Virus record (IMG/VR): IMGVR_UViG_3300027985_000627
Coordinates: 1-64,000 of that record
DNA length: 64,000 nt
Reading direction: 5' to 3' (one strand)
Origin: a virus
The position numbers and the translations under genes were made by a program. Positions within the stretch are counted from its first letter, which is position 1. Every line of letters starts with the position of its first letter. Positions 1 to 64,000 of this stretch are shown here, piece by piece. The notes below the pieces were generated by a model. It made no database searches. It worked only from the letters and a program-made list of their open reading frames with translations, and was not told where the DNA came from.

Positions 1-554
<554 letters not shown>

Positions 555-600
555 GTAAACGGTTACAATTAATTTACAACCTCTACTTTAGGAGAAGAAA

Positions 601-983
601 ATGGCAAACGAAACTACGTTTAAGAACGCCAAAATAGGTGACCGTGTGTGGTCGCCGCACTATGGTAACGGGCAAGTGGCGTGTAATAGTGAAGACCACA
701 TACATGTGAATTTTGCACATGGCTTAAATTGCAGATACAATATTGAAGGTTCGCTATGGAACCGCAATCCCTCTTCTGGTCCGTAGTCACCATCACCCCT
801 CCGCCACGTCCGAAGCGGATGGTGGAGAAGGAGTTTGTGCGTTGGATAAACGCATTTGACAACGGTACCATCACAACTCACGAAACTCTGTTTGAAGCGG
901 ACCATTTTGCCGAGAATATTCGCAAATCAAATCGTCTTGGTGAAGCAGAACGCATCGTCATCAAACGCCTGGTGGAGGAATAA
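601..983 (+). pseudogene. Hypothetical protein apparently split by a -1 frameshift near 765 (ORFs 601-786 and 756-983), or two short genes
   Basis: RBS aggag before 601; ...WNRNP in frame 1 would continue naturally into SLFWSVVTITPPPRPKR in frame 3. Confidence 0.45.
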
Positions 984-986
984 AAA

Positions 987-1697
987 ATGGCAAACGAAGA
1001 AATGCTGACAAAACTCAAAAAGCTTTTGGCTTTGGCTGCTAACGCCGGCAGCGAACAGGAAGCTGAAACCGCTATGCGGATGGCTTCGAAAATCATGGCT
1101 AAGTACGGACTTGAATCTGTTTCTCTGGAAGAAGAAAAGTCCGGCCCGTTCATTGATTCGTTTTCTTCTGAAACCTGGATTGATTCGAACTCGGAATGGG
1201 AAGGAACGTTGTCGGTCATCGTCGTCGAATGCTTCAACTGTCGGCAGATCAGACAGAAACCCATTCAGAAATACGGCATCAAAGGCAAAATCATTTTCGT
1301 AGGCGAAAAGAAAGACCTGGTACTGGTTGAATGGTACTACAAGTACCTGAAACTGGCTATCTCTCGCAGGGCGGAACAGCATTCCAAGAAGAAGCGTGAC
1401 CAACACGCTTTCGCTATCGGAATGATTCTCTCTCTCAGGGAACGGTTACAGAAACTCCACAAGTACGTCGAGGAAGAACGCACCGAGGACACAACGGCTA
1501 TCGTTCTTCGGACTCAGGCTATGGTGGATAAAAAGTTCAGGGAAATGTTTCCGAGAGTAAAAGAAGTGAATGGTCGAAAAATAAGCAACCAAGATGCTTT
1601 GAAAAAAGGGCAAGCTGCTGGAGCAAAGCTTTCTCTTTCGAAGCCTATAAACGGCAGTAATGAAAGAAAATCTAACGGACCTTTGTCTTTGAGCTAA
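987..1697 (+). CDS. DUF2786-domain protein
   Basis: N-terminal KLKKLLALA...EAETAMRMASKIMAKYGL signature; strong RBS ggagg. Confidence 0.8.
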   Translation: MANEEMLTKLKKLLALAANAGSEQEAETAMRMASKIMAKYGLESVSLEEEKSGPFIDSFSSETWIDSNSEWEGTLSVIVVECFNCRQIRQKPIQKYGIKGKIIFVGEKKDLVLVEWYYKYLKLAISRRAEQHSKKKRDQHAFAIGMILSLRERLQKLHKYVEEERTEDTTAIVLRTQAMVDKKFREMFPRVKEVNGRKISNQDALKKGQAAGAKLSLSKPINGSNERKSNGPLSLS

Positions 1698-1744
1698 AGG
1701 ATACAAGAACGGTGGAAGCAATTCTGCCGTTCAAAGGATCTTTT
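1696..1744 (+). other. Intergenic RNA hairpin H1 (GCAA tetraloop)
   Basis: gaacggtggaa-gcaa-ttctgccgttc inner stem plus aaaggat/atctttt outer stem. Confidence 0.7.
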
Positions 1745-1768
1745 AACTCTAACTTGGAGGATTGAATC

Positions 1769-2074
1769 ATGGGAATCTATATCAACCCTGTGAACGGTGC
1801 CATAAAAGAACTTTTTCTTAAAAAATACGGAATGGAAATAACTTTGCAAGATGTAAAGGAATTCACCGACTACAAAGGGGAGTTCGCAGTTGTTTGCCTT
1901 GTCAATAACGGACTGTTTACAGCCGCAGCCGTTATGTACAACGAGAGAGAAAAGCAGGAGTTCACAAGGACTTCTGATCCTCGGCCTAAAACGTTTTTCT
2001 TGGTTCCAAAATCGGTTATGGAAGAAGGCGGAGTATCTTTGAAAGACCTCGAACAAGCTATCGGAGGAAATTAA
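1769..2074 (+). CDS. Hypothetical protein
   Basis: 101-aa ORF, RBS ggagg. Confidence 0.75.
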   Translation: MGIYINPVNGAIKELFLKKYGMEITLQDVKEFTDYKGEFAVVCLVNNGLFTAAAVMYNEREKQEFTRTSDPRPKTFFLVPKSVMEEGGVSLKDLEQAIGGN

Positions 2075-2075
2075 C

Positions 2076-2951
2076 ATGACCACGAACGAAATGATCGAAC
2101 AGGCCCAGAAAATCGAAGAAATCAAAAACACCATCAGGTCTCAAAACCCGGAAGTGCAGTTCCCCAGGATCGTTAAAGAGCCTTGTTTTTCTCGCTCCAT
2201 CGACGGCACGTTTCATCGTGTGGCGAATCGCTTTAACGTGAAGAACGGCGACACGGGACTTTCGTACTCCATCCCGACGGGCGACTACAAGGTCTTCTCG
2301 CATGAAGAGGCGTTCTTCATGGCTGAGCAGGCTGTCAAAGACTTGCCCGAATACGGCAAGCCGGAATACAAAGTTCAATTCATCGGTGAAGGCGCCAAGA
2401 TGGTTCTCGGCGTCACCTTCCCGGAAGTCAAGATGGAAGTAAAAGTTGGCGACTTCGTTGCACCTGAACTTCGGATGTACAACTCCTACGATTTGCAGTG
2501 GGTGTTTCGTTCTGAATTCGGTGCTCGCCAGCTGGTCTGTACGAACGGCATGGTTGCTTTCAAGATTCAGAACCAGCAAACGAGGAAGCACCTGGTTTCG
2601 GTTCTCAATGTGGAAAGACTTACGGATGAAATCGGAGAACGTCTTGAGAACTTCTCCGAGCAAATCGGTCTGTGGTCTTCGTGGGCGGAAAGAAAGCTCA
2701 GCCAACTGGATTACGGAGTGATCGCTGAGGATCTTCCCTTCTCCGGACCTGAAAAGAAAAAGATGGTTGAGGAGATGAACATCATCGGCATGAACACGAC
2801 GGTCAAATCTTTGATTGAAAGCAACCAGCTTACGGCTTGGGACTTGCACTCTGCGGCTACGCAGTTTGCTACGCATGAGGTTCGGTCTGAAATTCGGAAG
2901 ATCGACCTTGAAGGCGATATTGAACGGGTCTTCATGCGGCACATGCAGTAA
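2076..2951 (+). CDS. DUF932/DUF945-family protein
   Basis: NSYD...FGARQLVCTNGM motif; C-terminal TAWDLHSAATQFATH. Confidence 0.8.
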   Translation: MTTNEMIEQAQKIEEIKNTIRSQNPEVQFPRIVKEPCFSRSIDGTFHRVANRFNVKNGDTGLSYSIPTGDYKVFSHEEAFFMAEQAVKDLPEYGKPEYKVQFIGEGAKMVLGVTFPEVKMEVKVGDFVAPELRMYNSYDLQWVFRSEFGARQLVCTNGMVAFKIQNQQTRKHLVSVLNVERLTDEIGERLENFSEQIGLWSSWAERKLSQLDYGVIAEDLPFSGPEKKKMVEEMNIIGMNTTVKSLIESNQLTAWDLHSAATQFATHEVRSEIRKIDLEGDIERVFMRHMQ

Positions 2952-2952
2952 G

Positions 2953-3011
2953 GTTCTTTAGATTCATAGGTTTCGGGGGCTTCGGCCCCTGGAACCAAAT
3001 GAACAAGGAAC
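2953..3011 (+). other. Intergenic RNA hairpin H2 (cUUCGg loop)
   Basis: ggtttcgggggc-ttcg-gcccctggaacc plus ttcat/atgaa and gttctt/aggaac outer stems; no U tract. Confidence 0.75.
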
Positions 3012-3029
3012 AATCAGCAAAGGAGTTAT

Positions 3030-3290
3030 ATGAAAACGTTTGAGGTGGAGATCAGTTCCTTGCAAAACGAACCATTTATGGTCAAAGCAAGGACCGAGGC
3101 TGAGGCTGTTCGTCTAGCTATCGAACATTCATTGGAGAAGTATCCTGGCTTTTTTATTCGAATGGAAGAAATTTCATACGAATACAGGGATGCTGCAAAA
3201 GGGACTTTGTACGAGTGTGATGAGGAATTGTATCTTGTGGATCCTGGTTATCCGAAAGTCAAAGAGGTAAAGGAGGGTGAATGGAACTAA
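3030..3290 (+). CDS. Hypothetical protein
   Basis: 86-aa ORF, RBS aggag. Confidence 0.7.
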   Translation: MKTFEVEISSLQNEPFMVKARTEAEAVRLAIEHSLEKYPGFFIRMEEISYEYRDAAKGTLYECDEELYLVDPGYPKVKEVKEGEWN

Positions 3291-3556
3291 AGGTTTTGAT
3301 GATTGTAAACCGTGTCAACACGCAGGTTGCTACTGTCATAATCGACAATGGCAATCCTAAAGAAATCAACTGGAACTTCATCATGGCCAAAGGTTGGAAA
3401 GCAACCGTGGTTCTGTCTACGATTGAAGAAGTCCTTACCAACGCACACCAGATGCCCTTGTATGTCGCCAAATCTGTAGCCCACAAATTTCCAAACCTTC
3501 CCTGTGTAGACGAACTTTATGAAAACATAGGAGGAATCATCAATGGTCGAAACTGA
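3281..3556 (+). CDS. Hypothetical protein
   Basis: 91-aa ORF, RBS ggagg, overlaps previous stop. Confidence 0.7.
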   Translation: MELKVLMIVNRVNTQVATVIIDNGNPKEINWNFIMAKGWKATVVLSTIEEVLTNAHQMPLYVAKSVAHKFPNLPCVDELYENIGGIINGRN

Positions 3557-3704
3557 TTTTATATTAGAACTTGCAGGCATTGCCTTTGTTTCTGGTGCCT
3601 GTTTCGGTATGGCTGTCATGATTTGTATATTTGGTGAAGACCTAAAAAAAATACTGGTTTTTGACTGGGAAACCTGTGCTGAGCCTTATCAAGAAGGTGA
3701 GTAA
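3543..3704 (+). CDS. Small membrane protein (53 aa)
   Basis: RBS aggagg; MVETDFILELAGIAFVSGACFGMAVMICIFG hydrophobic stretch; stop abuts next ATG. Confidence 0.6.
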   Translation: MVETDFILELAGIAFVSGACFGMAVMICIFGEDLKKILVFDWETCAEPYQEGE

Positions 3705-4187
3705 ATGACGAACGAAGAAAAGCTGGTTGAAATTCGTGAAGCCCACAAAAGTTTGTGGGACTGGTTGGCTGCCAATCCTTGGAAAGAAAAAGAAGATTGG
3801 CCTGGTTGGAGCAGAAAAAAGAAAGTGAAAAAAAAGTACCTGGGTTTGAGTTACACAATTGAACATTGGTTTTTTAAATTCACTTTCGGTGAACTGTTCA
3901 TTCCAAACATGTGTTTTTGCTGTTTGGCTACAGGATTTTATCCTGGCAATGCTGTGGACGACGAAAACAGAATGGATTGCCGCTTTTGCCCGATTACTTG
4001 GACTGTGAAAGAACCGAACAAAGCCCGTCAAGACATTCAAGGCAACGAATGCGAGGAAGAGGATAACGCTGAATACGAAATTTGGAATTTTACAAACAAC
4101 GAACCGGAATATGACTGCTACGGTGAAGAAACTCCTGAACAGACCAGAATTAGACTTGCTCGTTGGATCAGCGATGCCTGGAAGTAA
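3705..4187 (+). CDS. Hypothetical Cys-containing protein
   Basis: HKSLWDWLAANP...CFCC...CRFCPITW. Confidence 0.7.
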   Translation: MTNEEKLVEIREAHKSLWDWLAANPWKEKEDWPGWSRKKKVKKKYLGLSYTIEHWFFKFTFGELFIPNMCFCCLATGFYPGNAVDDENRMDCRFCPITWTVKEPNKARQDIQGNECEEEDNAEYEIWNFTNNEPEYDCYGEETPEQTRIRLARWISDAWK

Positions 4188-4238
4188 GTAATCAGCGGCA
4201 AGCTTTGTCAGGGAAGACGAGGCTTGCAACGGGTTATT
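4187..4238 (+). other. Intergenic RNA hairpin H3
   Basis: gcaagctttgtc-agggaa-gacgaggcttgc plus agtaatc/ggttatt outer stem. Confidence 0.65.
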
Positions 4239-4257
4239 AACTTCAAAGGAGGTTCTT

Positions 4258-4485
4258 ATGCACATTTCGGAAGTAAGAGAAAAGACGGCTGAAAATCTTG
4301 CTGTCGCAAACTTGGAGAAGGACCACTACCACCAGAGCATACGGCGTGGTGCTATGCTTTTGGTGAAGAAGCAGTTGCCGAAAGCTAAGTTTGTCACGCA
4401 GTACAGTTCAGGTTCTACTTTCTGGCATACTGAAAGAGGCGGATTCATGGTCACTAATGAAACTTTGTTGGAAAACCATTTGTAG
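4258..4485 (+). CDS. Hypothetical protein
   Basis: 75-aa ORF, RBS aggagg. Confidence 0.7.
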   Translation: MHISEVREKTAENLAVANLEKDHYHQSIRRGAMLLVKKQLPKAKFVTQYSSGSTFWHTERGGFMVTNETLLENHL

Positions 4486-4487
4486 GA

Positions 4488-4709
4488 GTGACTGTGCCGA
4501 AAGAAAAACTGATTTTTAACAAATCCAAGGTTCTGTTCGAAAAAGCATACATGGGAATGTGTCAAAGATGCAAAGGCACAGGCATTGCTCCGAAAGATAA
4601 AGACGGAAAATGTGTCCTGTGTAACGGATTCGGAGAACTTTGGATTTCTAGCTCTGGTTGGACTTTAGCCAAATGGGCTACACCGAACAAAGACGAAAAA
4701 CTGTATTAG
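4488..4709 (+). CDS. Small DnaJ-type zinc-finger protein
   Basis: CQRCKGTG and CVLCNGFG (CxxCxGxG twice). Confidence 0.65.
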   Translation: MTVPKEKLIFNKSKVLFEKAYMGMCQRCKGTGIAPKDKDGKCVLCNGFGELWISSSGWTLAKWATPNKDEKLY

Positions 4710-4718
4710 GAGGATTGT

Positions 4719-5561
4719 ATGAGTCTGAAAGATTGCAAAATCGGCGACAAGGTTGCTGATTTAGAATTATACTGGGGCGAAGTTATGAGCATGAACGCTA
4801 ACGCCCTGTACGCCAGGTTTCCCAATCCTGAAGGACCGGCTATCATAACAGGCTACGACTACAATGGATCGAGATGGTTGGCTCCTAACCGAAAAATGCT
4901 TTTCACAATGGATGAAGTAAAGAACGGAGCTTTGAACGATTACTTGGAAAGAAAGAAAGCCATTTTTGAAGCTGGAATCCAAAAACGTACCAGAAAAAAA
5001 TATGGTGAATTTAAAACGTTTTTCGTCATGGAAAACGAACATGATGACGGTTTGTGTATAGCGTCGAAAGGACCTGTCTACTTTTCAACAGAAATTGCCA
5101 AAAAAATCAAAAACGCTTTGGACAACAGATCCTTCAACTGGGAAAACGGTCTTGAAGAAAAGAAAGAAGAACACCAACCTGAACCTTCCAAAGGTTGTAA
5201 CAAGTTTATTTTCTTATTTCGGTTGAATAAGAAAGAAAGGACCCTTGTTTCAAGCGGGTTGCTTTCCAACGTAATGATTGGAACTGGAGAAGGTCCTACT
5301 GTCGGGGCAGCTTTCAGAAATTGTCTTCTCAAAGAAGGCTGCAAACGTGGCGACGCTTTGGAAGAAGCTTACATGTCCAGCAAAGTTCACGAACTGTTCT
5401 ACTATCAGACTTTCGGCAGCGGATTGGAAGAAAATTGCGAATGGCTTAAAACTTTTCACAAAGTGATGAAAGACAGGGTTAACCAAATTCATCAATGCGG
5501 CAAAAGCAAAAGTGGATTTTCGATCTACTCCGTTCTTTCCGATGTCAGAATGTGTGGATAG
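4719..5561 (+). CDS. Hypothetical protein
   Basis: 280-aa ORF, RBS aggagg; N-terminus KIGDKV resembles KIGDRV of ORF 601. Confidence 0.75.
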   Translation: MSLKDCKIGDKVADLELYWGEVMSMNANALYARFPNPEGPAIITGYDYNGSRWLAPNRKMLFTMDEVKNGALNDYLERKKAIFEAGIQKRTRKKYGEFKTFFVMENEHDDGLCIASKGPVYFSTEIAKKIKNALDNRSFNWENGLEEKKEEHQPEPSKGCNKFIFLFRLNKKERTLVSSGLLSNVMIGTGEGPTVGAAFRNCLLKEGCKRGDALEEAYMSSKVHELFYYQTFGSGLEENCEWLKTFHKVMKDRVNQIHQCGKSKSGFSIYSVLSDVRMCG

Positions 5562-5569
5562 GAGGAAAG

Positions 5570-5653
5570 ATGGAAACAATTATTTTGGTATGCGTTTTCT
5601 TGCTTGGTTTCATTGTCTGGACCTATTTGACTAGGAGGTACTGGGATGACTGA
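5570..5653 (+). CDS. Small single-TM peptide (27 aa)
   Basis: RBS aggagg; METIILVCVFLLGFIVWTYLTRRYWDD*. Confidence 0.55.
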   Translation: METIILVCVFLLGFIVWTYLTRRYWDD

Positions 5654-5975
5654 AAGAGAAATGAACGAATGGGCCATAGAACTTCTTTCTTGGCTTGAAG
5701 ATGCTGTTTGGGACGTTGCTGCGTGTTGCATGAGCGATCCTGAATGGAAAAGCAAAGCCAAGAAAGCAAAAGTGAAGCTGACCAGAGATTGGTTGGCTGA
5801 CGAACTTTACAGTGACCCTGAAGAGGTTTGGGAGTTGCTTGGAGACCGTATCTGGGACGTTTGCAAAGGAGATAACGATACTATCATCGCTTTTTGCAAG
5901 ATCATCGAAGGTAGGGGCAGCTCCGCTGTAAAGAGAGCTATGCGAAAGGCTATTGAGAAGTATTCAAACTGTTAG
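5646..5975 (+). CDS. Hypothetical protein
   Basis: 109-aa ORF, RBS aggagg. Confidence 0.7.
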   Translation: MTEREMNEWAIELLSWLEDAVWDVAACCMSDPEWKSKAKKAKVKLTRDWLADELYSDPEEVWELLGDRIWDVCKGDNDTIIAFCKIIEGRGSSAVKRAMRKAIEKYSNC

Positions 5976-5988
5976 CAAGGAGAAAATC

Positions 5989-6372
5989 ATGGGAAGCTTT
6001 TCAGAAATACTCAACGGACTCCCTTCTGACCGAGAATTGGCTGAACATGTAGAAGAAGTGGTGGACGAAACCATAAACTACGGAAATGCTGAAGGCGAAG
6101 CCAACTACGATTTCAAAGAAGAACAAGCTGAACCGTTGGTTCGTGAAATTTCGGCTATTTTGAAGAAATACGGAGTAACTGAATTCTTGTTCTTGATGCC
6201 TATCAGGAATTTTGCAACCATCAACTACTGCAAAATTACTTCTATAGCGGCGGCAAAGGTGATTAAAGTTTTCTTTTCATCCTCTCCTGAAGCAAGAGCA
6301 GTGTACGATTTGCTCAACATGCAAGCTGAGTTGAATATTGATAACAAAATAGAAATGGATCCTGACGCTTAG
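5989..6372 (+). CDS. Hypothetical protein
   Basis: Start reassigned to ATG 5989 (RBS aaggag). Confidence 0.7.
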   Translation: MGSFSEILNGLPSDRELAEHVEEVVDETINYGNAEGEANYDFKEEQAEPLVREISAILKKYGVTEFLFLMPIRNFATINYCKITSIAAAKVIKVFFSSSPEARAVYDLLNMQAELNIDNKIEMDPDA

Positions 6373-6419
6373 TTCGGTATACATGAGGGGCCGAAAGGCC
6401 CCGAACAGTGGATCGAACT
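6371..6419 (+). other. Intergenic RNA hairpin H4 (GAAA loop)
   Basis: gttcggtatac-atga-ggggcc-gaaa-ggcccc-gaaca-gtggatcgaac. Confidence 0.85.
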
Positions 6420-6438
6420 TTAACGAAAAGGAGATTGT

Positions 6439-6606
6439 ATGGGATGGTTCATGTTTTCATTACTTGGAGTAGGAACCTTCACTTTGTTTATGGGAAAATT
6501 CACACTTACGGAATATCTGCTTTTCTCGATCATGATTGAACTTGGATTTTTTGGACAAAACATTCTTAACTACCTTCGAAGCATTGATGGAGGAGGTAGA
6601 GGATGA
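6439..6606 (+). CDS. Small membrane protein (55 aa)
   Basis: RBS aaggag; two hydrophobic segments MGWFMFSLLGVGTFTLFM / YLLFSIMIELGFFG. Confidence 0.6.
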   Translation: MGWFMFSLLGVGTFTLFMGKFTLTEYLLFSIMIELGFFGQNILNYLRSIDGGGRG

Positions 6607-6803
6607 AAGAACACAAAATGGTTGTGACGATTAGATTCCCGGATGACGTTCCTAAAAGGTTTGCTATGGACTATGTTCGGGAAGCGATCCTTAATTGGAG
6701 AGGACAATTCCATCCAGATGATCCTTTAAATTCTGTAAAGAAAAACTTCGTGAGCGTAGTTGGTTACAACCCTTACGTTCCTAAAAACGACAATTGGTAC
6801 TAA
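6603..6803 (+). CDS. Hypothetical protein
   Basis: 66-aa ORF, RBS ggagg. Confidence 0.65.
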   Translation: MKEHKMVVTIRFPDDVPKRFAMDYVREAILNWRGQFHPDDPLNSVKKNFVSVVGYNPYVPKNDNWY

Positions 6804-6842
6804 ATAACTTTTAAAACAAAACCCTTAACGTAGGAGCATGAA

Positions 6843-7277
6843 ATGCCCAAAACCATTTCGATGTATCAAACTGAGGACGGCAAAATTTTTCAGAACAAAG
6901 AAGAAGCCGAAAAACACGAACAAAGCTCGGAAACCTACAACAAAGTTCGAAGTGTTTTGCGGACATTCAGTGTTATGCCTCTAGTGTACCAAAACACGGT
7001 AGTTGATCTTATCGTGAAAAAGTATCCGAAATTGGTGGACAGTCTTCTTCTGAAAGAAGGAGAAGAAAAGAAAAACCACCGTAACGGGTACAACGATGTC
7101 AAGTTGCTGCTTTCCAAAGACCCGAACAAATACTGGCCTGTTTCGGAGATTCAGGAACGTCTGAATATCTCCTACAGCACTGTGAACAACCACGTGAACA
7201 AACTCCTAAAAGAAGGTCTCATTTCTCGCGCTCAGAAGGGTGTTTACCGAATCAACACTTTGACCAAGAACGTTTAG
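6843..7277 (+). CDS. Winged-HTH DNA-binding protein
   Basis: C-terminal PVSEIQERLNISYSTVNNHVNKLLKEGLISRAQKGVY. Confidence 0.75.
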   Translation: MPKTISMYQTEDGKIFQNKEEAEKHEQSSETYNKVRSVLRTFSVMPLVYQNTVVDLIVKKYPKLVDSLLLKEGEEKKNHRNGYNDVKLLLSKDPNKYWPVSEIQERLNISYSTVNNHVNKLLKEGLISRAQKGVYRINTLTKNV

Positions 7278-7323
7278 TTCGGTATACCAAAGGGGCCGAA
7301 AGGCCCCAAATGGTGGATCGAAC
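7277..7323 (+). other. Intergenic RNA hairpin H5 (GAAA loop)
   Basis: gttcggtatacca-aa-ggggcc-gaaa-ggcccc-aaa-tggtggatcgaac. Confidence 0.85.
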
Positions 7324-7343
7324 CTGTAACCTACGAGGTGAGT

Positions 7344-9356
7344 ATGGACTTCAAGTTGTTGAAATCGGCTGTAGCTGGTCAATTCGAAAAGATGAAGAAG
7401 CACAAACTTTTCATAACTGGCACAGACAAAGATGAATTGTGGAATCTGTATCTGGATTCGTTCCCTGAAGGGACGAATTTGATCTACAGAGAACGGCGGG
7501 AGTACGATTGTTCCTGCTGCCGTCAGTTCATCAAGAACATCGGCAGCGTCGTGAACATCATTGACGGCAAGCTTGTCTCCATCTGGGACTGCAAAGTTGA
7601 CAATGAGAACTACCAGACCGTTGTGGATGCTCTTGCTCAGTACGTCAAAAACAAACCTGTTGTCGGTCTGTACTACAACAGCGAAAAGGTTGTCGGCATT
7701 GACAAAAACTTCGAAGACTTGGTTGACGGCATCCAGACCTGGGAACACTTCTTTGTAAACGTTCCCCCGGCTGTCGTCAAAAAGAAAGACGAAATCAACA
7801 GTTCGAAAGGAACTCACACCGATTCTTTCAACGTCCTTAAACGGTCGTTTGAAGAAATCACTTCGGACGCCGCGAAAGAGGTTCTTGATCTTATCGCGCA
7901 GGGCTCTCTGTATCGTGGCGAAGAACACAAGATGTCTGTCCAAACGTTCTTGGATTACAAACGTCCGTACGAGTGTCTTCCCGAAGAAAAGAAAGATTTG
8001 TACGTTTGGACAGTTTCTACTTCTGTTGGAATGAACGTTTCACGAATCAGGAACACAGCAATCGGAACTCTTCTCGTTGATCTTTCTGAAGGCGTCGATC
8101 TTGAGGAGGCTGTGAGAAAGTTCGAACAGGTGGTTGCTCCGATGAACTACAAACGGCCCACTTCGTTGATCTCGCAAAGGATGATCGACAACGCGAAGAA
8201 GACCGTTGAAGAACTCGGACTGACTTCTGCCCTTGAAAGGCGCTTTGCGAATGAGAACGATATTCCGATCAATGACGTTCTCTTCTCGTACAAGACGACG
8301 AAAAGTGCCAGAGGCGGAGACTTGTTCGATGGTCTCCCGACGAAAAAGAAAGAACATAACTTCAAGAACGTTAAGGAAATGAGCATCGAAAAGTTCTTGA
8401 AGGATGTGGTTCCCACTGCTTCTGAGTTGGAAATCTTCATGGAGAATCGGCTTATGCCGAATCTGGTCAGCTTGATTGCTCCTGAAGATCCGACGGCTGA
8501 AAACATGTTCAAGTGGCACAACAAGCTGTCTTGGTCTTACAAAGGCGGTGTGACTGATTCCATCAAGGAGCGTGTCAAGGCTGCTGGTGGAAAGATCGAA
8601 GGTGACGTTTGCATTCGTCTTTCTTGGAACAACTACGACGACTTGGACTTGCATCTTTTCAGCGCCAGCGGTGGAACCCATATTTACTATGCACAAAAAA
8701 GGGATTCTTATACTGGTGCTTGGCTTGACGTTGACATGAACGCTGGAGGTCCTCGTTCACGCACTCCGGTTGAAAACATCACCATAGGAAACCGAAAGCA
8801 CCTCCATGACAAAGAGCATTGGGTAGTTAAAGTCCACCAGTTTGCTCAAAGGGAAAACATCGACGTTGGTTTCGTTGTTCAAGTTGAAACGAAAGACGAT
8901 ATTCGTGAATACGGATACGAAAAACCCGTCAGAGGTACAATTGAAGTTCTTTACTTCTACTACGACAAAAAAGAGGACAAGATCGTCATTAAGGACGTCC
9001 TTCCCGCTTCTTCGGTTCAGAAAGAAGTTTGGGGAATCAAAACCGAAGACTTCGTAAAGGTCAAGAACATCATGCTTTCCCCCAACTACTGGGGAGAACG
9101 TCCGGTTGGAAACAAGCATTATCTCTTTATGCTTGAAGGGTGCAAGAATGAGGAACCTACTCGCGGGTTCTTCAACGAGTACCTCAATCCGATTCTCGAC
9201 AAACACAGAAAGGTTTTCGAGATTCTGGGCGGCAAGCTGACGGTCCCGTACACCGACAATCAGCTTAGTGGAGTCGGGTTCTCTTCGACTTCGCAGAATC
9301 ACTTTCTGGTGCGTGTGTCTGGTTCGTTCAACCGTATCGTTAAAGTAACCATCTAA
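7344..9356 (+). CDS. Large conserved phage protein with YfaP/DUF2135-like domain
   Basis: CSCC motif; SWNNYDDLDLH...LDVDMNAGG...PVENI; ATG 7344 follows RBS gaggtg. Confidence 0.7.
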   Translation: MDFKLLKSAVAGQFEKMKKHKLFITGTDKDELWNLYLDSFPEGTNLIYRERREYDCSCCRQFIKNIGSVVNIIDGKLVSIWDCKVDNENYQTVVDALAQYVKNKPVVGLYYNSEKVVGIDKNFEDLVDGIQTWEHFFVNVPPAVVKKKDEINSSKGTHTDSFNVLKRSFEEITSDAAKEVLDLIAQGSLYRGEEHKMSVQTFLDYKRPYECLPEEKKDLYVWTVSTSVGMNVSRIRNTAIGTLLVDLSEGVDLEEAVRKFEQVVAPMNYKRPTSLISQRMIDNAKKTVEELGLTSALERRFANENDIPINDVLFSYKTTKSARGGDLFDGLPTKKKEHNFKNVKEMSIEKFLKDVVPTASELEIFMENRLMPNLVSLIAPEDPTAENMFKWHNKLSWSYKGGVTDSIKERVKAAGGKIEGDVCIRLSWNNYDDLDLHLFSASGGTHIYYAQKRDSYTGAWLDVDMNAGGPRSRTPVENITIGNRKHLHDKEHWVVKVHQFAQRENIDVGFVVQVETKDDIREYGYEKPVRGTIEVLYFYYDKKEDKIVIKDVLPASSVQKEVWGIKTEDFVKVKNIMLSPNYWGERPVGNKHYLFMLEGCKNEEPTRGFFNEYLNPILDKHRKVFEILGGKLTVPYTDNQLSGVGFSSTSQNHFLVRVSGSFNRIVKVTI

Positions 9357-9375
9357 CTTCTCAAGGAGAACATCC

Positions 9376-9783
9376 ATGTCCATTGACACTCTGTTCATCA
9401 AAGCTACCCGTGAAAAGTTTCGTTTCCCCACTGACTGCATCGGTCAGGTTGACGTTGAGGCTTTGTGGGACTTTCCCCTGAAGTCTACCCGAGTCAACAA
9501 ACCTGATCTGAATACGACTGCTATCATTCTGCACAAAATCTTGAAGGAGCAGGAAGAAACGTCGTTTGTGGATGAAACTCCCCGGATCAGCACTGACATT
9601 CAGGATATGCTGGAGATCGTGAAGCACATCATTTCGGTCAAGAAAGCTGAGGTTAAGGAAGCCCTCTTGCTGAAGCAGAAGAAGGAGCGCAACCAGAAAA
9701 TCATGGAGATCATCTCCAAGAAGAAGGATGCCGCCCTTGAGGAAGCTACTGTCGAAGAACTGGAAGCTCTTCTGAACCAGTAG
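9376..9783 (+). CDS. Conserved hypothetical coiled-coil protein (partner of upstream gene)
   Basis: LFIKATREKFRF...VEALWDFPL; RBS aaggag. Confidence 0.75.
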   Translation: MSIDTLFIKATREKFRFPTDCIGQVDVEALWDFPLKSTRVNKPDLNTTAIILHKILKEQEETSFVDETPRISTDIQDMLEIVKHIISVKKAEVKEALLLKQKKERNQKIMEIISKKKDAALEEATVEELEALLNQ

Positions 9784-9838
9784 TCTTGCATACGACGGGG
9801 CAGGAGAAATCCTGCCCCTGAACAATGCAAGAAAACTA
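9781..9838 (+). other. Intergenic RNA hairpin H6 (GAAA loop)
   Basis: tcttgcat-acgac-ggggcagga-gaaa-tcctgcccc-tgaaca-atgcaaga. Confidence 0.8.
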
Positions 9839-9850
9839 AAAGGAGAGTTT

Positions 9851-10123
9851 ATGTGTCATTTAAACGATTTACCAGTCGTTGTTGACAAACCAGGAACTTA
9901 CATAACAAGAAACGGCAAAACCGTCATTGTTCACGAAATAAAACCATCTAAACACAAGGACAAATCTATCACTGAATTTTTGGTCAAAGGTTCTTTAATC
10001 ATTAGAAAAAATAACCGAGTACGTTATCATTATGACATATGGCACGTTTCAGGAAGATTTGAAGCTGTAATTCCTTGTGATATGGACATCATTGGAAAGG
10101 AGGAACAGTGTACATCCAAATAA
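9851..10123 (+). CDS. Hypothetical protein
   Basis: PGTYITRNG motif; RBS aggag. Confidence 0.7.
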   Translation: MCHLNDLPVVVDKPGTYITRNGKTVIVHEIKPSKHKDKSITEFLVKGSLIIRKNNRVRYHYDIWHVSGRFEAVIPCDMDIIGKEEQCTSK

Positions 10124-10734
10124 CAACAAGATGCAACATGGAATGCCCGCATTGCTGTTACGCTTGTACGGCAAAGGGTGAGGACATGTCTCTGAAAACA
10201 TTTAAACAGGCTTTGGAACTGGTAGAAGACTCAGGATCAACTGTCTGTATAGGCGGGGGTGAACCAACTCTTCATCCCAAGTTCTGGGACTTCATTGTTT
10301 TAGCTTTAGGAAACGAATACATCGAGTGTGTTTGGATGGCTACAAACGGAAAGAAAACCGAGTCGGCTTTACGTTTAGCAGCCATGGCTAAGAAAGGTAT
10401 TTTGAGTGTTGCGCTTTCTCAAGATTCGTATCATGAACCAATAGAAGAAAAGGTCATTGAGGCTTTCAAAGTTGATCCAAGGAGACAACATGACCGAGAC
10501 TTTCGAGAGATTAGAAACGTTGACGATCACGTTATAAAAGCTGGGAGGGCTGAAACCGAGCAAGAATGGCAAAGGGAAAACGATTGCGTTTGCAATGAAC
10601 TTTTCGTTGATCCTAAAGGAAACATTTGGCGGTGTGGCTGCAAAGAGGAACTGCTTGGTCATGTTTCTACTGGGTACGACATGAACAGTGATTACCGAAG
10701 TTGTTCAAAAGAAGAAAAAGAGGAGGACGAATGA
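10108..10734 (+). CDS. Radical SAM protein with short Twitch/SPASM-like tail
   Basis: CNMECPHC, GGGEPTLHP, ATNG, C-terminal CVC...VDPKGNIWRCGC; GTG start with RBS ggagg. Confidence 0.9.
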   Translation: MYIQITTRCNMECPHCCYACTAKGEDMSLKTFKQALELVEDSGSTVCIGGGEPTLHPKFWDFIVLALGNEYIECVWMATNGKKTESALRLAAMAKKGILSVALSQDSYHEPIEEKVIEAFKVDPRRQHDRDFREIRNVDDHVIKAGRAETEQEWQRENDCVCNELFVDPKGNIWRCGCKEELLGHVSTGYDMNSDYRSCSKEEKEEDE

Positions 10735-11006
10735 GAAAGGTGATGGCTGTGATCGCACTGTTGGCTATGGCTTTCAACGCAAGTGTCGGACACTGTAATG
10801 ACGACGAAGGTGACTACGATGACGAAAAAACCTACAATGAGGAAAATATCCGGGTCTTCGACAAAAAGGGAAACTATGAAGGACACATTTACAAGGATCG
10901 CGTCTTTGATAGCAAAGGGAATTACCAAGGGCGGATCACCAACAGCGACAAACTTTTCAGCCCCAAAGGGGAATATCTTGGACGAGCGAAAAAGAGCGGA
11001 AATTAA
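10731..11006 (+). CDS. Small exported protein with RVFDxKGNYxG repeats
   Basis: Signal peptide MRKVMAVIALLAMAFNA; three repeats RVFDKKGNYEG / RVFDSKGNYQG / KLFSPKGEYLG. Confidence 0.7.
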   Translation: MRKVMAVIALLAMAFNASVGHCNDDEGDYDDEKTYNEENIRVFDKKGNYEGHIYKDRVFDSKGNYQGRITNSDKLFSPKGEYLGRAKKSGN

Positions 11007-11328
11007 AGCACTTCAAGAATCAACCAAAAAGATTCTGAAAGAAGGAACATTCATCATGTCTTCCATCATCGGCGAATTTGACGAGTACATTGATAAATCA
11101 GAACCAATTTGTATAGTCGGACTGATTGAAATACTTGGCAAAGTCGCTGAAACAATGAAATCCGGAACAGCGTCTTTACACATGTCCAAAATGCTTCTTG
11201 GAGAAAACACTGAACCTAATCTTGAAGAAGTAAAAATCCTAAAAGCCAAAATGGACAGTCTTATGACACTGTACGTGGAGAACGTTGACAAATCGAAAAA
11301 AGAAGTCAGTGGTATCCTAAAACAGTAA
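10978..11328 (+). CDS. Hypothetical protein
   Basis: 3' part of ORF 10783-11328; probable TTG start at 10978 after aaggggaa. Confidence 0.55.
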   Translation: MDERKRAEIKALQESTKKILKEGTFIMSSIIGEFDEYIDKSEPICIVGLIEILGKVAETMKSGTASLHMSKMLLGENTEPNLEEVKILKAKMDSLMTLYVENVDKSKKEVSGILKQ

Positions 11329-11375
11329 GTTCGGTATACATGAGGGGGCTTCGGCCCCCGAACAGTGGACCGATC
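11329..11375 (+). other. Intergenic RNA hairpin H7 (cUUCGg loop)
   Basis: gttcggtatac-atga-gggggc-ttcg-gccccc-gaaca-gtggaccgatc; near copy of H4 with the loop swapped. Confidence 0.85.
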
Positions 11376-11390
11376 AAACAGGAGGCACTT

Positions 11391-11600
11391 ATGGACATAG
11401 ATGATTTAAATTTCGAATACGGAAAGTTGATTTACAAAGCTTTGTCTGCTTTTCCTGGAATGTCAAGGCACGAAGCGATTTTGTACGCCAATGCCGTTTT
11501 AAAAAATAAAAAAGGAGAAACAACAACTTTCGTTTTCTCAGACAACAAACCTATTGTTGTTAGGATCAACGGTGAATTCAAATTGAAAAGAACTCAGTAA
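11391..11600 (+). CDS. Hypothetical protein
   Basis: Start reassigned to ATG 11391 (RBS aggagg). Confidence 0.65.
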   Translation: MDIDDLNFEYGKLIYKALSAFPGMSRHEAILYANAVLKNKKGETTTFVFSDNKPIVVRINGEFKLKRTQ

Positions 11601-11626
11601 TGGTTTAATATCTACGGAGATTTTTT

Positions 11627-11818
11627 ATGAACGAAGTGAAAAGTTTTCTTGAATATATGGCAGAACCTTGGTTGTATACTAATATCGTGCCAAATTTACC
11701 TAAAGACGTACTCAGACAAAAACTCCAATACTACGCTGAAAAAAATTTTCCAAATTATAAAAAACTAGACATAGAAATAGAAGTGGAAAAGGTCATAAAT
11801 AAAATTACTTGGAGGTAA
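11627..11818 (+). CDS. Hypothetical protein
   Basis: 63-aa ORF, RBS ggag. Confidence 0.6.
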   Translation: MNEVKSFLEYMAEPWLYTNIVPNLPKDVLRQKLQYYAEKNFPNYKKLDIEIEVEKVINKITWR

Positions 11819-11819
11819 A

Positions 11820-13181
11820 ATGCCTCTAAACAGTCTAATGCCACATCAAACATACGGATTGCAGTTTATAGAAAAAAACAACGGAAATCTAATATTAGCT
11901 GACGATATGGGTTTAGGAAAAACCGTAACTATCGCTCAGTGGATCATGAACCACCCAGAATTACGTCCTGGTCTTATAGTTTGTCCTCAAATCATAAAAC
12001 TTAACTGGCGCAAAGAGATTCAAAAGTTCACTTCGGGAGTAAAAACCATACTCCTTGAAGGAACTCCTGATCCTCGCATATTTGGTCGGCTTAAAAAGGA
12101 CGTTGTGTTCATAGCCAACTACGACATTATTCACAAATGGCACTTGCATCTCTTAGTTGGTCAGATGAAATTCATGATTCTGGATGAAGCACATAACGTC
12201 CTCAAAATCACTTCACAAAGAACCAAAGCTGTTTGGACTCTCGCAAAAGGGTTTCAGCAGTACCCTGGTATACCGCATATCATGCCTGTTACGGGAACAC
12301 CGTCCATTAATGATTACAAAGAAGTTGCAAGACTGGTCGAATTGTTTGACCAACAAAGAGCAAGAAAATTATTGGATGCAAGAAACGAACAAGAGTTCAA
12401 CAGAATTTTAGCTCCTGTCATGTTGCGTAGAACGAAAGAAGAAGTTTTGAATCTACCGGAAAAAACAGCACACACCGTTAGAGTAAAACTATCTAACAGG
12501 GTCGAGTACGACAATGCTTATAATTCTTTTAACACGTGGATTAAGAGCGCAGGCACGTACAGGAGACTGCAATCCGCTGTGGGTTTCGCTAAAGTAGAGA
12601 TACTTAAAAAGGCTTCCGCTTTAGGCAAGATAGACGCTGTTACTGAATGGATCGAAGAAAATCTGCCAAGCAAAAAAGTGGTTTTGTTTGCTCACCACAA
12701 ATCAGTTGTATCCGAATTAAGAAAAAGATTCCCAAGCAACTCTGTAGTCATTGATGGAAGTGCTACTCCAAAACAAAAAGAACTTGCCAAGAATCGTTTT
12801 CAAAAAGATCCGAAGTTTCGTCTTGCAATCTGCAATCTCAAATCTGCTGGAATTGGAGTAACTTTGACATCTGGAACCATTCTGGGTTTCATTGAACTGC
12901 CTTGGACTCCAGCAGAAGTAGATCAAGCAAGGGACAGAATACATCGGATAGGACAAATGTTTCCCGTCGATATTGTGTTTTTCATTGGAGAAAACACAAT
13001 TGACGAAAGAATCTGTGAAATACTGGATTACAAAAGGAGGAACATTGGTTTAGGTGTTTATGGTAGAAGTCCAAGTAAGGACGAAATGTTGAAAGAACTC
13101 TTAAAAAAGGAGATGCGTAATGGCACCGAAACTTTTGCGGAAAAAATCAAAAGCTTCTTCACCCAGTGGTCTTTCGGATAA
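11820..13181 (+). CDS. SNF2-family (HARP-like) helicase
   Basis: LADDMGLGKT, ILDEAH, TGTP, MLRRTK, QARDRIHRIGQ. Confidence 0.92.
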   Translation: MPLNSLMPHQTYGLQFIEKNNGNLILADDMGLGKTVTIAQWIMNHPELRPGLIVCPQIIKLNWRKEIQKFTSGVKTILLEGTPDPRIFGRLKKDVVFIANYDIIHKWHLHLLVGQMKFMILDEAHNVLKITSQRTKAVWTLAKGFQQYPGIPHIMPVTGTPSINDYKEVARLVELFDQQRARKLLDARNEQEFNRILAPVMLRRTKEEVLNLPEKTAHTVRVKLSNRVEYDNAYNSFNTWIKSAGTYRRLQSAVGFAKVEILKKASALGKIDAVTEWIEENLPSKKVVLFAHHKSVVSELRKRFPSNSVVIDGSATPKQKELAKNRFQKDPKFRLAICNLKSAGIGVTLTSGTILGFIELPWTPAEVDQARDRIHRIGQMFPVDIVFFIGENTIDERICEILDYKRRNIGLGVYGRSPSKDEMLKELLKKEMRNGTETFAEKIKSFFTQWSFG

Positions 13182-13521
13182 AGAAATCCGACTTCTCGTA
13201 AACGAAGGGTACAACCTTCATTGCGATTACAAAGAGACTGAGAAAGAACTGGACAAAATCAAGAAGAAGCTGAAGGCTGAAGCTGCGAAACGAAATGTCA
13301 CCTCATTTCAAGGTGACGACTGCGTTGCTATCTTCTCTCCAAGAGAGAACTACTCCTGCAATGCCGAAGACTTTTACGACGAATGTGAAGCCAGTGACAA
13401 CATTTCTGGTTTCTGGTCGTCAATCAAAGTCATGGTCGAACTTGCCAAAGAACATGCTCCGGAAGAATACGAGAAGCTGAAAGAGTATGTCAATTCCACT
13501 ATCTCCATCACCTTCAAGTAA
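13120..13521 (+). CDS. Hypothetical protein
   Basis: RBS aggag; 133 aa, basic N-terminus MAPKLLRKK. Confidence 0.75.
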   Translation: MAPKLLRKKSKASSPSGLSDKEIRLLVNEGYNLHCDYKETEKELDKIKKKLKAEAAKRNVTSFQGDDCVAIFSPRENYSCNAEDFYDECEASDNISGFWSSIKVMVELAKEHAPEEYEKLKEYVNSTISITFK

Positions 13522-13522
13522 C

Positions 13523-13579
13523 CGTAGAAAACTGAAAACCAGAGCCTTGAAAAAGGCTCTGGAAACGCGGGTTTCTGCG
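13523..13579 (+). other. Intergenic RNA hairpin H8 (GAAA loop)
   Basis: cgtagaaa...ccagagcctt-gaaa-aaggctctgg...tttctgcg. Confidence 0.7.
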
Positions 13580-13587
13580 AATTACTA

Positions 13588-13616
13588 TTGCTAACGCTTT
13601 TAAAACACCTTACACT
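13588..13616 (+). promoter_or_regulatory. Putative sigma70-type promoter
   Basis: TTGCTA (13588-93), 17 nt, TACACT (13611-16), upstream of RBS aggagg of ORF 13636. Confidence 0.6.
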
Positions 13617-13635
13617 GTAAATTCAGGAGGAAAAA

Positions 13636-14046
13636 ATGTCAGCAAAAATTGTGGCTAAAAAAGTACGTTGTTTGCTGTGCGGTCATTACAGAAAATCGAA
13701 AGTCATTGACACCGTAAACAAACGGCCTATTCGAAGGTGTGAAGAAATAGGAAAAGGAGTTCAAGCTGAAACTGAAGTATGTGAAAAATTTGTAATCACC
13801 AAATTTTTCCGATGTAAAAAAGGCGGATGTGATATGAATCCGACCGTCTGTGCCAATAGACACAAACGAAGAAGTTTTCAATACGATGAGGAATGCCGAA
13901 AATGTAAACAATACTTTGATATAACCGAAGCTCTAAAACTCCATGCAATAAACGAATACAAAAAAGGAAACCGCACCCGACTCCTCAGAAAAAAATCAAC
14001 GGTAACTGCTGAAAATAAACCGAAACTGAGAAGGAGAAGCAACTAG
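13636..14046 (+). CDS. Cys-rich (probable Zn-binding) basic protein
   Basis: CLLC, multiple Cys, CRKC; basic tail RLLRKK...KLRRRSN. Confidence 0.7.
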   Translation: MSAKIVAKKVRCLLCGHYRKSKVIDTVNKRPIRRCEEIGKGVQAETEVCEKFVITKFFRCKKGGCDMNPTVCANRHKRRSFQYDEECRKCKQYFDITEALKLHAINEYKKGNRTRLLRKKSTVTAENKPKLRRRSN

Positions 14047-14047
14047 C

Positions 14048-14419
14048 ATGTACACACCTGAAGGTTTTGAGAATGTAAAACGTATGGATCAGCATTTACC
14101 CAACTCCATCAAAATGGCAGTCTACGCTTACGACTTCAATAACTACCTCACCCTAGACGACGCCGACCTTCGCAGTGACGCAAATATGGAACCACAAAAC
14201 ATTGTTTACCGAAAATCAATGTTTGAAAAACTCTCCAATGAAGCCAAAGAGGTCATTGATATCTTCTTGAACACTCCTGCTGAAATGATTACCGTATATG
14301 GAACACCGTCTAAAGAAATGATTAAATATTTTTTTCTGAAAAAGGGATGGAAACACATAACAATCAAAAAGGCTTTCTCTGAAGTTGAAAACTATGTGAG
14401 GAACGTTTTGGAGGCGTAA
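14048..14419 (+). CDS. Hypothetical protein, weakly reminiscent of a sigma region-4/HTH C-terminus
   Basis: FEKLSNEAKEVIDIFL...KKGWKHITIKKAFSEV; function is inference only. Confidence 0.6.
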   Translation: MYTPEGFENVKRMDQHLPNSIKMAVYAYDFNNYLTLDDADLRSDANMEPQNIVYRKSMFEKLSNEAKEVIDIFLNTPAEMITVYGTPSKEMIKYFFLKKGWKHITIKKAFSEVENYVRNVLEA

Positions 14420-15774
14420 TGAAAATTCTCACACCTGATCCTCTGGTGTGCCAAATAGACTCTGACGGAAAAAAACTCCTTCAGAGTCTTTTGTCCTACC
14501 CTACCGAATATTGGATTCAAGGCAAATTCAAAAAAGAACGCAAGATCAACACCAAGTGCATGATATACGGCAGAAAGCCAAAATACTATTTCCCAGCTGG
14601 TCTTCTGCACAAAGTCACGGAGCACCTCAAAAGCAAAAATATCAAATTCACTGTAGAAGAACCGGAAACCCTTGAAAGTAGCTGGCCTCCTTCTATCGAA
14701 GGGATCACTTTCAGGGACGATCAACTCCGATCAATCAAAGCTGCCGTCGATCTTCAACGGGGAGTCTTGAAACTCCCTACTGGTACAGGCAAAACCGTTG
14801 TAGCTTCTGGCATTATATCCTGCTTTGACGGCTACAATGTTCTGTTCCTGGTTCACACAAAAAGCCTTTTGTACCAGACTGCTGACGAACTTGAGAAGTT
14901 CTTAAAAGAACCTATCGGTTTGATTGGCGACGGACACAAAAACACCAACGAACGAATTACAGTTGCAATAACCAAATCCTTTATTACAATGGACCCTGAC
15001 TTCACACTGGATACTTACGACATGGTCATCGTTGATGAGTGTCACCACGTATCCAGTTTTGATGGAATGCACGCCAAATGCTTAAACTCCATCTTAGCTC
15101 CTATGCGTATCGGTCTGACTGCTACCATGCCTGACAAAGATGCGCAGAAAGCGGCTCTTGAAGGTTTGATCGGACCTGTTATTGATACGCTGTCTTTGAA
15201 GGAGGGAAACAAGCTTGGAATACTTGCTAAACCTAAAATTCGGATAGTGAAGGTTCCTTACTCTCACAACATACGAGGCGAGAAGAAATACCCGGACGTT
15301 TATAAACGTGGAATCGTTACGTACAAAGCAAGGAACGAACTGATTGCTTCTTTGGTTCAAGAAGAAGCAAAACTTGGACACACTGTTCTTATCAACATTA
15401 CGAATCTGGAACACGGAGACTATATCTCTGACAAACTTACGGACGCTGGCATTGACCATGAATTCGTTGAAGGCATGACTGACGGACAAGCTAGAGAAGA
15501 AATCAAAAAACTTCTAAATGACGGTCATATTCAATGTGTTATCAGTTCGAAAGCTTGGAGAGAAGGTGTAAACATTCCGACTTTAAATACTGTCATCAAT
15601 GCTGCTGGTGGTAAATCTGAAATCGGAACTTTGCAATTCATTGGTCGTGGTTTGAGAAAAACTGAGGACAAGGACGTTGTAACAATCATTGATTTGTTCG
15701 ATCCATCGCACCCGTACTTAATTTCACACTTTGGAGAGCGCATATCGTTGTATTGTGAAAACGGTTGGATTTAA
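14419..15774 (+). CDS. SF2 DExH helicase (UvsW/T5 D10-like)
   Basis: LPTGTGKT, IVDECHH, GLTAT, EGVNIP, QFIGRGLR. Confidence 0.92.
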   Translation: MKILTPDPLVCQIDSDGKKLLQSLLSYPTEYWIQGKFKKERKINTKCMIYGRKPKYYFPAGLLHKVTEHLKSKNIKFTVEEPETLESSWPPSIEGITFRDDQLRSIKAAVDLQRGVLKLPTGTGKTVVASGIISCFDGYNVLFLVHTKSLLYQTADELEKFLKEPIGLIGDGHKNTNERITVAITKSFITMDPDFTLDTYDMVIVDECHHVSSFDGMHAKCLNSILAPMRIGLTATMPDKDAQKAALEGLIGPVIDTLSLKEGNKLGILAKPKIRIVKVPYSHNIRGEKKYPDVYKRGIVTYKARNELIASLVQEEAKLGHTVLINITNLEHGDYISDKLTDAGIDHEFVEGMTDGQAREEIKKLLNDGHIQCVISSKAWREGVNIPTLNTVINAAGGKSEIGTLQFIGRGLRKTEDKDVVTIIDLFDPSHPYLISHFGERISLYCENGWI

Positions 15775-15794
15775 CTTGTAAAAAAGGCGGTTGT

Positions 15795-16301
15795 ATGGAC
15801 AATTTCACCGACGCTTACCTAGGGAGGAAGACAATGGTTTGCCCTGATTGTGGGGCAAAAATGCTTCTGAAAGAATCCCGATACGGGTTGTTTTACGGTT
15901 GCCAACGCTTTCCTGAGTGTACATGCGCTCATGGAGCCCATCCAGACGGCACTCCATTAGGGAAACCAGCTAATAAAGCCACTAGATTAGCACGAAAGAA
16001 GCTCCATGAACTATTCGACCAACTGTGGAATAAAGCTGACAAAGAACTGTTTCCAGTATCTGAAATAAACGAGGGATCGAAGAAACGAATACTGTATTCA
16101 GCTAGATGGAGGGCTTATTTGTGGCTTTCAGTGTACATGGGACAGACTTTTGACGAAACACATATCGGTATGTTCACGATTGAGCAGTGCCAGAAAGCGG
16201 AGAAGATTATAGCTATCAAAAAACCTGACGCAGTAAAAATAAAGGAATGGTATAATAAAGGCGGTAGGAAGTATGCCAAAGATAATACTAGAGAAGGTTG
16301 A
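15795..16301 (+). CDS. Zinc-ribbon protein (topoisomerase zf-C4 / DUF3268-like)
   Basis: CPDCG...FYGCQRFPEC, GAHPDGTPLG, HELFDQLW, HIGMF. Confidence 0.8.
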   Translation: MDNFTDAYLGRKTMVCPDCGAKMLLKESRYGLFYGCQRFPECTCAHGAHPDGTPLGKPANKATRLARKKLHELFDQLWNKADKELFPVSEINEGSKKRILYSARWRAYLWLSVYMGQTFDETHIGMFTIEQCQKAEKIIAIKKPDAVKIKEWYNKGGRKYAKDNTREG

Positions 16302-17223
16302 CCTTTTCGGAGTATTAGAACAGCTTGACGTTCCTTATTCGGCTGGGGTCAAAAATGTTGCCCCTGGCTGGATAGGAGTTGCTTGTCCATTCTGTGGAGA
16401 TGAAACAAACCACCTTGGAATCAATATCGAAGCTAGAACTATCTCTTGTTGGAAATGCGGCACAAAAGGGACTTTGCTAAAGTTTCTCAAGGAGTTTACG
16501 GGATCGTGGGCTAGGGTGCTTGATGTAGTGCGTTTGAACTATTCTGACGCACTTTATTTCGCGTCAGAATCACGCGAGAGCGACGATACAGCGAAAAACG
16601 TACTAGATACTACAATGCCCTCTGGGATGCGCTTAGAACTCAATTCAGCCGCGTGTAAATACTTAGAATCCAGACGTTACGATCCATATTTTTTAGAAGA
16701 AAAGTACGATTTGCGATGCACAAATGGTATTTCGTACATCCGTTGGGACAAAAACGAAGTTCCATTTGACCGAAGAATCATAGTTCCAATAAAAGACAAG
16801 AACAAAATTCTCACTTACGTGGGTATAGATTACACCAGAAAGTCCAGCATGAAGTACAAAAACTGCCCTAAAGAGTGTAGTATAGAGCCAGTCAAGAACT
16901 GTTGGTACAATCTTGATTCAGTCAGAGGGACAGCTATCGTGGTTGAAGGTATCACAGACGCTTGGAGGATGGGTGATGGAGCAATAGCCTCGTTAGGAAA
17001 AATAGTCACCGAAAATCAAATAGTGAAACTCTTACAATCTGGTGTAAACAAGGTGTTTGTTTTGTTCGACTCGGATGCTGATCGTGACGCTGAAAAACTT
17101 GCTTATACTATCGGAAGTTTCATACCCACCAAGCTCGTTTTACTTGATGAAGGTGATCCGGATGACTTGTCAGATAAAGAGGCAGAAGAAATTCGCAAGG
17201 AGTTGATTTTTTCTGTTGACTAA
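16273..17223 (+). CDS. DNA primase (Zn finger + TOPRIM)
   Basis: CPFC...CWKC; VVEGITDA; FDSDA; GDPDD. Confidence 0.88.
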   Translation: MPKIILEKVDLFGVLEQLDVPYSAGVKNVAPGWIGVACPFCGDETNHLGINIEARTISCWKCGTKGTLLKFLKEFTGSWARVLDVVRLNYSDALYFASESRESDDTAKNVLDTTMPSGMRLELNSAACKYLESRRYDPYFLEEKYDLRCTNGISYIRWDKNEVPFDRRIIVPIKDKNKILTYVGIDYTRKSSMKYKNCPKECSIEPVKNCWYNLDSVRGTAIVVEGITDAWRMGDGAIASLGKIVTENQIVKLLQSGVNKVFVLFDSDADRDAEKLAYTIGSFIPTKLVLLDEGDPDDLSDKEAEEIRKELIFSVD

Positions 17224-17244
17224 TTTTTTCGGCTTATTTAGCTT
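17216..17244 (+). promoter_or_regulatory. Putative sigma70-type promoter
   Basis: TTGACT (17216-21), 17 nt, TAGCTT (17239-44). Confidence 0.65.
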
Positions 17245-17250
17245 GTCTTT

Positions 17251-17449
17251 GCTTCATCTCTCAGCCTGGTAAACTGGGAGTTACAACAAAGGTTTTTGAC
17301 TAGGTTTTTACTGGAAGGTTGTTGTATTTGAAAATTATCCACGCTGTTACAGTTTGTGGGTGAAGGTTTTAAAAGTCGGCTTACCACCGATAAAGTCCTT
17401 CCAGACAAAAACCTTTGCCTTCACCTGCAAACTGTAGCAGCGTTTTTTT
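17251..17449 (+). ncRNA. Structured leader RNA / attenuator with internal complementary segments
   Basis: 27-bp stem 17341-67/17417-43 followed by T7; three pairs of mutually complementary segments (see findings). Confidence 0.7.
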
Positions 17450-17474
17450 GCGGCTAAATTTCGAGGAGACCGAC

Positions 17475-19106
17475 ATGAATACTCCCTATACAGAACACAT
17501 CCAAGAACTGCTATATTTATATTCCGGCGAATCCCACGCACCACTCTACCGAAAATTTCTACATCACTTCAAAGATGCCAACACTGCTTTAGTTTTATCC
17601 GCCATCGTTCGCTGTATTCACTTCGACCACCAACGCCTTCAATCCGGAAAAACAGTCAATCAAATTTTTGTGGCTGACAACGGTCTTATTTTTCATAAAA
17701 TAAGCATGGATTTTTTAGCTGAATCAACAGGGTTAAACCGATCCACAGTTAAAAAAATTACGGATTTTTTAGAAGAACAAAACCTCATAGTAAAAATAAC
17801 GGGTTCGGTTCAAACAAAAAGCCGCATGGTCAAAGCTTGTTACTTTCATGTCCTGTTTAATAACCTTGAACAAGAACTTAAAAAAACACCATATCCAATT
17901 TACAGCAGAGACTTTCAACCAACAGAAGTTTTTGCCACACTCGCAAATGACATTAATAATGCGAGTAAAAAAATATCAACAAAATCAACGAATGGCTCAA
18001 ACACACCTTACGATAGCGCACGGCCTTTACTTTCGAAAAAAAACAAAGAAACCGACCCACACGAAAGGGGAGGCCTACCCCATTCGAAAGGGGACACCTC
18101 CACCATATCTTATAATAAAGAAAAAAATACCATTAAAGAAAAATCTCCTCTTTCTTCGAAAGAGTACAACTGCTCTAGCCGAGCAGTTGAGTCCAACACA
18201 GGTGAAAAATTTGGTCCATCAAGGTTGTTAAGAAAGAAAAAACCTTTGACCAAGGTGGAATCAAACTTTGAACCGAACATTGAACCTAAACCTAAAGTGG
18301 ACAGGTCAAAGTTTAAGAACATTGTTCATGGCAAGGTTTCAAATGTGAAAGTCAGTAAAAAGGTTCAAGAGTACATTGACCTTTGGAATGAACATGCAGA
18401 GTCAACCAAAGGTATGAAGGTTGTTCATGAGTTTGAACGGACTGGTCCATTCAAAGGGAAACAGCAAACCAAGAACTTCAAGGCCATTGTTTCACTTTTG
18501 AGCAAATTCATTTCGGGCGTCATGTTTCAAGGATCTGACTATTCGGAATTTGTCGATGGCGTTGATATTGAAGATTTTGAAACGGCAATCATTCGCTTGA
18601 AAGAAGCTGCATTTGATACGGACGTTAAACCTGCAAAAAAAGAATGGTTGATCGAATCGTTGAACCTCAGGACATTCTTAGAAGGATCGGATCGTGGTAT
18701 TAAATGCAAACCCTTGTTCCTTGAGTTTGGTTTGCACGACCCTGAACCGATCATTCGCATTGAATCTAGGGACGACGATCTTTCTGGGTACATCGAAGAT
18801 GTTTACGCCGAAAAAGTGTTAGGCGACTACAACAGCAATTACGAATTCACCAAAGAAGAAATAATCAAAATCAATATGGCGACGAACAAGCTCCTTGACT
18901 TCAAACGACGGTTCAAAAGGAAGCTGAAAGGAGACCCTTCGAATGAAACTATGGCTCGGCTTTTGATGGAGGCATTCTTGAACAAAAAGAAATACGATTC
19001 GGAACGGTTTCAAATGAATTTAGGGAATCTTGCTTCGAACTGGATGTTTGATACGGTCTTGCCTGAATACCTTGTTGAAATCAATTCTTCAGTTTGGAAT
19101 GACTAG
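17475..19106 (+). CDS. Putative replication initiator / helicase loader (N-terminal wHTH)
   Basis: ATG 17475 after gaggag; ISMDFLAESTGLNRSTVKKITDFLEEQNLI HTH, low-complexity linker, located between primase and DnaB-like helicase. Confidence 0.6.
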   Translation: MNTPYTEHIQELLYLYSGESHAPLYRKFLHHFKDANTALVLSAIVRCIHFDHQRLQSGKTVNQIFVADNGLIFHKISMDFLAESTGLNRSTVKKITDFLEEQNLIVKITGSVQTKSRMVKACYFHVLFNNLEQELKKTPYPIYSRDFQPTEVFATLANDINNASKKISTKSTNGSNTPYDSARPLLSKKNKETDPHERGGLPHSKGDTSTISYNKEKNTIKEKSPLSSKEYNCSSRAVESNTGEKFGPSRLLRKKKPLTKVESNFEPNIEPKPKVDRSKFKNIVHGKVSNVKVSKKVQEYIDLWNEHAESTKGMKVVHEFERTGPFKGKQQTKNFKAIVSLLSKFISGVMFQGSDYSEFVDGVDIEDFETAIIRLKEAAFDTDVKPAKKEWLIESLNLRTFLEGSDRGIKCKPLFLEFGLHDPEPIIRIESRDDDLSGYIEDVYAEKVLGDYNSNYEFTKEEIIKINMATNKLLDFKRRFKRKLKGDPSNETMARLLMEAFLNKKKYDSERFQMNLGNLASNWMFDTVLPEYLVEINSSVWND

Positions 19107-19118
19107 GAGGTTGTTTGC

Positions 19119-20750
19119 GTGGTTGCGAAAAAAAGAACCAGAGTCATTAACGTCGATACCTCGATTGAGAGGTTGATTGTTACTGGCTTCATCGTTGATA
19201 CGGATTTTTGCAGAGAACTAGCCGAAATTGTATCTCTGGAGTACTTCCAGTCGAAGTATGTAAGGCTGATTGCTCAATGGGCTTTAGAATATTACGACCG
19301 ATACGAGAAAGCATGTGGCGAGGACATTGAAAAGATTTTCCAAGCAGAGAAGCACAAGAAAGAAGTTGCCGAAGAACACCTCATTGAACGTTTCCTAGGA
19401 GACATTTCAGACGAATACGGTGCTGGTGGTTTCAATTCAAAGTACACGGTTGACCAAGCAATCAAGTATTTCAAGAAACGCGACCTGCAAATCACCATGA
19501 CCAATGTTCAGATTTACTTAGAAAAGGATGATTTGGTTTCGGCTGAAGAAGAAATCTTGAACCGAAGCAAAGTCGATCTGCCTACGTTTCAGTGGTGTAA
19601 TCCATTCGGAGAAATCGAAACAGTACACAAAGCTCTTGAAGCATCGGAGAACAAGTTCTTTGAGTTTGAAGGCGGATTGAAGAAACTTGTAGGACCCATT
19701 GACCGTGGGTTTTTTATTGGTATGCTTGCTCCGATGAAACGAGGCAAGACTTTTGAAATGCTTGACTGGGCTGTAAGTTTTGCCAACCAGAAATTGAAAG
19801 TCGCGTTCATCTCACTCGAAATGTCGGAAGAGCAGGTCAACAAACGGTTGTACAAAATGATTACCGGGTACGGCGACGAAGCTGGAAAATACCATATGCC
19901 AGTTTTCGATTGCGCGAAGAACCAAACTGGTGAATGTGTACGAACCGAGCGCGAAAATTCATATTCGCTTATCGAGAGTCAAGAAGACGAAGAAAACGAA
20001 GGAGGATCGAGGAGGACGTCAAGGAGGGGTAAGAAAAAAGACGATGAAGAGCCTAAGACAGTCACAAAAGAATACGACCCTGAAAATCCGTACAGACCTT
20101 GCACCTACTGTCGTTTCAACCATCCTAAGCTTTACACTCCGGCTTTCTACCGCGAAACTCACAAAAAGAAAAAATTGTCCGTTGACAATGTATGGCGTCG
20201 AATCAAATCCCTTGAAAAAATGATGGGCAGAGGAAATCTCCAAGTCCGTTGTTTCCCAAAGTTTTCCGCAAACGTTCGTGATCTGCAACACGAACTGAAT
20301 ATGATGGAGCATCACAAAGGTTTTTTGCCTGACGTTATTGTAGTGGACTACGCGGATATTCTTGGTCCTGAAAACGTGAAAGAAACAGGACGAGAAAGAA
20401 CGAACTCTACTTGGATGACTTTGGCGCAAATGGCTTCAACTAGAAATGCTGTGGTTGTTACTGCTTCACAGTCGAACAGACCTGGTATCAAGAAGGACAG
20501 TCTGGAAGCCGAAGATACTGCGGAAGATATACGTAAAATAGCACATGTTGATTTTATGCTGTCATTGAACCAAACCAAAGCTGAAAAAGAAGCTAACGCC
20601 ATGCGATTAGGTTTACTTGCACACCGACATAAAGAGTTTTCTGAAGACAACCAAGCGTTGGTTTTGACTATGCCTTCTCTTGGTCAGATAAATTTGGATT
20701 CGATCCTTGTTAATTGCAAAGGCGATAAATATTTTTACTTAGGAGGATAG
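19119..20750 (+). CDS. Replicative DnaB-like helicase with Cys-rich insertion
   Basis: APMKRGKT, FISLEMS, IVVDYADIL, TASQSNR, AEDIRK. Confidence 0.9.
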   Translation: MVAKKRTRVINVDTSIERLIVTGFIVDTDFCRELAEIVSLEYFQSKYVRLIAQWALEYYDRYEKACGEDIEKIFQAEKHKKEVAEEHLIERFLGDISDEYGAGGFNSKYTVDQAIKYFKKRDLQITMTNVQIYLEKDDLVSAEEEILNRSKVDLPTFQWCNPFGEIETVHKALEASENKFFEFEGGLKKLVGPIDRGFFIGMLAPMKRGKTFEMLDWAVSFANQKLKVAFISLEMSEEQVNKRLYKMITGYGDEAGKYHMPVFDCAKNQTGECVRTERENSYSLIESQEDEENEGGSRRTSRRGKKKDDEEPKTVTKEYDPENPYRPCTYCRFNHPKLYTPAFYRETHKKKKLSVDNVWRRIKSLEKMMGRGNLQVRCFPKFSANVRDLQHELNMMEHHKGFLPDVIVVDYADILGPENVKETGRERTNSTWMTLAQMASTRNAVVVTASQSNRPGIKKDSLEAEDTAEDIRKIAHVDFMLSLNQTKAEKEANAMRLGLLAHRHKEFSEDNQALVLTMPSLGQINLDSILVNCKGDKYFYLGG

Positions 20751-20912
20751 ATGAGCAACTTGTGGTTGAATATCAGAATCGGTTTGTACCATTTACAAAT
20801 AGGTGAAGGTCATTGGTACAGTGTTCGCATCTCTCGAAATGATTACCATAAAGAAATCAATTATTCCAACGGATACTTTAAAATACACACTCTGAAGTTT
20901 CCTTGGATGTAG
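20751..20912 (+). CDS. Small hypothetical protein (53 aa)
   Basis: RBS aggagg; ATG directly after the helicase stop. Confidence 0.6.
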   Translation: MSNLWLNIRIGLYHLQIGEGHWYSVRISRNDYHKEINYSNGYFKIHTLKFPWM

Positions 20913-20923
20913 GGAGAGATAAT

Positions 20924-20969
20924 ATGGCAAACGAAACTACGTTTAAGAACGCCAAAATAGGTGACCGTG
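20924..20969 (+). repeat. 46-bp exact copy of 601-646
   Basis: atggcaaacgaaactacgtttaagaacgccaaaataggtgaccgtg at both loci. Confidence 0.95.
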
Positions 20970-21230
20970 GAGGGAATGATGGGCTACTTATCAAAATCAA
21001 AGTTCTTCACCCCAAAGAACATCGTCGGATACATGCGTCACAAATTTAATAATACCCGCGTCATATTAATGCATGATGGAGAAGATTACTATTTGATATG
21101 TAAGCGATTAATCGGTCCGCGTGATATACAGGAAACAAAGTTAGTATTTACGCCAGAAGCCATTGAGGCGATAGCGGCCATGTATTTATCTGGCAATGGT
21201 CCAAAATGCGGTAAGCTGATAAAGGAGTAG
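20961..21230 (+). CDS. Hypothetical protein
   Basis: ORF, probable ATG after ggaggg near 20976. Confidence 0.55.
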   Translation: MTVEGMMGYLSKSKFFTPKNIVGYMRHKFNNTRVILMHDGEDYYLICKRLIGPRDIQETKLVFTPEAIEAIAAMYLSGNGPKCGKLIKE

Positions 21231-21233
21231 AGC

Positions 21234-21470
21234 ATGGCTAACGACGACCTCCGCACATGCAAGCCTCTTGATCTTATGGAAGCTATCGTCTCGGACGTTG
21301 GTACTCTTGATGGGATTGTGTGTGACCCCTTCATGGGGTCAGGAACTACTGGAGTTGCTTGCATCAATACTAATAGGAAGTTTATAGGAATTGAGAAGGA
21401 GCCTAAGTATTTTGAGATAGCGGTTAAGCGAATTGAGGGTGCTTTAGCTAAGAAGTCCCAATGCAATTAA
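21234..21470 (+). pseudogene. C-terminal fragment of an N4/N6 DNA methyltransferase
   Basis: KPLDLM...VCDPFMGSGTTGVAC...FIGIE (SAM-binding motif I), no catalytic DPPY/SPPY motif; only 78 aa. Confidence 0.75.
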
Positions 21471-21500
21471 GGTTAAATAGATGGGGGGAGGTTTTAGATC

Positions 21501-21680
21501 ATGCCTTTATATGATTTTCAATGCACTAATTGTAGAGAAGAGTTTGAAGAACAGGCTAAGGTAGAGACTATTTCAGTTCCTTGTCCTTCTTGTGGGGCTG
21601 ATAGTAAGAAACTGGTATCCACCCCAAGTTTTATTTTGAAGGGGGAGGGCTTCTACTCTACCAGGGATCAGTACGAATGA
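21501..21680 (+). CDS. FmdB-family zinc-ribbon protein (59 aa)
   Basis: MPLYDFQCTNC...CPSCG...KLVSTPSFILKGEGFYST. Confidence 0.85.
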   Translation: MPLYDFQCTNCREEFEEQAKVETISVPCPSCGADSKKLVSTPSFILKGEGFYSTRDQYE

Positions 21681-22843
21681 GATACTTGTCCCTTTTTTCC
21701 GGTATAGAAGCCGCTACAGCAGCGTGGAAGCCCTTGGGGTGGGAACCTGTAGCCTTTTCTGAGATAGATAAGTTCCCTTGTGCTGTTCTGAAGCATCCTT
21801 ACCCCTCTGTGCCTAATCTTGGTGATGTGACGAAGCTAGACGCCAGAATTTATCAGGGTGTGGTTGACGTGGTTGTCGGCGGATCGCCCTGTCAACCCTT
21901 CTCTATCTCGGGGATGAGAAAAGGGCTTAGGGATGCCCGTGGAAATTTAACCCTGGAGTATGCCAGTATAGTAAATGAGGTTAATCCGAAATATGTTGTA
22001 TGGGAAAACGTGCCAGGAGTCCTCTCAGACAAAACCAACGCCTTTGGATGCTTACTCGCAGCGCTTTCCGGCGAAAATGATCCGCTCATCCCTCCAGGGG
22101 GAAAATGGACAGACGCAGGTTACGTGCTTGGTCCCGAAAGAGCAGTTGCATGGCGATGCCTGGACGCCCAATATTTCGGCTTGGCCCAACGACGCAAGCG
22201 TGTGTTTGTTATCGCATGTCCTAGAAACGGGGCCGATCCACGAACGATTCTCTTTGAGTCCGATGGCTTGCGAAGGGATACTCCGCCGAGCAGAAACCAG
22301 AAAAAAGAGGATTCCTTTATTTCTGGAGAAAGTCTTGCGTTTGGTGGCGGGAACCAGGCAGGAAGTATAGATGTAGCTACTACTACTAAAACGGGGCTGC
22401 GTTTGGATTTTGATAGCGATACTTTTATCTGCTTTCATCCAACACAAGACCCCATCAGCAATGCGGAAGACATCTGCCACAGCCGAGGCTGTGGCAGTAG
22501 TGGCGGTGCTTGTACTGCTGCAATTGCATTTACACAGAACCAGTGCGGAGATGTTTTAGTTGGGGGTGTTATTCCTGCTTTGGGCACAAACCAGAATGCC
22601 ACAGGCAGGAATTCTCCGAAAGTCTTTTGGAATTGGCTTGTAAGGAGGCTAACCCCCAAGGAGTGTGAGCGTCTTCAGGGATTTTCAGACGACTACACTA
22701 ATATCCCTTATGGAAGACCTAAGTGGGAAGGTGAAATTTGTCCTGACGGACATAGGTACAAAGTGCTTGGAAATAGTATGGCGGTAAATGTCATGCGGTG
22801 GATTGGGAGACGTATCCAGACGGCGGAAGAGGGTAGACTATGA
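21677..22843 (+). CDS. DNA cytosine-C5 methyltransferase
   Basis: SLFSGI, GGSPCQ, WENVPG, QRRKRVF, RRLTPKECERLQGF, LGNSMAV. Confidence 0.95.
   Translation: MRYLSLFSGIEAATAAWKPLGWEPVAFSEIDKFPCAVLKHPYPSVPNLGDVTKLDARIYQGVVDVVVGGSPCQPFSISGMRKGLRDARGNLTLEYASIVNEVNPKYVVWENVPGVLSDKTNAFGCLLAALSGENDPLIPPGGKWTDAGYVLGPERAVAWRCLDAQYFGLAQRRKRVFVIACPRNGADPRTILFESDGLRRDTPPSRNQKKEDSFISGESLAFGGGNQAGSIDVATTTKTGLRLDFDSDTFICFHPTQDPISNAEDICHSRGCGSSGGACTAAIAFTQNQCGDVLVGGVIPALGTNQNATGRNSPKVFWNWLVRRLTPKECERLQGFSDDYTNIPYGRPKWEGEICPDGHRYKVLGNSMAVNVMRWIGRRIQTAEEGRL
21975..22370 (+). CDS. Nested +1-frame ORF resembling the beta polypeptide of M.EcoHK31I-type methyltransferases
   Basis: HGDAWTPNISAWPNDASVCLLSHVLET...FSLSPMACEGILRRAETRKKRIP; alternative ATG 21993 preceded by gagg. 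Confidence 0.65.
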   Translation: MRLIRNMLYGKTCQESSQTKPTPLDAYSQRFPAKMIRSSLQGENGQTQVTCLVPKEQLHGDAWTPNISAWPNDASVCLLSHVLETGPIHERFSLSPMACEGILRRAETRKKRIPLFLEKVLRLVAGTRQEV

Positions 22844-22968
22844 GACTCCTCTTTGTAGTTGCTCTTATTTTCTTTTTAGTCGCATGTTCAGTAAAAACAC
22901 CAAGTAAAGATACTGTTCAGGATATTCTTGATGCGGAACATGAGAACCTACAGCAAATGAGGGAGTAA
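22840..22968 (+). CDS. Small lipoprotein (42 aa)
   Basis: MRLLFVVALIFFLVAC lipobox; overlaps flanking stop and start. Confidence 0.6.
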   Translation: MRLLFVVALIFFLVACSVKTPSKDTVQDILDAEHENLQQMRE

Positions 22969-23354
22969 TGGAGCACTATACAGAAGAGGCAGTAAGGGCT
23001 GTTTTGGAATTCACTCCTGACCCAATCGAGCGCGAGACGCTACTAAACTATTTATCTGAATCCCCTATTGGTGATGAGTATGGTCTTTTGCCTGAAAATG
23101 GGTGGGATTTAATAGGAGATAAAGTACCGTACTACTCCACCGACATATCCTCCGCCTTCAAGGTTGTGGAAGAGATGCGTCGGCGTGGGTTTGATGTTGA
23201 AATTGTTTGCAGGGCTTTCTGGAATATTGCGTGGCTTTGCATATTTAGCCTTAGAGAAGGGCAGAGGAATCATCTTTTTGATGGTAATGGTGACACAGTA
23301 CCGCTTGCCATCTGCAAGGCGGCTCCCACGGCGTTGGAAGCGGTGACGAAGTGA
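22968..23354 (+). CDS. Phage ABA-sandwich domain protein
   Basis: PYYSTDISSAFKVVEEM...TVPLAICKAA. Confidence 0.7.
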   Translation: MEHYTEEAVRAVLEFTPDPIERETLLNYLSESPIGDEYGLLPENGWDLIGDKVPYYSTDISSAFKVVEEMRRRGFDVEIVCRAFWNIAWLCIFSLREGQRNHLFDGNGDTVPLAICKAAPTALEAVTK

Positions 23355-23695
23355 GCAATAAACAGATTTGTTCTACGATGGGGAGGGTGAAGCTGGCAAT
23401 ATTGAAGAAGCGTATAAGCAGTGGCGCACACTCCGAGATGGAGGGGAGAATGCATAAATGTGCTATATGTCACGCAGGGGGTGGGGTAGCTAATTGGTAT
23501 AGGTATGGTAATGGGTATGCACACGGGGGCTGTATCGCGCGTAAGATTGTTAAAGCTGAGTTGGTTGTAGAAGCGGCCCGCAAAGTAGCGGAACAGCATC
23601 ACCTGCCCGTGCAGGACTATGACAGTGATGCGGTTGACAGGATGATTGTCGCTATTGCCGCATATGACGGCAAGGATGGTAGTGATGACTCCTGA
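23351..23695 (+). CDS. Hypothetical protein
   Basis: 114 aa, CAIC...HGGC. Confidence 0.55.
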   Translation: MSNKQICSTMGRVKLAILKKRISSGAHSEMEGRMHKCAICHAGGGVANWYRYGNGYAHGGCIARKIVKAELVVEAARKVAEQHHLPVQDYDSDAVDRMIVAIAAYDGKDGSDDS

Positions 23696-23855
23696 ATCAT
23701 TGGTTCAGTTTGGTCAAATGCTATGGAGTTGGGTCTTCGCCGTATCTTACATATCGCTTCCACTTATGGCGGCATTTTGGGTTATCGCGCTCATCATTGC
23801 GCTACTATGGTTTGGGGTTAATGTGGCCAAGAGACTTGTTGGAGGTAAACAATGA
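23685..23855 (+). CDS. Small membrane protein
   Basis: Hydrophobic MTPESLVQFGQMLWSWVFAVSY...IIALLWFG; start approximate. Confidence 0.55.
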   Translation: MTPESLVQFGQMLWSWVFAVSYISLPLMAAFWVIALIIALLWFGVNVAKRLVGGKQ

Positions 23856-24214
23856 GCAAGATTGATATGGAATGGGAAAAAATTGGAGAAGTAGGCGTAG
23901 ATTCTGGAATGATACTGATAACCGACCCACACTACATAAAAACACAATGGGAACCTGGGGAGCCGGACCCTACAATAGACCTGAACCGGCTGCGTTTTGA
24001 ATCTGTACCGCCGCAACTGCTGGGTTACGACGGATGCAGAAAGCTCGCGTTGTCTCGTGATGGTGGAGGACAACTCATCTACAGGGAAGGCCATGCTGGT
24101 GCGGGTGTAGTTGTCAAGTCTGGAGACAGTGACGGTGTGTTCGGAGTGTATGTAAAACGTAAAGACGACCTGATTGTAGCTGTCAAAGTTGAATTGGTAA
24201 TTACCAATAAATAA
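23852..24214 (+). CDS. Hypothetical protein (DUF4241-like VDSG...DP motif)
   Basis: IGEVGVDSGMILITDP...SGDSDGVFGVY; RBS ggagg. Confidence 0.7.
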   Translation: MSKIDMEWEKIGEVGVDSGMILITDPHYIKTQWEPGEPDPTIDLNRLRFESVPPQLLGYDGCRKLALSRDGGGQLIYREGHAGAGVVVKSGDSDGVFGVYVKRKDDLIVAVKVELVITNK

Positions 24215-24235
24215 AAAGAAAACGGTGGTTCTTTT

Positions 24236-24631
24236 ATGGATGCTATCGTAGCAGTAGATGATAAAGACACCGAATTCGTTAAGAAAACACAGAGTTATCA
24301 AACAAAAGGATGTTGCGCGATGGTATCACCGATAAAGAGCAATTCCGAAACAAACCCCTGGTTTGATGAGGTTGCTAGACCCCAAGAAACCAACTCCGCT
24401 CTTGAGAAAGAGCGTGACGCGCTGGTCGAGAAGTTCAAGTGTCACGAGACAGCAGTGAGGAAGTTGGTTCGTGAATTTAACAAACTGGAGGTTCAACGGC
24501 CATGTCCATATTGTTTTGGGGTGAATCGTATCGTCGGTTACATGTCTGTATTTGAGCATGATGATACATGCGAATGGTACATTTTTACAAAAGCCCTCGC
24601 TGCTTTAGAGGCACTGTATGAAACGACTTAG
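24236..24631 (+). CDS. Hypothetical protein
   Basis: 131 aa, CPYC...HDDTC. Confidence 0.55.
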   Translation: MDAIVAVDDKDTEFVKKTQSYQTKGCCAMVSPIKSNSETNPWFDEVARPQETNSALEKERDALVEKFKCHETAVRKLVREFNKLEVQRPCPYCFGVNRIVGYMSVFEHDDTCEWYIFTKALAALEALYETT

Positions 24632-24708
24632 ACAATGTTTTTTGGAAAATCTTTGGCATTTTCAATGTTCGACTTAATGGTTCGTGGAGCAAAGGGAGGA
24701 GAATAGTC

Positions 24709-24921
24709 ATGAGAAAGGTCATTCTTATCATTGTGTTGTTGGCTATGTTTGGAACTTCCGGTTGTCGTTACTGGCAAGCTATGTACGCTTTGAACGCCAG
24801 CATGATGGCGATGTCTCTGGTTCAACGGCAGCAAATGATTAACGCTTATCGGTCAAGTCTTCATAAGCCGAAGAAAGTCATAGTTGAAATTCACGATTAT
24901 CGTCTGAACAAAGGAGACTGA
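24709..24921 (+). CDS. Small lipoprotein
   Basis: MRKVILIIVLLAMFGTSGC lipobox; RBS ggagga. Confidence 0.65.
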   Translation: MRKVILIIVLLAMFGTSGCRYWQAMYALNASMMAMSLVQRQQMINAYRSSLHKPKKVIVEIHDYRLNKGD

Positions 24922-24922
24922 C

Positions 24923-25033
24923 ATGACATTCTTGACTTGGATGGACTACACTGCTATGGTTTCCCTTTCTTTATCCATACTCTTATTCGGATATTTGATT
25001 TATTCTTGTATCAAAGATGGAAGCTGCACGTAA
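24923..25033 (+). CDS. Small single-TM peptide (36 aa)
   Basis: RBS aaggag; MTFLTWMDYTAMVSLSLSILLFGYLIYSC. Confidence 0.5.
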   Translation: MTFLTWMDYTAMVSLSLSILLFGYLIYSCIKDGSCT

Positions 25034-25089
25034 ATACTTCATGGAATCTCTGGATAACATTGATAATCTGCAAATAAAAAGGAGCCAAT

Positions 25090-25287
25090 ATGTCTGCTAA
25101 AGCTAAATCCGCTGAAACTGACAACGAGTTTGAAAAGCAATTCACTTGCAAAGCTGGTATCGCTGGTCGCAAGCGCGGACTTACTGGACAAAGGTTAATT
25201 GATTTTATTAACAATCATCGGAAGGACCCTGCTGGTCATCGTGGTCGTCGCTTCTACCAATCCTCCACCTCCATCTTGGAGAAATAA
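25090..25287 (+). CDS. Small basic protein
   Basis: RBS aaggag; 65 aa, Arg/Lys-rich. Confidence 0.6.
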   Translation: MSAKAKSAETDNEFEKQFTCKAGIAGRKRGLTGQRLIDFINNHRKDPAGHRGRRFYQSSTSILEK

Positions 25288-25288
25288 A

Positions 25289-25678
25289 GTGCTTACAGTA
25301 ACCAAACGGTTTCATTTCTGCTACGGGCACCATTTGCCTGGTCATCAAGGTAAGTGCAAAAACTTTCATGGACACAACTGTATATTGGAAGTTACCGTGT
25401 ACAAGAAAGGGTCTTCCAAAAAATCTAGCGAAGAAGAGTTTTATTTGGATCAAGCTATGGTTATGGATTTCGGTGATCTTAAAAAAGTTGTAAATCCGTT
25501 GATCGAGAAACTTGATCACCAAAATATTAATGAGGTTCTGCCTGAAAAGTACCTTCCCTCCACCGCAGAAAACATGTGTTTGTGGTTTTTGGATATGTTG
25601 GTGAAAGAGGGTATCGGTGTCGATAAAATTCGAATTTACGAAACCCCAGATAACTGGGCTACGTGGAGTAGTCGATGA
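25289..25678 (+). CDS. queD: 6-carboxy-5,6,7,8-tetrahydropterin synthase
   Basis: GTG 25289 after ggag; FCYGHHL...CKNFHGHN, DFGDLK, LDH, TAEN, YET. Confidence 0.92.
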   Translation: MLTVTKRFHFCYGHHLPGHQGKCKNFHGHNCILEVTVYKKGSSKKSSEEEFYLDQAMVMDFGDLKKVVNPLIEKLDHQNINEVLPEKYLPSTAENMCLWFLDMLVKEGIGVDKIRIYETPDNWATWSSR

Positions 25679-26334
25679 TCGTAAATGAAATTTTTCGATC
25701 CATTGACGGGGAAGCCAACTTCTACGGTCAAGGGATTCTCACTACGTTTATCCGACTTCAAGGATGTAACGTTCGGTGTGCTTTTTGCGACACCATGTAT
25801 TCTCAGGGACCGTATGATAAAGATGGCACGTCCATGTCTATCAACGAGATTTACGAAAAGGTTTGCAAACTCGGAAATGACAAGGTTACCATCACTGGTG
25901 GCGAGCCTTTGTTTCAGTTGGACGATGCAGCCACTTTAGCTCGGAAACTTTTGAGAAGTGGGACGAAAGTAACAATTGAAACAAACGGAACGATCATGAT
26001 TCCGAAAATCGGAAACGTTGGTTGGGTCGTTGATTTCAAGTTGCCTTCTTCTGGTGTGACTGATAAAATGTGTATGGAAATTTTTCCTGAACTGGGAGAA
26101 AAGGACATTATTAAGTTTGTAATTTCTGACAAATCGGACTTTGACAAAGCCATGCATGTTATTGCTAGCGGTGCTTTGGGAATTACCAAACCCAGAAACA
26201 AAAGGCCTAGGTTTGCATTCTCTCCCATTCTGCATCGTTTGGAACCAGTCAAATTGTTGAATTGGATGATGATGGCTGATTTGCAGGATTCGTTTCTAAG
26301 TGTTCAGGTACACAAACTTTTGAGCGTCAAATAA
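25675..26334 (+). CDS. queE: 7-carboxy-7-deazaguanine synthase (radical SAM)
   Basis: EIFRSIDGE, FIRLQGCNVRCAFCDT, TGGEP, IETNG, SVQVHK. Confidence 0.92.
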   Translation: MIVNEIFRSIDGEANFYGQGILTTFIRLQGCNVRCAFCDTMYSQGPYDKDGTSMSINEIYEKVCKLGNDKVTITGGEPLFQLDDAATLARKLLRSGTKVTIETNGTIMIPKIGNVGWVVDFKLPSSGVTDKMCMEIFPELGEKDIIKFVISDKSDFDKAMHVIASGALGITKPRNKRPRFAFSPILHRLEPVKLLNWMMMADLQDSFLSVQVHKLLSVK

Positions 26335-26409
26335 TTTTCACGGAAATATGGCTAAGGTTCGATATCATAAGAACGAAAAACAATTTAACCACCCTTTGGA
26401 GGGAATGTC

Positions 26410-27027
26410 ATGAGCGATGGAATCAACATGAAGGAACTGAAGCAGGCCGTCACCGAACTTAACGAAGCTGGTGTTCTCGACAAGAAAATCAAGATTGTCG
26501 GCGTTGGCAAGGATGATCTGGCTGCCGCGTTTGAGGAAGCTGTCAACGGTCTGGACGATGAGAAGGCTGAAAAGCTGACCGCTTTCACCATTGATTTCTT
26601 CAACAACAACTTCGGTGAGGATGAGAATACCGAAGAAGGCGGCGTCGAAGCTTCGGATGAAGAAGAAACTGACGGTGAGGAATCTGAAGGTGAGGAAGAG
26701 CCGGAAGAAGAATCTGAGCCGGAAGAAGAAGAAAAGCCGAAGAAGGCTGCGAAGAAAGAAAAGGCCAAGAAGGCTCCCAAGGAAAAGAAAGAGAAGAAGT
26801 CGAAGGAGCCGGTCGAGAAGTCTCGTTACGGACACACTGTCGGCTCTCAAGCGGCCTTGATTGACGACGCTATTTTTGAAGGCGGCACGATGCAGGAGAT
26901 GATGGAAGCTACTGGTCTGTCTAAGGCTCGCATCAAATCCCATATTTACCATCTTGAAAAGAAGAAAGGCATTGTCATCAAGACCACCGGCGAAGGTGAC
27001 AAAACGGTTTTCAAAGCCAAGAAGTAA
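26410..27027 (+). CDS. Acidic/basic low-complexity protein with C-terminal HTH (nucleoid/histone-like)
   Basis: Poly-Glu block, KPKKAAKKEKAKK block, GTMQEMMEATGLSKARIKSHIYHL HTH. Confidence 0.7.
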   Translation: MSDGINMKELKQAVTELNEAGVLDKKIKIVGVGKDDLAAAFEEAVNGLDDEKAEKLTAFTIDFFNNNFGEDENTEEGGVEASDEEETDGEESEGEEEPEEESEPEEEEKPKKAAKKEKAKKAPKEKKEKKSKEPVEKSRYGHTVGSQAALIDDAIFEGGTMQEMMEATGLSKARIKSHIYHLEKKKGIVIKTTGEGDKTVFKAKK

Positions 27028-27051
27028 CACCAAGTCACATTGAAATGTCAT

Positions 27052-27078
27052 AGGGGAGGGTAACACCTCCCCTTTTTT
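27052..27078 (+). terminator. Intrinsic terminator
   Basis: aggggagg-gtaaca-cctcccct followed by T run. Confidence 0.8.
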
Positions 27079-27087
27079 GGAGGAATT

Positions 27088-27663
27088 ATGGACCTTAATA
27101 AAATGGCTGAGGGTTTCAGAACCCTCATGGAAGCTTCTGACCTTGATTTGAATGATCCCAATTTTTGCGGCACTCCTATGCGAGTGGCCAGAATGTTCGA
27201 AAACTTCTTTGAAGGAACAAAACCTGAAGCCGAAGAAGAAATAGAAAAATACCTTTCTGTAACATTCCCTGCTGAATACAAAGAGCTTATCACGTTCCTC
27301 AATATATCTTGTTGGAGCATGTGCCCGCATCATTTTCTTCCTGTGAAGTACAACGTGTCTGTCGGTTATATTCCGAATGAAAGCGTTCTCGGTGCTTCGA
27401 AGATTCCTCGGCTTGTGATCTTGCTTGGAAAAAGACCTGTTCTTCAAGAACAGTTTACGAAGGACATAACGTCTTATATAAATAGATTTGCTAAACCTGC
27501 TGGCGTCATTGCTGTGGTTGAAGGGCGCCACATGTGTATGCAATCACGTGGTGTTAAGACAACTGCAACGATGAACACAGCCTCTTTGTCTGGATGTTTT
27601 GAAACACAGCATGAGACTAGAAAAGAGTTTTATGACCTTATAGCAAGGGGTTCCACGTTATGA
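27088..27663 (+). CDS. folE: GTP cyclohydrolase I
   Basis: TPMRVAR, SMCPHHFLP, GASKIPR, LQEQ, HMCMQSRG. Confidence 0.95.
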   Translation: MDLNKMAEGFRTLMEASDLDLNDPNFCGTPMRVARMFENFFEGTKPEAEEEIEKYLSVTFPAEYKELITFLNISCWSMCPHHFLPVKYNVSVGYIPNESVLGASKIPRLVILLGKRPVLQEQFTKDITSYINRFAKPAGVIAVVEGRHMCMQSRGVKTTATMNTASLSGCFETQHETRKEFYDLIARGSTL

Positions 27664-28010
27664 GCAAAGAAAGAGTATTCGTCATCGTCAAGAGTGCTTT
27701 CGAAGCGGTACATAGCTGGCCCGAGTGTCCTATAGACGAGGTAGCTTTTCTCAGACACCCTCACAGACATATCTTTCATGTAACCGTGAAAATCGAAGTT
27801 TCCCACGATGACCGAGACGTTGAGTTCATTGTCTTCAAACGCAAGGTAAACGAATACTTGGAAGCTTTCTATTCTGGTAAAGACATCGGAAGGGAGTCTT
27901 GCGAAATGATAGCCAAAGAAATCATTTCCTACTTTTCGGAAAAGTATTCTATCCATTCTGTTTCAGTGTTCGAAGACAACGAAAACGGAGCGGAGGTGGT
28001 TTGTGGCTAA
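27660..28010 (+). CDS. QueD-like T-fold protein, DpdL-like (putative CDG decarboxylase)
   Basis: FEAVHSWP...LRHPHRHIF (LxxxHRHxF)...SCEMIA...VFEDNENGA. Confidence 0.7.
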   Translation: MSKERVFVIVKSAFEAVHSWPECPIDEVAFLRHPHRHIFHVTVKIEVSHDDRDVEFIVFKRKVNEYLEAFYSGKDIGRESCEMIAKEIISYFSEKYSIHSVSVFEDNENGAEVVCG

Positions 28011-29028
28011 GATATTCAACGTCCCCATTGAGCCGTTGGACGCCCGTTACTCCACCCAATGGTTGGATTGGTTTTCTCAAGCTTTCATTTATCATGAAAT
28101 CGAATACCAGCATGTAATAGGAAAACCTCTGACCAATGAAATTGAAGACGGTGCTTTCCTAGATATCTGCGGTACCAACTACTACAAAGCTTCCCAGTTG
28201 ATGGTTCTCATTGACCTGATTAAGAATCGTGAAATACGAGATAACGATGTTGTCTTCTTTCACGATATTTGGTTTCCTGGTCTGGAAATGTTGCAGTACA
28301 TTCGTGACGGACTAAAATTGAATTTCAAGATTTACGGCTGCCTCCACAGCGGAACTTACGATCCTACGGACTACATTTCTCTTCTTGGTATGTCTCGTTG
28401 GGGAAGGGAACTTGAAGAATCTTGGTTCAAGATTGTTGACGGTATATTCGTCGCTACGGATTTCCATCGAAATCTTCTCATAAATAATCGGAAAGTTGAT
28501 TGGAAAAAAATACACGTTACGGGCTTCCCTTTGAAAGCCCCGGATATCTGCGACGTGAAAAAGATGGAGCCGAAGCAGAAACGGGTTGTTTTTCCCCATC
28601 GTTTGAACGCAGAAAAGCATCCTGAAAAGTTTGATGAAATGCGATTTAAATGGCCTTTGGGTCAAGATTGGGTTTTCTCGAAGACTCAGGATAAGAAGAT
28701 GGACAAAAGAACGTACTACAAATTCTTGTCTGATTCTTCGGTCGTCGTCTCTTTCTCAGATCATGAGAACTGGGGAATATCAATGATCGAGGGCGTTATG
28801 CTCGGATGTGTCCCTTTTGTTCCCAATCGTTGCAGCTACCCTGAATTATACCCGAAAATGTTCGTGTACGAAAATGAAGATGATTTGTACGGCAGACTTA
28901 TTCCGAATTACCTTAAAAATGAAAGTGATTACAAAGTCTACACCTACGCTTTAGCCGAACGTTTCAAACTGAAGTTTCACCCTATGAACGTGTTGCAAAA
29001 CATGCTACCCATCATGTTTGGAAGGTGA
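28003..29028 (+). CDS. GT-B fold glycosyltransferase (GT4-like)
   Basis: VFFHDIWFPG, HSGTYDP, FPHRLNAEK, ENWGISMIE (EX7E), PNRCSYPE. Confidence 0.85.
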   Translation: MAKIFNVPIEPLDARYSTQWLDWFSQAFIYHEIEYQHVIGKPLTNEIEDGAFLDICGTNYYKASQLMVLIDLIKNREIRDNDVVFFHDIWFPGLEMLQYIRDGLKLNFKIYGCLHSGTYDPTDYISLLGMSRWGRELEESWFKIVDGIFVATDFHRNLLINNRKVDWKKIHVTGFPLKAPDICDVKKMEPKQKRVVFPHRLNAEKHPEKFDEMRFKWPLGQDWVFSKTQDKKMDKRTYYKFLSDSSVVVSFSDHENWGISMIEGVMLGCVPFVPNRCSYPELYPKMFVYENEDDLYGRLIPNYLKNESDYKVYTYALAERFKLKFHPMNVLQNMLPIMFGR

Positions 29029-29031
29029 TAC

Positions 29032-29931
29032 GTGTCTAAGAAAGAAATTACCATGTTCTTGGACTCCGGAGCATACTCGGCTATGACTAAAGGGGCTGAG
29101 ATTGATCTGGACGAATACATTGCTTTCATCAAAGAGAATGGTCATTATTTCGACGCCTACGCTTGCCTTGACGTTATCGGTGATCCCAAAGCGAGTTGGG
29201 AAAACCAGATGTACATGGTGAGCAAAGGTCTTTGTCCTGTTCCTGTTTACCACTTGAACGACCGTGACCTTTCATACCTGAAAGCTATGGTTGACGAGTT
29301 CCCTTACATAGGTATCGGTGGTATGGCTGGAACGGAAGAGACAGGATTCTCGTTGACTTGGGAACAGGTTGTAGAACTTCTGGATCACCTTTGGTCTGAT
29401 TACATTTGCGACAAAGACGGTTTACCGAAAGTCAAAGTTCACGGGTTCGGTATGACTCGTCCTACAATCATGCGTCGGTATCCGTGGTACTCTGTGGATT
29501 CTACTTCTTGGGCCATCTATTCAAAGTACGGCATTGTACTATTTCCTAGAAAGAAAAACGGACAATACGTCTATGACAAAGAAGTTTGGAAGATTAAAGT
29601 ATCCAGCGTGTCTCCTGGTAAGAAAGATGAAGGAGAACACATTGAAAACGTTACCGATACAGAACGAAAAGTCCTTCTCGACTACATCAAAGAGAAGGGT
29701 TTTAAACTTGGAGCGTCTGAATTCAAAGATGTTGAAGTAGGTTACAAACTCAAAGAGAACGAGCGGTTTAATGGCAAAGGCAAAACCCGAGTGGAAGTCC
29801 TTGTAGAAACTGGTTTGGTCAATTCTGGTGAACTGCGAGATCGTTTAAACTTCATCTACTACATGGATTTTCTCGCTACAATTCCTAAGTGGCCGTGGTC
29901 ATTTAAAACCAGAAGACGTTTTATATTTTGA
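29032..29931 (+). CDS. dpdA: DpdA-type DNA guanine transglycosylase (TGT fold)
   Basis: FLDSGAYS, LDVIGD, PVYH, IGIGG, HGFG, SVDSTSW; context next to folE/queD/queE. Confidence 0.82.
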   Translation: MSKKEITMFLDSGAYSAMTKGAEIDLDEYIAFIKENGHYFDAYACLDVIGDPKASWENQMYMVSKGLCPVPVYHLNDRDLSYLKAMVDEFPYIGIGGMAGTEETGFSLTWEQVVELLDHLWSDYICDKDGLPKVKVHGFGMTRPTIMRRYPWYSVDSTSWAIYSKYGIVLFPRKKNGQYVYDKEVWKIKVSSVSPGKKDEGEHIENVTDTERKVLLDYIKEKGFKLGASEFKDVEVGYKLKENERFNGKGKTRVEVLVETGLVNSGELRDRLNFIYYMDFLATIPKWPWSFKTRRRFIF

Positions 29932-29938
29932 GGTCGCT

Positions 29939-30457
29939 ATGAAACAGCAAATGTTTGTTATCAATGGTCGTGGTGGAAGTGGAAAAGATACGTTTGTTGG
30001 TTTTTGCCGAATTCACGGATTAAAGTACAATGCTGGTGTCATGAACATATCAACCGTTGATCGGGTAAAAATGGCTGCGGAACTCTTAGGTTGGGATGGA
30101 TCCAAAGACTATAAGAATAGGAAGTTTCTCAGTGATTTGAAAGATATTTCAACAGCTATGTTTGATGGGCCTTTCAACTACATAGAGGCTCGTTGGGAAT
30201 CAGCTTTAAAATTCAAAAATAACATGGCTATGTTTGTGCATTGCAGAGAACCGCAAGAGATCGACAGGCTTGTGAAGTCGTTCAAAGCACAGACGGTTCT
30301 TGTTGAACGAAACGGAATAGGTGAGTACGGCAATCATGCCGACGACAACGTGAACAATTTTGCTTACGACCACTACATCGAAAATCACGGTATTCTTATA
30401 GACCTCAATGTGAAAGCTGGTTTATTCATGAAAAACGCTTTTTCGGAGCTTGAATAG
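29939..30457 (+). CDS. P-loop nucleotide kinase-like protein (dNMP kinase-like)
   Basis: INGRGGSGKDT, RKFLSDLK, VHCREP, NHAD. Confidence 0.7.
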   Translation: MKQQMFVINGRGGSGKDTFVGFCRIHGLKYNAGVMNISTVDRVKMAAELLGWDGSKDYKNRKFLSDLKDISTAMFDGPFNYIEARWESALKFKNNMAMFVHCREPQEIDRLVKSFKAQTVLVERNGIGEYGNHADDNVNNFAYDHYIENHGILIDLNVKAGLFMKNAFSELE

Positions 30458-30458
30458 A

Positions 30459-30695
30459 ATGATAATCTACTTTGCAGGAAACTTTCCGCAGTTGTCGTCC
30501 TTTAAAAGGGAAGGAGAAATGCGTGACTTCTGCTTTGACAGGTACGACAACTACTATCGGTTGACTTCATTTTATTTCAGGAAAGAGACTGACGTTATAT
30601 TACGTTTGAAAAAAGGAGATCAAGATGCTGAAGAGCGAACTCGAAAAAGTCCTGCTGGCAGTAAAGCCCGGATTAGCAAAAAGAAAAGTCGATGA
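30459..30695 (+). CDS. Small protein resembling the N-terminal segment of phage DpdA-like proteins
   Basis: MIIYFAG...RLTSFYF; resemblance from recall only. Confidence 0.55.
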   Translation: MIIYFAGNFPQLSSFKREGEMRDFCFDRYDNYYRLTSFYFRKETDVILRLKKGDQDAEERTRKSPAGSKARISKKKSR

Positions 30696-31650
30696 AGACT
30701 CGGCTAAATTTCTCTTCACCGATGATTACGTGGCTACTTGCAGTGGTAATCTTTTCGTGTATTATCCTAAAGGGTTTGGTGTGAACTGCCTCGTTGATAG
30801 CTCCGACATGCTTTCGACTGTCAAAGCCATCAGTGAAAACGAAATCAAGATGGAAGTGAAGAAAGATAAACTCCACATTTCATCGAAGACTACCAAAGCC
30901 AAACTCAACGCATACATAGGCGACAACACTATCACCAAATTCATCAACAAGATGGATGTTTCTACTCTGGATTTCGAAGAGCTTCCCAAAGGGTTCAAAA
31001 CCGGATTCGAACTGTGTTCGTTTTCGTACATGAAGACGGATTGCACGAATCGGTTTTACAATGTGTTTTGTGACGGCGACTGTATTTTTTCTACGGACAC
31101 GTATAGGGTCAGTATCTACGAACTCCCTGAAGAGGACAAGTCATTGTCCTTCGCGATACCAGGGCCCCAGAGCGAAGTTTTACGCGATTACGACATTGTG
31201 GGTTACTGTCTTCTCGAAAACTGGCTGGTGCTAGAAACCGCTGATGGGGCAATCATAGGAACCACGTTGTCGAAGGCTGAACCTTTCGATTGGGAAAAAT
31301 CATTTGAGGACTTCGACGAAGACGAAGCTTCTAACATTCGTATTCCGAAAGAAGTCAAAGACGCTGTGGATTCTATCAGCTTCATGACTGATATCGACGT
31401 TAAGAAAGATCAGGTCGTTGAAGTTGAATTGACTGAAGGGTTTCTCACTCTCAGGATGAAAAAAGAAAGTGGCACTATCGAAAAGACCGTTGAAGTGAAA
31501 TATAAAGGTCAGGACGTTAAGTTCTCTATGGTGCCTGAATTCTTTTCCCAAATACTTTCTCATGCGACTGTAGCCAAGATCGGTAAAAGTTCCGCTATTT
31601 TCAAATCTCACGGTTTCACCCACAATATGCTTCTTCCTATGGAGGAATAA
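30625..31650 (+). CDS. DNA sliding clamp (DnaN/beta-like)
   Basis: 341 aa, STDTYRVS motif, three-domain beta-clamp-like pattern ending LLPM; directly upstream of the polymerase. Confidence 0.7.
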   Translation: MLKSELEKVLLAVKPGLAKRKVDEDSAKFLFTDDYVATCSGNLFVYYPKGFGVNCLVDSSDMLSTVKAISENEIKMEVKKDKLHISSKTTKAKLNAYIGDNTITKFINKMDVSTLDFEELPKGFKTGFELCSFSYMKTDCTNRFYNVFCDGDCIFSTDTYRVSIYELPEEDKSLSFAIPGPQSEVLRDYDIVGYCLLENWLVLETADGAIIGTTLSKAEPFDWEKSFEDFDEDEASNIRIPKEVKDAVDSISFMTDIDVKKDQVVEVELTEGFLTLRMKKESGTIEKTVEVKYKGQDVKFSMVPEFFSQILSHATVAKIGKSSAIFKSHGFTHNMLLPMEE

Positions 31651-34250
31651 TGGCTCTCAGAAAGGGCTTTTTCAAAGAGAAGGCTTCTGGACCCGACTGT
31701 GTAAAATGTAAACTCGGTTCTAAATGCCGTAATCCTAAGCTACCTGTTTACGGTCTTGGCAAACAGAAAGCTTTGATTATCGGTTCTCAGCCGTCTATCA
31801 TGGACGACAAGTTTGGTAAACTTGGCAACGGTGAAGCTACGGAGTTTCTGGAAGAAGAACTTGAAAAGTTTGGTTTGGATTTGTACGACGACTTTTGGAA
31901 AATCAACGCCGTAAACTGTGCTACTCCAAAAGGCCGCAAACCGACCAGAAAAGAAATAAACTGTTGTCGTCCATATATCGAAAACATCATTGAAGAACTT
32001 AAACCGAACGTCATCATCCTTCTAGGTGACCAAGCTATAGAATCGCAATTCAACGGACGTTTCAAAGACCTTTCTGTCACACGATGGAGAGGTCTTTGCG
32101 TTCCTGAAGTGAAAAATAATGCTTGGGTTGTCCCTTTGATGCACCCTGCTCACGTTGTGAAGATGAAGTGGGACGCGCATTTGAAACGGACTTTCAGAAC
32201 CGATTTGAAGTACGCTTTGTCCGTATTGAGAAAGAAAGAGAAACCTGAAGTTCTTCCTTATCAAGAACATGTTCACCTTCTCACAACGATGGGAGAAATA
32301 CGCGGATTGTTCGATTACCTGAAGAAAGAAAAACCTTTATCTGCGTATGACTGGGAAACTTCTGCCATAAAACCGTATGATTCCGATCAATTAATATGGT
32401 CTTGCGCCATCGCTACTGAAAGAGGATCCTACGCTTTCCCAATTCACTACCCGTCTGGTTCGTTTTATCCTAAAAAAGGTTCTGATTTTTATTGGGACAA
32501 ACACCTTGAAGAAGTGGAAGACCTTGTGAGTTGGTACATCAATGATCCTGAGATGAAAAAGATTGCCCACGGATCAAAGTTTGAAACTACTTGGGGAACT
32601 ACTGTTCTCGGTAAAGAAACTCGTGGAATTGAATGTTGCACAATGACCAGGCAACATGTTCTTGATGCACGAAAGAAATTCTGCGGATTGAAGTTTCAGC
32701 TTTTCATTCGTTACGGCATCGAAGGGTACGAGAAAGGAACAAAGAAGTATTACCCTGAAGGTCACGGCAACACCAAGAACGAGTTGTTTAAGATGCCGTT
32801 GAAAGAACTCCTTACGTACAACGGCATTGACGCTTTCGGAACTCTGAAACTCTATCATGACCAAAATGACGAACTCAGAATAGGAACAAAAAGTCCTAAA
32901 GAAGACTTGATAAAGTGTAGCCAACTGTTTCAAGATGGTCTTGAGGCTCTTGGTGAAGCCCAGATGAACGGCATACGAATGGATTTGAAGTTGCTCCATT
33001 CTATGAAAGATGATCTTACAAAGACCATCGACAATCTGGCTTTGCTTCTGAATGAATCCAGAGAAGCCGTAGAGTTCAAAAAGTTCACTGGTGAAGAATT
33101 GAATTTCAATTCTTCAAAGCACCTTGGAACTTTACTGTTCGATGTAATGAAGTTGGAGCCGACAAAGAAAACATCGTCAGGGTCTAACTCAGTCGATAAA
33201 GAAGCACTGACAGCTTTTGATAGCGAATTTACGCGCAATCTGCTCGAATACCGAAAGTTTTTGAAGATACGTGATACGTACATCGCTCAATTCGTCAACG
33301 AGATAGGCGAAGACGGATTACTGCATCCTTTCTTTGATCTGCATACAGCCAGAACTGGTCGTTCCAGTAGTTCATCCCCTAACTTCCAGAACATCCCTAT
33401 CAGAACGGATGAAGGCAAAGAACTCCGAAAGATTATCATTCCAAGAAAAGGACATAAGATTTCTGAGAATGATTATGGATCAATCGAAGTTCGCATTGCC
33501 GCTTGCTACACAAAAGATCCTGTTCTCATTTCGTACATCAATGATCCAACTACAGACATGCACCGAGACCAAGCACAAGAACTGTTCTTGCTCAATTCTG
33601 AAGAAGTGAACAAGACGCTTCGGTTTTATGCAAAGAATGGTTGGGTGTTCCCTCAGTTTTACGGTTCATACTACAAAAACTGTGCTTCTGGACTGTGGGA
33701 AAACTGTCATAACTTACCGGTTGGTAAGAACAACGACGGCTTAATACTCACGGAACATTTACGGAAGAAGGGCATAAAGTGTTACGATGATTTTGTTGAA
33801 CACTGCAAACATCATGAGAAAGCCTACTGGGACCGTTTCACTGTATTCAAAGAGTGGCAAGAGTCTGTCAAGCAGTTTTATTTGAAGTACGGTTACACCA
33901 AATCGTTCTTTGGATTCAGACGTTCTGGTTATCTTTCACAGAACGACGTAATAAACACACCGATTCAGGGAACAGCTTTCCATTGTCTTCTATGGTCGTT
34001 TGCTAGGATCAGCAAGATTGCCAAGAAAGAAAAATGGAACTCTAAGCTGATCGGACAGATTCACGACTCCATCATCATTGACTTGGATCCTGCTGAAGAA
34101 ACACATGTTCTGAAGACGGTTAACAAAGTCATGACCATCGACATTCGTGAAGACAACGACTGGATCATTGTTCCTCTTGAAGTGGAACCTGAACTTACTG
34201 GTGTTGATGAACCTTGGTACTACAAGAAAGCAGTACCGTTACCTGCGTAG
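31650..34250 (+). CDS. Family A DNA polymerase with N-terminal family-4 UDG-like domain and 3'-5' exonuclease
   Basis: CVKC...NAVNC...HPA (UDG-4); YDWET, YNGIDA (exo); TGRSSSSSPNFQNIP, DYGSIEVR, YG, QIHDS (pol). Confidence 0.93.
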   Translation: MALRKGFFKEKASGPDCVKCKLGSKCRNPKLPVYGLGKQKALIIGSQPSIMDDKFGKLGNGEATEFLEEELEKFGLDLYDDFWKINAVNCATPKGRKPTRKEINCCRPYIENIIEELKPNVIILLGDQAIESQFNGRFKDLSVTRWRGLCVPEVKNNAWVVPLMHPAHVVKMKWDAHLKRTFRTDLKYALSVLRKKEKPEVLPYQEHVHLLTTMGEIRGLFDYLKKEKPLSAYDWETSAIKPYDSDQLIWSCAIATERGSYAFPIHYPSGSFYPKKGSDFYWDKHLEEVEDLVSWYINDPEMKKIAHGSKFETTWGTTVLGKETRGIECCTMTRQHVLDARKKFCGLKFQLFIRYGIEGYEKGTKKYYPEGHGNTKNELFKMPLKELLTYNGIDAFGTLKLYHDQNDELRIGTKSPKEDLIKCSQLFQDGLEALGEAQMNGIRMDLKLLHSMKDDLTKTIDNLALLLNESREAVEFKKFTGEELNFNSSKHLGTLLFDVMKLEPTKKTSSGSNSVDKEALTAFDSEFTRNLLEYRKFLKIRDTYIAQFVNEIGEDGLLHPFFDLHTARTGRSSSSSPNFQNIPIRTDEGKELRKIIIPRKGHKISENDYGSIEVRIAACYTKDPVLISYINDPTTDMHRDQAQELFLLNSEEVNKTLRFYAKNGWVFPQFYGSYYKNCASGLWENCHNLPVGKNNDGLILTEHLRKKGIKCYDDFVEHCKHHEKAYWDRFTVFKEWQESVKQFYLKYGYTKSFFGFRRSGYLSQNDVINTPIQGTAFHCLLWSFARISKIAKKEKWNSKLIGQIHDSIIIDLDPAEETHVLKTVNKVMTIDIREDNDWIIVPLEVEPELTGVDEPWYYKKAVPLPA

Positions 34251-34258
34251 GAGTCCAC

Positions 34259-35185
34259 ATGCCACCTCTCCAGTTGAAGTACAGACCGAAAGATTTCAAA
34301 GAAGTTCTTGGCAATGAATCTACGATCAAAAGTCTGGAATCACTTTTGCGTAGGAATAAGGACGACATTCCCAAAGCATTCCTTTTCACTGGTCCTTCTG
34401 GTTGCGGCAAAACTACTCTGGCCAGAATCGTTGCAAACAAACTTGGATGCGACGACATGGACTTCCACGAATACAACGTTGCCAGTGTTCGTGGAATAGA
34501 CACTGTTCGGGAAGTAGCTGCGAATGCTCCGTTTGCTCCTATGAGCGGAGAAATCAAAGCTTACTTGTTCGATGAATGCCACGGCATGACCAAAGATGCC
34601 AAAGAAGCCATGCTAAAACTCCTCGAAGACGGACCGAAGCATGTTTACTTTTTCTTGGCGACGACCGAACCGCAGCAACTCCTGAAGACTTTGAAAGGAC
34701 GTTGCACTGCTTACGAAGTCCAATCTCCGACTACAAAATCTTTACTCGGACATTTGAAAAGCATCTGTGCTAAAGAAGGGATTGAAAACTACCCTTCCGA
34801 AATTCTCCAAGAGATCGTTAAAGTGTCGGACGGCAGTATCCGCGAAGCTGTAAAGGTTCTTGACGCTGTAATCGACATTGAAGACGACGAAGAAGCTTTG
34901 CAAGCGGTACAGAACGCGGTAGTGAGCGAGGTAGACACAAAAGAACTGTGTCAAGCACTCATTGCAACAAGTGGCAAGCGATGGGATACATGCAAGAAAA
35001 TCCTGAAAGGTACGACCGACGATCCTGAAAGATTGCGTAGAGCAATACTTGGTTACCTCAATGCTGTTTTGTTGAGCAACGGTACAGAGCGCCATGTTGA
35101 AATTATGGAACTGTTCATGGAACCAACATTCAACACCGGAATGCCTGGATTGTGTGTGAATGTTTTTCTTGCTTGCAAGCTTTAG
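34259..35185 (+). CDS. Clamp-loader AAA+ subunit (DnaX gamma/tau-like)
   Basis: LKYRPKDFKEVLG, GPSGCGKTT, FDECH, LKLLE, ATTE, GRC; ATG 34259 after aggag. Confidence 0.9.
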   Translation: MPPLQLKYRPKDFKEVLGNESTIKSLESLLRRNKDDIPKAFLFTGPSGCGKTTLARIVANKLGCDDMDFHEYNVASVRGIDTVREVAANAPFAPMSGEIKAYLFDECHGMTKDAKEAMLKLLEDGPKHVYFFLATTEPQQLLKTLKGRCTAYEVQSPTTKSLLGHLKSICAKEGIENYPSEILQEIVKVSDGSIREAVKVLDAVIDIEDDEEALQAVQNAVVSEVDTKELCQALIATSGKRWDTCKKILKGTTDDPERLRRAILGYLNAVLLSNGTERHVEIMELFMEPTFNTGMPGLCVNVFLACKL

Positions 35186-35217
35186 GAAAGCAACTTCTAA
35201 CGTGATAAGAAGGGGAT

Positions 35218-35730
35218 ATGGACGACTTCAAAAAATTACTCACAGTTGACAAGGACAACCTTGATTTGGCTCTTGTCGAGCAAGCTTCCCTCATGTACGA
35301 TTACGGACTGGAGTACGCGGAAGCTTTGCGTAAAAGGGACAAACTCAAGGACAGGTTGGATGTTGTCAAAGCTGAATTGGATTCGGAGATTCGTTCCAAT
35401 CCTGAAGGATTTGGCTTCGACAAGAAACCGACTGAATCAGCAATAGCCAACGCAATTCTGCTTGAGAAAGAGTACCGTGCTGCTTCCGAACGTTACTTGG
35501 AAGCCTGTTACGAAGTGAATGTAATCCTGGCTGCCAAGAATGCTTTGGAACATAAGAAGTCTGCGGTTGAAAACCTCATCAAGCTCTATTGCTCCAATTA
35601 CTGGGCTGAAGGAACCTCTTTGCCTGCTGAAGACAGACAGCAAATAAAGAAGGAAGCTTCTGATATACGGTCTGAACAAGCAAGAAAAGGAATGAAATCT
35701 CCCAGACTGAAGAGGAACAAGGATGATTAA
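35218..35730 (+). CDS. Recombination mediator-like (UvsY-like) helical protein
   Basis: All-helical, KPTESAIANAI motif; upstream of SSB and RecA. Confidence 0.55.
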   Translation: MDDFKKLLTVDKDNLDLALVEQASLMYDYGLEYAEALRKRDKLKDRLDVVKAELDSEIRSNPEGFGFDKKPTESAIANAILLEKEYRAASERYLEACYEVNVILAAKNALEHKKSAVENLIKLYCSNYWAEGTSLPAEDRQQIKKEASDIRSEQARKGMKSPRLKRNKDD

Positions 35731-35863
35731 CCCGTGGCTGTATCTGGTTGGCTCTTTTGGAGCAATCGTCCTTGTGTATCTTATAACGAGGCTTGTCTCC
35801 AAAGCGTGGTATCGTTCCATGTTTGAGGAGCATATTCGTTTTCACAACTTGAACCGTAAGTGA
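35723..35863 (+). CDS. Small single-TM protein (46 aa)
   Basis: MINPWLYLVGSFGAIVLVYLITRLVSKAW. Confidence 0.55.
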   Translation: MINPWLYLVGSFGAIVLVYLITRLVSKAWYRSMFEEHIRFHNLNRK

Positions 35864-35870
35864 GGCTAGA

Positions 35871-37157
35871 ATGGCAAGAGACAGAAAAGCGATGAAAGCG
35901 GCTCTTTTGAAACGGACCGCTGAGTCTGACAGAACCAAGAACGATTCTGGAAAGTTCGGGAACATCTTCATTGATGATCTGGACGTTGATTTCTGGAAGT
36001 GCAAAGAGGGTGAACACCTCATTGACATCATTCCTTACGAAGTCGGTAAGAACCATCCGACGGTTGCTGAGGGAGAATCCGATTACAAGCTTGACATTTG
36101 GGTCCACTACAAGGTTGGTCCGAATGAAGATGCTGTTATCTGCATGGCCAGGACCAAGAATGGCCGTTGTCCGATCTGCGAACACCAGAACAAGATGCGG
36201 AAGGACGAATCGTACACCGATGACGACATCAAGAAACTCAATCCGAAACGTCGGTGTATCTACAACATCCTGTGCTACGATTCCACCAAAGAAGAGCAAG
36301 CTGGTGTCATGCTTTGGGATGCTTCGCATTTCTCGGTTGAGTCGAACATTCTTGCCATCGCTCGCCGTCCTCGTGGTGGTGGACTGATTTCCTTCAGTGA
36401 TCCTGACGAAGGGAAATCTATTTTGTTTACTAGGGAAGGATCGGGCGCGTTGAACACCAAGTACGTTGGTTTTCGTCTCGAAGAACGCGAGGTCGAAGTG
36501 TCTGACGCCGCTCTTGACGAAGCATTGACTTTGGATGAGGTCGTTATTTGGCCTGATTACGATGAAGTCAAGGAGAAGTTCTTGGCTGGTCTTTCCGAAG
36601 ACGATGCGGATGAAAAGCCTGGTCGTCGCAAGAAAGACGATGACGAGGATGAGAAGCCTCGTCGTAGACGTACGGAAGAAGACGAGGATGAAGACGCTTC
36701 TCCTAGCCGTCGTCGCCGCCTCAAAAAGGACGATGCTGAGGAAGACGAGGAAGAAGAAAAGCCTCGTCGTCGTCGCAAAGCTGAACCTGAAGAGGAAGAA
36801 GAGGAAGAGAAACCTCGCAGGGGTCGGCGTAAGGCGGAACCGGAAGAGGAACCTGAAGAAGACGAGGAAGAAGAAAAGCCTCGTAGGCGCAGAAAGCCTG
36901 AACCGGAACCTGAAGAAGAGCCGGAAGAGGAAGAAGAGGAAAAGCCTCGTCGCAGGAAGCTCCGCAAGCCTGAAAAGGACGACGAAGAGGATGAAAAACC
37001 GAAGAAAAAGTCTTCGGGTGAATGTCCTCACGGCGGTGAATTCGGAACCGACCTCGATGAGCTTGACCAGTGCAATAAGTGCAAAGTCTACGATGACTGC
37101 GCCGCTGCCAAAGAAGCTGCCGAGGAAGAGAAGCCCAAACGTCGCCGTCGCGGGTAA
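35871..37157 (+). CDS. Single-stranded DNA-binding protein (gp32-like) with long E/R-K repeat tail and C-terminal Cys module
   Basis: IIPY, WVH, C...CPICE, YNI, DPDEGK, TKY; (EEEKPRRRRK)n; CPHGGEFG...CNKC...C. Confidence 0.75.
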   Translation: MARDRKAMKAALLKRTAESDRTKNDSGKFGNIFIDDLDVDFWKCKEGEHLIDIIPYEVGKNHPTVAEGESDYKLDIWVHYKVGPNEDAVICMARTKNGRCPICEHQNKMRKDESYTDDDIKKLNPKRRCIYNILCYDSTKEEQAGVMLWDASHFSVESNILAIARRPRGGGLISFSDPDEGKSILFTREGSGALNTKYVGFRLEEREVEVSDAALDEALTLDEVVIWPDYDEVKEKFLAGLSEDDADEKPGRRKKDDDEDEKPRRRRTEEDEDEDASPSRRRRLKKDDAEEDEEEEKPRRRRKAEPEEEEEEEKPRRGRRKAEPEEEPEEDEEEEKPRRRRKPEPEPEEEPEEEEEEKPRRRKLRKPEKDDEEDEKPKKKSSGECPHGGEFGTDLDELDQCNKCKVYDDCAAAKEAAEEEKPKRRRRG

Positions 37158-37169
37158 TTAAACCCCAAC

Positions 37170-37200
37170 AGGGGAGGGGAGAAATCTCCTCCCCTTTTTT
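37170..37200 (+). terminator. Intrinsic terminator
   Basis: aggggagggga-gaaa-tctcctcccct followed by T run. Confidence 0.85.
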
Positions 37201-37209
37201 GGAGTATGT

Positions 37210-38352
37210 ATGACTCTACTCAAAAAGAAAACGAAAGTGTCGGAAGTGAAAGAAGCCATCGAAGACGACGGCGAACCGCTTAACGAAAAAGAAGTTTTCG
37301 ACCCGACCAGGACTTTAAGTTCTGGTTCCACTTTGCTTGACCTCGCTATGACCGAATCTGAAGGTGGATTTGTTCAAGGCAAGGTTGTCAATCTGATCGG
37401 TGATTCCCACGCTGGCAAATCTCTTCTCGCTTTGACCATGCTTGCTGAAGCCGCCCACGATCCGAAATACGACGAATACGATCTGATTTATGATGACGTT
37501 GAGGCTGCTTCTGAAATGAATCTTGCTGTAATGTTCGGCAAGAAAACCGCCAAACGCATAATGCCTCCCTTCACATACAAAGACGGAACCAACGGCCAAT
37601 CCGATGCTATTCAGGACTTTTACGCCAATCTCAAAAATGCAATCAAACGTGGCAACCCGTTTGTCTACGTTCTTGATAGTTTCGATGCTTTGACTTCTCT
37701 TGAAGAACAGGAAAGAGCGGACAAAGAAGCTGAAGCCTTTGAAGCTGGAACGAAAGTCAAAGGTTCTTACAAGATGGAGAAGCCGAAGATTGTCAGTGAA
37801 ATTCTCCGTGTTGTGAAAAAAGACCTGCAAGACCTCAATTCTATTCTTATCGTAATTTCTCAGACGAGGGACGATATCAACCCGATGACCTTCACGAAGA
37901 AGACCAGAAGTGGTGGTCGTGCTTTGAAGTTCTACAGCACCCATGAAATTTGGTTGGCTGTCGGCAAAAAAATCAAAAAGAAAGAGCGTACCATCGGTGC
38001 CGAAGTCATTGCCAAGATTACAAAGAACAAAATAACTGGAAAATCTCGGGAAGTCATGTTTCCGATATACACCAGCTACGGTGTTGATGACATAGGTTCT
38101 TGCATTCAGTTTTTGATTGAAGAAGGTGTTATTACCGGTGGCAAAAAGAAAAAAGACAAAGATTCGGATGACAAGGGTAAAGGAAAGACTTTGAAATTTC
38201 CTGAACTTGATTTTGAAGGAACGCAAGCCAAGTTGATTCAAATGATTGAGGATGATCCGAAACTACTCAAAAAGCTCCGCAAGATAACCAAAGAAACGTG
38301 GATGGACATTGAAGATTCTATCAAAGTTGATAGGAAGCCGAAGTATGAATAG
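37210..38352 (+). CDS. recA: RecA-like recombinase
   Basis: GDSHAGKS, VLDS, ISQTR, SGGRALKFYS, KNK. Confidence 0.9.
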   Translation: MTLLKKKTKVSEVKEAIEDDGEPLNEKEVFDPTRTLSSGSTLLDLAMTESEGGFVQGKVVNLIGDSHAGKSLLALTMLAEAAHDPKYDEYDLIYDDVEAASEMNLAVMFGKKTAKRIMPPFTYKDGTNGQSDAIQDFYANLKNAIKRGNPFVYVLDSFDALTSLEEQERADKEAEAFEAGTKVKGSYKMEKPKIVSEILRVVKKDLQDLNSILIVISQTRDDINPMTFTKKTRSGGRALKFYSTHEIWLAVGKKIKKKERTIGAEVIAKITKNKITGKSREVMFPIYTSYGVDDIGSCIQFLIEEGVITGGKKKKDKDSDDKGKGKTLKFPELDFEGTQAKLIQMIEDDPKLLKKLRKITKETWMDIEDSIKVDRKPKYE

Positions 38353-39226
38353 GCAGCCGAGGCTCGTAATAGACTCCAGCTGCCTTTGCTATCGTGCAAA
38401 GCTGTCTTTGGCTGATATGTCGTATGAGGATCAGGAAACCGGAGTTATATTCGGTTTCCTGATCCAATTACGTTCTCTGGCTAACATGTTCAAAACCAAC
38501 GACTTTGTGTTCGCTTGGGACTCCAGAAAGTCTATCCGCAGAGATATGTACCATTGGTACAAAAGCAAACGCAGAGACAAAACTCCCGAAGAAAAAGAGA
38601 TTGACGAAATTGCTTTGCCTCAATTCGGACTTCTCAGAACACAGGTTCTTCCTGGTATCGGATTCAACAATAACTTCATACAAACAGGATTGGAAGCCGA
38701 CGATATCATTGCCGCAGTTGTCATGTCTGGACAGTCAGACGGTGGAAATGTGGTTGTGTCCACTGACAATGATCTTTTGCAGCTTCTGGATTTCTGCGAT
38801 ATTTTCAATCCTCAGACCAAGAAAACAATTACATCGGAAGACTTCACAGATAAATGGGGAATCGAACCAATGCAATGGTCGTTGGTTAAGGCTATGGCCG
38901 GTTGCACTTCTGATTCTGTGCCTGGTATTTCCGGTATAGGTGAGAAGTCAGCAGTTGCTTTTCTACGCGACGAATTGAAGAAAACGAGTAAGAAGTACGA
39001 AAGTATTGTTTCAGAAGACGGCAGGGCTATTACCGAGAGAAATGAAGCTATCGTAACGCTGCCCTTCGCTGACACAGAAACCCCTGAGGTTATCGAAAAC
39101 GATTTTGACCTCGATTACTTCTCCATGATCTGTGGTAAATACGGTTTCGGTTCTTTCTTGAAGCAAGATGCTTATCTTGGGTGGTGCAAGATATTCGAAG
39201 GAGACTTTGATGGCCGCAAAAGGTAA
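38345..39226 (+). CDS. 5'-3' exonuclease / flap endonuclease
   Basis: YKSKR, EADDIIA, STDNDLLQ, SDSVPGISGIGEKSA. Confidence 0.92.
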   Translation: MNRQPRLVIDSSCLCYRAKLSLADMSYEDQETGVIFGFLIQLRSLANMFKTNDFVFAWDSRKSIRRDMYHWYKSKRRDKTPEEKEIDEIALPQFGLLRTQVLPGIGFNNNFIQTGLEADDIIAAVVMSGQSDGGNVVVSTDNDLLQLLDFCDIFNPQTKKTITSEDFTDKWGIEPMQWSLVKAMAGCTSDSVPGISGIGEKSAVAFLRDELKKTSKKYESIVSEDGRAITERNEAIVTLPFADTETPEVIENDFDLDYFSMICGKYGFGSFLKQDAYLGWCKIFEGDFDGRKR

Positions 39227-39845
39227 AGGAAGCTCTTATGAAAGAGAAATATGCCGACTTCTTTCATTGTGGTGGACTGAAGGTGTATCCGACGATTACT
39301 TTTGGCGAACTGCTGGTTCAGGCGCTATGGCTAAGACACGCTCTAAAGTCGGAAAAAAAACACACGGTCACTACGGTGATATCCAAGCCGTTCATCCCGA
39401 TGGAGAACCTTTGATTCGGGTATGTCTTTTCGAACTGAAACGTGGCTACAAGAACTGGTCGCCTTTGGACGTTATCGACAAAGGAAAACGTTCTGCTACA
39501 CAAACTCTGGAAAAGTTTTTCGCTCAGATGGACGAAGACAAAGCGAATGGAGATATCCCTTACTCAGCTTTGGTATTTCGCAGAGACAAACGACAATCGT
39601 GTATTGGAATTGAAACCCAACTGTACCGAAACATAGACACGTACCAAATGGGTAATGGTCCGATTCCACAACTTCGTTTAATAACCGAAACACACGATTT
39701 CATTTTTCTTAATCTGGAAGATTTTCTTGGCTGGGCTAATCCTAAATACTTCGTGGAGAAATATAATGACCTTACAACTTGTTCTCAACGCACTGGAAAG
39801 AATAGCCGAAAACCCGTCCTTAAAAGAAAAGGAAAAGAGGATTAA
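39210..39845 (+). CDS. Holliday junction resolvase (Hjc/T5 D14-like PD-(D/E)xK)
   Basis: KGKGSSYERE, SGA, GDI, FELKR. Confidence 0.8.
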   Translation: MAAKGKGSSYEREICRLLSLWWTEGVSDDYFWRTAGSGAMAKTRSKVGKKTHGHYGDIQAVHPDGEPLIRVCLFELKRGYKNWSPLDVIDKGKRSATQTLEKFFAQMDEDKANGDIPYSALVFRRDKRQSCIGIETQLYRNIDTYQMGNGPIPQLRLITETHDFIFLNLEDFLGWANPKYFVEKYNDLTTCSQRTGKNSRKPVLKRKGKED

Positions 39846-40980
39846 AGAAGCACTCAAGATTGAGTGGTTCGTTCCGGTTGTCGAATACGCTTTGAATCCG
39901 TTTTTGAAGTTCAACATTTCATCCATCGAAGCTATACAAGATTTGCGATCAACCAGACCGGTCTATCCAATATTTGATTACCTGGACATGTTGAACGGTC
40001 TGCGTGGAGCAACAAACGAGCATCGGACTATTCTTACGAGAAAAGCCAGCATTGATTCAGATACAATTGAAGTTGTGAACAGAATTTTAGCCAAAGACCT
40101 TCGATGCGGAGCGGCTATAAAGTTGTTCAAGAAATACATACCCGATCTGCCTATTCATGAAGTTGGTTTGTGTATTGATGACATTGACAAATACTGGAAA
40201 TACACAAAAGGGCAAACTCGAATTTGGCAAATCAAACTGGACGGTGTTCGTAACTGGGCTGTCGTGGAAGAGCAAACTGTTCGGTACGTTTCCAGAAACG
40301 GAAAAGAGTTTCCCAACTTCTCAGTGTTCGACAAGGAGCTTGTAGAGTTAGCTGAAATTCTGGTACGTGACCACGGGTACAGCTACCCGATCATTTTCGA
40401 TGGTGAAGTCATTTCTGTGGAGAAGGATTTTCAAAAGCAGATGACACAGGTCAGGAGAATAAAGCAAGCTGATCCCAGTTGTTTCCGATTTGTGATCTTT
40501 GACCTCGTAAAATCTGGTATGTATGGTGATCGTTTTGGGGACGTCATTCTTGCTGAAACAGATTTGCAGCCTCGTTTAATATCGACTATTTCCTCTGTAG
40601 AATTTACAAAACGTGAAGAGATAGACGACGCTCTTGAAAAAGTTACGAAAGACGGTGAAGAAGGATTAATCCTAAAAACGTGGGAACACTCTTATGAGTA
40701 TAAGCGGACTCCTTTCTGGTGCAAAGTGAAAAAGTTTTACACTGAAGATTTGCCTGTTCTAGCCTGGGAATACGGCACTGGCAAAAATTCGGATAAACTT
40801 GGCTACATGATTTGTGATTTCAACGGTGTTGAAGTTCATGTTGGATCAGGATTTTCTGACCAAGAACGTCGTGATTTCATGACCGACACTCCAAAGATGA
40901 TCGAAGTGAAGTACCAGGAGATAACTAAGGACGGTTCTATGCGATTCCCAACCTTTGTCCGTGTGAGGGATGACAAATGA
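39766..40980 (+). CDS. ATP-dependent DNA ligase
   Basis: KLDGVR, FDGE, EGLILK, KVK, VGSGFSD, RFPTF. Confidence 0.93.
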   Translation: MTLQLVLNALERIAENPSLKEKEKRIKEALKIEWFVPVVEYALNPFLKFNISSIEAIQDLRSTRPVYPIFDYLDMLNGLRGATNEHRTILTRKASIDSDTIEVVNRILAKDLRCGAAIKLFKKYIPDLPIHEVGLCIDDIDKYWKYTKGQTRIWQIKLDGVRNWAVVEEQTVRYVSRNGKEFPNFSVFDKELVELAEILVRDHGYSYPIIFDGEVISVEKDFQKQMTQVRRIKQADPSCFRFVIFDLVKSGMYGDRFGDVILAETDLQPRLISTISSVEFTKREEIDDALEKVTKDGEEGLILKTWEHSYEYKRTPFWCKVKKFYTEDLPVLAWEYGTGKNSDKLGYMICDFNGVEVHVGSGFSDQERRDFMTDTPKMIEVKYQEITKDGSMRFPTFVRVRDDK

Positions 40981-41174
40981 ATTGGAAAGAAATTATTTTT
41001 GCTACAATTAGTTCAACCGTTGCTTTTTCTATTTTGGCCTTCATTATTCTATTTGGTTTAGGTTGGATTTTTGGTAAATGTATAAAACCTTATTTCTCGT
41101 TATCTGATACTATGGACCTGTTTTTAAATGTTTTAATCATTTTGATTATAGGTTTTATAAACGGTGTAAGGTAA
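40977..41174 (+). CDS. Small membrane protein
   Basis: Two hydrophobic helices. Confidence 0.6.
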   Translation: MNWKEIIFATISSTVAFSILAFIILFGLGWIFGKCIKPYFSLSDTMDLFLNVLIILIIGFINGVR

Positions 41175-41184
41175 GGAGATACAA

Positions 41185-41409
41185 ATGAACGTAGTCGAAG
41201 CAAAACTGCACGTTGAAAACCTGGCTAAGGAATTCACAAAAGCCATTCGGCAATTCGAAGTTGGTTCGGGACTTGAAATTGGCGACTTAGTTATTAGTCG
41301 GAAAGAGAAAGACAAACCCTTAGTATCCATAGTATGTTTCGTCCCGTACGATTACGAGGGCATTGACAAACCTAAGTCAAGAGAATTGGGACAAGCTGTT
41401 TCTAAATAA
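41185..41409 (+). CDS. Hypothetical protein
   Basis: RBS aaggag. Confidence 0.65.
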   Translation: MNVVEAKLHVENLAKEFTKAIRQFEVGSGLEIGDLVISRKEKDKPLVSIVCFVPYDYEGIDKPKSRELGQAVSK

Positions 41410-41451
41410 ACTTTTGGATAGCAAAAATAACTGTGTTATCGTGGGGTTACT

Positions 41452-41760
41452 ATGGAACGGGTCGTTGAAACTATTATTGGAAAAATTCCTGATTGTGAGC
41501 CTAGAATCCTTCAATTTGAAGTAAAAAAGAATTGTGAAATTCTGTGTGTTCGCGCAACGGATTATACCGACGTGAACAACTGTGTAGCTTTGGATATCGA
41601 ATGTTCTCCGAATGAAACTGAAAAAGTCGGCAAAAGTATTCGATTTGTGAAGCCGAACGAGCAATTTGCCAAAACAGTCAATGATAAGTTCCTGGGTTTA
41701 GTCCGATCATGGCAAACCATCTATTACGTTTACGAGGTAAGGTGCAAAAATGATTGCTGA
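41452..41760 (+). CDS. Hypothetical protein
   Basis: 102-aa ORF overlapping the thyX start. Confidence 0.6.
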   Translation: MERVVETIIGKIPDCEPRILQFEVKKNCEILCVRATDYTDVNNCVALDIECSPNETEKVGKSIRFVKPNEQFAKTVNDKFLGLVRSWQTIYYVYEVRCKNDC

Positions 41761-43387
41761 TCTGAAAGTTGAATTACTGGCTAAGACTCCGAATATGGAA
41801 GAGTTAGCTTTATCGGCAATGAAACAGTGCTATTCCAATGGATATGCTGGTGACATATACGTTGGTATGCTTATGTGCAAAACTTTCGATCCTAAAATGC
41901 TTCTTTCTGTCATGTCTTCTGGTCATGTCAGCCCCATCGAACATGGATCGTTTACGTTTGCCATTGCTGGTGTTTCAAGAGCATTGACCCATCAACTTGT
42001 TCGGCATCGTCTGGCGTCGTACTGCTTATCTGGTGATTCTAAAATAGTTTCCTACAACTCCGTAAAGAGTAGGAGTTCCCGTGTTCGCACAATACGAGAA
42101 TTGTATGAAATGAGTAAAAACCCCAAAAGGAACGGTCCATTTTCTTTAATACGAATCAGAAGTGTAGATGAAAATGGAATAATAGTTTCAAATAAAATTG
42201 TGAAAGTATTTAAAACAGGGAAAAAACCAGTTTACAAAGTCACCACTGTTAGCGGTAGATGTATAAAGTCTACTAAAGAACACCGATTTAAAACAAAGGA
42301 AGGGTTCGTAAGACTGAGTGAACTATCTGTTGGTGATACTGTAATTGTCAACGGTCTACCTTGTTATAAAAATAAAGAATGGTTAGAAGATCAGTACCTA
42401 AACAAGAACAAAACCAGAGATGAAATCGCTGAATTAGCTGGTGTTAGCAACCCTTGCATTGGAAATTGGGTGAAGAGGTTTAAATTAGTTAAACCTAGAT
42501 CGGCGTACCCCAATAGAAAACCGGGACACGGAGTACCGGGAATGTTTTCTGAAAAAGTGAAAAAGAAATTAAGCGAACAAAAGTTAGGAAGCAAGAACCC
42601 AGCTTGGCTTGGTGATGGTGCTTCTGAAAATGCAGGAAGACTACGTGCCCAAAAAATGTATCCTGCTTGTGAGTGTGAAACTTGTGGAGCCAAAACCAGA
42701 TTTGAACGACACCACATTGATGGAAACACCAAAAATAACGACCGCAGTAACATTTTAGTTTTATGCTCGGCTTGCCATCGTAGTCACCACAATCTGAATG
42801 GCGCTGTTTTAGCCGTACATTCTGATAAAATAGTTTCCATAGAGTACGTGGGAGAAGAAGAAACATACGATTTGGAAGTTGGAAATCCACACAATTACGT
42901 AGCAGATGGATTCGTTGTTCATAATAGCCAACAATCACAACGTTACGTTGACGCTAAAAACGTTAGTTACATCATGCCACCCGAAATCGCCAAAATACCC
43001 GAAGCCAGAAGACTATTCGAATCGTTCATGGACACTTCAGCTTTGGTTTACGAAGACTTGCAGGAAATTCTCATCAAGAACGGTAGAAGAAAAACCGCTA
43101 ATGAAGACGCCAGATTTGTTTTGCCGAATGCTTGTGAAACAAGGATCGTGGTCACAATGAATTGCCGATCTTTGATTCACTTCTTTTCTCTTCGTTGCTG
43201 CAAACGTGCCCAATGGGAAATCCAAGCAATGGCCAACCAGATGCTTGAGATTTGCAAAGCGAATGCTCCTACTATTTTCTCTTCGGCTGGGGCTAATTGT
43301 GATCTTTTAGGATACTGTCCTGAAGGAGAACGATCTTGTGGAAAAAAGAAAACTTTAGCAGAATTACAAGGAGTAAAAAATGATTAG
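41750..43387 (+). CDS. thyX: Flavin-dependent thymidylate synthase with intein
   Basis: GHVSPIEH, SRALTHQLVRHRLASY|intein|SQQSQRY, EDARFVLP, MNCRSL, AQWEI. Confidence 0.93.
   Translation: MIADLKVELLAKTPNMEELALSAMKQCYSNGYAGDIYVGMLMCKTFDPKMLLSVMSSGHVSPIEHGSFTFAIAGVSRALTHQLVRHRLASYCLSGDSKIVSYNSVKSRSSRVRTIRELYEMSKNPKRNGPFSLIRIRSVDENGIIVSNKIVKVFKTGKKPVYKVTTVSGRCIKSTKEHRFKTKEGFVRLSELSVGDTVIVNGLPCYKNKEWLEDQYLNKNKTRDEIAELAGVSNPCIGNWVKRFKLVKPRSAYPNRKPGHGVPGMFSEKVKKKLSEQKLGSKNPAWLGDGASENAGRLRAQKMYPACECETCGAKTRFERHHIDGNTKNNDRSNILVLCSACHRSHHNLNGAVLAVHSDKIVSIEYVGEEETYDLEVGNPHNYVADGFVVHNSQQSQRYVDAKNVSYIMPPEIAKIPEARRLFESFMDTSALVYEDLQEILIKNGRRKTANEDARFVLPNACETRIVVTMNCRSLIHFFSLRCCKRAQWEIQAMANQMLEICKANAPTIFSSAGANCDLLGYCPEGERSCGKKKTLAELQGVKND
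42023..42925 (+). mobile_element. Intein (301 aa) with HTH/NUMOD3-like segment and HNH homing endonuclease
   Basis: Starts CLSGDS, has block B STKEHRF, ends TYDLEV...HNYVADGFVVHN before Ser; CETC...HHIDGNTKNN...CSACH. Confidence 0.92.
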
Positions 43388-43586
43388 GATTGATGGAGTC
43401 CAGTATTCGTTCACTCAGTTTGCCAAGCACATGGCCAAGAAGCTGATTGAAGACGGAATGCGAGGCACGTACTTTGAGGACGAATTCTCCGATCAGTACA
43501 CTAAGATGACTGATCGTGAGAAAGAAAAGGTACGCGAGCAGTTGGAAAAGGTCACGGAAAGGATGCTCCGATTTACCAAAATATAA
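43380..43586 (+). CDS. Hypothetical protein
   Basis: RBS aggag. Confidence 0.65.
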   Translation: MIRIDGVQYSFTQFAKHMAKKLIEDGMRGTYFEDEFSDQYTKMTDREKEKVREQLEKVTERMLRFTKI

Positions 43587-43624
43587 ATCAAAGCCGGGGA
43601 AACCCGGCGATAATAGGAAAAACA

Positions 43625-43837
43625 ATGAGCTTTGAATACGAAAAGAGTTCTGTTAAGGTTCTTTGTTTAGAATGCGGATGGGAAGGGTTCAAAGATAGTA
43701 CCGAGGTACACTGGGTAGTCGGTGACAAATCCACCATCTACGATCTATGTCCGTTATGTGGATTAAATAACCTTGAAATTCAGGAGAGTGATTGTGGGCA
43801 TGTCCAAAGCAGTTCGCAAACAGTTGGTGACTTCTGA
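43625..43837 (+). CDS. Small zinc-ribbon protein
   Basis: CLECGW...CPLCG. Confidence 0.6.
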   Translation: MSFEYEKSSVKVLCLECGWEGFKDSTEVHWVVGDKSTIYDLCPLCGLNNLEIQESDCGHVQSSSQTVGDF

Positions 43838-44240
43838 TTTGGTGAAATTCACTGCAACTTCCTTTGTAAATTTTCACAAACAGAATGACTTGGAATTCAC
43901 AAAAGACAGAGTTGAACTTTCTAACAATTTGTATAACAATGCGGATCGTGCTGCTCGAATTCTGTACACCAATGTTGACGAAGACGGTCGGTGGATTCTT
44001 TCTAAAAGAGAACACCGGTCTTATGCTCAATCTTTGAAAGACACTATAAGCAGTCTGTTCGGTGACAACGAGAGAAGCCATGAGGCTATCGTGACTGTAC
44101 CTGCTTCAATTGTGGCTGTGAAAGACCTTCTCGGTTTTCTCCCTGTTGAAAGTAAAAAGAAGCGCACACTTTGGACTGAAATATTAAACGATCTGGAAAA
44201 GGCGCTCAGTCTTTTACCGAAAGAGGAACAAGCCGCATGA
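43800..44240 (+). CDS. Hypothetical protein
   Basis: ATG 43800 after aggag. Confidence 0.65.
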   Translation: MSKAVRKQLVTSDLVKFTATSFVNFHKQNDLEFTKDRVELSNNLYNNADRAARILYTNVDEDGRWILSKREHRSYAQSLKDTISSLFGDNERSHEAIVTVPASIVAVKDLLGFLPVESKKKRTLWTEILNDLEKALSLLPKEEQAA

Positions 44241-44908
44241 AACTTGACATTTATATTGAAGGTGCCAGGCAAACCGCCATTTACCCTGGTCGTCTAGGCA
44301 TGTTTTGCCAAAACGCAGCACAGGTTACGTCACCTGATGGTTCAATGGCGCCATTGACAACTAAACCCGATATTCGTGGTTTATGTTACGCAGTAATGGG
44401 TTTAGCTGGTGAGTGCGCAGAACTTAACCAAGTTCTTTGGTTTGATGATTCTGTCCTTCATGAAAATATTGTATCCGAACTTGGGGATATTCTTTGGTAT
44501 ATAGTTGCCGTTTCAGATGAACTAGGATTACTCGATTTCGAAATAGGGTATAAACCTGATCGGTGTGGAATTGCTTTATGTGATCCGTATGTTCTTCTTT
44601 CGGATGATGAATACGGGTACAATTATGGAACAACACCATTTTCCAATTTAAAAATGGCAACACAACTTTTGGTTCATGCCGGTTTACTTTGCGATAAAAC
44701 GAAGAAAATTATTCGGGATGATGCGTGTATTTTATCGAAAGAAAAACTTTGTGTTTTAGGAAACCTACTGACCAAAGTGATATTCTTTTACAAGAAAGTT
44801 GTTTGCCAACACGCAACTACTGTAAGTGTTATTGGGGAATACAACCATAAAAAACTCATGTCCAGAAAACACAGAGGAGCTATTTCTGGATCAGGTGATA
44901 ACCGATAA
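44237..44908 (+). CDS. MazG-like nucleotide pyrophosphohydrolase
   Basis: TAIYP, GLAGECAE, ELGDILWY, KLMSRKHRGAISGSGDNR. Confidence 0.85.
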   Translation: MKLDIYIEGARQTAIYPGRLGMFCQNAAQVTSPDGSMAPLTTKPDIRGLCYAVMGLAGECAELNQVLWFDDSVLHENIVSELGDILWYIVAVSDELGLLDFEIGYKPDRCGIALCDPYVLLSDDEYGYNYGTTPFSNLKMATQLLVHAGLLCDKTKKIIRDDACILSKEKLCVLGNLLTKVIFFYKKVVCQHATTVSVIGEYNHKKLMSRKHRGAISGSGDNR

Positions 44909-44984
44909 TATAAATCCGTGATTCCCTTCTTCGGCGGGTTCGTAGTCGAGGGCGCAATTGCGAAGCTGCGCTGGTTGAGGATAC

Positions 44985-45016
44985 GCCCTATCCGGGAAAA
45001 GCGACCCGGATAGGGT
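44985..45016. other. Strong 12-bp inverted repeat in GC-rich intergenic stretch
   Basis: gccctatccggg-aaaagcga-cccggatagggt; weak T tract. Confidence 0.7.
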
Positions 45017-45100
45017 TTAAAATAAATATAACTCCAATCATTGCATTTACTCTAAACATCAATCCTTCCTTTTGTCACCAACTTCCACAACGAGCATTAA

Positions 45101-45592
45101 ATGACAAACAATTACCGGTTATGCCAAAACCCAGAATGCCAGAAAAAATTAAAAAACTACCAAGAAAAATATTGTTCACAAAATTGCTACAGGAAAATGA
45201 AACAAAAATTTGTAGATGTGGTTTGTTTTGAATGCGGAAAACCTAAAAAAATTCTTCTAACAAAGTACCGTAGTAGCAAATCTAAAAAATTCTTTTGTGA
45301 TTCAATTTGTGTTGGAAAATCACAAAGAAGGAAAATAAATGCTTCTGTAATGTGTGCTGATTGCGAAAAACCAATAGACCTAAACAACCGAGTAGACCAT
45401 AAAAATGCCAAATTTTGTAATCTTCAATGTGCTGGTTCTTACTACGCTAAAACTTTTACTAAAGATTCTCCTGGAGCTAAAGCTCTTATAGAACATAGAC
45501 GAAGGGTTCTCGCCGGTGAAATATCGTACACGAACATTATTGAATCTGATCTTGACGAGACCTTTCAAAACCTAGAAGGAGTGTGGTTTTGA
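45101..45592 (+). CDS. Zn-finger repeat protein (homing-endonuclease-like DNA-binding part, no nuclease motif seen)
   Basis: Three CxxC...(Y/F)CxxxC units. Confidence 0.65.
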   Translation: MTNNYRLCQNPECQKKLKNYQEKYCSQNCYRKMKQKFVDVVCFECGKPKKILLTKYRSSKSKKFFCDSICVGKSQRRKINASVMCADCEKPIDLNNRVDHKNAKFCNLQCAGSYYAKTFTKDSPGAKALIEHRRRVLAGEISYTNIIESDLDETFQNLEGVWF

Positions 45593-45942
45593 AAATTTTA
45601 ATTTTGCTATTCGTGCTAGTTGTTTGCCCTACGTTGGTGTGTTCTTCTTCACTTCCTTTAAAAGTTGACGTATCAGCTTATTGGCCCTCCCCTGAATGCG
45701 GGGAAGGTGATTGGACTGTAGGAGCAATGGGAACAGAGATTCGTCCTGGAAAAACATGTGCTGTATCGCGTGATCTTCGCCATCTACTTGGAACTGAAAT
45801 TTACATTGAAGGTGTCGGTTGGAGATTCGTAAACGATTTAATGCATAAACGTTGGACTAAAAAGATTGACCTTTGCGTGAAAAGCAAGAAACGGGCTTAC
45901 GAATGGGGAGTCCGCAAGAAAACCATAACCCAAGTGTTTTAA
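45583..45942 (+). CDS. 3D-domain (lytic transglycosylase-like) exported protein
   Basis: Signal peptide; SAY, CAVSRD, GTEIYIEG, VND, KIDL. Confidence 0.75.
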   Translation: MVLKILILLFVLVVCPTLVCSSSLPLKVDVSAYWPSPECGEGDWTVGAMGTEIRPGKTCAVSRDLRHLLGTEIYIEGVGWRFVNDLMHKRWTKKIDLCVKSKKRAYEWGVRKKTITQVF

Positions 45943-45954
45943 AGGAGAAGCGCG

Positions 45955-46533
45955 ATGGCTATCCGATTGAACAAAAACATGCGTGAAGTTCTCTATGAGT
46001 TGGTGGAAGCCTTAGTTCAAGACACGGAACTTCGAAAAGAACTGGAAAGCAAAAGGAAAAATTTGGAAATAGAAGCACATGCCTATTCCGAGAACTGGAT
46101 CACAAAAGAAGATCGTGCTGTTCTTTCCAAATTTGGGTATCTTGAGCAATGGAAAGGGATGTCGAAAAGCAAATGGAATCCGCCTGATAAAAGATTGGGT
46201 AATTTGAGAATGGAATTCGACGTTCCTGTGACCATTGTCTACGACAAACGGCACAAAATCCAAGAAGCCAAAGAAGTATCTTTCGCTTATGATTTATGCT
46301 GGAACACAGCGCAGGCTCTTTTTGAATCGGAAGACCTGCTTCAAGCTCCGTACAAGACCTTGATTCGAAAAGCACAAACGTATGAAGCAGTTTTGAAAGT
46401 CTGGCCTGAAGCGGAAGCTGTCAGAGACAAAATGGTTCCAACTGTAAAAATCAAACCGGACACCCCTTTGTGTGAAGCTATTCATGCTGATATGGAACGT
46501 AGAGGTGTCCAGGTTAAAACCGAATGTGAGTAA
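45955..46533 (+). CDS. Nmad5-like (nucleotide-modification-associated) protein
   Basis: MAIRLNKNMRE...TYEAVLKVWPEAE pattern. Confidence 0.6.
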   Translation: MAIRLNKNMREVLYELVEALVQDTELRKELESKRKNLEIEAHAYSENWITKEDRAVLSKFGYLEQWKGMSKSKWNPPDKRLGNLRMEFDVPVTIVYDKRHKIQEAKEVSFAYDLCWNTAQALFESEDLLQAPYKTLIRKAQTYEAVLKVWPEAEAVRDKMVPTVKIKPDTPLCEAIHADMERRGVQVKTECE

Positions 46534-46535
46534 AA

Positions 46536-46703
46536 ATGACAGACGCGCAGTACGCTCTTTGGTCCAATCCTGATCGCTGCATCCGTTGTAAGTTTTTGAA
46601 AAGAACCAACAAGCTGATTCGTTACTGTTGGTGTTTGAAGTACAAATGCGAAGCCTGGGTTGTTATGGGGTGTATAAAAAGGATTGGACCAGCTACTGCG
46701 TAG
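46536..46703 (+). CDS. Small Cys-rich protein (55 aa)
   Basis: CIRC...CWC...C...C; fills the gap between neighbours. Confidence 0.45.
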   Translation: MTDAQYALWSNPDRCIRCKFLKRTNKLIRYCWCLKYKCEAWVVMGCIKRIGPATA

Positions 46704-46711
46704 GAGGTTCC

Positions 46712-47758
46712 ATGTTTAAAAAATTGACGCTCAAGAACTTTCAAAACCACACCAAATCAACTCTTCTGTTTCATCCTGGTGTAAATGTCATATCAGGTCC
46801 TTCTGACAACGGTAAATCCTCTATCATTCGAGCTTTGCGACTTGTGCTTGAAAATAAAGCGCAAGGTGATTCATACAGAAAGATTGGTACCGATAAAACT
46901 TCTGTAAAACTGGAATTAGACGGTCACACCATTGAGCGGATTCGATCCAAAAAAGAAAACGAGTACGTACTAGATGGACAATCCTTCAAAGCTGTGCGTT
47001 CATCTGTTCCAGATGAAATTTCTGGAATAATAAATTTATCTCCGTCAAGTCTTCAAAGTCAATTCGATCCGTACTTTCTCCTTTCTGATTCACCTGGTGA
47101 AGTTGCTAAGAAGCTAAATGAGCTTGCCGACATTTCCATAATCGACAAGTCCATCAAAGCTATCAACTCCAAAGTGGCTTCTGCCAAGTCAGAAATCAAG
47201 TTTACCCAGAAAGCTGTAGCCGACATTGAAGATGAATTACTAGCTTTCGATGGATTGAACGAGATTGAAAAGCTGGTAAACGAGATTACTGAGCTTCATG
47301 ATGATACACAAGAGCTTGTCAGAGACATAGCGGATTTACAAGGACAAGTCGATGCCGCTGACGTTTCAGAGAAAAGCATAGCAGAGATCGTTCTTTTTCT
47401 GAAACATGAAACGGAAGTCAATTCTGCCGAGAAGAAACTCGCTGAGGTGACCAATTTAAAGGCTGACATTGAAATGGTTTCTGGTTTCGTCGCTTACTCG
47501 GAACAGTTCAAATTCGACATCAATCGGTTCAACGAAATTTTGAAATTGGAACCTGAAGTAACCAAAGCCGATGAAATGTTCGACCTGTACGATTACAAAC
47601 TAACCGAACTCACACTGCTTCAGAAATCCATACTTATGACAGAAGAAATTACGGATCAACTATCTTTGTGTGATACAACGAATTTGGAAGATGAATTAAA
47701 GGAACTTTGGAAAGAAAACCCTGTTTGTCCTGTTTGTGAACAAAAGGTGAGAGTATGA
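46712..47758 (+). CDS. SbcC/Rad50 N-terminal half (Walker A, coiled coil, Zn hook)
   Basis: LKNFQNH, GPSDNGKSS, QSQFD, terminal CPVC; ATG 46712 after aggagg. Confidence 0.88.
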   Translation: MFKKLTLKNFQNHTKSTLLFHPGVNVISGPSDNGKSSIIRALRLVLENKAQGDSYRKIGTDKTSVKLELDGHTIERIRSKKENEYVLDGQSFKAVRSSVPDEISGIINLSPSSLQSQFDPYFLLSDSPGEVAKKLNELADISIIDKSIKAINSKVASAKSEIKFTQKAVADIEDELLAFDGLNEIEKLVNEITELHDDTQELVRDIADLQGQVDAADVSEKSIAEIVLFLKHETEVNSAEKKLAEVTNLKADIEMVSGFVAYSEQFKFDINRFNEILKLEPEVTKADEMFDLYDYKLTELTLLQKSILMTEEITDQLSLCDTTNLEDELKELWKENPVCPVCEQKVRV

Positions 47759-48681
47759 AATTCCTTTGCACAGGTGACTGGCACATCAGGAAAAACAACC
47801 CTGTAAACCGAACGGACGTTTATTATGATGGTTTATTTAGCAAGCTCCGATTCATCTACGACCTCGCACTTGACACCATTGACTGCTGGGGAATACTGCA
47901 ACCAGGAGACTTCTTCGACCGACATGACCTGCCCTACGGAGTTGTGGAGAGGACGATCCGTCATCATTCAGATACAGAACGAATCACACCTGTCAAACTC
48001 GCAGCCTGCTTCGGTCAACATGACCAGCGTTTCCACACCTCGGATAAAACAAACACACCACTTGGTGTGTTTATGGCAGGAACAACAAGCTCTTTCATCC
48101 TTGAAAAAGAGCCGTTGGAGATTCCTAGATTTGAAGAATCGCCGATTCATATCTACGGGTCTTCATGGGGAGAAGATATTCCCGAAATCCAAGATTCGAG
48201 CGCATTTAACATCCTGGTCACGCACCGGATGGTCACGAAGAACGGCCCGCTTTGGTCCGAACAAGAGCATTACGAAGAAGCGGACATACTGCTTAAAAAA
48301 CTCGATTTCAACCTCATAGTATGCGGAGACAACCACAATGGATTCGTACATCGTTATCGTTCTCGGTATCTCATTAATTGTGGTTCTCTTATGCGCAGCA
48401 CACTTGACCAAATGGATCATCGTCCATTTGTTGTCTTATTTGATACAGAAACGAAAAAACCAGAAACCGTCTATATTCCCGTAATACCTATCCATGAAGT
48501 CATGAACATGGAAAAAGTCGAAAAAGAGAAAGAAAAAAATGAGCAAATGGATTTGTTCATATCCAAATTGAAAATGAGTAATGATCGGAGTTTAGACTTC
48601 AAATCCAATTTGCAAAATTTCTTGGATGAAAACAAAATTTCACCTTCTGTTAAACAGATCATTTCGGAGGTCATGTCATGA
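47755..48681 (+). CDS. SbcD/Mre11-like metallophosphoesterase nuclease
   Basis: GDWH, GDFFD, GQHD, GDNH, NCGSLMR. Confidence 0.9.
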   Translation: MKFLCTGDWHIRKNNPVNRTDVYYDGLFSKLRFIYDLALDTIDCWGILQPGDFFDRHDLPYGVVERTIRHHSDTERITPVKLAACFGQHDQRFHTSDKTNTPLGVFMAGTTSSFILEKEPLEIPRFEESPIHIYGSSWGEDIPEIQDSSAFNILVTHRMVTKNGPLWSEQEHYEEADILLKKLDFNLIVCGDNHNGFVHRYRSRYLINCGSLMRSTLDQMDHRPFVVLFDTETKKPETVYIPVIPIHEVMNMEKVEKEKEKNEQMDLFISKLKMSNDRSLDFKSNLQNFLDENKISPSVKQIISEVMS

Positions 48682-48917
48682 AAGATGCTGCAAAAAGAAT
48701 TTCAGCTTTGAAAGATAAAATCGAAGAAGCAAAAAACAAGAAGGCTAGGCTAGAAGGACGACTTGAATCAGCGATGTCTGATTTGAAAAAAGAATTTGGA
48801 ATAAAATCCTTGAAAGAAGCCAAAGTTACTTTGGAAAAGTGGAGAAAAGACTTAGGCATTCAAGAAAAAGAACTTGAAGAAAAACTGGATGAAATAGAGG
48901 AGAAATTCGGATGGTAA
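48678..48917 (+). CDS. Small coiled-coil protein
   Basis: 79-aa heptad-rich ORF coupled to neighbours. Confidence 0.7.
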   Translation: MKDAAKRISALKDKIEEAKNKKARLEGRLESAMSDLKKEFGIKSLKEAKVTLEKWRKDLGIQEKELEEKLDEIEEKFGW

Positions 48918-49513
48918 AAGATCGGATAGCAGAACTCAAAAAGACTCTAGCTAGTGCGAAAGCTACGGTTAAAGTTCTCAAAGACAAAAAGAAAGCTACG
49001 CTGAAAAAGATTTCCGACTTAGAAAATACTCTCAGTGACACGGAGAAAGCAAGAGAAATCATTTTGCTTGTTGGTCGTGACACACAGCAAATGTTAGAAA
49101 TAAAAGTCAGTGGTTTGGTTACGCTTGCTTTGGAAGCTGTCTTTCCTGATCCATATGAGTTTAAAGTAGTGTTTGAAGAACGCAGAAATTCCACTGAAGC
49201 CGATTTATTCTTTTGCAAGAACGACGATTTGTTCAAACCTCTGGATTCTTCTGGAGGAGGAGCTATCGACATTGCTTCATTTGCTCTACGTGTGTCTGAT
49301 TGGAAGCTACGTGGAACGAGAAACGTTTTGATTATGGACGAACCGTTTCGAAATCTTAGCGCCGATTTGCAACCCAAAGCCAGTGAAATGCTTCATCGGA
49401 TAAGTTCTGACCTTGGGTTGCAAATTATTATGGTTTCGCATCAAGAGGGTGTTAATGAGGAATGTGATCGGCTGTTCTCTGTTAAGAACGGGGAAACTAC
49501 TCAGGTTTGGTAA
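48911..49513 (+). CDS. SbcC/Rad50 C-terminal half (signature, Walker B, H-loop)
   Basis: SSGGG, LIMDEPF, MVSH. Confidence 0.88.
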   Translation: MVKDRIAELKKTLASAKATVKVLKDKKKATLKKISDLENTLSDTEKAREIILLVGRDTQQMLEIKVSGLVTLALEAVFPDPYEFKVVFEERRNSTEADLFFCKNDDLFKPLDSSGGGAIDIASFALRVSDWKLRGTRNVLIMDEPFRNLSADLQPKASEMLHRISSDLGLQIIMVSHQEGVNEECDRLFSVKNGETTQVW

Positions 49514-50020
49514 TTACTTAGGGACAGCTTTGTAAGCTGCTTCGAGGACTTTAAGAAGACCATTGGTGTTATGGTATAAATAAAGGAAATAAAGAAAAGA
49601 CGGTACGCATATAACAGAAATGAACCACAAAATCTTTTTAACGGTTTTAAGATCATCTCCAAGTTTTTTAACGTCACCAAAAGCAGCAAGTTTCGCATCA
49701 AGAGCTTCAATGGCTTCCGTCAAAACAGTTTTAGCATTATCCTCATCCGCTTCCATCGTTGTAGCATGTCTACCAGAGCATGTTTCATCATGTTCTTCAA
49801 TCGTTTTCAAAAACTCTTCCCGCATATTACCAACTGAATCTCGGACAAAATCTTTTAAAGATTGCCGAGTGGGCTCCGCTTTAGCCAAATCTGCAATACG
49901 ATCAACTTGAACTGCCATACTCGAAACGTTATCTTGAACACCCTTCATGCCGTCTAAAACTTGCACAAGCATGGATTTGAACATATCGAGAAGGATTTTT
50001 ACGAATTCATTCTCTCCCAT
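49514..50020 (-). CDS. Coiled-coil protein with C-terminal TM helix
   Basis: ATG 50020 after aggagg; ILWFISVICVPSFLYFLYLY. Confidence 0.7.
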   Translation of the reverse strand: MGENEFVKILLDMFKSMLVQVLDGMKGVQDNVSSMAVQVDRIADLAKAEPTRQSLKDFVRDSVGNMREEFLKTIEEHDETCSGRHATTMEADEDNAKTVLTEAIEALDAKLAAFGDVKKLGDDLKTVKKILWFISVICVPSFLYFLYLYHNTNGLLKVLEAAYKAVPK

Positions 50021-51011
50021 CTCGTAAAGCCTCCTGAATATCATTCCAGTTTTTTAAAACGCTGTTAGAAGTGCCTTCATTGGCTTTTTTAGCTGCTATC
50101 ATTTCTTCGGCTTCATCTATGGTTTTTTCCAAAGCCGCAATTTTTGTCTTTGCGTAGTCTTCCGATATCTTAATTTCTTTTTTAACGTTTGACAAGAATT
50201 TCTTCATGGAGTCAGCAACATCCATGAACTGGTGGTAAAATTGCGTCTTGTCTTCACCAACACTTTGAATTTCGAGAAGGTCTCCGTTGTCATCGAATAG
50301 CCCAACTTTTCTCCAAGCTACCCAGTATTTGTTACGATGACGAAATTCCGATCCATAAACCCAAGGTGTTTTGGGTGTCAACTTGTTTATATTTTTCCTG
50401 GCTAATTCGCGATACTCAGGGTCAATGAAATCAAACATATTTAAACCAACAAGGTTTTCGTATGTTGTGTCGAACGCATCGCATATGGTCTTGTTGACAA
50501 AGGTGATCGTTCCATCAGGCTTGTGTCTGCAAATCCATTCAGGTGAAATGTTGACTACAGATTCGTACAAGTTTTTGGCTTTACGAAGCTCATTGTTCAT
50601 TTCAGTGAGGGTAGATAAGGTCTGTTCTAATTCTACCTGATTTTTGCACCTAACAATGGCTGATTTAATGTTGTGCGCCAATGATTTAAATTCCCAAGTT
50701 TTCTTAAAAAAATTATCAGCTCCTTCTTCTACAGCTTGCAGACCAATTTCTTCTTCATCCTCTCCAGAAAGAATTATAACAGGAGTATGCGGACAGACCG
50801 ATTTGATTATATGAAGAGTTTCTATTCCTCGGGAATCAGGAAGATTCAGGTCCAAAAGAACCGCATCAAAGCAACCTTCGCATAAAAGAACTTCTGCCCT
50901 GTGGATACTTTCCACAGGTGTAACGGAAAAGTCAGAAGACTTTTCTAAAATCCTTTTGATAACAGTCTGAAAACAAGTGTCATCTTCAACGTGTAAAATA
51001 GTGTAACACAT
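50007..51011 (-). CDS. Response-regulator receiver + PAS domain protein without a recognisable output domain
   Basis: HVEDD, AVLLDLNLPDSRG, IILSG, GADNFFKK; PAS: ICRHKPDGTITFVN...FIDPEY...EIQSVGEDKT. Confidence 0.88.
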   Translation of the reverse strand: MCYTILHVEDDTCFQTVIKRILEKSSDFSVTPVESIHRAEVLLCEGCFDAVLLDLNLPDSRGIETLHIIKSVCPHTPVIILSGEDEEEIGLQAVEEGADNFFKKTWEFKSLAHNIKSAIVRCKNQVELEQTLSTLTEMNNELRKAKNLYESVVNISPEWICRHKPDGTITFVNKTICDAFDTTYENLVGLNMFDFIDPEYRELARKNINKLTPKTPWVYGSEFRHRNKYWVAWRKVGLFDDNGDLLEIQSVGEDKTQFYHQFMDVADSMKKFLSNVKKEIKISEDYAKTKIAALEKTIDEAEEMIAAKKANEGTSNSVLKNWNDIQEALRDGRE

Positions 51012-51042
51012 GGTACCTCACAATTCAGACTGTGTAAAAACT

Positions 51043-51387
51043 TTATTCGGAAGAATCAACTAGTGCCGATCCCTTTGAAAATAATTTCCTAGCTATTTCC
51101 GATTGCTCATCGTAGCATTTCTTTGCTTTCTTCCAAAGTTCACTTGTGGCTTTTATAACTTTGTGGTTGTAACCTAAAGCCCAAAGGTTGTCAGGGTGTG
51201 AAATGTATAGTTCTCGATTTATTTTCAAAAGTTCAATTTCTGGAATATCCGGACATTTACTGTAGCTGTACGTTTTCTTCAGTTGCAGGAATTGCGTGAG
51301 TTCTGGATTTGGTTTCGGACTGCATGACATCACCATTGTACCAATCAATCCAATTAGCAGAAGTTTCTTTATCAACGCCGCCTTCAT
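51043..51387 (-). CDS. Outer-membrane spanin (o-spanin, lipoprotein)
   Basis: Lipobox VMSC after hydrophobic leader; overlaps the 3' end of the i-spanin in another frame. Confidence 0.7.
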   Translation of the reverse strand: MKAALIKKLLLIGLIGTMVMSCSPKPNPELTQFLQLKKTYSYSKCPDIPEIELLKINRELYISHPDNLWALGYNHKVIKATSELWKKAKKCYDEQSEIARKLFSKGSALVDSSE

Positions 51388-51808
51388 TTTTAACTCCTTC
51401 AAGGTTTATGCATTCACGTTTTCTAAGAACCCACTGAAGATCATTCAAATCCTTAAGAAGAGCCGTATAGTTCTTCTGCATTTCTTCAAAAGACGTACTC
51501 AACATCGTATTTTTCATTTCAAGATCGGAAATCGTCTTGTCCTGCTCATCCAAAGCTTGTTTGTATTGTATCTCATTTGCTTTGTATCGTTCGATATTCT
51601 TTTCCAAGAAATTTATTTTATCCATAAGATCATTTTTTGTTTTTTCATGAAGGTACTTTTCGGCTGACAAAGATGATTCCAAACTAGTAACTTTGTACAT
51701 GTGCCAACTAAAAAGACCAATAAGAGAAAGAAACAAAACAACGATCAAACCGAAAGAAATTTTCGAACCTAAATCACCAGAGATGAATCCAAGTATACTT
51801 GATAACAT
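51257..51808 (-). CDS. Inner-membrane spanin (i-spanin)
   Basis: N-terminal TM followed by long coiled coil; in lysis cassette. Confidence 0.7.
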   Translation of the reverse strand: MLSSILGFISGDLGSKISFGLIVVLFLSLIGLFSWHMYKVTSLESSLSAEKYLHEKTKNDLMDKINFLEKNIERYKANEIQYKQALDEQDKTISDLEMKNTMLSTSFEEMQKNYTALLKDLNDLQWVLRKRECINLEGVKNEGGVDKETSANWIDWYNGDVMQSETKSRTHAIPATEENVQLQ

Positions 51809-51809
51809 T

Positions 51810-52136
51810 TTATTCTCCAGATTGCTCGTCTTTTGGTTTTTTATCACCACCAAACAATGGGGCTTTTTTCAAAATGTTGTACGTTATGGCTGAAGTATAA
51901 CCAAGCTCTACAAATCTAGCAAAATACTGGTTTGGTTCTTTAAAAGCAAATGTCAAACCTAAACCAATGAAAAACCAAAAAGACAACCTGCCTAAAGAAA
52001 CACCACCTTTTTCACAAAAAAGTGGAGTTAGATCGTACTCACTTTTCCAGATGTACGTCACTACGAGAGCGTAGGTCACGTAGATCAGTATGGGTCCTGA
52101 ATTAGTCAAGATAAAAAATATGATCGGCTTTAGCAT
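51810..52136 (-). CDS. Putative holin
   Basis: 108 aa, 2-3 TM segments, charged C-terminus, between endolysin and spanins. Confidence 0.6.
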   Translation of the reverse strand: MLKPIIFFILTNSGPILIYVTYALVVTYIWKSEYDLTPLFCEKGGVSLGRLSFWFFIGLGLTFAFKEPNQYFARFVELGYTSAITYNILKKAPLFGGDKKPKDEQSGE

Positions 52137-52272
52137 ATTTCAAATCTTCATTGGTTTGAACAAACTTGCTACAATAGGAACCATTCTTGTGGTTGCTACA
52201 AAACTCTTTGTGGTTGTACCAAAAACATCGAGAGCAAAGATCATCTAGGATTTCTATTTTGTCGGATTCCAT
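52102..52272 (-). CDS. Small Cys-rich protein (56 aa)
   Basis: MESDKIEILDDLCSRCFWYNHKEFC...YCSKF; ATG abuts the endolysin stop. Confidence 0.45.
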   Translation of the reverse strand: MESDKIEILDDLCSRCFWYNHKEFCSNHKNGSYCSKFVQTNEDLKYAKADHIFYLD

Positions 52273-53004
52273 TTACGGTCTCCCGAAAACCTCAAATAAG
52301 GCTTTCCAAGTTGCTGAACCAACGATACCATCAGGGACTAAATCATGGTCCATCTGAAAAATTACGACCTGGTTGTAAGTGATCTGTCCGAAAACACCGT
52401 CTGCTTTCAATCCAAATACAGTTTGTAGCCAAGAAACATCCTGGCCACGAATCGCTTTTCTGATAATACGAGAACCAGGAGCATACGGCATAGCGACCTG
52501 TTGTTTTTCAATGGACTTGAAATCTTCGATTCTGTTATTCACCGGAACACTGTACGCAGTGTGTTCGTGGCCAATACCAAGTTCCCCTCGATAGTCGAAA
52601 ACTGGACAAGCTTTGGCAGAAACTTCACAATGACCATGCCAGGTTAAAGTCCCAGGTCCAAAAGCGTTTTCAATACCTTTAACCAGGGTATGTAGCGTCT
52701 CAAACTGCATAGCGTTAAATTGTTCAACGTAAAGACCGTCTAAGCACATGGCGATGGTCCTTGAGTTATTACCAGCCTGTGCTACAGGGTTCTCTTCGAT
52801 GTTTCTTCCCTTCAAAAGTGTGCCTTGACAGTCAATGAGAAAATGGTATCCTATGTTATGTCCGTTCTTATCAGCCGAAAATTCTCTTTTCTTATGCCAA
52901 TCATTGACAGCCACAAGAAGGTTATCACCTACAAGGTCTTGACGAGGGTATGCAGTACAATGTATGAAAACCCGTTCTATCCGTCTGGCAGGTTTGTCAA
53001 ACAT
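52273..53004 (-). CDS. Endolysin: N-acetylmuramoyl-L-alanine amidase (Amidase_2) + PG-binding domain
   Basis: FIHCTA, IGYHF, GHCEVSAKACP; DGVFG...FQ...LVPDGIVGSATW. Confidence 0.9.
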   Translation of the reverse strand: MFDKPARRIERVFIHCTAYPRQDLVGDNLLVAVNDWHKKREFSADKNGHNIGYHFLIDCQGTLLKGRNIEENPVAQAGNNSRTIAMCLDGLYVEQFNAMQFETLHTLVKGIENAFGPGTLTWHGHCEVSAKACPVFDYRGELGIGHEHTAYSVPVNNRIEDFKSIEKQQVAMPYAPGSRIIRKAIRGQDVSWLQTVFGLKADGVFGQITYNQVVIFQMDHDLVPDGIVGSATWKALFEVFGRP

Positions 53005-53012
53005 ACGATCTC

Positions 53013-53978
53013 CTATTTCCCCAATTTGTAAGTTGACCAGAAAATATCTGGATATCGGAATAAAGTAGTTTCCGTAGTGGCACAATCAGGCGACCACGAT
53101 TTCCACTCATCCATATTGTAAAACAATCCGGCAGTTCTGAAAAGACTTCCAGCCCAATTGTTAGAAGTTGGAATATGGAAATCGCTACCAGCAGACCATA
53201 TGCGCTGTTGCAACCATCCTAGTGGGCCCCACAGCTTTTTATAAGGAAACCTCTTAGGCCAGTTTTGATCCTTGCAATAGTACCAATATTTTCGTATTAC
53301 CGGGTAGAGTTTTTCAGCCAGTATCTCGTGCATCATTGCCGCTCTAAGTGTTGGCGTAATGTAAAAACTCATGTACGACATACAGTAGTTATTCCTATAA
53401 GCCTCAGTCCATAAATCACCTTCTTCAACAAACCAGAACCTCTTTGTTGAATTCTGAAGATGAGTCACGAACCCGTCACCCTCAGTGGTTAGATTGGCTA
53501 GCATACCGAGATAAGCGTAGACCATCATACGTCCAAGTCTTCCCCATGCTCCCCAATTACCTCTGGAACCCCAATTTCTAGCATTTATGATAGCATCACA
53601 AGCGGGTAGGTACGTGTTCACGGCCCAAACCGACACATCACATCCGCACATGGCGGCAGCTTCAAATATGCGCTGACCTTTGTAAACCAAAGTTAAAGCA
53701 CCCTCTAAATTACCGTAACCAGTATTAGAACTACACCAAGAACTAATAGCCTGATTAGCACGACCAGTATATCCAAGACCAAGCACTTCAGCTTGTGCAT
53801 ATACAAGTGGAGCGGCCGTTCCATTTTCTAGTGGTAATTTTTCTTGTGTAGATACTTCAGTATTATCGTAATTTGGAGTAATTGTAACAACTCCCATTTG
53901 ACTCCAATGACCATTTACAGAGTATTCCATCTCGTAGTTCGAAAGAAATAAATTTAAGGAATCTAGTTGATTTTTCAC
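53013..53978 (-). CDS. Alginate-lyase-like (alpha/alpha toroid) protein
   Basis: GNWGAWG, GDLWTEAYR, SYMSF helical pattern; fold assignment is inference. Confidence 0.5.
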   Translation of the reverse strand: MKNQLDSLNLFLSNYEMEYSVNGHWSQMGVVTITPNYDNTEVSTQEKLPLENGTAAPLVYAQAEVLGLGYTGRANQAISSWCSSNTGYGNLEGALTLVYKGQRIFEAAAMCGCDVSVWAVNTYLPACDAIINARNWGSRGNWGAWGRLGRMMVYAYLGMLANLTTEGDGFVTHLQNSTKRFWFVEEGDLWTEAYRNNYCMSYMSFYITPTLRAAMMHEILAEKLYPVIRKYWYYCKDQNWPKRFPYKKLWGPLGWLQQRIWSAGSDFHIPTSNNWAGSLFRTAGLFYNMDEWKSWSPDCATTETTLFRYPDIFWSTYKLGK

Positions 53979-54307
53979 TATGAAATCTCCGAAAGTTCTG
54001 ACCGCAACGCAACTGCTTGCGCGTCCAGATCAACGAGCTTATCCGTGTCCGCCGTCGTAGCCGTCCCGGCGGACACAGCCCGTAAAGAACGGATAGACGC
54101 CGTGTCGATGGCCTCTAACTCGGCCAGGATTTCCGATTTTCGAACGGAGTTGATTGATTTTTGTGCAAAGGAAGTATCTGCCTCTACTTCCTCCCGAGTC
54201 AGAATCGTTTGAACAGAAAGCAGCCCATCAGCCAGTCCAACTGCTACCGCATCCTCAAGAAAGCCAACAATGCTTTTATCCTCTTTCCGTATAATGACTG
54301 TATTCAT
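53978..54307 (-). CDS. Tail fibre assembly/chaperone-like protein
   Basis: EILAELEAIDTASIRSLR...ALRSEL; directly after fibre genes. Confidence 0.6.
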   Translation of the reverse strand: MNTVIIRKEDKSIVGFLEDAVAVGLADGLLSVQTILTREEVEADTSFAQKSINSVRKSEILAELEAIDTASIRSLRAVSAGTATTADTDKLVDLDAQAVALRSELSEIS

Positions 54308-54308
54308 T

Positions 54309-55205
54309 TTATGCTCCTGTCACAGTGCCGGTGCTGATTTTAATGGTTCCGTTGTTGAGAATAGCCATACTTCCAGAGGATATGCTATAAGCGGAAGTAG
54401 CCCCAGCAAGGTCCGCCTGCTCAACTGCTATTTTTGACCCGTACATCAAACTCACACCATAAGTAGGAGGGTACGTCGTATGGCAAGCGTTTCCGTTTCT
54501 GATAATATTTCTAGCGTTTGAGAGTGCTATAGCAGCACTCCCGTAGGTAAAAAAGTTAAGTTCATGCCGTCCCGAACTTGCTATCAAGTACAAAAGGATG
54601 CTGGTGTACCCAGAAGTAGTAAAAGCGCAAGCGGTGAACGAGATATTAGGGCAGTTGTCAGCGTACACCGTATGATACGAACCGCCAGTGTGGTAGAACC
54701 GAATGTAGGAAACTGCTATTGTGGCTTTGCACCTGTTAAATCGAATTACAGGGTACGAATTGTTAGATGAAGCAAGGTTTACTGCTTTTGAAGAAGAAGC
54801 CGTGTTGTCGGAAGATTTTCCTAGGACATTTATTGAGCCGCCGTGAAAACAAGAGATATAAAGCTGTCCACCAAAAGAATAGTTTCCGTCCGCGAACTGA
54901 ATGGTCAATGTAAAACCGTTAAGATTTTTAGGTACAGCGTCTATCAGAGCTTGCATCTCCGCAAGAGTCATGGTGTTGTCGAGGGTTACAGTGACGCTAG
55001 CTTCAAGCGCAGCGTTTTGCACCTCAACGACAGCCAAACCGAAAGCGTTTGCCGCAGCAATGAAAGCATTAAGCTCGGTTCGCAGAGTCGGAAGCGCTCC
55101 TAAAAAAAGGTCAGCATTGTAATCAAATTTTGAGGCCGAGGATGTACTAGGAGGAGTAGGTATCTCGCTGATAGTAATGCCGATAGATTCAACTGATTCG
55201 CTCAT
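54309..55205 (-). CDS. Tail fibre/spike protein (beta-helix), paralog B
   Basis: PTPPS...FDYNADLF N-terminal anchor; AVPKNLNGFTLTIQFADGNYSF; beta-rich. Confidence 0.7.
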   Translation of the reverse strand: MSESVESIGITISEIPTPPSTSSASKFDYNADLFLGALPTLRTELNAFIAAANAFGLAVVEVQNAALEASVTVTLDNTMTLAEMQALIDAVPKNLNGFTLTIQFADGNYSFGGQLYISCFHGGSINVLGKSSDNTASSSKAVNLASSNNSYPVIRFNRCKATIAVSYIRFYHTGGSYHTVYADNCPNISFTACAFTTSGYTSILLYLIASSGRHELNFFTYGSAAIALSNARNIIRNGNACHTTYPPTYGVSLMYGSKIAVEQADLAGATSAYSISSGSMAILNNGTIKISTGTVTGA

Positions 55206-55206
55206 T

Positions 55207-56106
55207 TTAGGCTCCTATAACTTCACCGGAATATATTTTAATAGCACCTTTACTTAAAAAAACTATACTTCCAGGGGATAGTACATAATCAGCAGTGCCT
55301 CCATATAGGCCCAACTGCAACATCGAGACTTCTGCTCCATAAATAAGACCAATCCCGTAAGAAGGCGGGGTAATGCTGTATGTCTCGTTGCCAGATTCAA
55401 GAACACACGTTGAGTTTCCCACATAAAGGCCATAGGAACCCTTTGCGAAGTAGTTATTTGTGAGTCGCCCAGTTTTACTGTCTGATATATACAAATTGGG
55501 ATGGGTGTAGGCCGTATGCACAAATGAACAACAATCAAAGGTTATATCGCTACAAGAATAAACGTACACATTAGTAGCCGCACCCCCAGAATGTGTGAAG
55601 CTCAGGGAGCGCACTATAACTGTTGCAAAACAATGGCTGAACCTAATGGTGTTGTCAGAGTTGTACGATGAACTCAGCATAACGGCTTTAGATGCGAACG
55701 TATAATTGTCTGATACGTCACCCTGGACGATCACGGTGCCGCCGTGGAACCCAAAGAATAAGAGCTTCCCGTCCGTAAAAGAATATGTTCCGCTTGCAAA
55801 TTGAAATGTAACAGTATGCCCATTAAGATTTTTTGGAACGGCATTAATTGCCGATTGTATTTGGGAACGTGTCATTGACGGCGTAATGTTTACAGTTGTA
55901 TCCGTTGTGAGAACAAAATCAGGATCAGGGGAAATCATCGAACCGAAAGAATTCATGCTAGATATAAAGTCATTCACTTCTTCGGCTAATTGAGGAAATA
56001 AATTGAAAAACGAATCGGCTTGAGAATTAAAATAGTATGGGTCAGAAGAAGATGGAGCAGTAGGAAAATTACCGCATCCAATAAGATTAAGGGCTGCACT
56101 GGACAT
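55207..56106 (-). CDS. Tail fibre/spike protein (beta-helix), paralog A
   Basis: PTAPS...FNSQADSF; AVPKNLNGHTVTFQFASGTYSF. Confidence 0.7.
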   Translation of the reverse strand: MSSAALNLIGCGNFPTAPSSSDPYYFNSQADSFFNLFPQLAEEVNDFISSMNSFGSMISPDPDFVLTTDTTVNITPSMTRSQIQSAINAVPKNLNGHTVTFQFASGTYSFTDGKLLFFGFHGGTVIVQGDVSDNYTFASKAVMLSSSYNSDNTIRFSHCFATVIVRSLSFTHSGGAATNVYVYSCSDITFDCCSFVHTAYTHPNLYISDSKTGRLTNNYFAKGSYGLYVGNSTCVLESGNETYSITPPSYGIGLIYGAEVSMLQLGLYGGTADYVLSPGSIVFLSKGAIKIYSGEVIGA

Positions 56107-57023
56107 TATATTAATCCCTCCACTTCCACCGAGCATTCACTGACGGTAGGACCGGAAACAACAACCTTAAAATCCTTGTAAAAACCGTAAACAATAGAAC
56201 TTCTATAGGTAACTTCTTCCCCGTCAGAATTATCGACGATAAAAACGGAAGGTGTGGCCCTTATAGACTCAAGGTATGCCACGGCATCGTCTACATCGTC
56301 GTTGTCTATGTATAAATCTAACGACCTTGTTTTTTTGTAATTTCCTGTTTTCAGATAAGTAGCGCCGAAGTCGTCTGTGCTTTTTATCGAATAATCACTG
56401 ATACCCATCTCAAGACCAAACCGTACTGCGCCAATCCGTTTCGATTTTCCTATGATAGCAGCACCACAACTAGCGTTGTACCCGCGAAGAACCAAGTTTG
56501 CCCGAGAATTGTAGAATTTTGGTATCGTAAAAACTGCCGAAGTTAAGTAGGAAAATTCATCGAAAAAGTAATCCGACCAAGTTGTGGATGTTCTTTTGTC
56601 CGTCATGTACAAATAGGAACTTGAATAGGCTACGCCGGAGGCGTCTTTTGCAGCAACAAAAGCCTCGTTGCATAGGCAATCCACAAGGACCACTGTATCG
56701 CACATGGAGGAACTTACAAGGACATTGATCCCTTCTTCCTCCTCGCCAACAGTACTGGTGTTGACGTAAGAATCGAACATTCGCCAACGATTGGTATAAC
56801 CGCAATCGAGCCAATAAGGATCAGTGGTGTCGCAGTTATCCGGCGGATAGTGGTTGAGATTAGACGCTTTCAACGACTGGTATATTTTGTGAGTAGCCGT
56901 TACTATAACGTAGTCGCCAATGGCATACGTGGTTGCCGAACTGTAAGCATCGTAATCATCTTCCGCTACACTGGTAGAAATAAGTTTTGAGCCTGTTATC
57001 TCTCTTGGAACAATGACTCTCAT
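56106..57023 (-). CDS. Tail-tip / distal tail protein
   Basis: Immediately after TMP; YSSATTYAIGD CBM-like insert, TNRWRMFD, DYSIKSTDDFG, YGFYKDF. Confidence 0.65.
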   Translation of the reverse strand: MRVIVPREITGSKLISTSVAEDDYDAYSSATTYAIGDYVIVTATHKIYQSLKASNLNHYPPDNCDTTDPYWLDCGYTNRWRMFDSYVNTSTVGEEEEGINVLVSSSMCDTVVLVDCLCNEAFVAAKDASGVAYSSSYLYMTDKRTSTTWSDYFFDEFSYLTSAVFTIPKFYNSRANLVLRGYNASCGAAIIGKSKRIGAVRFGLEMGISDYSIKSTDDFGATYLKTGNYKKTRSLDLYIDNDDVDDAVAYLESIRATPSVFIVDNSDGEEVTYRSSIVYGFYKDFKVVVSGPTVSECSVEVEGLI

Positions 57024-60000
57024 TGCGTGGTCCTCTCTTTCGGAAGTCCTTCATCGTCCCACCGGCTTATCTTATCAGCCAGCTTTTGAGTGTCTTTCCT
57101 CAGCAAATACAAACGGTCATTCATGTCTTTTCGCATCTCGCGCATTTCGGCCTGCAAGCCTTCAGACGAAAACTCCCCACTCAAAGTTACGGGAATGGTA
57201 TGCCCATCAGGGAGGGGAACATAGGCTTCTGGGATTGATCCTTCACCGTAAATAGCTACTTGGGGGGTGTTTGCTATTCCACCACTGGAATAGAGGTTGA
57301 TAGGACCACGAGAGGTCATGATTCCACCATTGGCGAATCCATATTCTTCTCTAAGATCAAGATAATCCTGATACGCTTCGAGGTATGCATCATACAAAGC
57401 ATTCGTATTGGAATCTAAGCGGTTGGAAGAGTTGAATTGGTTCAACACCCAGGACCAATCAACATACCCACTTCCTTCTCCGTAGCTTTGCTGCCACCAA
57501 TCCAACCAACTGCTTCTTTCAGAGGCAGATGCGCTATTCCACCAATTGATTCCATAGGCATTCTGGAAAATGTTATTAGCCATTTGGTATCCAGCGCCGG
57601 AATTAGCAATGCCTTGAACCATCGTTCCTTGTGTGGAATTCTGTATCGAAGAAATGGCTTGCTGCTGTAGAGCTTGGTATTGAGATTGTAAAGCGGAAAG
57701 CTGGGTTTCAGCTTGCAACTGTTCCGCAAGATCGTTTACCGCTCCCACTACGTCTCCAGTCACGCTTATAAGAGAGGCCGTGTGTCCATTTATTCCGCTG
57801 AGATAGCCGAGACCAGTCTGACTATCCGATTGCATAGCGTTCCAGATTTCATCGTCGAAGGTGATGCCGCTTTGGAGAAGATTGTAGGTAGCCATCTGGT
57901 ACCCAACTCCAGCACCGACCCTGGAACGTAATGCCTGTGCTTCAGTCAGAGACGTTCCAGCTACGTCAACCGTTGTGGTTGTCTGGCTTCCTATAAGTTC
58001 TCCAACTATGCCTATAGCAGTGGCGTTTTGAGCCAGTAGTTCGGTTTGCGTCCCTCCCTCTTCCAAAAGCTCTTTCTGTAGTTCAAGCAAGCTGATTTGG
58101 ATTTCAAGAAGTTGAGACAGGGTGTCCTGTCTCGCGCCTTCCAAGTCTCCAAGCACTTCCAAAGACGCCAGCTGGCTTGTCACCCTTCCGAAAGTCTTTG
58201 AGTATTCAAAAGGATCAGTGGTAGAACTTTTAGCAGCTTCAAGGTACGCTTGTGCATAATCAGCCACACTTTCAGCAGCATCTATATCGCCAGACATAGC
58301 CTTGGCATATGTTTCTTCGTACCAAGACTTTGCCGTGGTAGTTTTTTGGTCGGCAGTAAGGTTGGAACTGTCACCAAGAAGAAGGTCTTCAAGGAGCCCT
58401 TGGACAGTATCAGCTACAGCATACCAACGGTCCCGCAGTTCGTCGGCTGCGTCTTTCGCGGCATTTGCACCGTCCAGCATGTAATCTACTTGGTCTATAG
58501 CGGCCTCAAGCGCATCATCCAAAGCATCCTGCAGCCTGTCAGCCAAAGAATCAGCGGAGTCGGCAGCGTCATCAAGGGAGTCCTGTATATCAGACCAGTA
58601 TTTAGCCATCTCGCGAAGTTGCACATTCTGCAATTCGGTAATTTCAGATTGGGACAGGCCGTTGTCGTAAGCTTCCTGAAGTTCTTTGGCTTGCTCCACG
58701 AGTATCTGTGCAGCTTCCGCTTCCTCTTCTTTACCTTCTAATACAAGGTTGCGATAGCGCATATCTTGTTCAAAGGCTTCTTTTGTGGCTTGCAATTCCG
58801 CATTTTTCGCAGAAACGTAAGCGTACTTTTCAGCCTTCATGGCCGCTTCTAAAGCATCAGCCACCTCTTGGCCGTATTTCCAAGTGGTGTCGTAAAGCTC
58901 TTTAACGTTGTTGGCCTGCTCCATAGCAAATAACGACGTTTCATCTTCCACAGCATCATAATACCGTTTATTGGCACTGGCTAAAGCTTCCAGCCGTTCT
59001 TCTTCTTTGTCAGCAGCTAGTTTCTTCAATTCAATTTCTTGAACTTCAGCAAGGTACGCCAACTGTGCAGCCGACGCGCCAGCTTCTCTTGCCTCAACAA
59101 GCTCCCACTCGTGGGAAGTCAATAAATCCAAAAGATCAGCTTCGTCTTCCCGACCTTCCGCCGCTAACTTTCTTTGCTCAAGGGACTCACTCCATTTTTG
59201 CCAAGTACGACGATTTTCTTCAAGTTGGTCATTAACTTCAGCCAGAGAATCAGCGTACTTAGCTGCTTGGTTCCAATAAGCAAAGGCTTCTGGATCCATA
59301 TAAGAATTCAAGGCTTCCTCAAACTTGTCCCAGAAATTTTCAACGGTTATGCCCGAATCACCGATAATTCCTTCAAGGTTTTCTATAGCGTTGGAAGCAT
59401 TCGCGGTATAATAGATAACAGCCGAATCCAGTAACTCCCAAGATTCCTTTGTTCTATTAGAAATACGCTCCCATGCAGCATCCCACTCTTCATCACCACC
59501 AACAGCTTCGATAAGTTTGGAAGCGTAGTCAGCAAGGGCAAACGTTTTCAATTGTTCGTCGGTTACGTCGAGGACAACCCCCACGCTTTCTAAAGCTTCT
59601 GTCGTAGTATCGAGAGTAGTAGATAAGCTGTCCACAGCTTCCGTAGCTGTGTCGAATGTTCCGTAAGCATCGCTCCAACTTTCACTCATACCCTGTGCGG
59701 CAAAATCAGTTTCAGAAGCAATGTTCTGCGTTGCACTGGTTATAGTGTCCATAGAAACCGAAGCATTCACAGAAGCCCCTTCTATTCCTTCCATCATAGA
59801 AGCAGCTTGTGACATGGCGTTAGACATAGCTGTATCGTACGGTTCCAAAGTAGAAGCAGTCTCTTCTGCGGAAGACCTCATAGCATCAAGGGTTTCTTGC
59901 GTTACCCCGGCTAACGTTTCTAAACTGTAACCGTAGTAAAAAGTAGTTTCATTGGCTTTCACATAAGCCGACTGTAACCTATTGAGCGTTTCGAGAAGTG

Positions 60001-63000
60001 TTTCGCTATCTTTTTGTAAATCGGTCACTACAGGAAGAAGTCCTTCAGAATCCAACTTGAAGTAAGCCATAGCGTTACCGAGATTCTTGAAGTAATCTTC
60101 CAACTGTTCATCAGTAACGTCAAACTCGGGAAAATCCCAGTTTGACAAATCAGTGTCAAAATCAAACAAAGTTCCAGCTTCTTTGAGAGCTTCGACGTTG
60201 GTTTGATATGCATCCTCAATGGACTGTATTGCTTCAGGATCTAAAGAAACGGTTCTGATTTCATGTGAGGTATTTTCACCAAACATGGACTTTTCTTCAA
60301 CCGTGTAGTATTCAGAACCAGAACCGTACATCATGCCGTCTACGACGCCGAGTTTGTAACCAGTTCCAGTTTGAGTTTCTGTTTTCTTTGTATCAAATCC
60401 TCCGGTAAGAGCAGTAAGACCAAGACCAATAACAGCTCCTATACCTGCGGTAGCTAATCCAGACATAAGGCTAGCACCCACACCAGTAGCAGCAGGTATT
60501 GCAGCATCAAGGCTCGCTCCTATCATTCCGGCTATTTCGGTATCCAAAGTAGTGGTGGCTGTTTCAGCTATCGCTATGGTGGCTTCTGATCCAGCCGAAC
60601 TGAAAAAGCTACCCATGGAACTTTCTATAGCACTACCTAAGTAGGAGTCTAAAGCATCGCCGCCTATACTGGTCGCAATATTGGTGGCTGAATTGGAACC
60701 AGACCCAAAAGAGCCTGTCAAATTGTCTATTCCACCTCCAATAAAACTTTCCATCATGGGACCAATAACCTGAGCTTTTAAGAACTCAGCAATCATTTGT
60801 TCCACGAAAGAAGCAACCATATCGAGCATTCTGGACAACATGTTCTGCCAAAGGTCTTCCAAAGAAGCAGAACCATCGGCAAATCCACGTATCATGTCAC
60901 CAAAAGAACCAGAAATACCTGAAACCATATCATCCGTAGCTGACTTAATAAACGACGCTGTTTCAACAGCAAGTTCACGTTTCTTAGTGTCTGCGGACTT
61001 GTAAAGATCGTATTCTAAGGCTAACTGGGCTTTGAAGGCTTCGCTGGATGAGCCAGTCTTAGTCTTCTCTTCCAAACTGTTCTGGCGCTCCGCTTCTGCT
61101 TTAGCCTGTGAGAACGCAGCTACTTCGGCATTTCCAGCAGCCTGAGCTTTAGCAGCAATACCATCCCACATACTAGCCCGAGTAGCGTATATGGCAGCCG
61201 AATTTTCGAGGAGATATTCGAGGACCTTTTGTGCTGCCTCTCTTTCTTTCGAACCGCCTTCTTCATATTTAACAATTTCTTTATTGACAAGGTCCTCAGT
61301 ATCTTCAAAGGAAAGCTCTCCGTATTTGATCTTAGCTTCAACTATCTTATCCTGAATTTTCAGAATTTCAGTTTTTTTCCAATTTTCAAGCTGAATGGTA
61401 TCTGAACCGTTCTTTTTAGCTACTTTGTACAGTTCATCATACATAGCAAGGATGCTTTTTTCTTCACCACCACCTGGTTTTGTACCAAAAACCTCTTGGT
61501 AAGTATCAGACAAAGCAGCCTCAACCTTCAACTCCCTAAGCTGTTTAATTTGATCGACAAGACCTTCTACCGACTCGCCAGCAGACTTAGCCTTTTGCTC
61601 TGCGTTGTACAACATGTTAGTCATTTCTTTATCAATGTTGGCCAACGTTTTCGCAAAGTCATTTCCTGATATATCAGCCAAAGTAGCGTCAACAGCCGCC
61701 TTGATTGTATCGTTGTAGTGATCGTAGGCATCGGATTTCTTTTCAGCAGCGGCAGCGGCAGCTAAAGCCGCGTTTGCGGCTAGCTCATCGGCTTTGGTGA
61801 TTTTATCTATCTCGTTCTTTTGGTTTTCAAGAACTTGCTGGTAATCCGCTTGCGCTCTCGTCCTGGTTTCCAAAGAAAGTTCTTCGTTGTTAGCTATAGA
61901 AAGCAGCGATTCCAAATGCTTCGCATACTTGGCATTAAGCTCCTCAATCTTTTGTGCGGAGTCTTTAGCTGTTTTAGGAATATCTTTGAGTAGGTTATCC
62001 ATTTTTCTCTGGGCAGCCGCATTAGCTAAAGCCGAATCTTTCGACCTATCAATGGCGTCAGATAGTTTACCAATAGGGTCGAGGGACTCTTCTATATTAT
62101 GAGATATGGTTTTTCCCATATCGGGGTTGGCCGCAGCCAACATCATATCCCCAAGGTCATTGTAGTTACTGGCTAACTGAGCGATGTCCTTTTGTAAGGC
62201 TTTACCGGTAGCAGACTCCTGGCCCATAAGATTAAGTTGGTCGTACTTAGCCGCCATCTGCTTCTTAATCAACTCTTGTTCTTCTTTAAGAAGCTCCTCA
62301 TTGGTACGGATCAGACCAACCTTCTTTTCCCATCTGTCCTGAATATTCTGCTCTAAAGCGGCTACGCCCTTCTGAGCTTCCTCGTATTCCTTTGAACCAA
62401 CAGACAAGCCAGACAAAGCCTCTCGTTGCTTATCCAAAAGAGTGTTTCCATACTCTATGGAGTATGACATTACTTCGTAAGAATTAGTGGCTTTGTAAGC
62501 CACAGCAGCTATCACACCAGCAATAGCTATACCTTTCGGACCCAACATGATAGCTCCGATTAAACCCAGTTCACGGATGATCGGAGGAAGAGAATTGTAA
62601 ATGCTTATGACAGTATTGGCAAAATCTGTTGCGGCTGTGATACCGGAAGCCAACGCTGTGATTGTTTTCCCTATTTCTTCACCAAAACGACCAACAGCCT
62701 CAATGAAATCCGGAGATTGAAACTGCGTTGTAAGTTCATTGATAAAATTGACTGCGGCGTCGAGAAAACCGTTCTCAGACATAGCGATTTTCAAATCCAT
62801 CCAAGCCATTTGAAAACGGTCTATAGCACGAACAGCTAAACCAACAGCTTTCTCAGCAGTTCCAGCAAATCTATCTTCGAGAGCCCGGGCAAACTTGGGT
62901 ATAAATTCCTCAGTGGCTAATTCACCCTCTTTAACCATACGCATAAGCTCGGTAGTAGTTGCCCCCATAGCTTGTGCTGCTATTTGGAAAGCACCAGGCA

Positions 63001-64000
63001 ACTGGTTACCTAACTGTCTACGGAGTTCTTCCATAGATATGGTGCCTTTTGAAATCATCTGTTCGACAGCGTACAAGGAGCCTTTTATTTTATCATTGGA
63101 AAGACCAAGAGCGGAACCTGCGGTTATCAAAGCCTGGTAAATTTTGTGGACTTCTTGTCCTTCCAAAGCAGTACCCATAGCCGCAGCGGAAATGCTTTTG
63201 TAACCATCAGCCAGAGAATAAAAATTCAAACTCAATTTTTCCGATGTATCACGTAGCCACGCAAGCTCTTTCGAAGCCCCTTGTGCGCTGCCAGCAATAC
63301 CTTCAAAAGAAAGTTTCAATTGTTGGTAATCGGCTCCAGCTTCAAAGATGCTTCTAATCATCGAACCGATACCGTAACCAACAAGAGCGTAGTACAGGTT
63401 CCTGATCGTGAATACAACCGAGTTCAAATCCCTGGCGTGTTGTAAAGCGGATTTAGAACCAGAGGCATGAGAACTGTTGAGGCGCTTCTGGGCTTGTTCC
63501 AAAAGTCTAGCCTCTTTAGCCCCTTGTTTAGCAGCTTCAGCCAAATCTTTTTCCGCTTGCTGCAATTTTCTGGCAGAAGATATCGAAGCAGCCTCTTCAC
63601 CACGTTGGGCTTTGTACGCCGCAACGACTTCCCGCACCTTTTCCTTCAACTTATTGAAAGCATCGGAAAGCTCTTTCTTTGAAACGACACCTGCCTTCTC
63701 CAGACGTTTAATCTCTCGATATGCGTCAGTGTACCCCTTCAACTGTGCCTTAAGCTCAGACGTTGAGGTAAGACCCAAGGTACCCATACTCTGAGTCTTA
63801 GACTGCGAAGAAGTGTTTCCCAATTCAGAGTACAAACGCTTGGATGTAGCAATGAACTCGTTCAACTTCTTTTCGGCCGCAGTGATCGGACCAGTCAAAG
63901 AGTCTTTGTTTCTTTCACCAACAGAGCGAAGTTCAGAATATAAATTTTTAACGTTAGCAAGGTATTCTCTGGTGAAGTCTTTCAATTCACCAGTATTACC
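57020..64000 (-). CDS. Tail tape measure protein (5' end beyond window, >2320 aa)
   Basis: QMISKGTISMEELRRQLG tape-measure motif; Ala-rich helical repeats; C-terminal FANGG...GEG..PEAYVPL. Confidence 0.92.
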   Translation of the reverse strand, partial: GNTGELKDFTREYLANVKNLYSELRSVGERNKDSLTGPITAAEKKLNEFIATSKRLYSELGNTSSQSKTQSMGTLGLTSTSELKAQLKGYTDAYREIKRLEKAGVVSKKELSDAFNKLKEKVREVVAAYKAQRGEEAASISSARKLQQAEKDLAEAAKQGAKEARLLEQAQKRLNSSHASGSKSALQHARDLNSVVFTIRNLYYALVGYGIGSMIRSIFEAGADYQQLKLSFEGIAGSAQGASKELAWLRDTSEKLSLNFYSLADGYKSISAAAMGTALEGQEVHKIYQALITAGSALGLSNDKIKGSLYAVEQMISKGTISMEELRRQLGNQLPGAFQIAAQAMGATTTELMRMVKEGELATEEFIPKFARALEDRFAGTAEKAVGLAVRAIDRFQMAWMDLKIAMSENGFLDAAVNFINELTTQFQSPDFIEAVGRFGEEIGKTITALASGITAATDFANTVISIYNSLPPIIRELGLIGAIMLGPKGIAIAGVIAAVAYKATNSYEVMSYSIEYGNTLLDKQREALSGLSVGSKEYEEAQKGVAALEQNIQDRWEKKVGLIRTNEELLKEEQELIKKQMAAKYDQLNLMGQESATGKALQKDIAQLASNYNDLGDMMLAAANPDMGKTISHNIEESLDPIGKLSDAIDRSKDSALANAAAQRKMDNLLKDIPKTAKDSAQKIEELNAKYAKHLESLLSIANNEELSLETRTRAQADYQQVLENQKNEIDKITKADELAANAALAAAAAAEKKSDAYDHYNDTIKAAVDATLADISGNDFAKTLANIDKEMTNMLYNAEQKAKSAGESVEGLVDQIKQLRELKVEAALSDTYQEVFGTKPGGGEEKSILAMYDELYKVAKKNGSDTIQLENWKKTEILKIQDKIVEAKIKYGELSFEDTEDLVNKEIVKYEEGGSKEREAAQKVLEYLLENSAAIYATRASMWDGIAAKAQAAGNAEVAAFSQAKAEAERQNSLEEKTKTGSSSEAFKAQLALEYDLYKSADTKKRELAVETASFIKSATDDMVSGISGSFGDMIRGFADGSASLEDLWQNMLSRMLDMVASFVEQMIAEFLKAQVIGPMMESFIGGGIDNLTGSFGSGSNSATNIATSIGGDALDSYLGSAIESSMGSFFSSAGSEATIAIAETATTTLDTEIAGMIGASLDAAIPAATGVGASLMSGLATAGIGAVIGLGLTALTGGFDTKKTETQTGTGYKLGVVDGMMYGSGSEYYTVEEKSMFGENTSHEIRTVSLDPEAIQSIEDAYQTNVEALKEAGTLFDFDTDLSNWDFPEFDVTDEQLEDYFKNLGNAMAYFKLDSEGLLPVVTDLQKDSETLLETLNRLQSAYVKANETTFYYGYSLETLAGVTQETLDAMRSSAEETASTLEPYDTAMSNAMSQAASMMEGIEGASVNASVSMDTITSATQNIASETDFAAQGMSESWSDAYGTFDTATEAVDSLSTTLDTTTEALESVGVVLDVTDEQLKTFALADYASKLIEAVGGDEEWDAAWERISNRTKESWELLDSAVIYYTANASNAIENLEGIIGDSGITVENFWDKFEEALNSYMDPEAFAYWNQAAKYADSLAEVNDQLEENRRTWQKWSESLEQRKLAAEGREDEADLLDLLTSHEWELVEAREAGASAAQLAYLAEVQEIELKKLAADKEEERLEALASANKRYYDAVEDETSLFAMEQANNVKELYDTTWKYGQEVADALEAAMKAEKYAYVSAKNAELQATKEAFEQDMRYRNLVLEGKEEEAEAAQILVEQAKELQEAYDNGLSQSEITELQNVQLREMAKYWSDIQDSLDDAADSADSLADRLQDALDDALEAAIDQVDYMLDGANAAKDAADELRDRWYAVADTVQGLLEDLLLGDSSNLTADQKTTTAKSWYEETYAKAMSGDIDAAESVADYAQAYLEAAKSSTTDPFEYSKTFGRVTSQLASLEVLGDLEGARQDTLSQLLEIQISLLELQKELLEEGGTQTELLAQNATAIGIVGELIGSQTTTTVDVAGTSLTEAQALRSRVGAGVGYQMATYNLLQSGITFDDEIWNAMQSDSQTGLGYLSGINGHTASLISVTGDVVGAVNDLAEQLQAETQLSALQSQYQALQQQAISSIQNSTQGTMVQGIANSGAGYQMANNIFQNAYGINWWNSASASERSSWLDWWQQSYGEGSGYVDWSWVLNQFNSSNRLDSNTNALYDAYLEAYQDYLDLREEYGFANGGIMTSRGPINLYSSGGIANTPQVAIYGEGSIPEAYVPLPDGHTIPVTLSGEFSSEGLQAEMREMRKDMNDRLYLLRKDTQKLADKISRWDDEGLPKERTTQ

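Follow-up and report, generated by a model that had tools for sequence, protein, structure and literature searches.

The locus raises the question of what function is carried by a 251-nt gap that holds a leader between replication genes of an uncultured phage, the neighbouring genes being all on the + strand and otherwise tightly packed. The window, which is the whole 64,000-nt stretch analysed from IMG/VR record IMGVR_UViG_3300027985_000627, contains upstream of this gap a gene for a DnaG-like primase (16273..17223, + strand; Pfam Toprim and CHC2 zinc ribbon, PHROG 47 DNA primase with E 4e-36), and downstream of it a gene for a 543-aa protein (17475..19106, + strand) and a gene for a DnaB-like replicative helicase (19119..20750, + strand; Pfam DnaB_C, PHROG 19), the last of which was used to find relatives. 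The 543-aa protein alone gave no Pfam or PHROG match, a PDB sequence search yielded nothing useful (E 0.12), and 12 distant relatives only, some with HTH_36, and no close homologues were found for it. Profile comparison with the proteins encoded 3' of the related stalks described below gave a probability of 100% and E 3.5e-48, and identified it as a remote member of the HTH_36-type initiator-like proteins. The position ahead of an initiator-like gene and DnaB, which the preliminary description of this DNA had given to the element, was therefore upheld by Pfam, PHROG and profile comparison. The DnaB-like helicase has 487 homologues, and the DnaB relatives of the clade in IMG/VR numbered 467. 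A full-length DnaB match for the clade was not found among the GenBank phage records searched, and the window DNA did not match GenBank phages. The single helicase, an 866-aa ORF, P0002 and P0004 used as queries found nothing in viral contigs, a 21-letter pattern of the stalk top was absent from them, and the primase search returned only loci at 29–37% identity without a comparable stalk. A scan of genome contigs for the host gave 16 contigs belonging to metagenome bins of many unrelated phyla and was uninformative on the host, and no tRNA gene was found in the window. When sequencing runs were searched for this stretch, it was present in only two DNA runs, each of which may be its origin, and in no RNA run.

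The leader has an A+T content of 58–70% and, on the + strand, folds into two hairpins followed by a long stem. Leader hairpin 1 (17258..17280; stem 17258-64/17274-80, 7 bp with one G-U) contains site A (TGGTAA, 17267-72) within its 9-nt loop (17265-73), and leader hairpin 2 (17282..17326), which has a weak stem of 8 bp (17282-89/17319-26), encloses site C (CAAAGGTTTTTG, 17287..17298) and site B (CTGGAAGG, 17311..17318). The stalk is made of a 5' arm (17341..17367) and a 3' arm (17417..17443) joined by 27 uninterrupted pairs, 4 of which are G-U, and bears a 49-nt top or apical domain (17368..17416). This top contains a mini-hairpin (17375-79/17387-91) with the 7-nt loop CUUACCA and the partners of the leader sites. 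Site A' (TTACCA, 17381-86) lies in the mini-hairpin loop and is the exact 6-nt complement of site A; site B' (CCTTCCAG, 17397-404) is the exact complement of the 8 nt of site B; and site C' (CAAAAACCTTTG, 17406-17), the last base of which is common to the stalk, is the exact complement of the 12 nt of site C, the B and C couples being inverted repeats. At the stalk foot is a U tract (T7, 17443..17449), a hallmark of intrinsic terminators, of which the first T pairs with A17341, leaving 6 T unpaired. The Shine-Dalgarno sequence GAGGAG (17464-69) is located 47–83 nt after the pairing partners in the stalk top and 5 nt upstream of ATG 17475 (17464..17477 with the start codon), and the U tract is separated from this ATG by only 25 nt (17450-17474). 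The hairpins, sites, 27-bp stalk, T7 and exact complements had all been described beforehand and were confirmed by direct reading. A start of the downstream gene at TTG 17415, which had been raised as an alternative, is disfavoured, and the most likely start is ATG 17475 rather than 17476 or TTG 17415.

The stalk foot (ACGC/GCGT) is G+C-rich and T7 comes directly after it, which is a feature of intrinsic terminators, and short terminators of the ordinary kind, with U tracts, occur in this phage at 27073 and 37195. With 27 bp and a 49-nt top, the stalk is outside the size of a typical intrinsic terminator, and the terminator-scan rule did not list it; the measured terminators summarised in PMC10325885 have stems of 7–9 bp and loops of 3–5 nt, and the stalk is far outside these ranges. 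The promoter that had been proposed for the leader was upheld in part. The boxes TTGACT (17216-21) and TAGCTT (17239-44) with a spacer of 17 are present (17216..17244, + strand) and overlap the primase stop codon, but the TTGACT-17-TAGCTT-type pattern is about as frequent as expected by chance (3 in the window, 2.14 expected), and the named promoter, still unproven, was below threshold in the promoter scan of the window. Across related loci, the leader windows outscored control windows for promoter (p 0.0015), most of these controls being coding sequence. The promoter scan listed no minus-strand promoter-like site within 17216-17477.

The folding of the growing transcript was consistent with an exchange between two structures. 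When the leader was folded by itself (17251-17340), the minimum-energy structure consisted of hairpins 1 and 2. Hairpin 1 was present in the minimum-energy fold of all co-transcriptional snapshots to 17340, and it reappeared in those at 17417 and 17443. When the RNA was folded up to 17417, the minimum-energy structure combined hairpin 1 with C:C' (12 bp) and B:B' (8 bp) at -46.8 kcal/mol, and the stalk became dominant only from ~17435, the minimum energy being -67.9 kcal/mol at 17443. Every full-length fold contains the stalk and the mini-hairpin, and for the 226 nt taken together the minimum-energy structure lacks hairpins 1 and 2, hairpin 2 being replaced by other pairings. The whole-leader fold gave z = -4.66, and none of 200 shuffles was as good. 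Furthermore, no other uninterrupted helix in the 87,318-bp genome, whichever strand is taken, is as long as the stalk, the runner-up having 20 bp, and the 12-mer of site C and its complement have no other occurrence in this genome. When the same geometry was slid over both strands, a summed complementarity of at least 26 was reached in 11 of 6972 windows, this locus counted. The single-duplex energy was a weaker test and a weak discriminator, as it was reached by 45/1000 and 27/1000 shuffles.

From these features of the sequence, the reading that we favour and consider reasonably probable is that the region is an RNA leader gating transcription into the initiator-like gene and DnaB, in other words an attenuator in which leader-to-top pairing works against a terminator. 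The 27-bp stalk and its U tract would form an intrinsic terminator of unusual length that ends 25 nt short of the start codon, and because it sits between any leader promoter and the gene, transcription would have to pass it. Site A' in the mini-hairpin loop is predicted to kiss the loop of leader hairpin 1, and sites B' and C' to pair with B and C of the leader. These helices can form ahead of transcription of the stalk 3' arm. In a nested model the leader-to-top helices close a loop holding the 5' arm, so that they would be mutually exclusive with the stalk, and they may also hinder its full winding. Since C:C' and B:B' overlap the stalk by one base only, there would be no sequestering of a terminator arm, unlike in classical antiterminators, and we infer that the clash between the helices and the stalk is topological. 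If the pairing holds, the polymerase would read through into the replication genes; if it is absent or displaced, the stalk would form and transcription would stop. A signal would then set the balance between termination by the stalk and the opposing leader pairing, and one candidate for it is a trans effect of the stalk RNA after its release, which is also the basis of an alternative considered below. The guanidine-IV riboswitch, as presented in PMC11611296, provides a precedent for a kissing loop that promotes terminator read-through.

The conservation of the design was monitored in 80 related loci that were fetched via DnaB relatives. The order of primase, gap, HTH_36-type initiator-like gene and DnaB recurs in distant uncultured phages, with the primase upstream in 53/80 loci and the HTH_36-type gene in 67/81 loci, window included. 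A strict rule, which asked for at least 14 uninterrupted pairs enclosing 30–120 nt and followed by a T-rich tail, on the + strand and at most 900 nt upstream of the gene, was passed by 18 of the 63 usable loci, the window among them; the background, 719,181 nt elsewhere, contained 8 such stems. The related stalks also end in T-rich tails, and the next few tens of bases contain a ribosome site and a start codon. Comparison of the window element with L010, L062, L071 and L046 gave a mean column identity of 46% without any block in common, and it was not alignable with them by sequence; because it has no sequence alignment with any relative, its membership of the group rests on architecture and gene context.

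The leaders of the related elements match their own stalk tops. A complement of at least 9 nt between own leader and own top was found in 13/20 elements as against 7/380 cross pairs (p 3.5e-10), and the match was also significant when compared with the own downstream control (p 1.9e-4). In pre-terminator folds, own leaders made a mean of 15.65 pairs with the top and swapped leaders 7.31 (p 2e-4), and the folds of 4/20 elements were without any leader-to-top pairs. The complementarity is not universal, since the observed total was reached by at most 10/200 shuffles in 12/24 elements (near-identical copies included), and the shuffle test was not passed by L010, L014, L046, L062, L065, L074/75, L081, L028/29, L047 and L076. 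In an alignable subgroup of 5 sequences, 96% of cells pair, compared with 86.5% in shuffles, and 18 pairs were changed on both sides, compared with 5.5 in shuffles (0/500 shuffles reaching this); the kissing helix in the same 5 sequences was 100% paired, with 3/6 pairs changed on both sides. Covariation across relatives, which had been proposed as a check, was thus found, the leader-to-top pairings being kept by compensating changes. The design is kept in related phages with different letters, and the leader is therefore probably a real RNA switch for replication-gene expression. A chance origin was rejected on the rarity of the stalk, the complementarity found with the sliding geometry, and the own-versus-cross match between leader and top in relatives.

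The strand on which the element acts was indicated by wobble pairs. The 20 related stalks contain 37 G-U against 2 A-C, which together with the U tract after the stalk agrees with the earlier claim of an RNA-level element of the + strand; a minus-strand element was rejected on the same counts. This result bears on whether the gap could instead work as DNA, that is, as a replication origin, as initiator-binding repeats, or as a single-strand initiation hairpin beside the primase gene. The location between primase and initiator genes, the A+T-rich leader, and AGGTT(T/G)TT-like words at 17289, 17301, 17315 and 17363 and inverted at 17407 are compatible with such a role, and folded + strand DNA would still accommodate the wobble argument taken alone. 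However, a wobble bias that fits the + strand only is unexpected for double-stranded protein sites, downstream of every stalk there is a U tract and a ribosome site, and cumulative GC skew makes no turn at the leader, so we regard a DNA-level element as highly improbable. An origin marked by a skew turn was rejected on the latter ground.

The compensating changes bear in turn on the possibility that the stalk serves for processing, stability or insulation, either as a strong terminator resisting processive antitermination or as an RNase III site or a hairpin protecting a 3' end. The stalk would then separate the primase message from the initiator message, and the leader pairings would do no more than give the RNA a compact form. 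At 27 perfect pairs, the helix has the length that RNase III requires. Many long intergenic hairpins punctuate the + strand gene array of this genome, and long stems are linked with resistance to processive antitermination in PMC10325885, where a stem of 15 bp is already called extraordinary. The other intergenic hairpins of the genome, however, have short loops and are without a U tract and without leader complementarity; a mere insulator would not need covarying pairing with the upstream leader; and if transcription always stopped at the stalk, the essential replication genes that begin 25 nt further on would have no visible promoter. This explanation is considered unlikely.

The complementarity also allows a tentative reading of feedback in trans, similar to that of P4 CI and compatible with the cis switch. 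After termination or processing, the stalk RNA would be a stable small RNA acting on other nascent leaders, where its top would pair with sites A, C and B on other transcripts or genome copies, block the cis pairing and drive termination. The replication genes would be shut off as this RNA builds up, which could serve as a timer, as copy-number control or to exclude a co-infecting relative. In plasmids, antisense RNAs engage their targets by loop-loop contact and then through a longer single-stranded complement, and the same order, with the hairpin-loop site preceding the long site, is kept in the window and 8/20 relatives. A precedent is the P4 CI RNA, which in the account of PMC4825925 is cut from the replication-operon leader and pairs with the upstream seqA, resulting in termination. 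In addition, the close relatives L051 and L063 differ at 2/48 stalk positions and at 4/17, 12/19 and 7/23 positions of their pairing sites with complementarity kept, a pattern expected if specificity diverges. Against this, their unconstrained linkers (8/16 different) diverge as fast as the pairing sites, so that rapid divergence does not by itself imply selection for new specificity. Moreover, a terminated transcript carries both target and antisense and would be self-neutralising unless processed, no processing signal was identified, and a second target cluster for the sites of the top was not found elsewhere in the genome. Taken further, the terminator hairpin might double as an antisense gene against its own leader, each termination event releasing an RNA whose top would kiss and then zip onto nascent leaders; their antiterminating self-pairing would be blocked, more termination would follow, and replication-gene expression would be timed. 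As the pairing letters are phage specific, they could act as a determinant of incompatibility or exclusion between related phages. Such a self-reinforcing, RNA-only off-switch and inter-phage exclusion determinant, maybe widespread and uncatalogued, is a speculative possibility that we hold with low confidence.

Control of translation, instead of or besides termination, was weighed because alternative folds or a small leader frame might set ribosome access. This frame runs on the + strand from TTG 17319, 17322 or 17328 to TGA 17361-63 (11 to 14 codons) and ends inside the stalk 5' arm; GGAAGG in site B, which precedes it, resembles a ribosome-binding site, and B' resembles its mask. In repZ of ColIb-P9, as described in PMC4705826, a leader peptide and a loop-to-downstream pseudoknot activate the initiator. 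The main Shine-Dalgarno sequence and ATG are nevertheless outside the stalk and unpaired in most folds, and the U tract points to termination, which makes control of this type quite improbable as the function of the leader.

RNA-only control of replication initiators is textbook knowledge for plasmids and the satellite phage P4 and, to our knowledge, is hardly known for large phages of the virulent type. The clade of uncultured phages described here carries a giant terminator, matching its own leader, before initiator and helicase genes. If the favoured reading of an attenuator is true, it would represent a new attenuator build, in which pairing is with the terminator top instead of a terminator arm, a natural and portable RNA part for the timing of expression, and a means of recognising where replication modules begin in viral dark matter.

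The element was compared with known systems. Rfam 15 gave no match in the window at gathering score, C4 and CI included, the C4 model (RF01695) did not match 17100-17600 at E up to 10, and no C4/CI match was found in 10 related loci; the Rfam check proposed in the preliminary description was therefore negative, and membership of the Rfam C4/CI families was rejected as a covariance-model match was absent. A description of such a leader element was not found in the papers searched, and both searches agree with the earlier remark that no such switch was known to have been described in a large lytic-type phage. Counter-transcript attenuation of the pT181/pIP501 type relies on an antisense RNA transcribed from the other strand of the leader. 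No minus-strand promoter-like site was listed in 17216-17477, and the wobble fits the + strand only. C4 and CI RNAs are cut from a precursor by RNase P. The likeness to P4 CI (seqB, with targets seqA and seqC) and P1/P7 C4 (RF01695) is that of a stalked RNA on the same strand, within the leader of the controlled operon, that exposes sequences complementary to an upstream site on the same transcript. PMC4825925 describes the result in P4 as premature termination ahead of the replication genes, and PMC8198154 presents the P1 C4 antisense RNA as a related, stalked RNA in the leader of the operon that it controls. Unlike in these systems, the stalk here is 27 pairs long and has its own U tract at the foot, there are three sites, one of them a hairpin-loop kiss, and all targets are upstream, with no downstream site like a2b2 (icd ribosome site) or seqC; the longest complement in the downstream 170 nt is 6 nt. 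Of the resemblance claimed earlier, the stalked leader RNA with an upstream target was retained, and the Rfam model and the downstream target were not.

In ColIb-P9 repZ (IncI-alpha), according to PMC4705826, an upstream hairpin loop pairs over a long range in the initiator mRNA and expression is turned on, as proposed here, and the antisense Inc RNA competes through a kissing contact for the same loop as the pseudoknot. The partner there adjoins the rep ribosome site and acts on translation, whereas here it is inside a terminator hairpin, and the antisense RNA there is from the opposite strand, for which no minus-strand promoter-like site was listed in the leader. The guanidine-IV (mepA) riboswitch is similar in that a 5' hairpin makes a kissing-loop contact with the terminator region, which is proposed in PMC11611296 to favour read-through; it uses a small-molecule ligand and short hairpins, whereas the present element has additional pairing of 8 and 12 nt, a 27-bp stalk and no Rfam match. 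The pLS20 terminator TerR also has an unusually long stem followed by a U tract, and is described in PMC10325885 as having 15 pairs and a 7-nt loop at an operon end. Compared with TerR, the stalk studied here has 27 pairs and a structured top of 49 nt, stands before essential genes and pairs with its own leader.

The virus record is 87,318 bp long with an estimated completeness of ~91% (CheckV), and the window comprises its first 64 kb. The stretch is present in two DNA runs, both of them possible sources of the sequence, and one is labelled as a hydrothermal vent metagenome. Long reading frames were found tightly packed on the + strand from 1 to ~50 kb, and the leader element occupies the sole sizeable gap within the replication module. 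This module begins with a helicase-like gene (14419–15774), which is followed by a zinc-finger protein, a DnaG-like primase (16273–17223), the gap of 251 nt, a 543-aa gene for a putative initiator (17475–19106) and a DnaB-like helicase (19119–20750). The start of the 543-aa gene was corrected from the preliminary description and is most likely the ATG at 17475, which is preceded by GAGGAG. The 5′ part of this gene contains a 28-nt direct repeat (17696–17723 and 17750–17777, 54 nt apart) with 79% identity. Elsewhere along the + strand gene array, two-part intergenic hairpins without U tracts were seen between 1685 and 13640, those near 6371, 7277 and 11329 having sequence in common, and they look like sites at which phage mRNA is processed or stabilised. 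The G+C content is 0.53–0.56 at 69001–72000 of the genome, beyond the window, and about 0.42–0.45 elsewhere.

Direct reading of the sequence recovered all the hairpins, complements and coordinates of the preliminary description. The leader sites A (17267–72), C (17287–98) and B (17311–18) have their complements A′, C′ and B′ in the top of a terminator-like stalk (17341–67/17417–43), which contains 27 pairs without interruption, four of them G-U. This stalk is the longest helix of the genome on either strand, the runner-up having 20 pairs. The fold of the leader gave a z-score of −4.66 and none of the 200 shuffles was equally good. The 12-mer CAAAGGTTTTTG and its complement are unique to the leader locus in the whole genome. 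When the same geometry was slid along both strands, a summed complementarity of 26 was reached in 11 of 6972 windows, the leader locus counted among the 11. The test of single-duplex energy was weaker, as 45 of 1000 and 27 of 1000 shuffles reached the observed values. The anatomy of the leader element is real and rare. Other repeats are also present in this region. TTTTT(T/G)(C/T)GGCT occurs after the primase stop (17224–17234), after the stalk (17445–17455) and inside the next gene (17665–17675), at distances of 221 and 220 nt. AGGTT(T/G)TT-like words are closely spaced in the leader and stalk top (17289, 17301, 17315 and 17363, and inverted at 17407), and could be alternative partners for site C′ or protein-binding repeats. 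In addition, GGAAGG of site B precedes three in-frame TTG codons (17319, 17322 and 17328; window 17313–17363), and the short frame they share stops at TGA 17361–63 within the stalk's 5′ arm. This frame is a candidate leader peptide, the translation of which could open the stalk.

Close relatives of the window were not found in the collections searched, including GenBank phages and viral contigs. The DnaB-like helicase has 487 homologues with a best identity of 40%, and a full-length relative was absent from the GenBank phages of the collection, where none of 273 matching records covered 80% of the protein. An alignment of 27 helicase homologues was used as query; it matched 467 viral loci, of which the best 80 were taken. 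A primase homologue is encoded upstream in 53 of these 80 loci, and the 543-aa protein had no tblastn match in any of them. A profile of the products of the genes immediately before DnaB in eight loci matched the profile built from the 543-aa protein with its distant relatives at a probability of 100% (E = 3.5e-48), and several of these proteins have an N-terminal HTH_36 domain. An HTH_36-type gene was found in 67 of 81 loci, the window and the best 80 of 467 together. Thus, the order of primase, gap, HTH_36-type gene and DnaB is common to the group, and the gene context of the leader element is secure. The name “initiator” for the HTH_36-type gene is a reasonable but putative one. In two loci, L051 (4097–4513) and L054 (2590–3006), the stalk element is separated from the HTH_36-type gene by a 138-aa gene with a T5orf172/MUG113 domain, which resembles a homing endonuclease. 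Three DnaB relatives of ~900 aa (P0023, P0061 and P0119) contain intein and homing-endonuclease domains (PF14528 and PF14890). The contigs L087–L102, which belong to this phage group, come from metagenome bins assigned to many unrelated bacterial and archaeal phyla. This probably reflects mis-binning rather than the range of hosts.

Among 52 loci with an upstream primase, many gaps of 200–360 nt hold a very long stem with a large top. The stalks have 29 pairs and a 47-nt top in L010, 31 pairs and a 66-nt top in L046, 30 pairs and a 61-nt top in each of L051 and L054, and 25 pairs and a 70-nt top in L063. A strict definition, which required 14 or more uninterrupted pairs around a top of 30–120 nt, with a T-rich tail and not more than 900 nt upstream of the gene, detected a stalk in 18 of 63 usable loci, window included, and such stems occurred elsewhere in the same loci 8 times in 719,181 nt. 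Four loci (L014, L062, L063 and L083) were missed solely through the tail count or the called gene start. Several loci lack any gap, and the stalk element is therefore present in a minority of loci. In the loci checked, a reading frame begins no more than a few tens of bases past the stalk.

Twenty stalks have 37 G-U pairs on the + strand, against 2 positions at which a G-U pair would exist on the minus strand alone (p = 1.4e-9), a count made on stems chosen on the + strand and thus possibly biased. A scan of both strands found no stem in the relevant zone that was clearly longer in its minus-strand version. The wobble bias together with the U tracts and ribosome sites points to a coding-strand RNA rather than a site in double-stranded DNA. 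The promoter proposed earlier for this leader was, taken alone, at chance level (3 matches against 2.14 expected), and it was not among the sites listed by a promoter scan of the window. Sigma-70-like boxes of at least 9/12 were found in 12 of 20 leader windows of the family and in 19.8% of 400 controls (p = 0.0015), which is weak support because the controls, random windows from the same loci, are mostly coding and less A+T-rich than leaders. Whatever its own promoter, the leader would also be reached by transcription from upstream.

The complements between leader and stalk top are kept with different letters in each phage. They were found to be TCCAGCCG/CGGCTGGA and AAAGCCTAAC/GTTAGGCTTT in L051, TCCGACCG/CGGTCGGA and a 14-mer in L063, a 7-mer with a 15-mer in L083, a 7-mer with a 14-mer in L085, an 8-mer with a 10-mer in L064, and a 7-mer with a 12-mer in L071. 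The order of sites in the relatives is that of the window, with the short site in or at the loop of a leader hairpin and the long site second, and in the top the short site is at a small hairpin, with the long one toward the 3′ arm; this arrangement was read in 8 of 20 distinct elements. The longest complement between a top and the leader of the same phage was at least 9 nt in 13 of 20 elements, compared with 7 of 380 cross pairs (p = 3.5e-10), and also exceeded the phage's own downstream control (p = 1.9e-4). In folds ending before the 3′ arm, the own leader made a mean of 15.65 pairs with the top against 7.31 for swapped leaders (p = 2e-4), pairs of this kind being absent in 4 of 20 elements. 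Only 12 of 24 elements beat 95% of shuffles in leader/top complementarity. The covariation anticipated across related phages was observed in an alignable subgroup of five sequences, two of them nearly identical (L051, L054, L063, L083 and L085), where 96% of the alignment cells were paired compared with 86.5% in shuffles and 29–47% with the partners slid. In these five sequences, changes on both sides were seen in 18 of 45 pairs compared with 5.5 in shuffles, none of 500 shuffles having as many, and every sequence forms all six pairs of the kissing helix, three of which show changes on both sides. The pairings of leader RNA with stalk top are real and are conserved, and the leader element is very probably a functional RNA that forms them.

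Whether the stalk RNA also acts in trans, feeding back on other leaders, was considered using L051 and L063. Their stalks differ at 2 of 48 positions. The pairing sites remain complementary despite differences at 4 of 17, 12 of 19 and 7 of 23 positions, and in the free linkers 8 of 16 positions differ. This pattern is compatible with specificities that diverge, as they do in incompatibility systems, but neutral drift under a pairing constraint could also produce it. We regard trans feedback as rather unlikely.

The order of folding, taken from minimum-energy folds of growing transcripts, is consistent with a role of the pairings in cis. The leader hairpins 1 and 2 were the first to form. A transcript ending at 17417 folded at −46.8 kcal/mol into hairpin 1, C:C′ (12 bp) and B:B′ (8 bp), and the stalk prevailed only when most of its 3′ arm had been transcribed, from about 17435, reaching −67.9 kcal/mol once the transcript extended to 17443. 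C:C′ and B:B′ close a loop that has the stalk's 5′ arm inside it and the 3′ arm outside it; these helices cross the stalk and both together would thus make a pseudoknot. While C:C′ and B:B′ stand, the 3′ arm would still be gripped by the polymerase, and we infer that two and a half helical turns could not wind under those constraints. The leader pairing would then be an antiterminator through topology, without hiding a terminator arm. That the element gates termination in this manner seems the somewhat favoured reading.

Membership in the C4/CI family (P1/P7 C4 antisense RNA and P4 CI RNA, RF01695), which the layout had brought to mind, did not hold on an Rfam search. Rfam 15 gave no match at gathering score in the window and none in ten related loci, and the region 17100–17600 returned only three chance-level snoRNA matches (E = 2.2–4.5); by the model, therefore, the leader element is not a C4/CI member. 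A downstream target site of the C4/CI type was also not found for it, and full-text literature searches gave no account of such a phage leader, as judged by titles and abstract openings of the papers listed. The nearest known systems are four. The P4 CI RNA is a stalked RNA from a replication-operon leader that pairs with an upstream site on its own transcript and causes termination (PMC4825925). In ColIb-P9 repZ, loop pairing in cis turns the initiator on and a competing kissing antisense RNA turns it off (PMC4705826), and in the guanidine-IV riboswitch a kissing loop is proposed to favour read-through (PMC11611296). Long-stem terminators resist processive antitermination (PMC10325885), which could explain the large size of the gate. 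None of the four has the full design found here, a terminator with its own top antisense to its leader. We place the element in a known type of control, RNA-mediated attenuation of replication genes, as a stalked form with three pairing sites.
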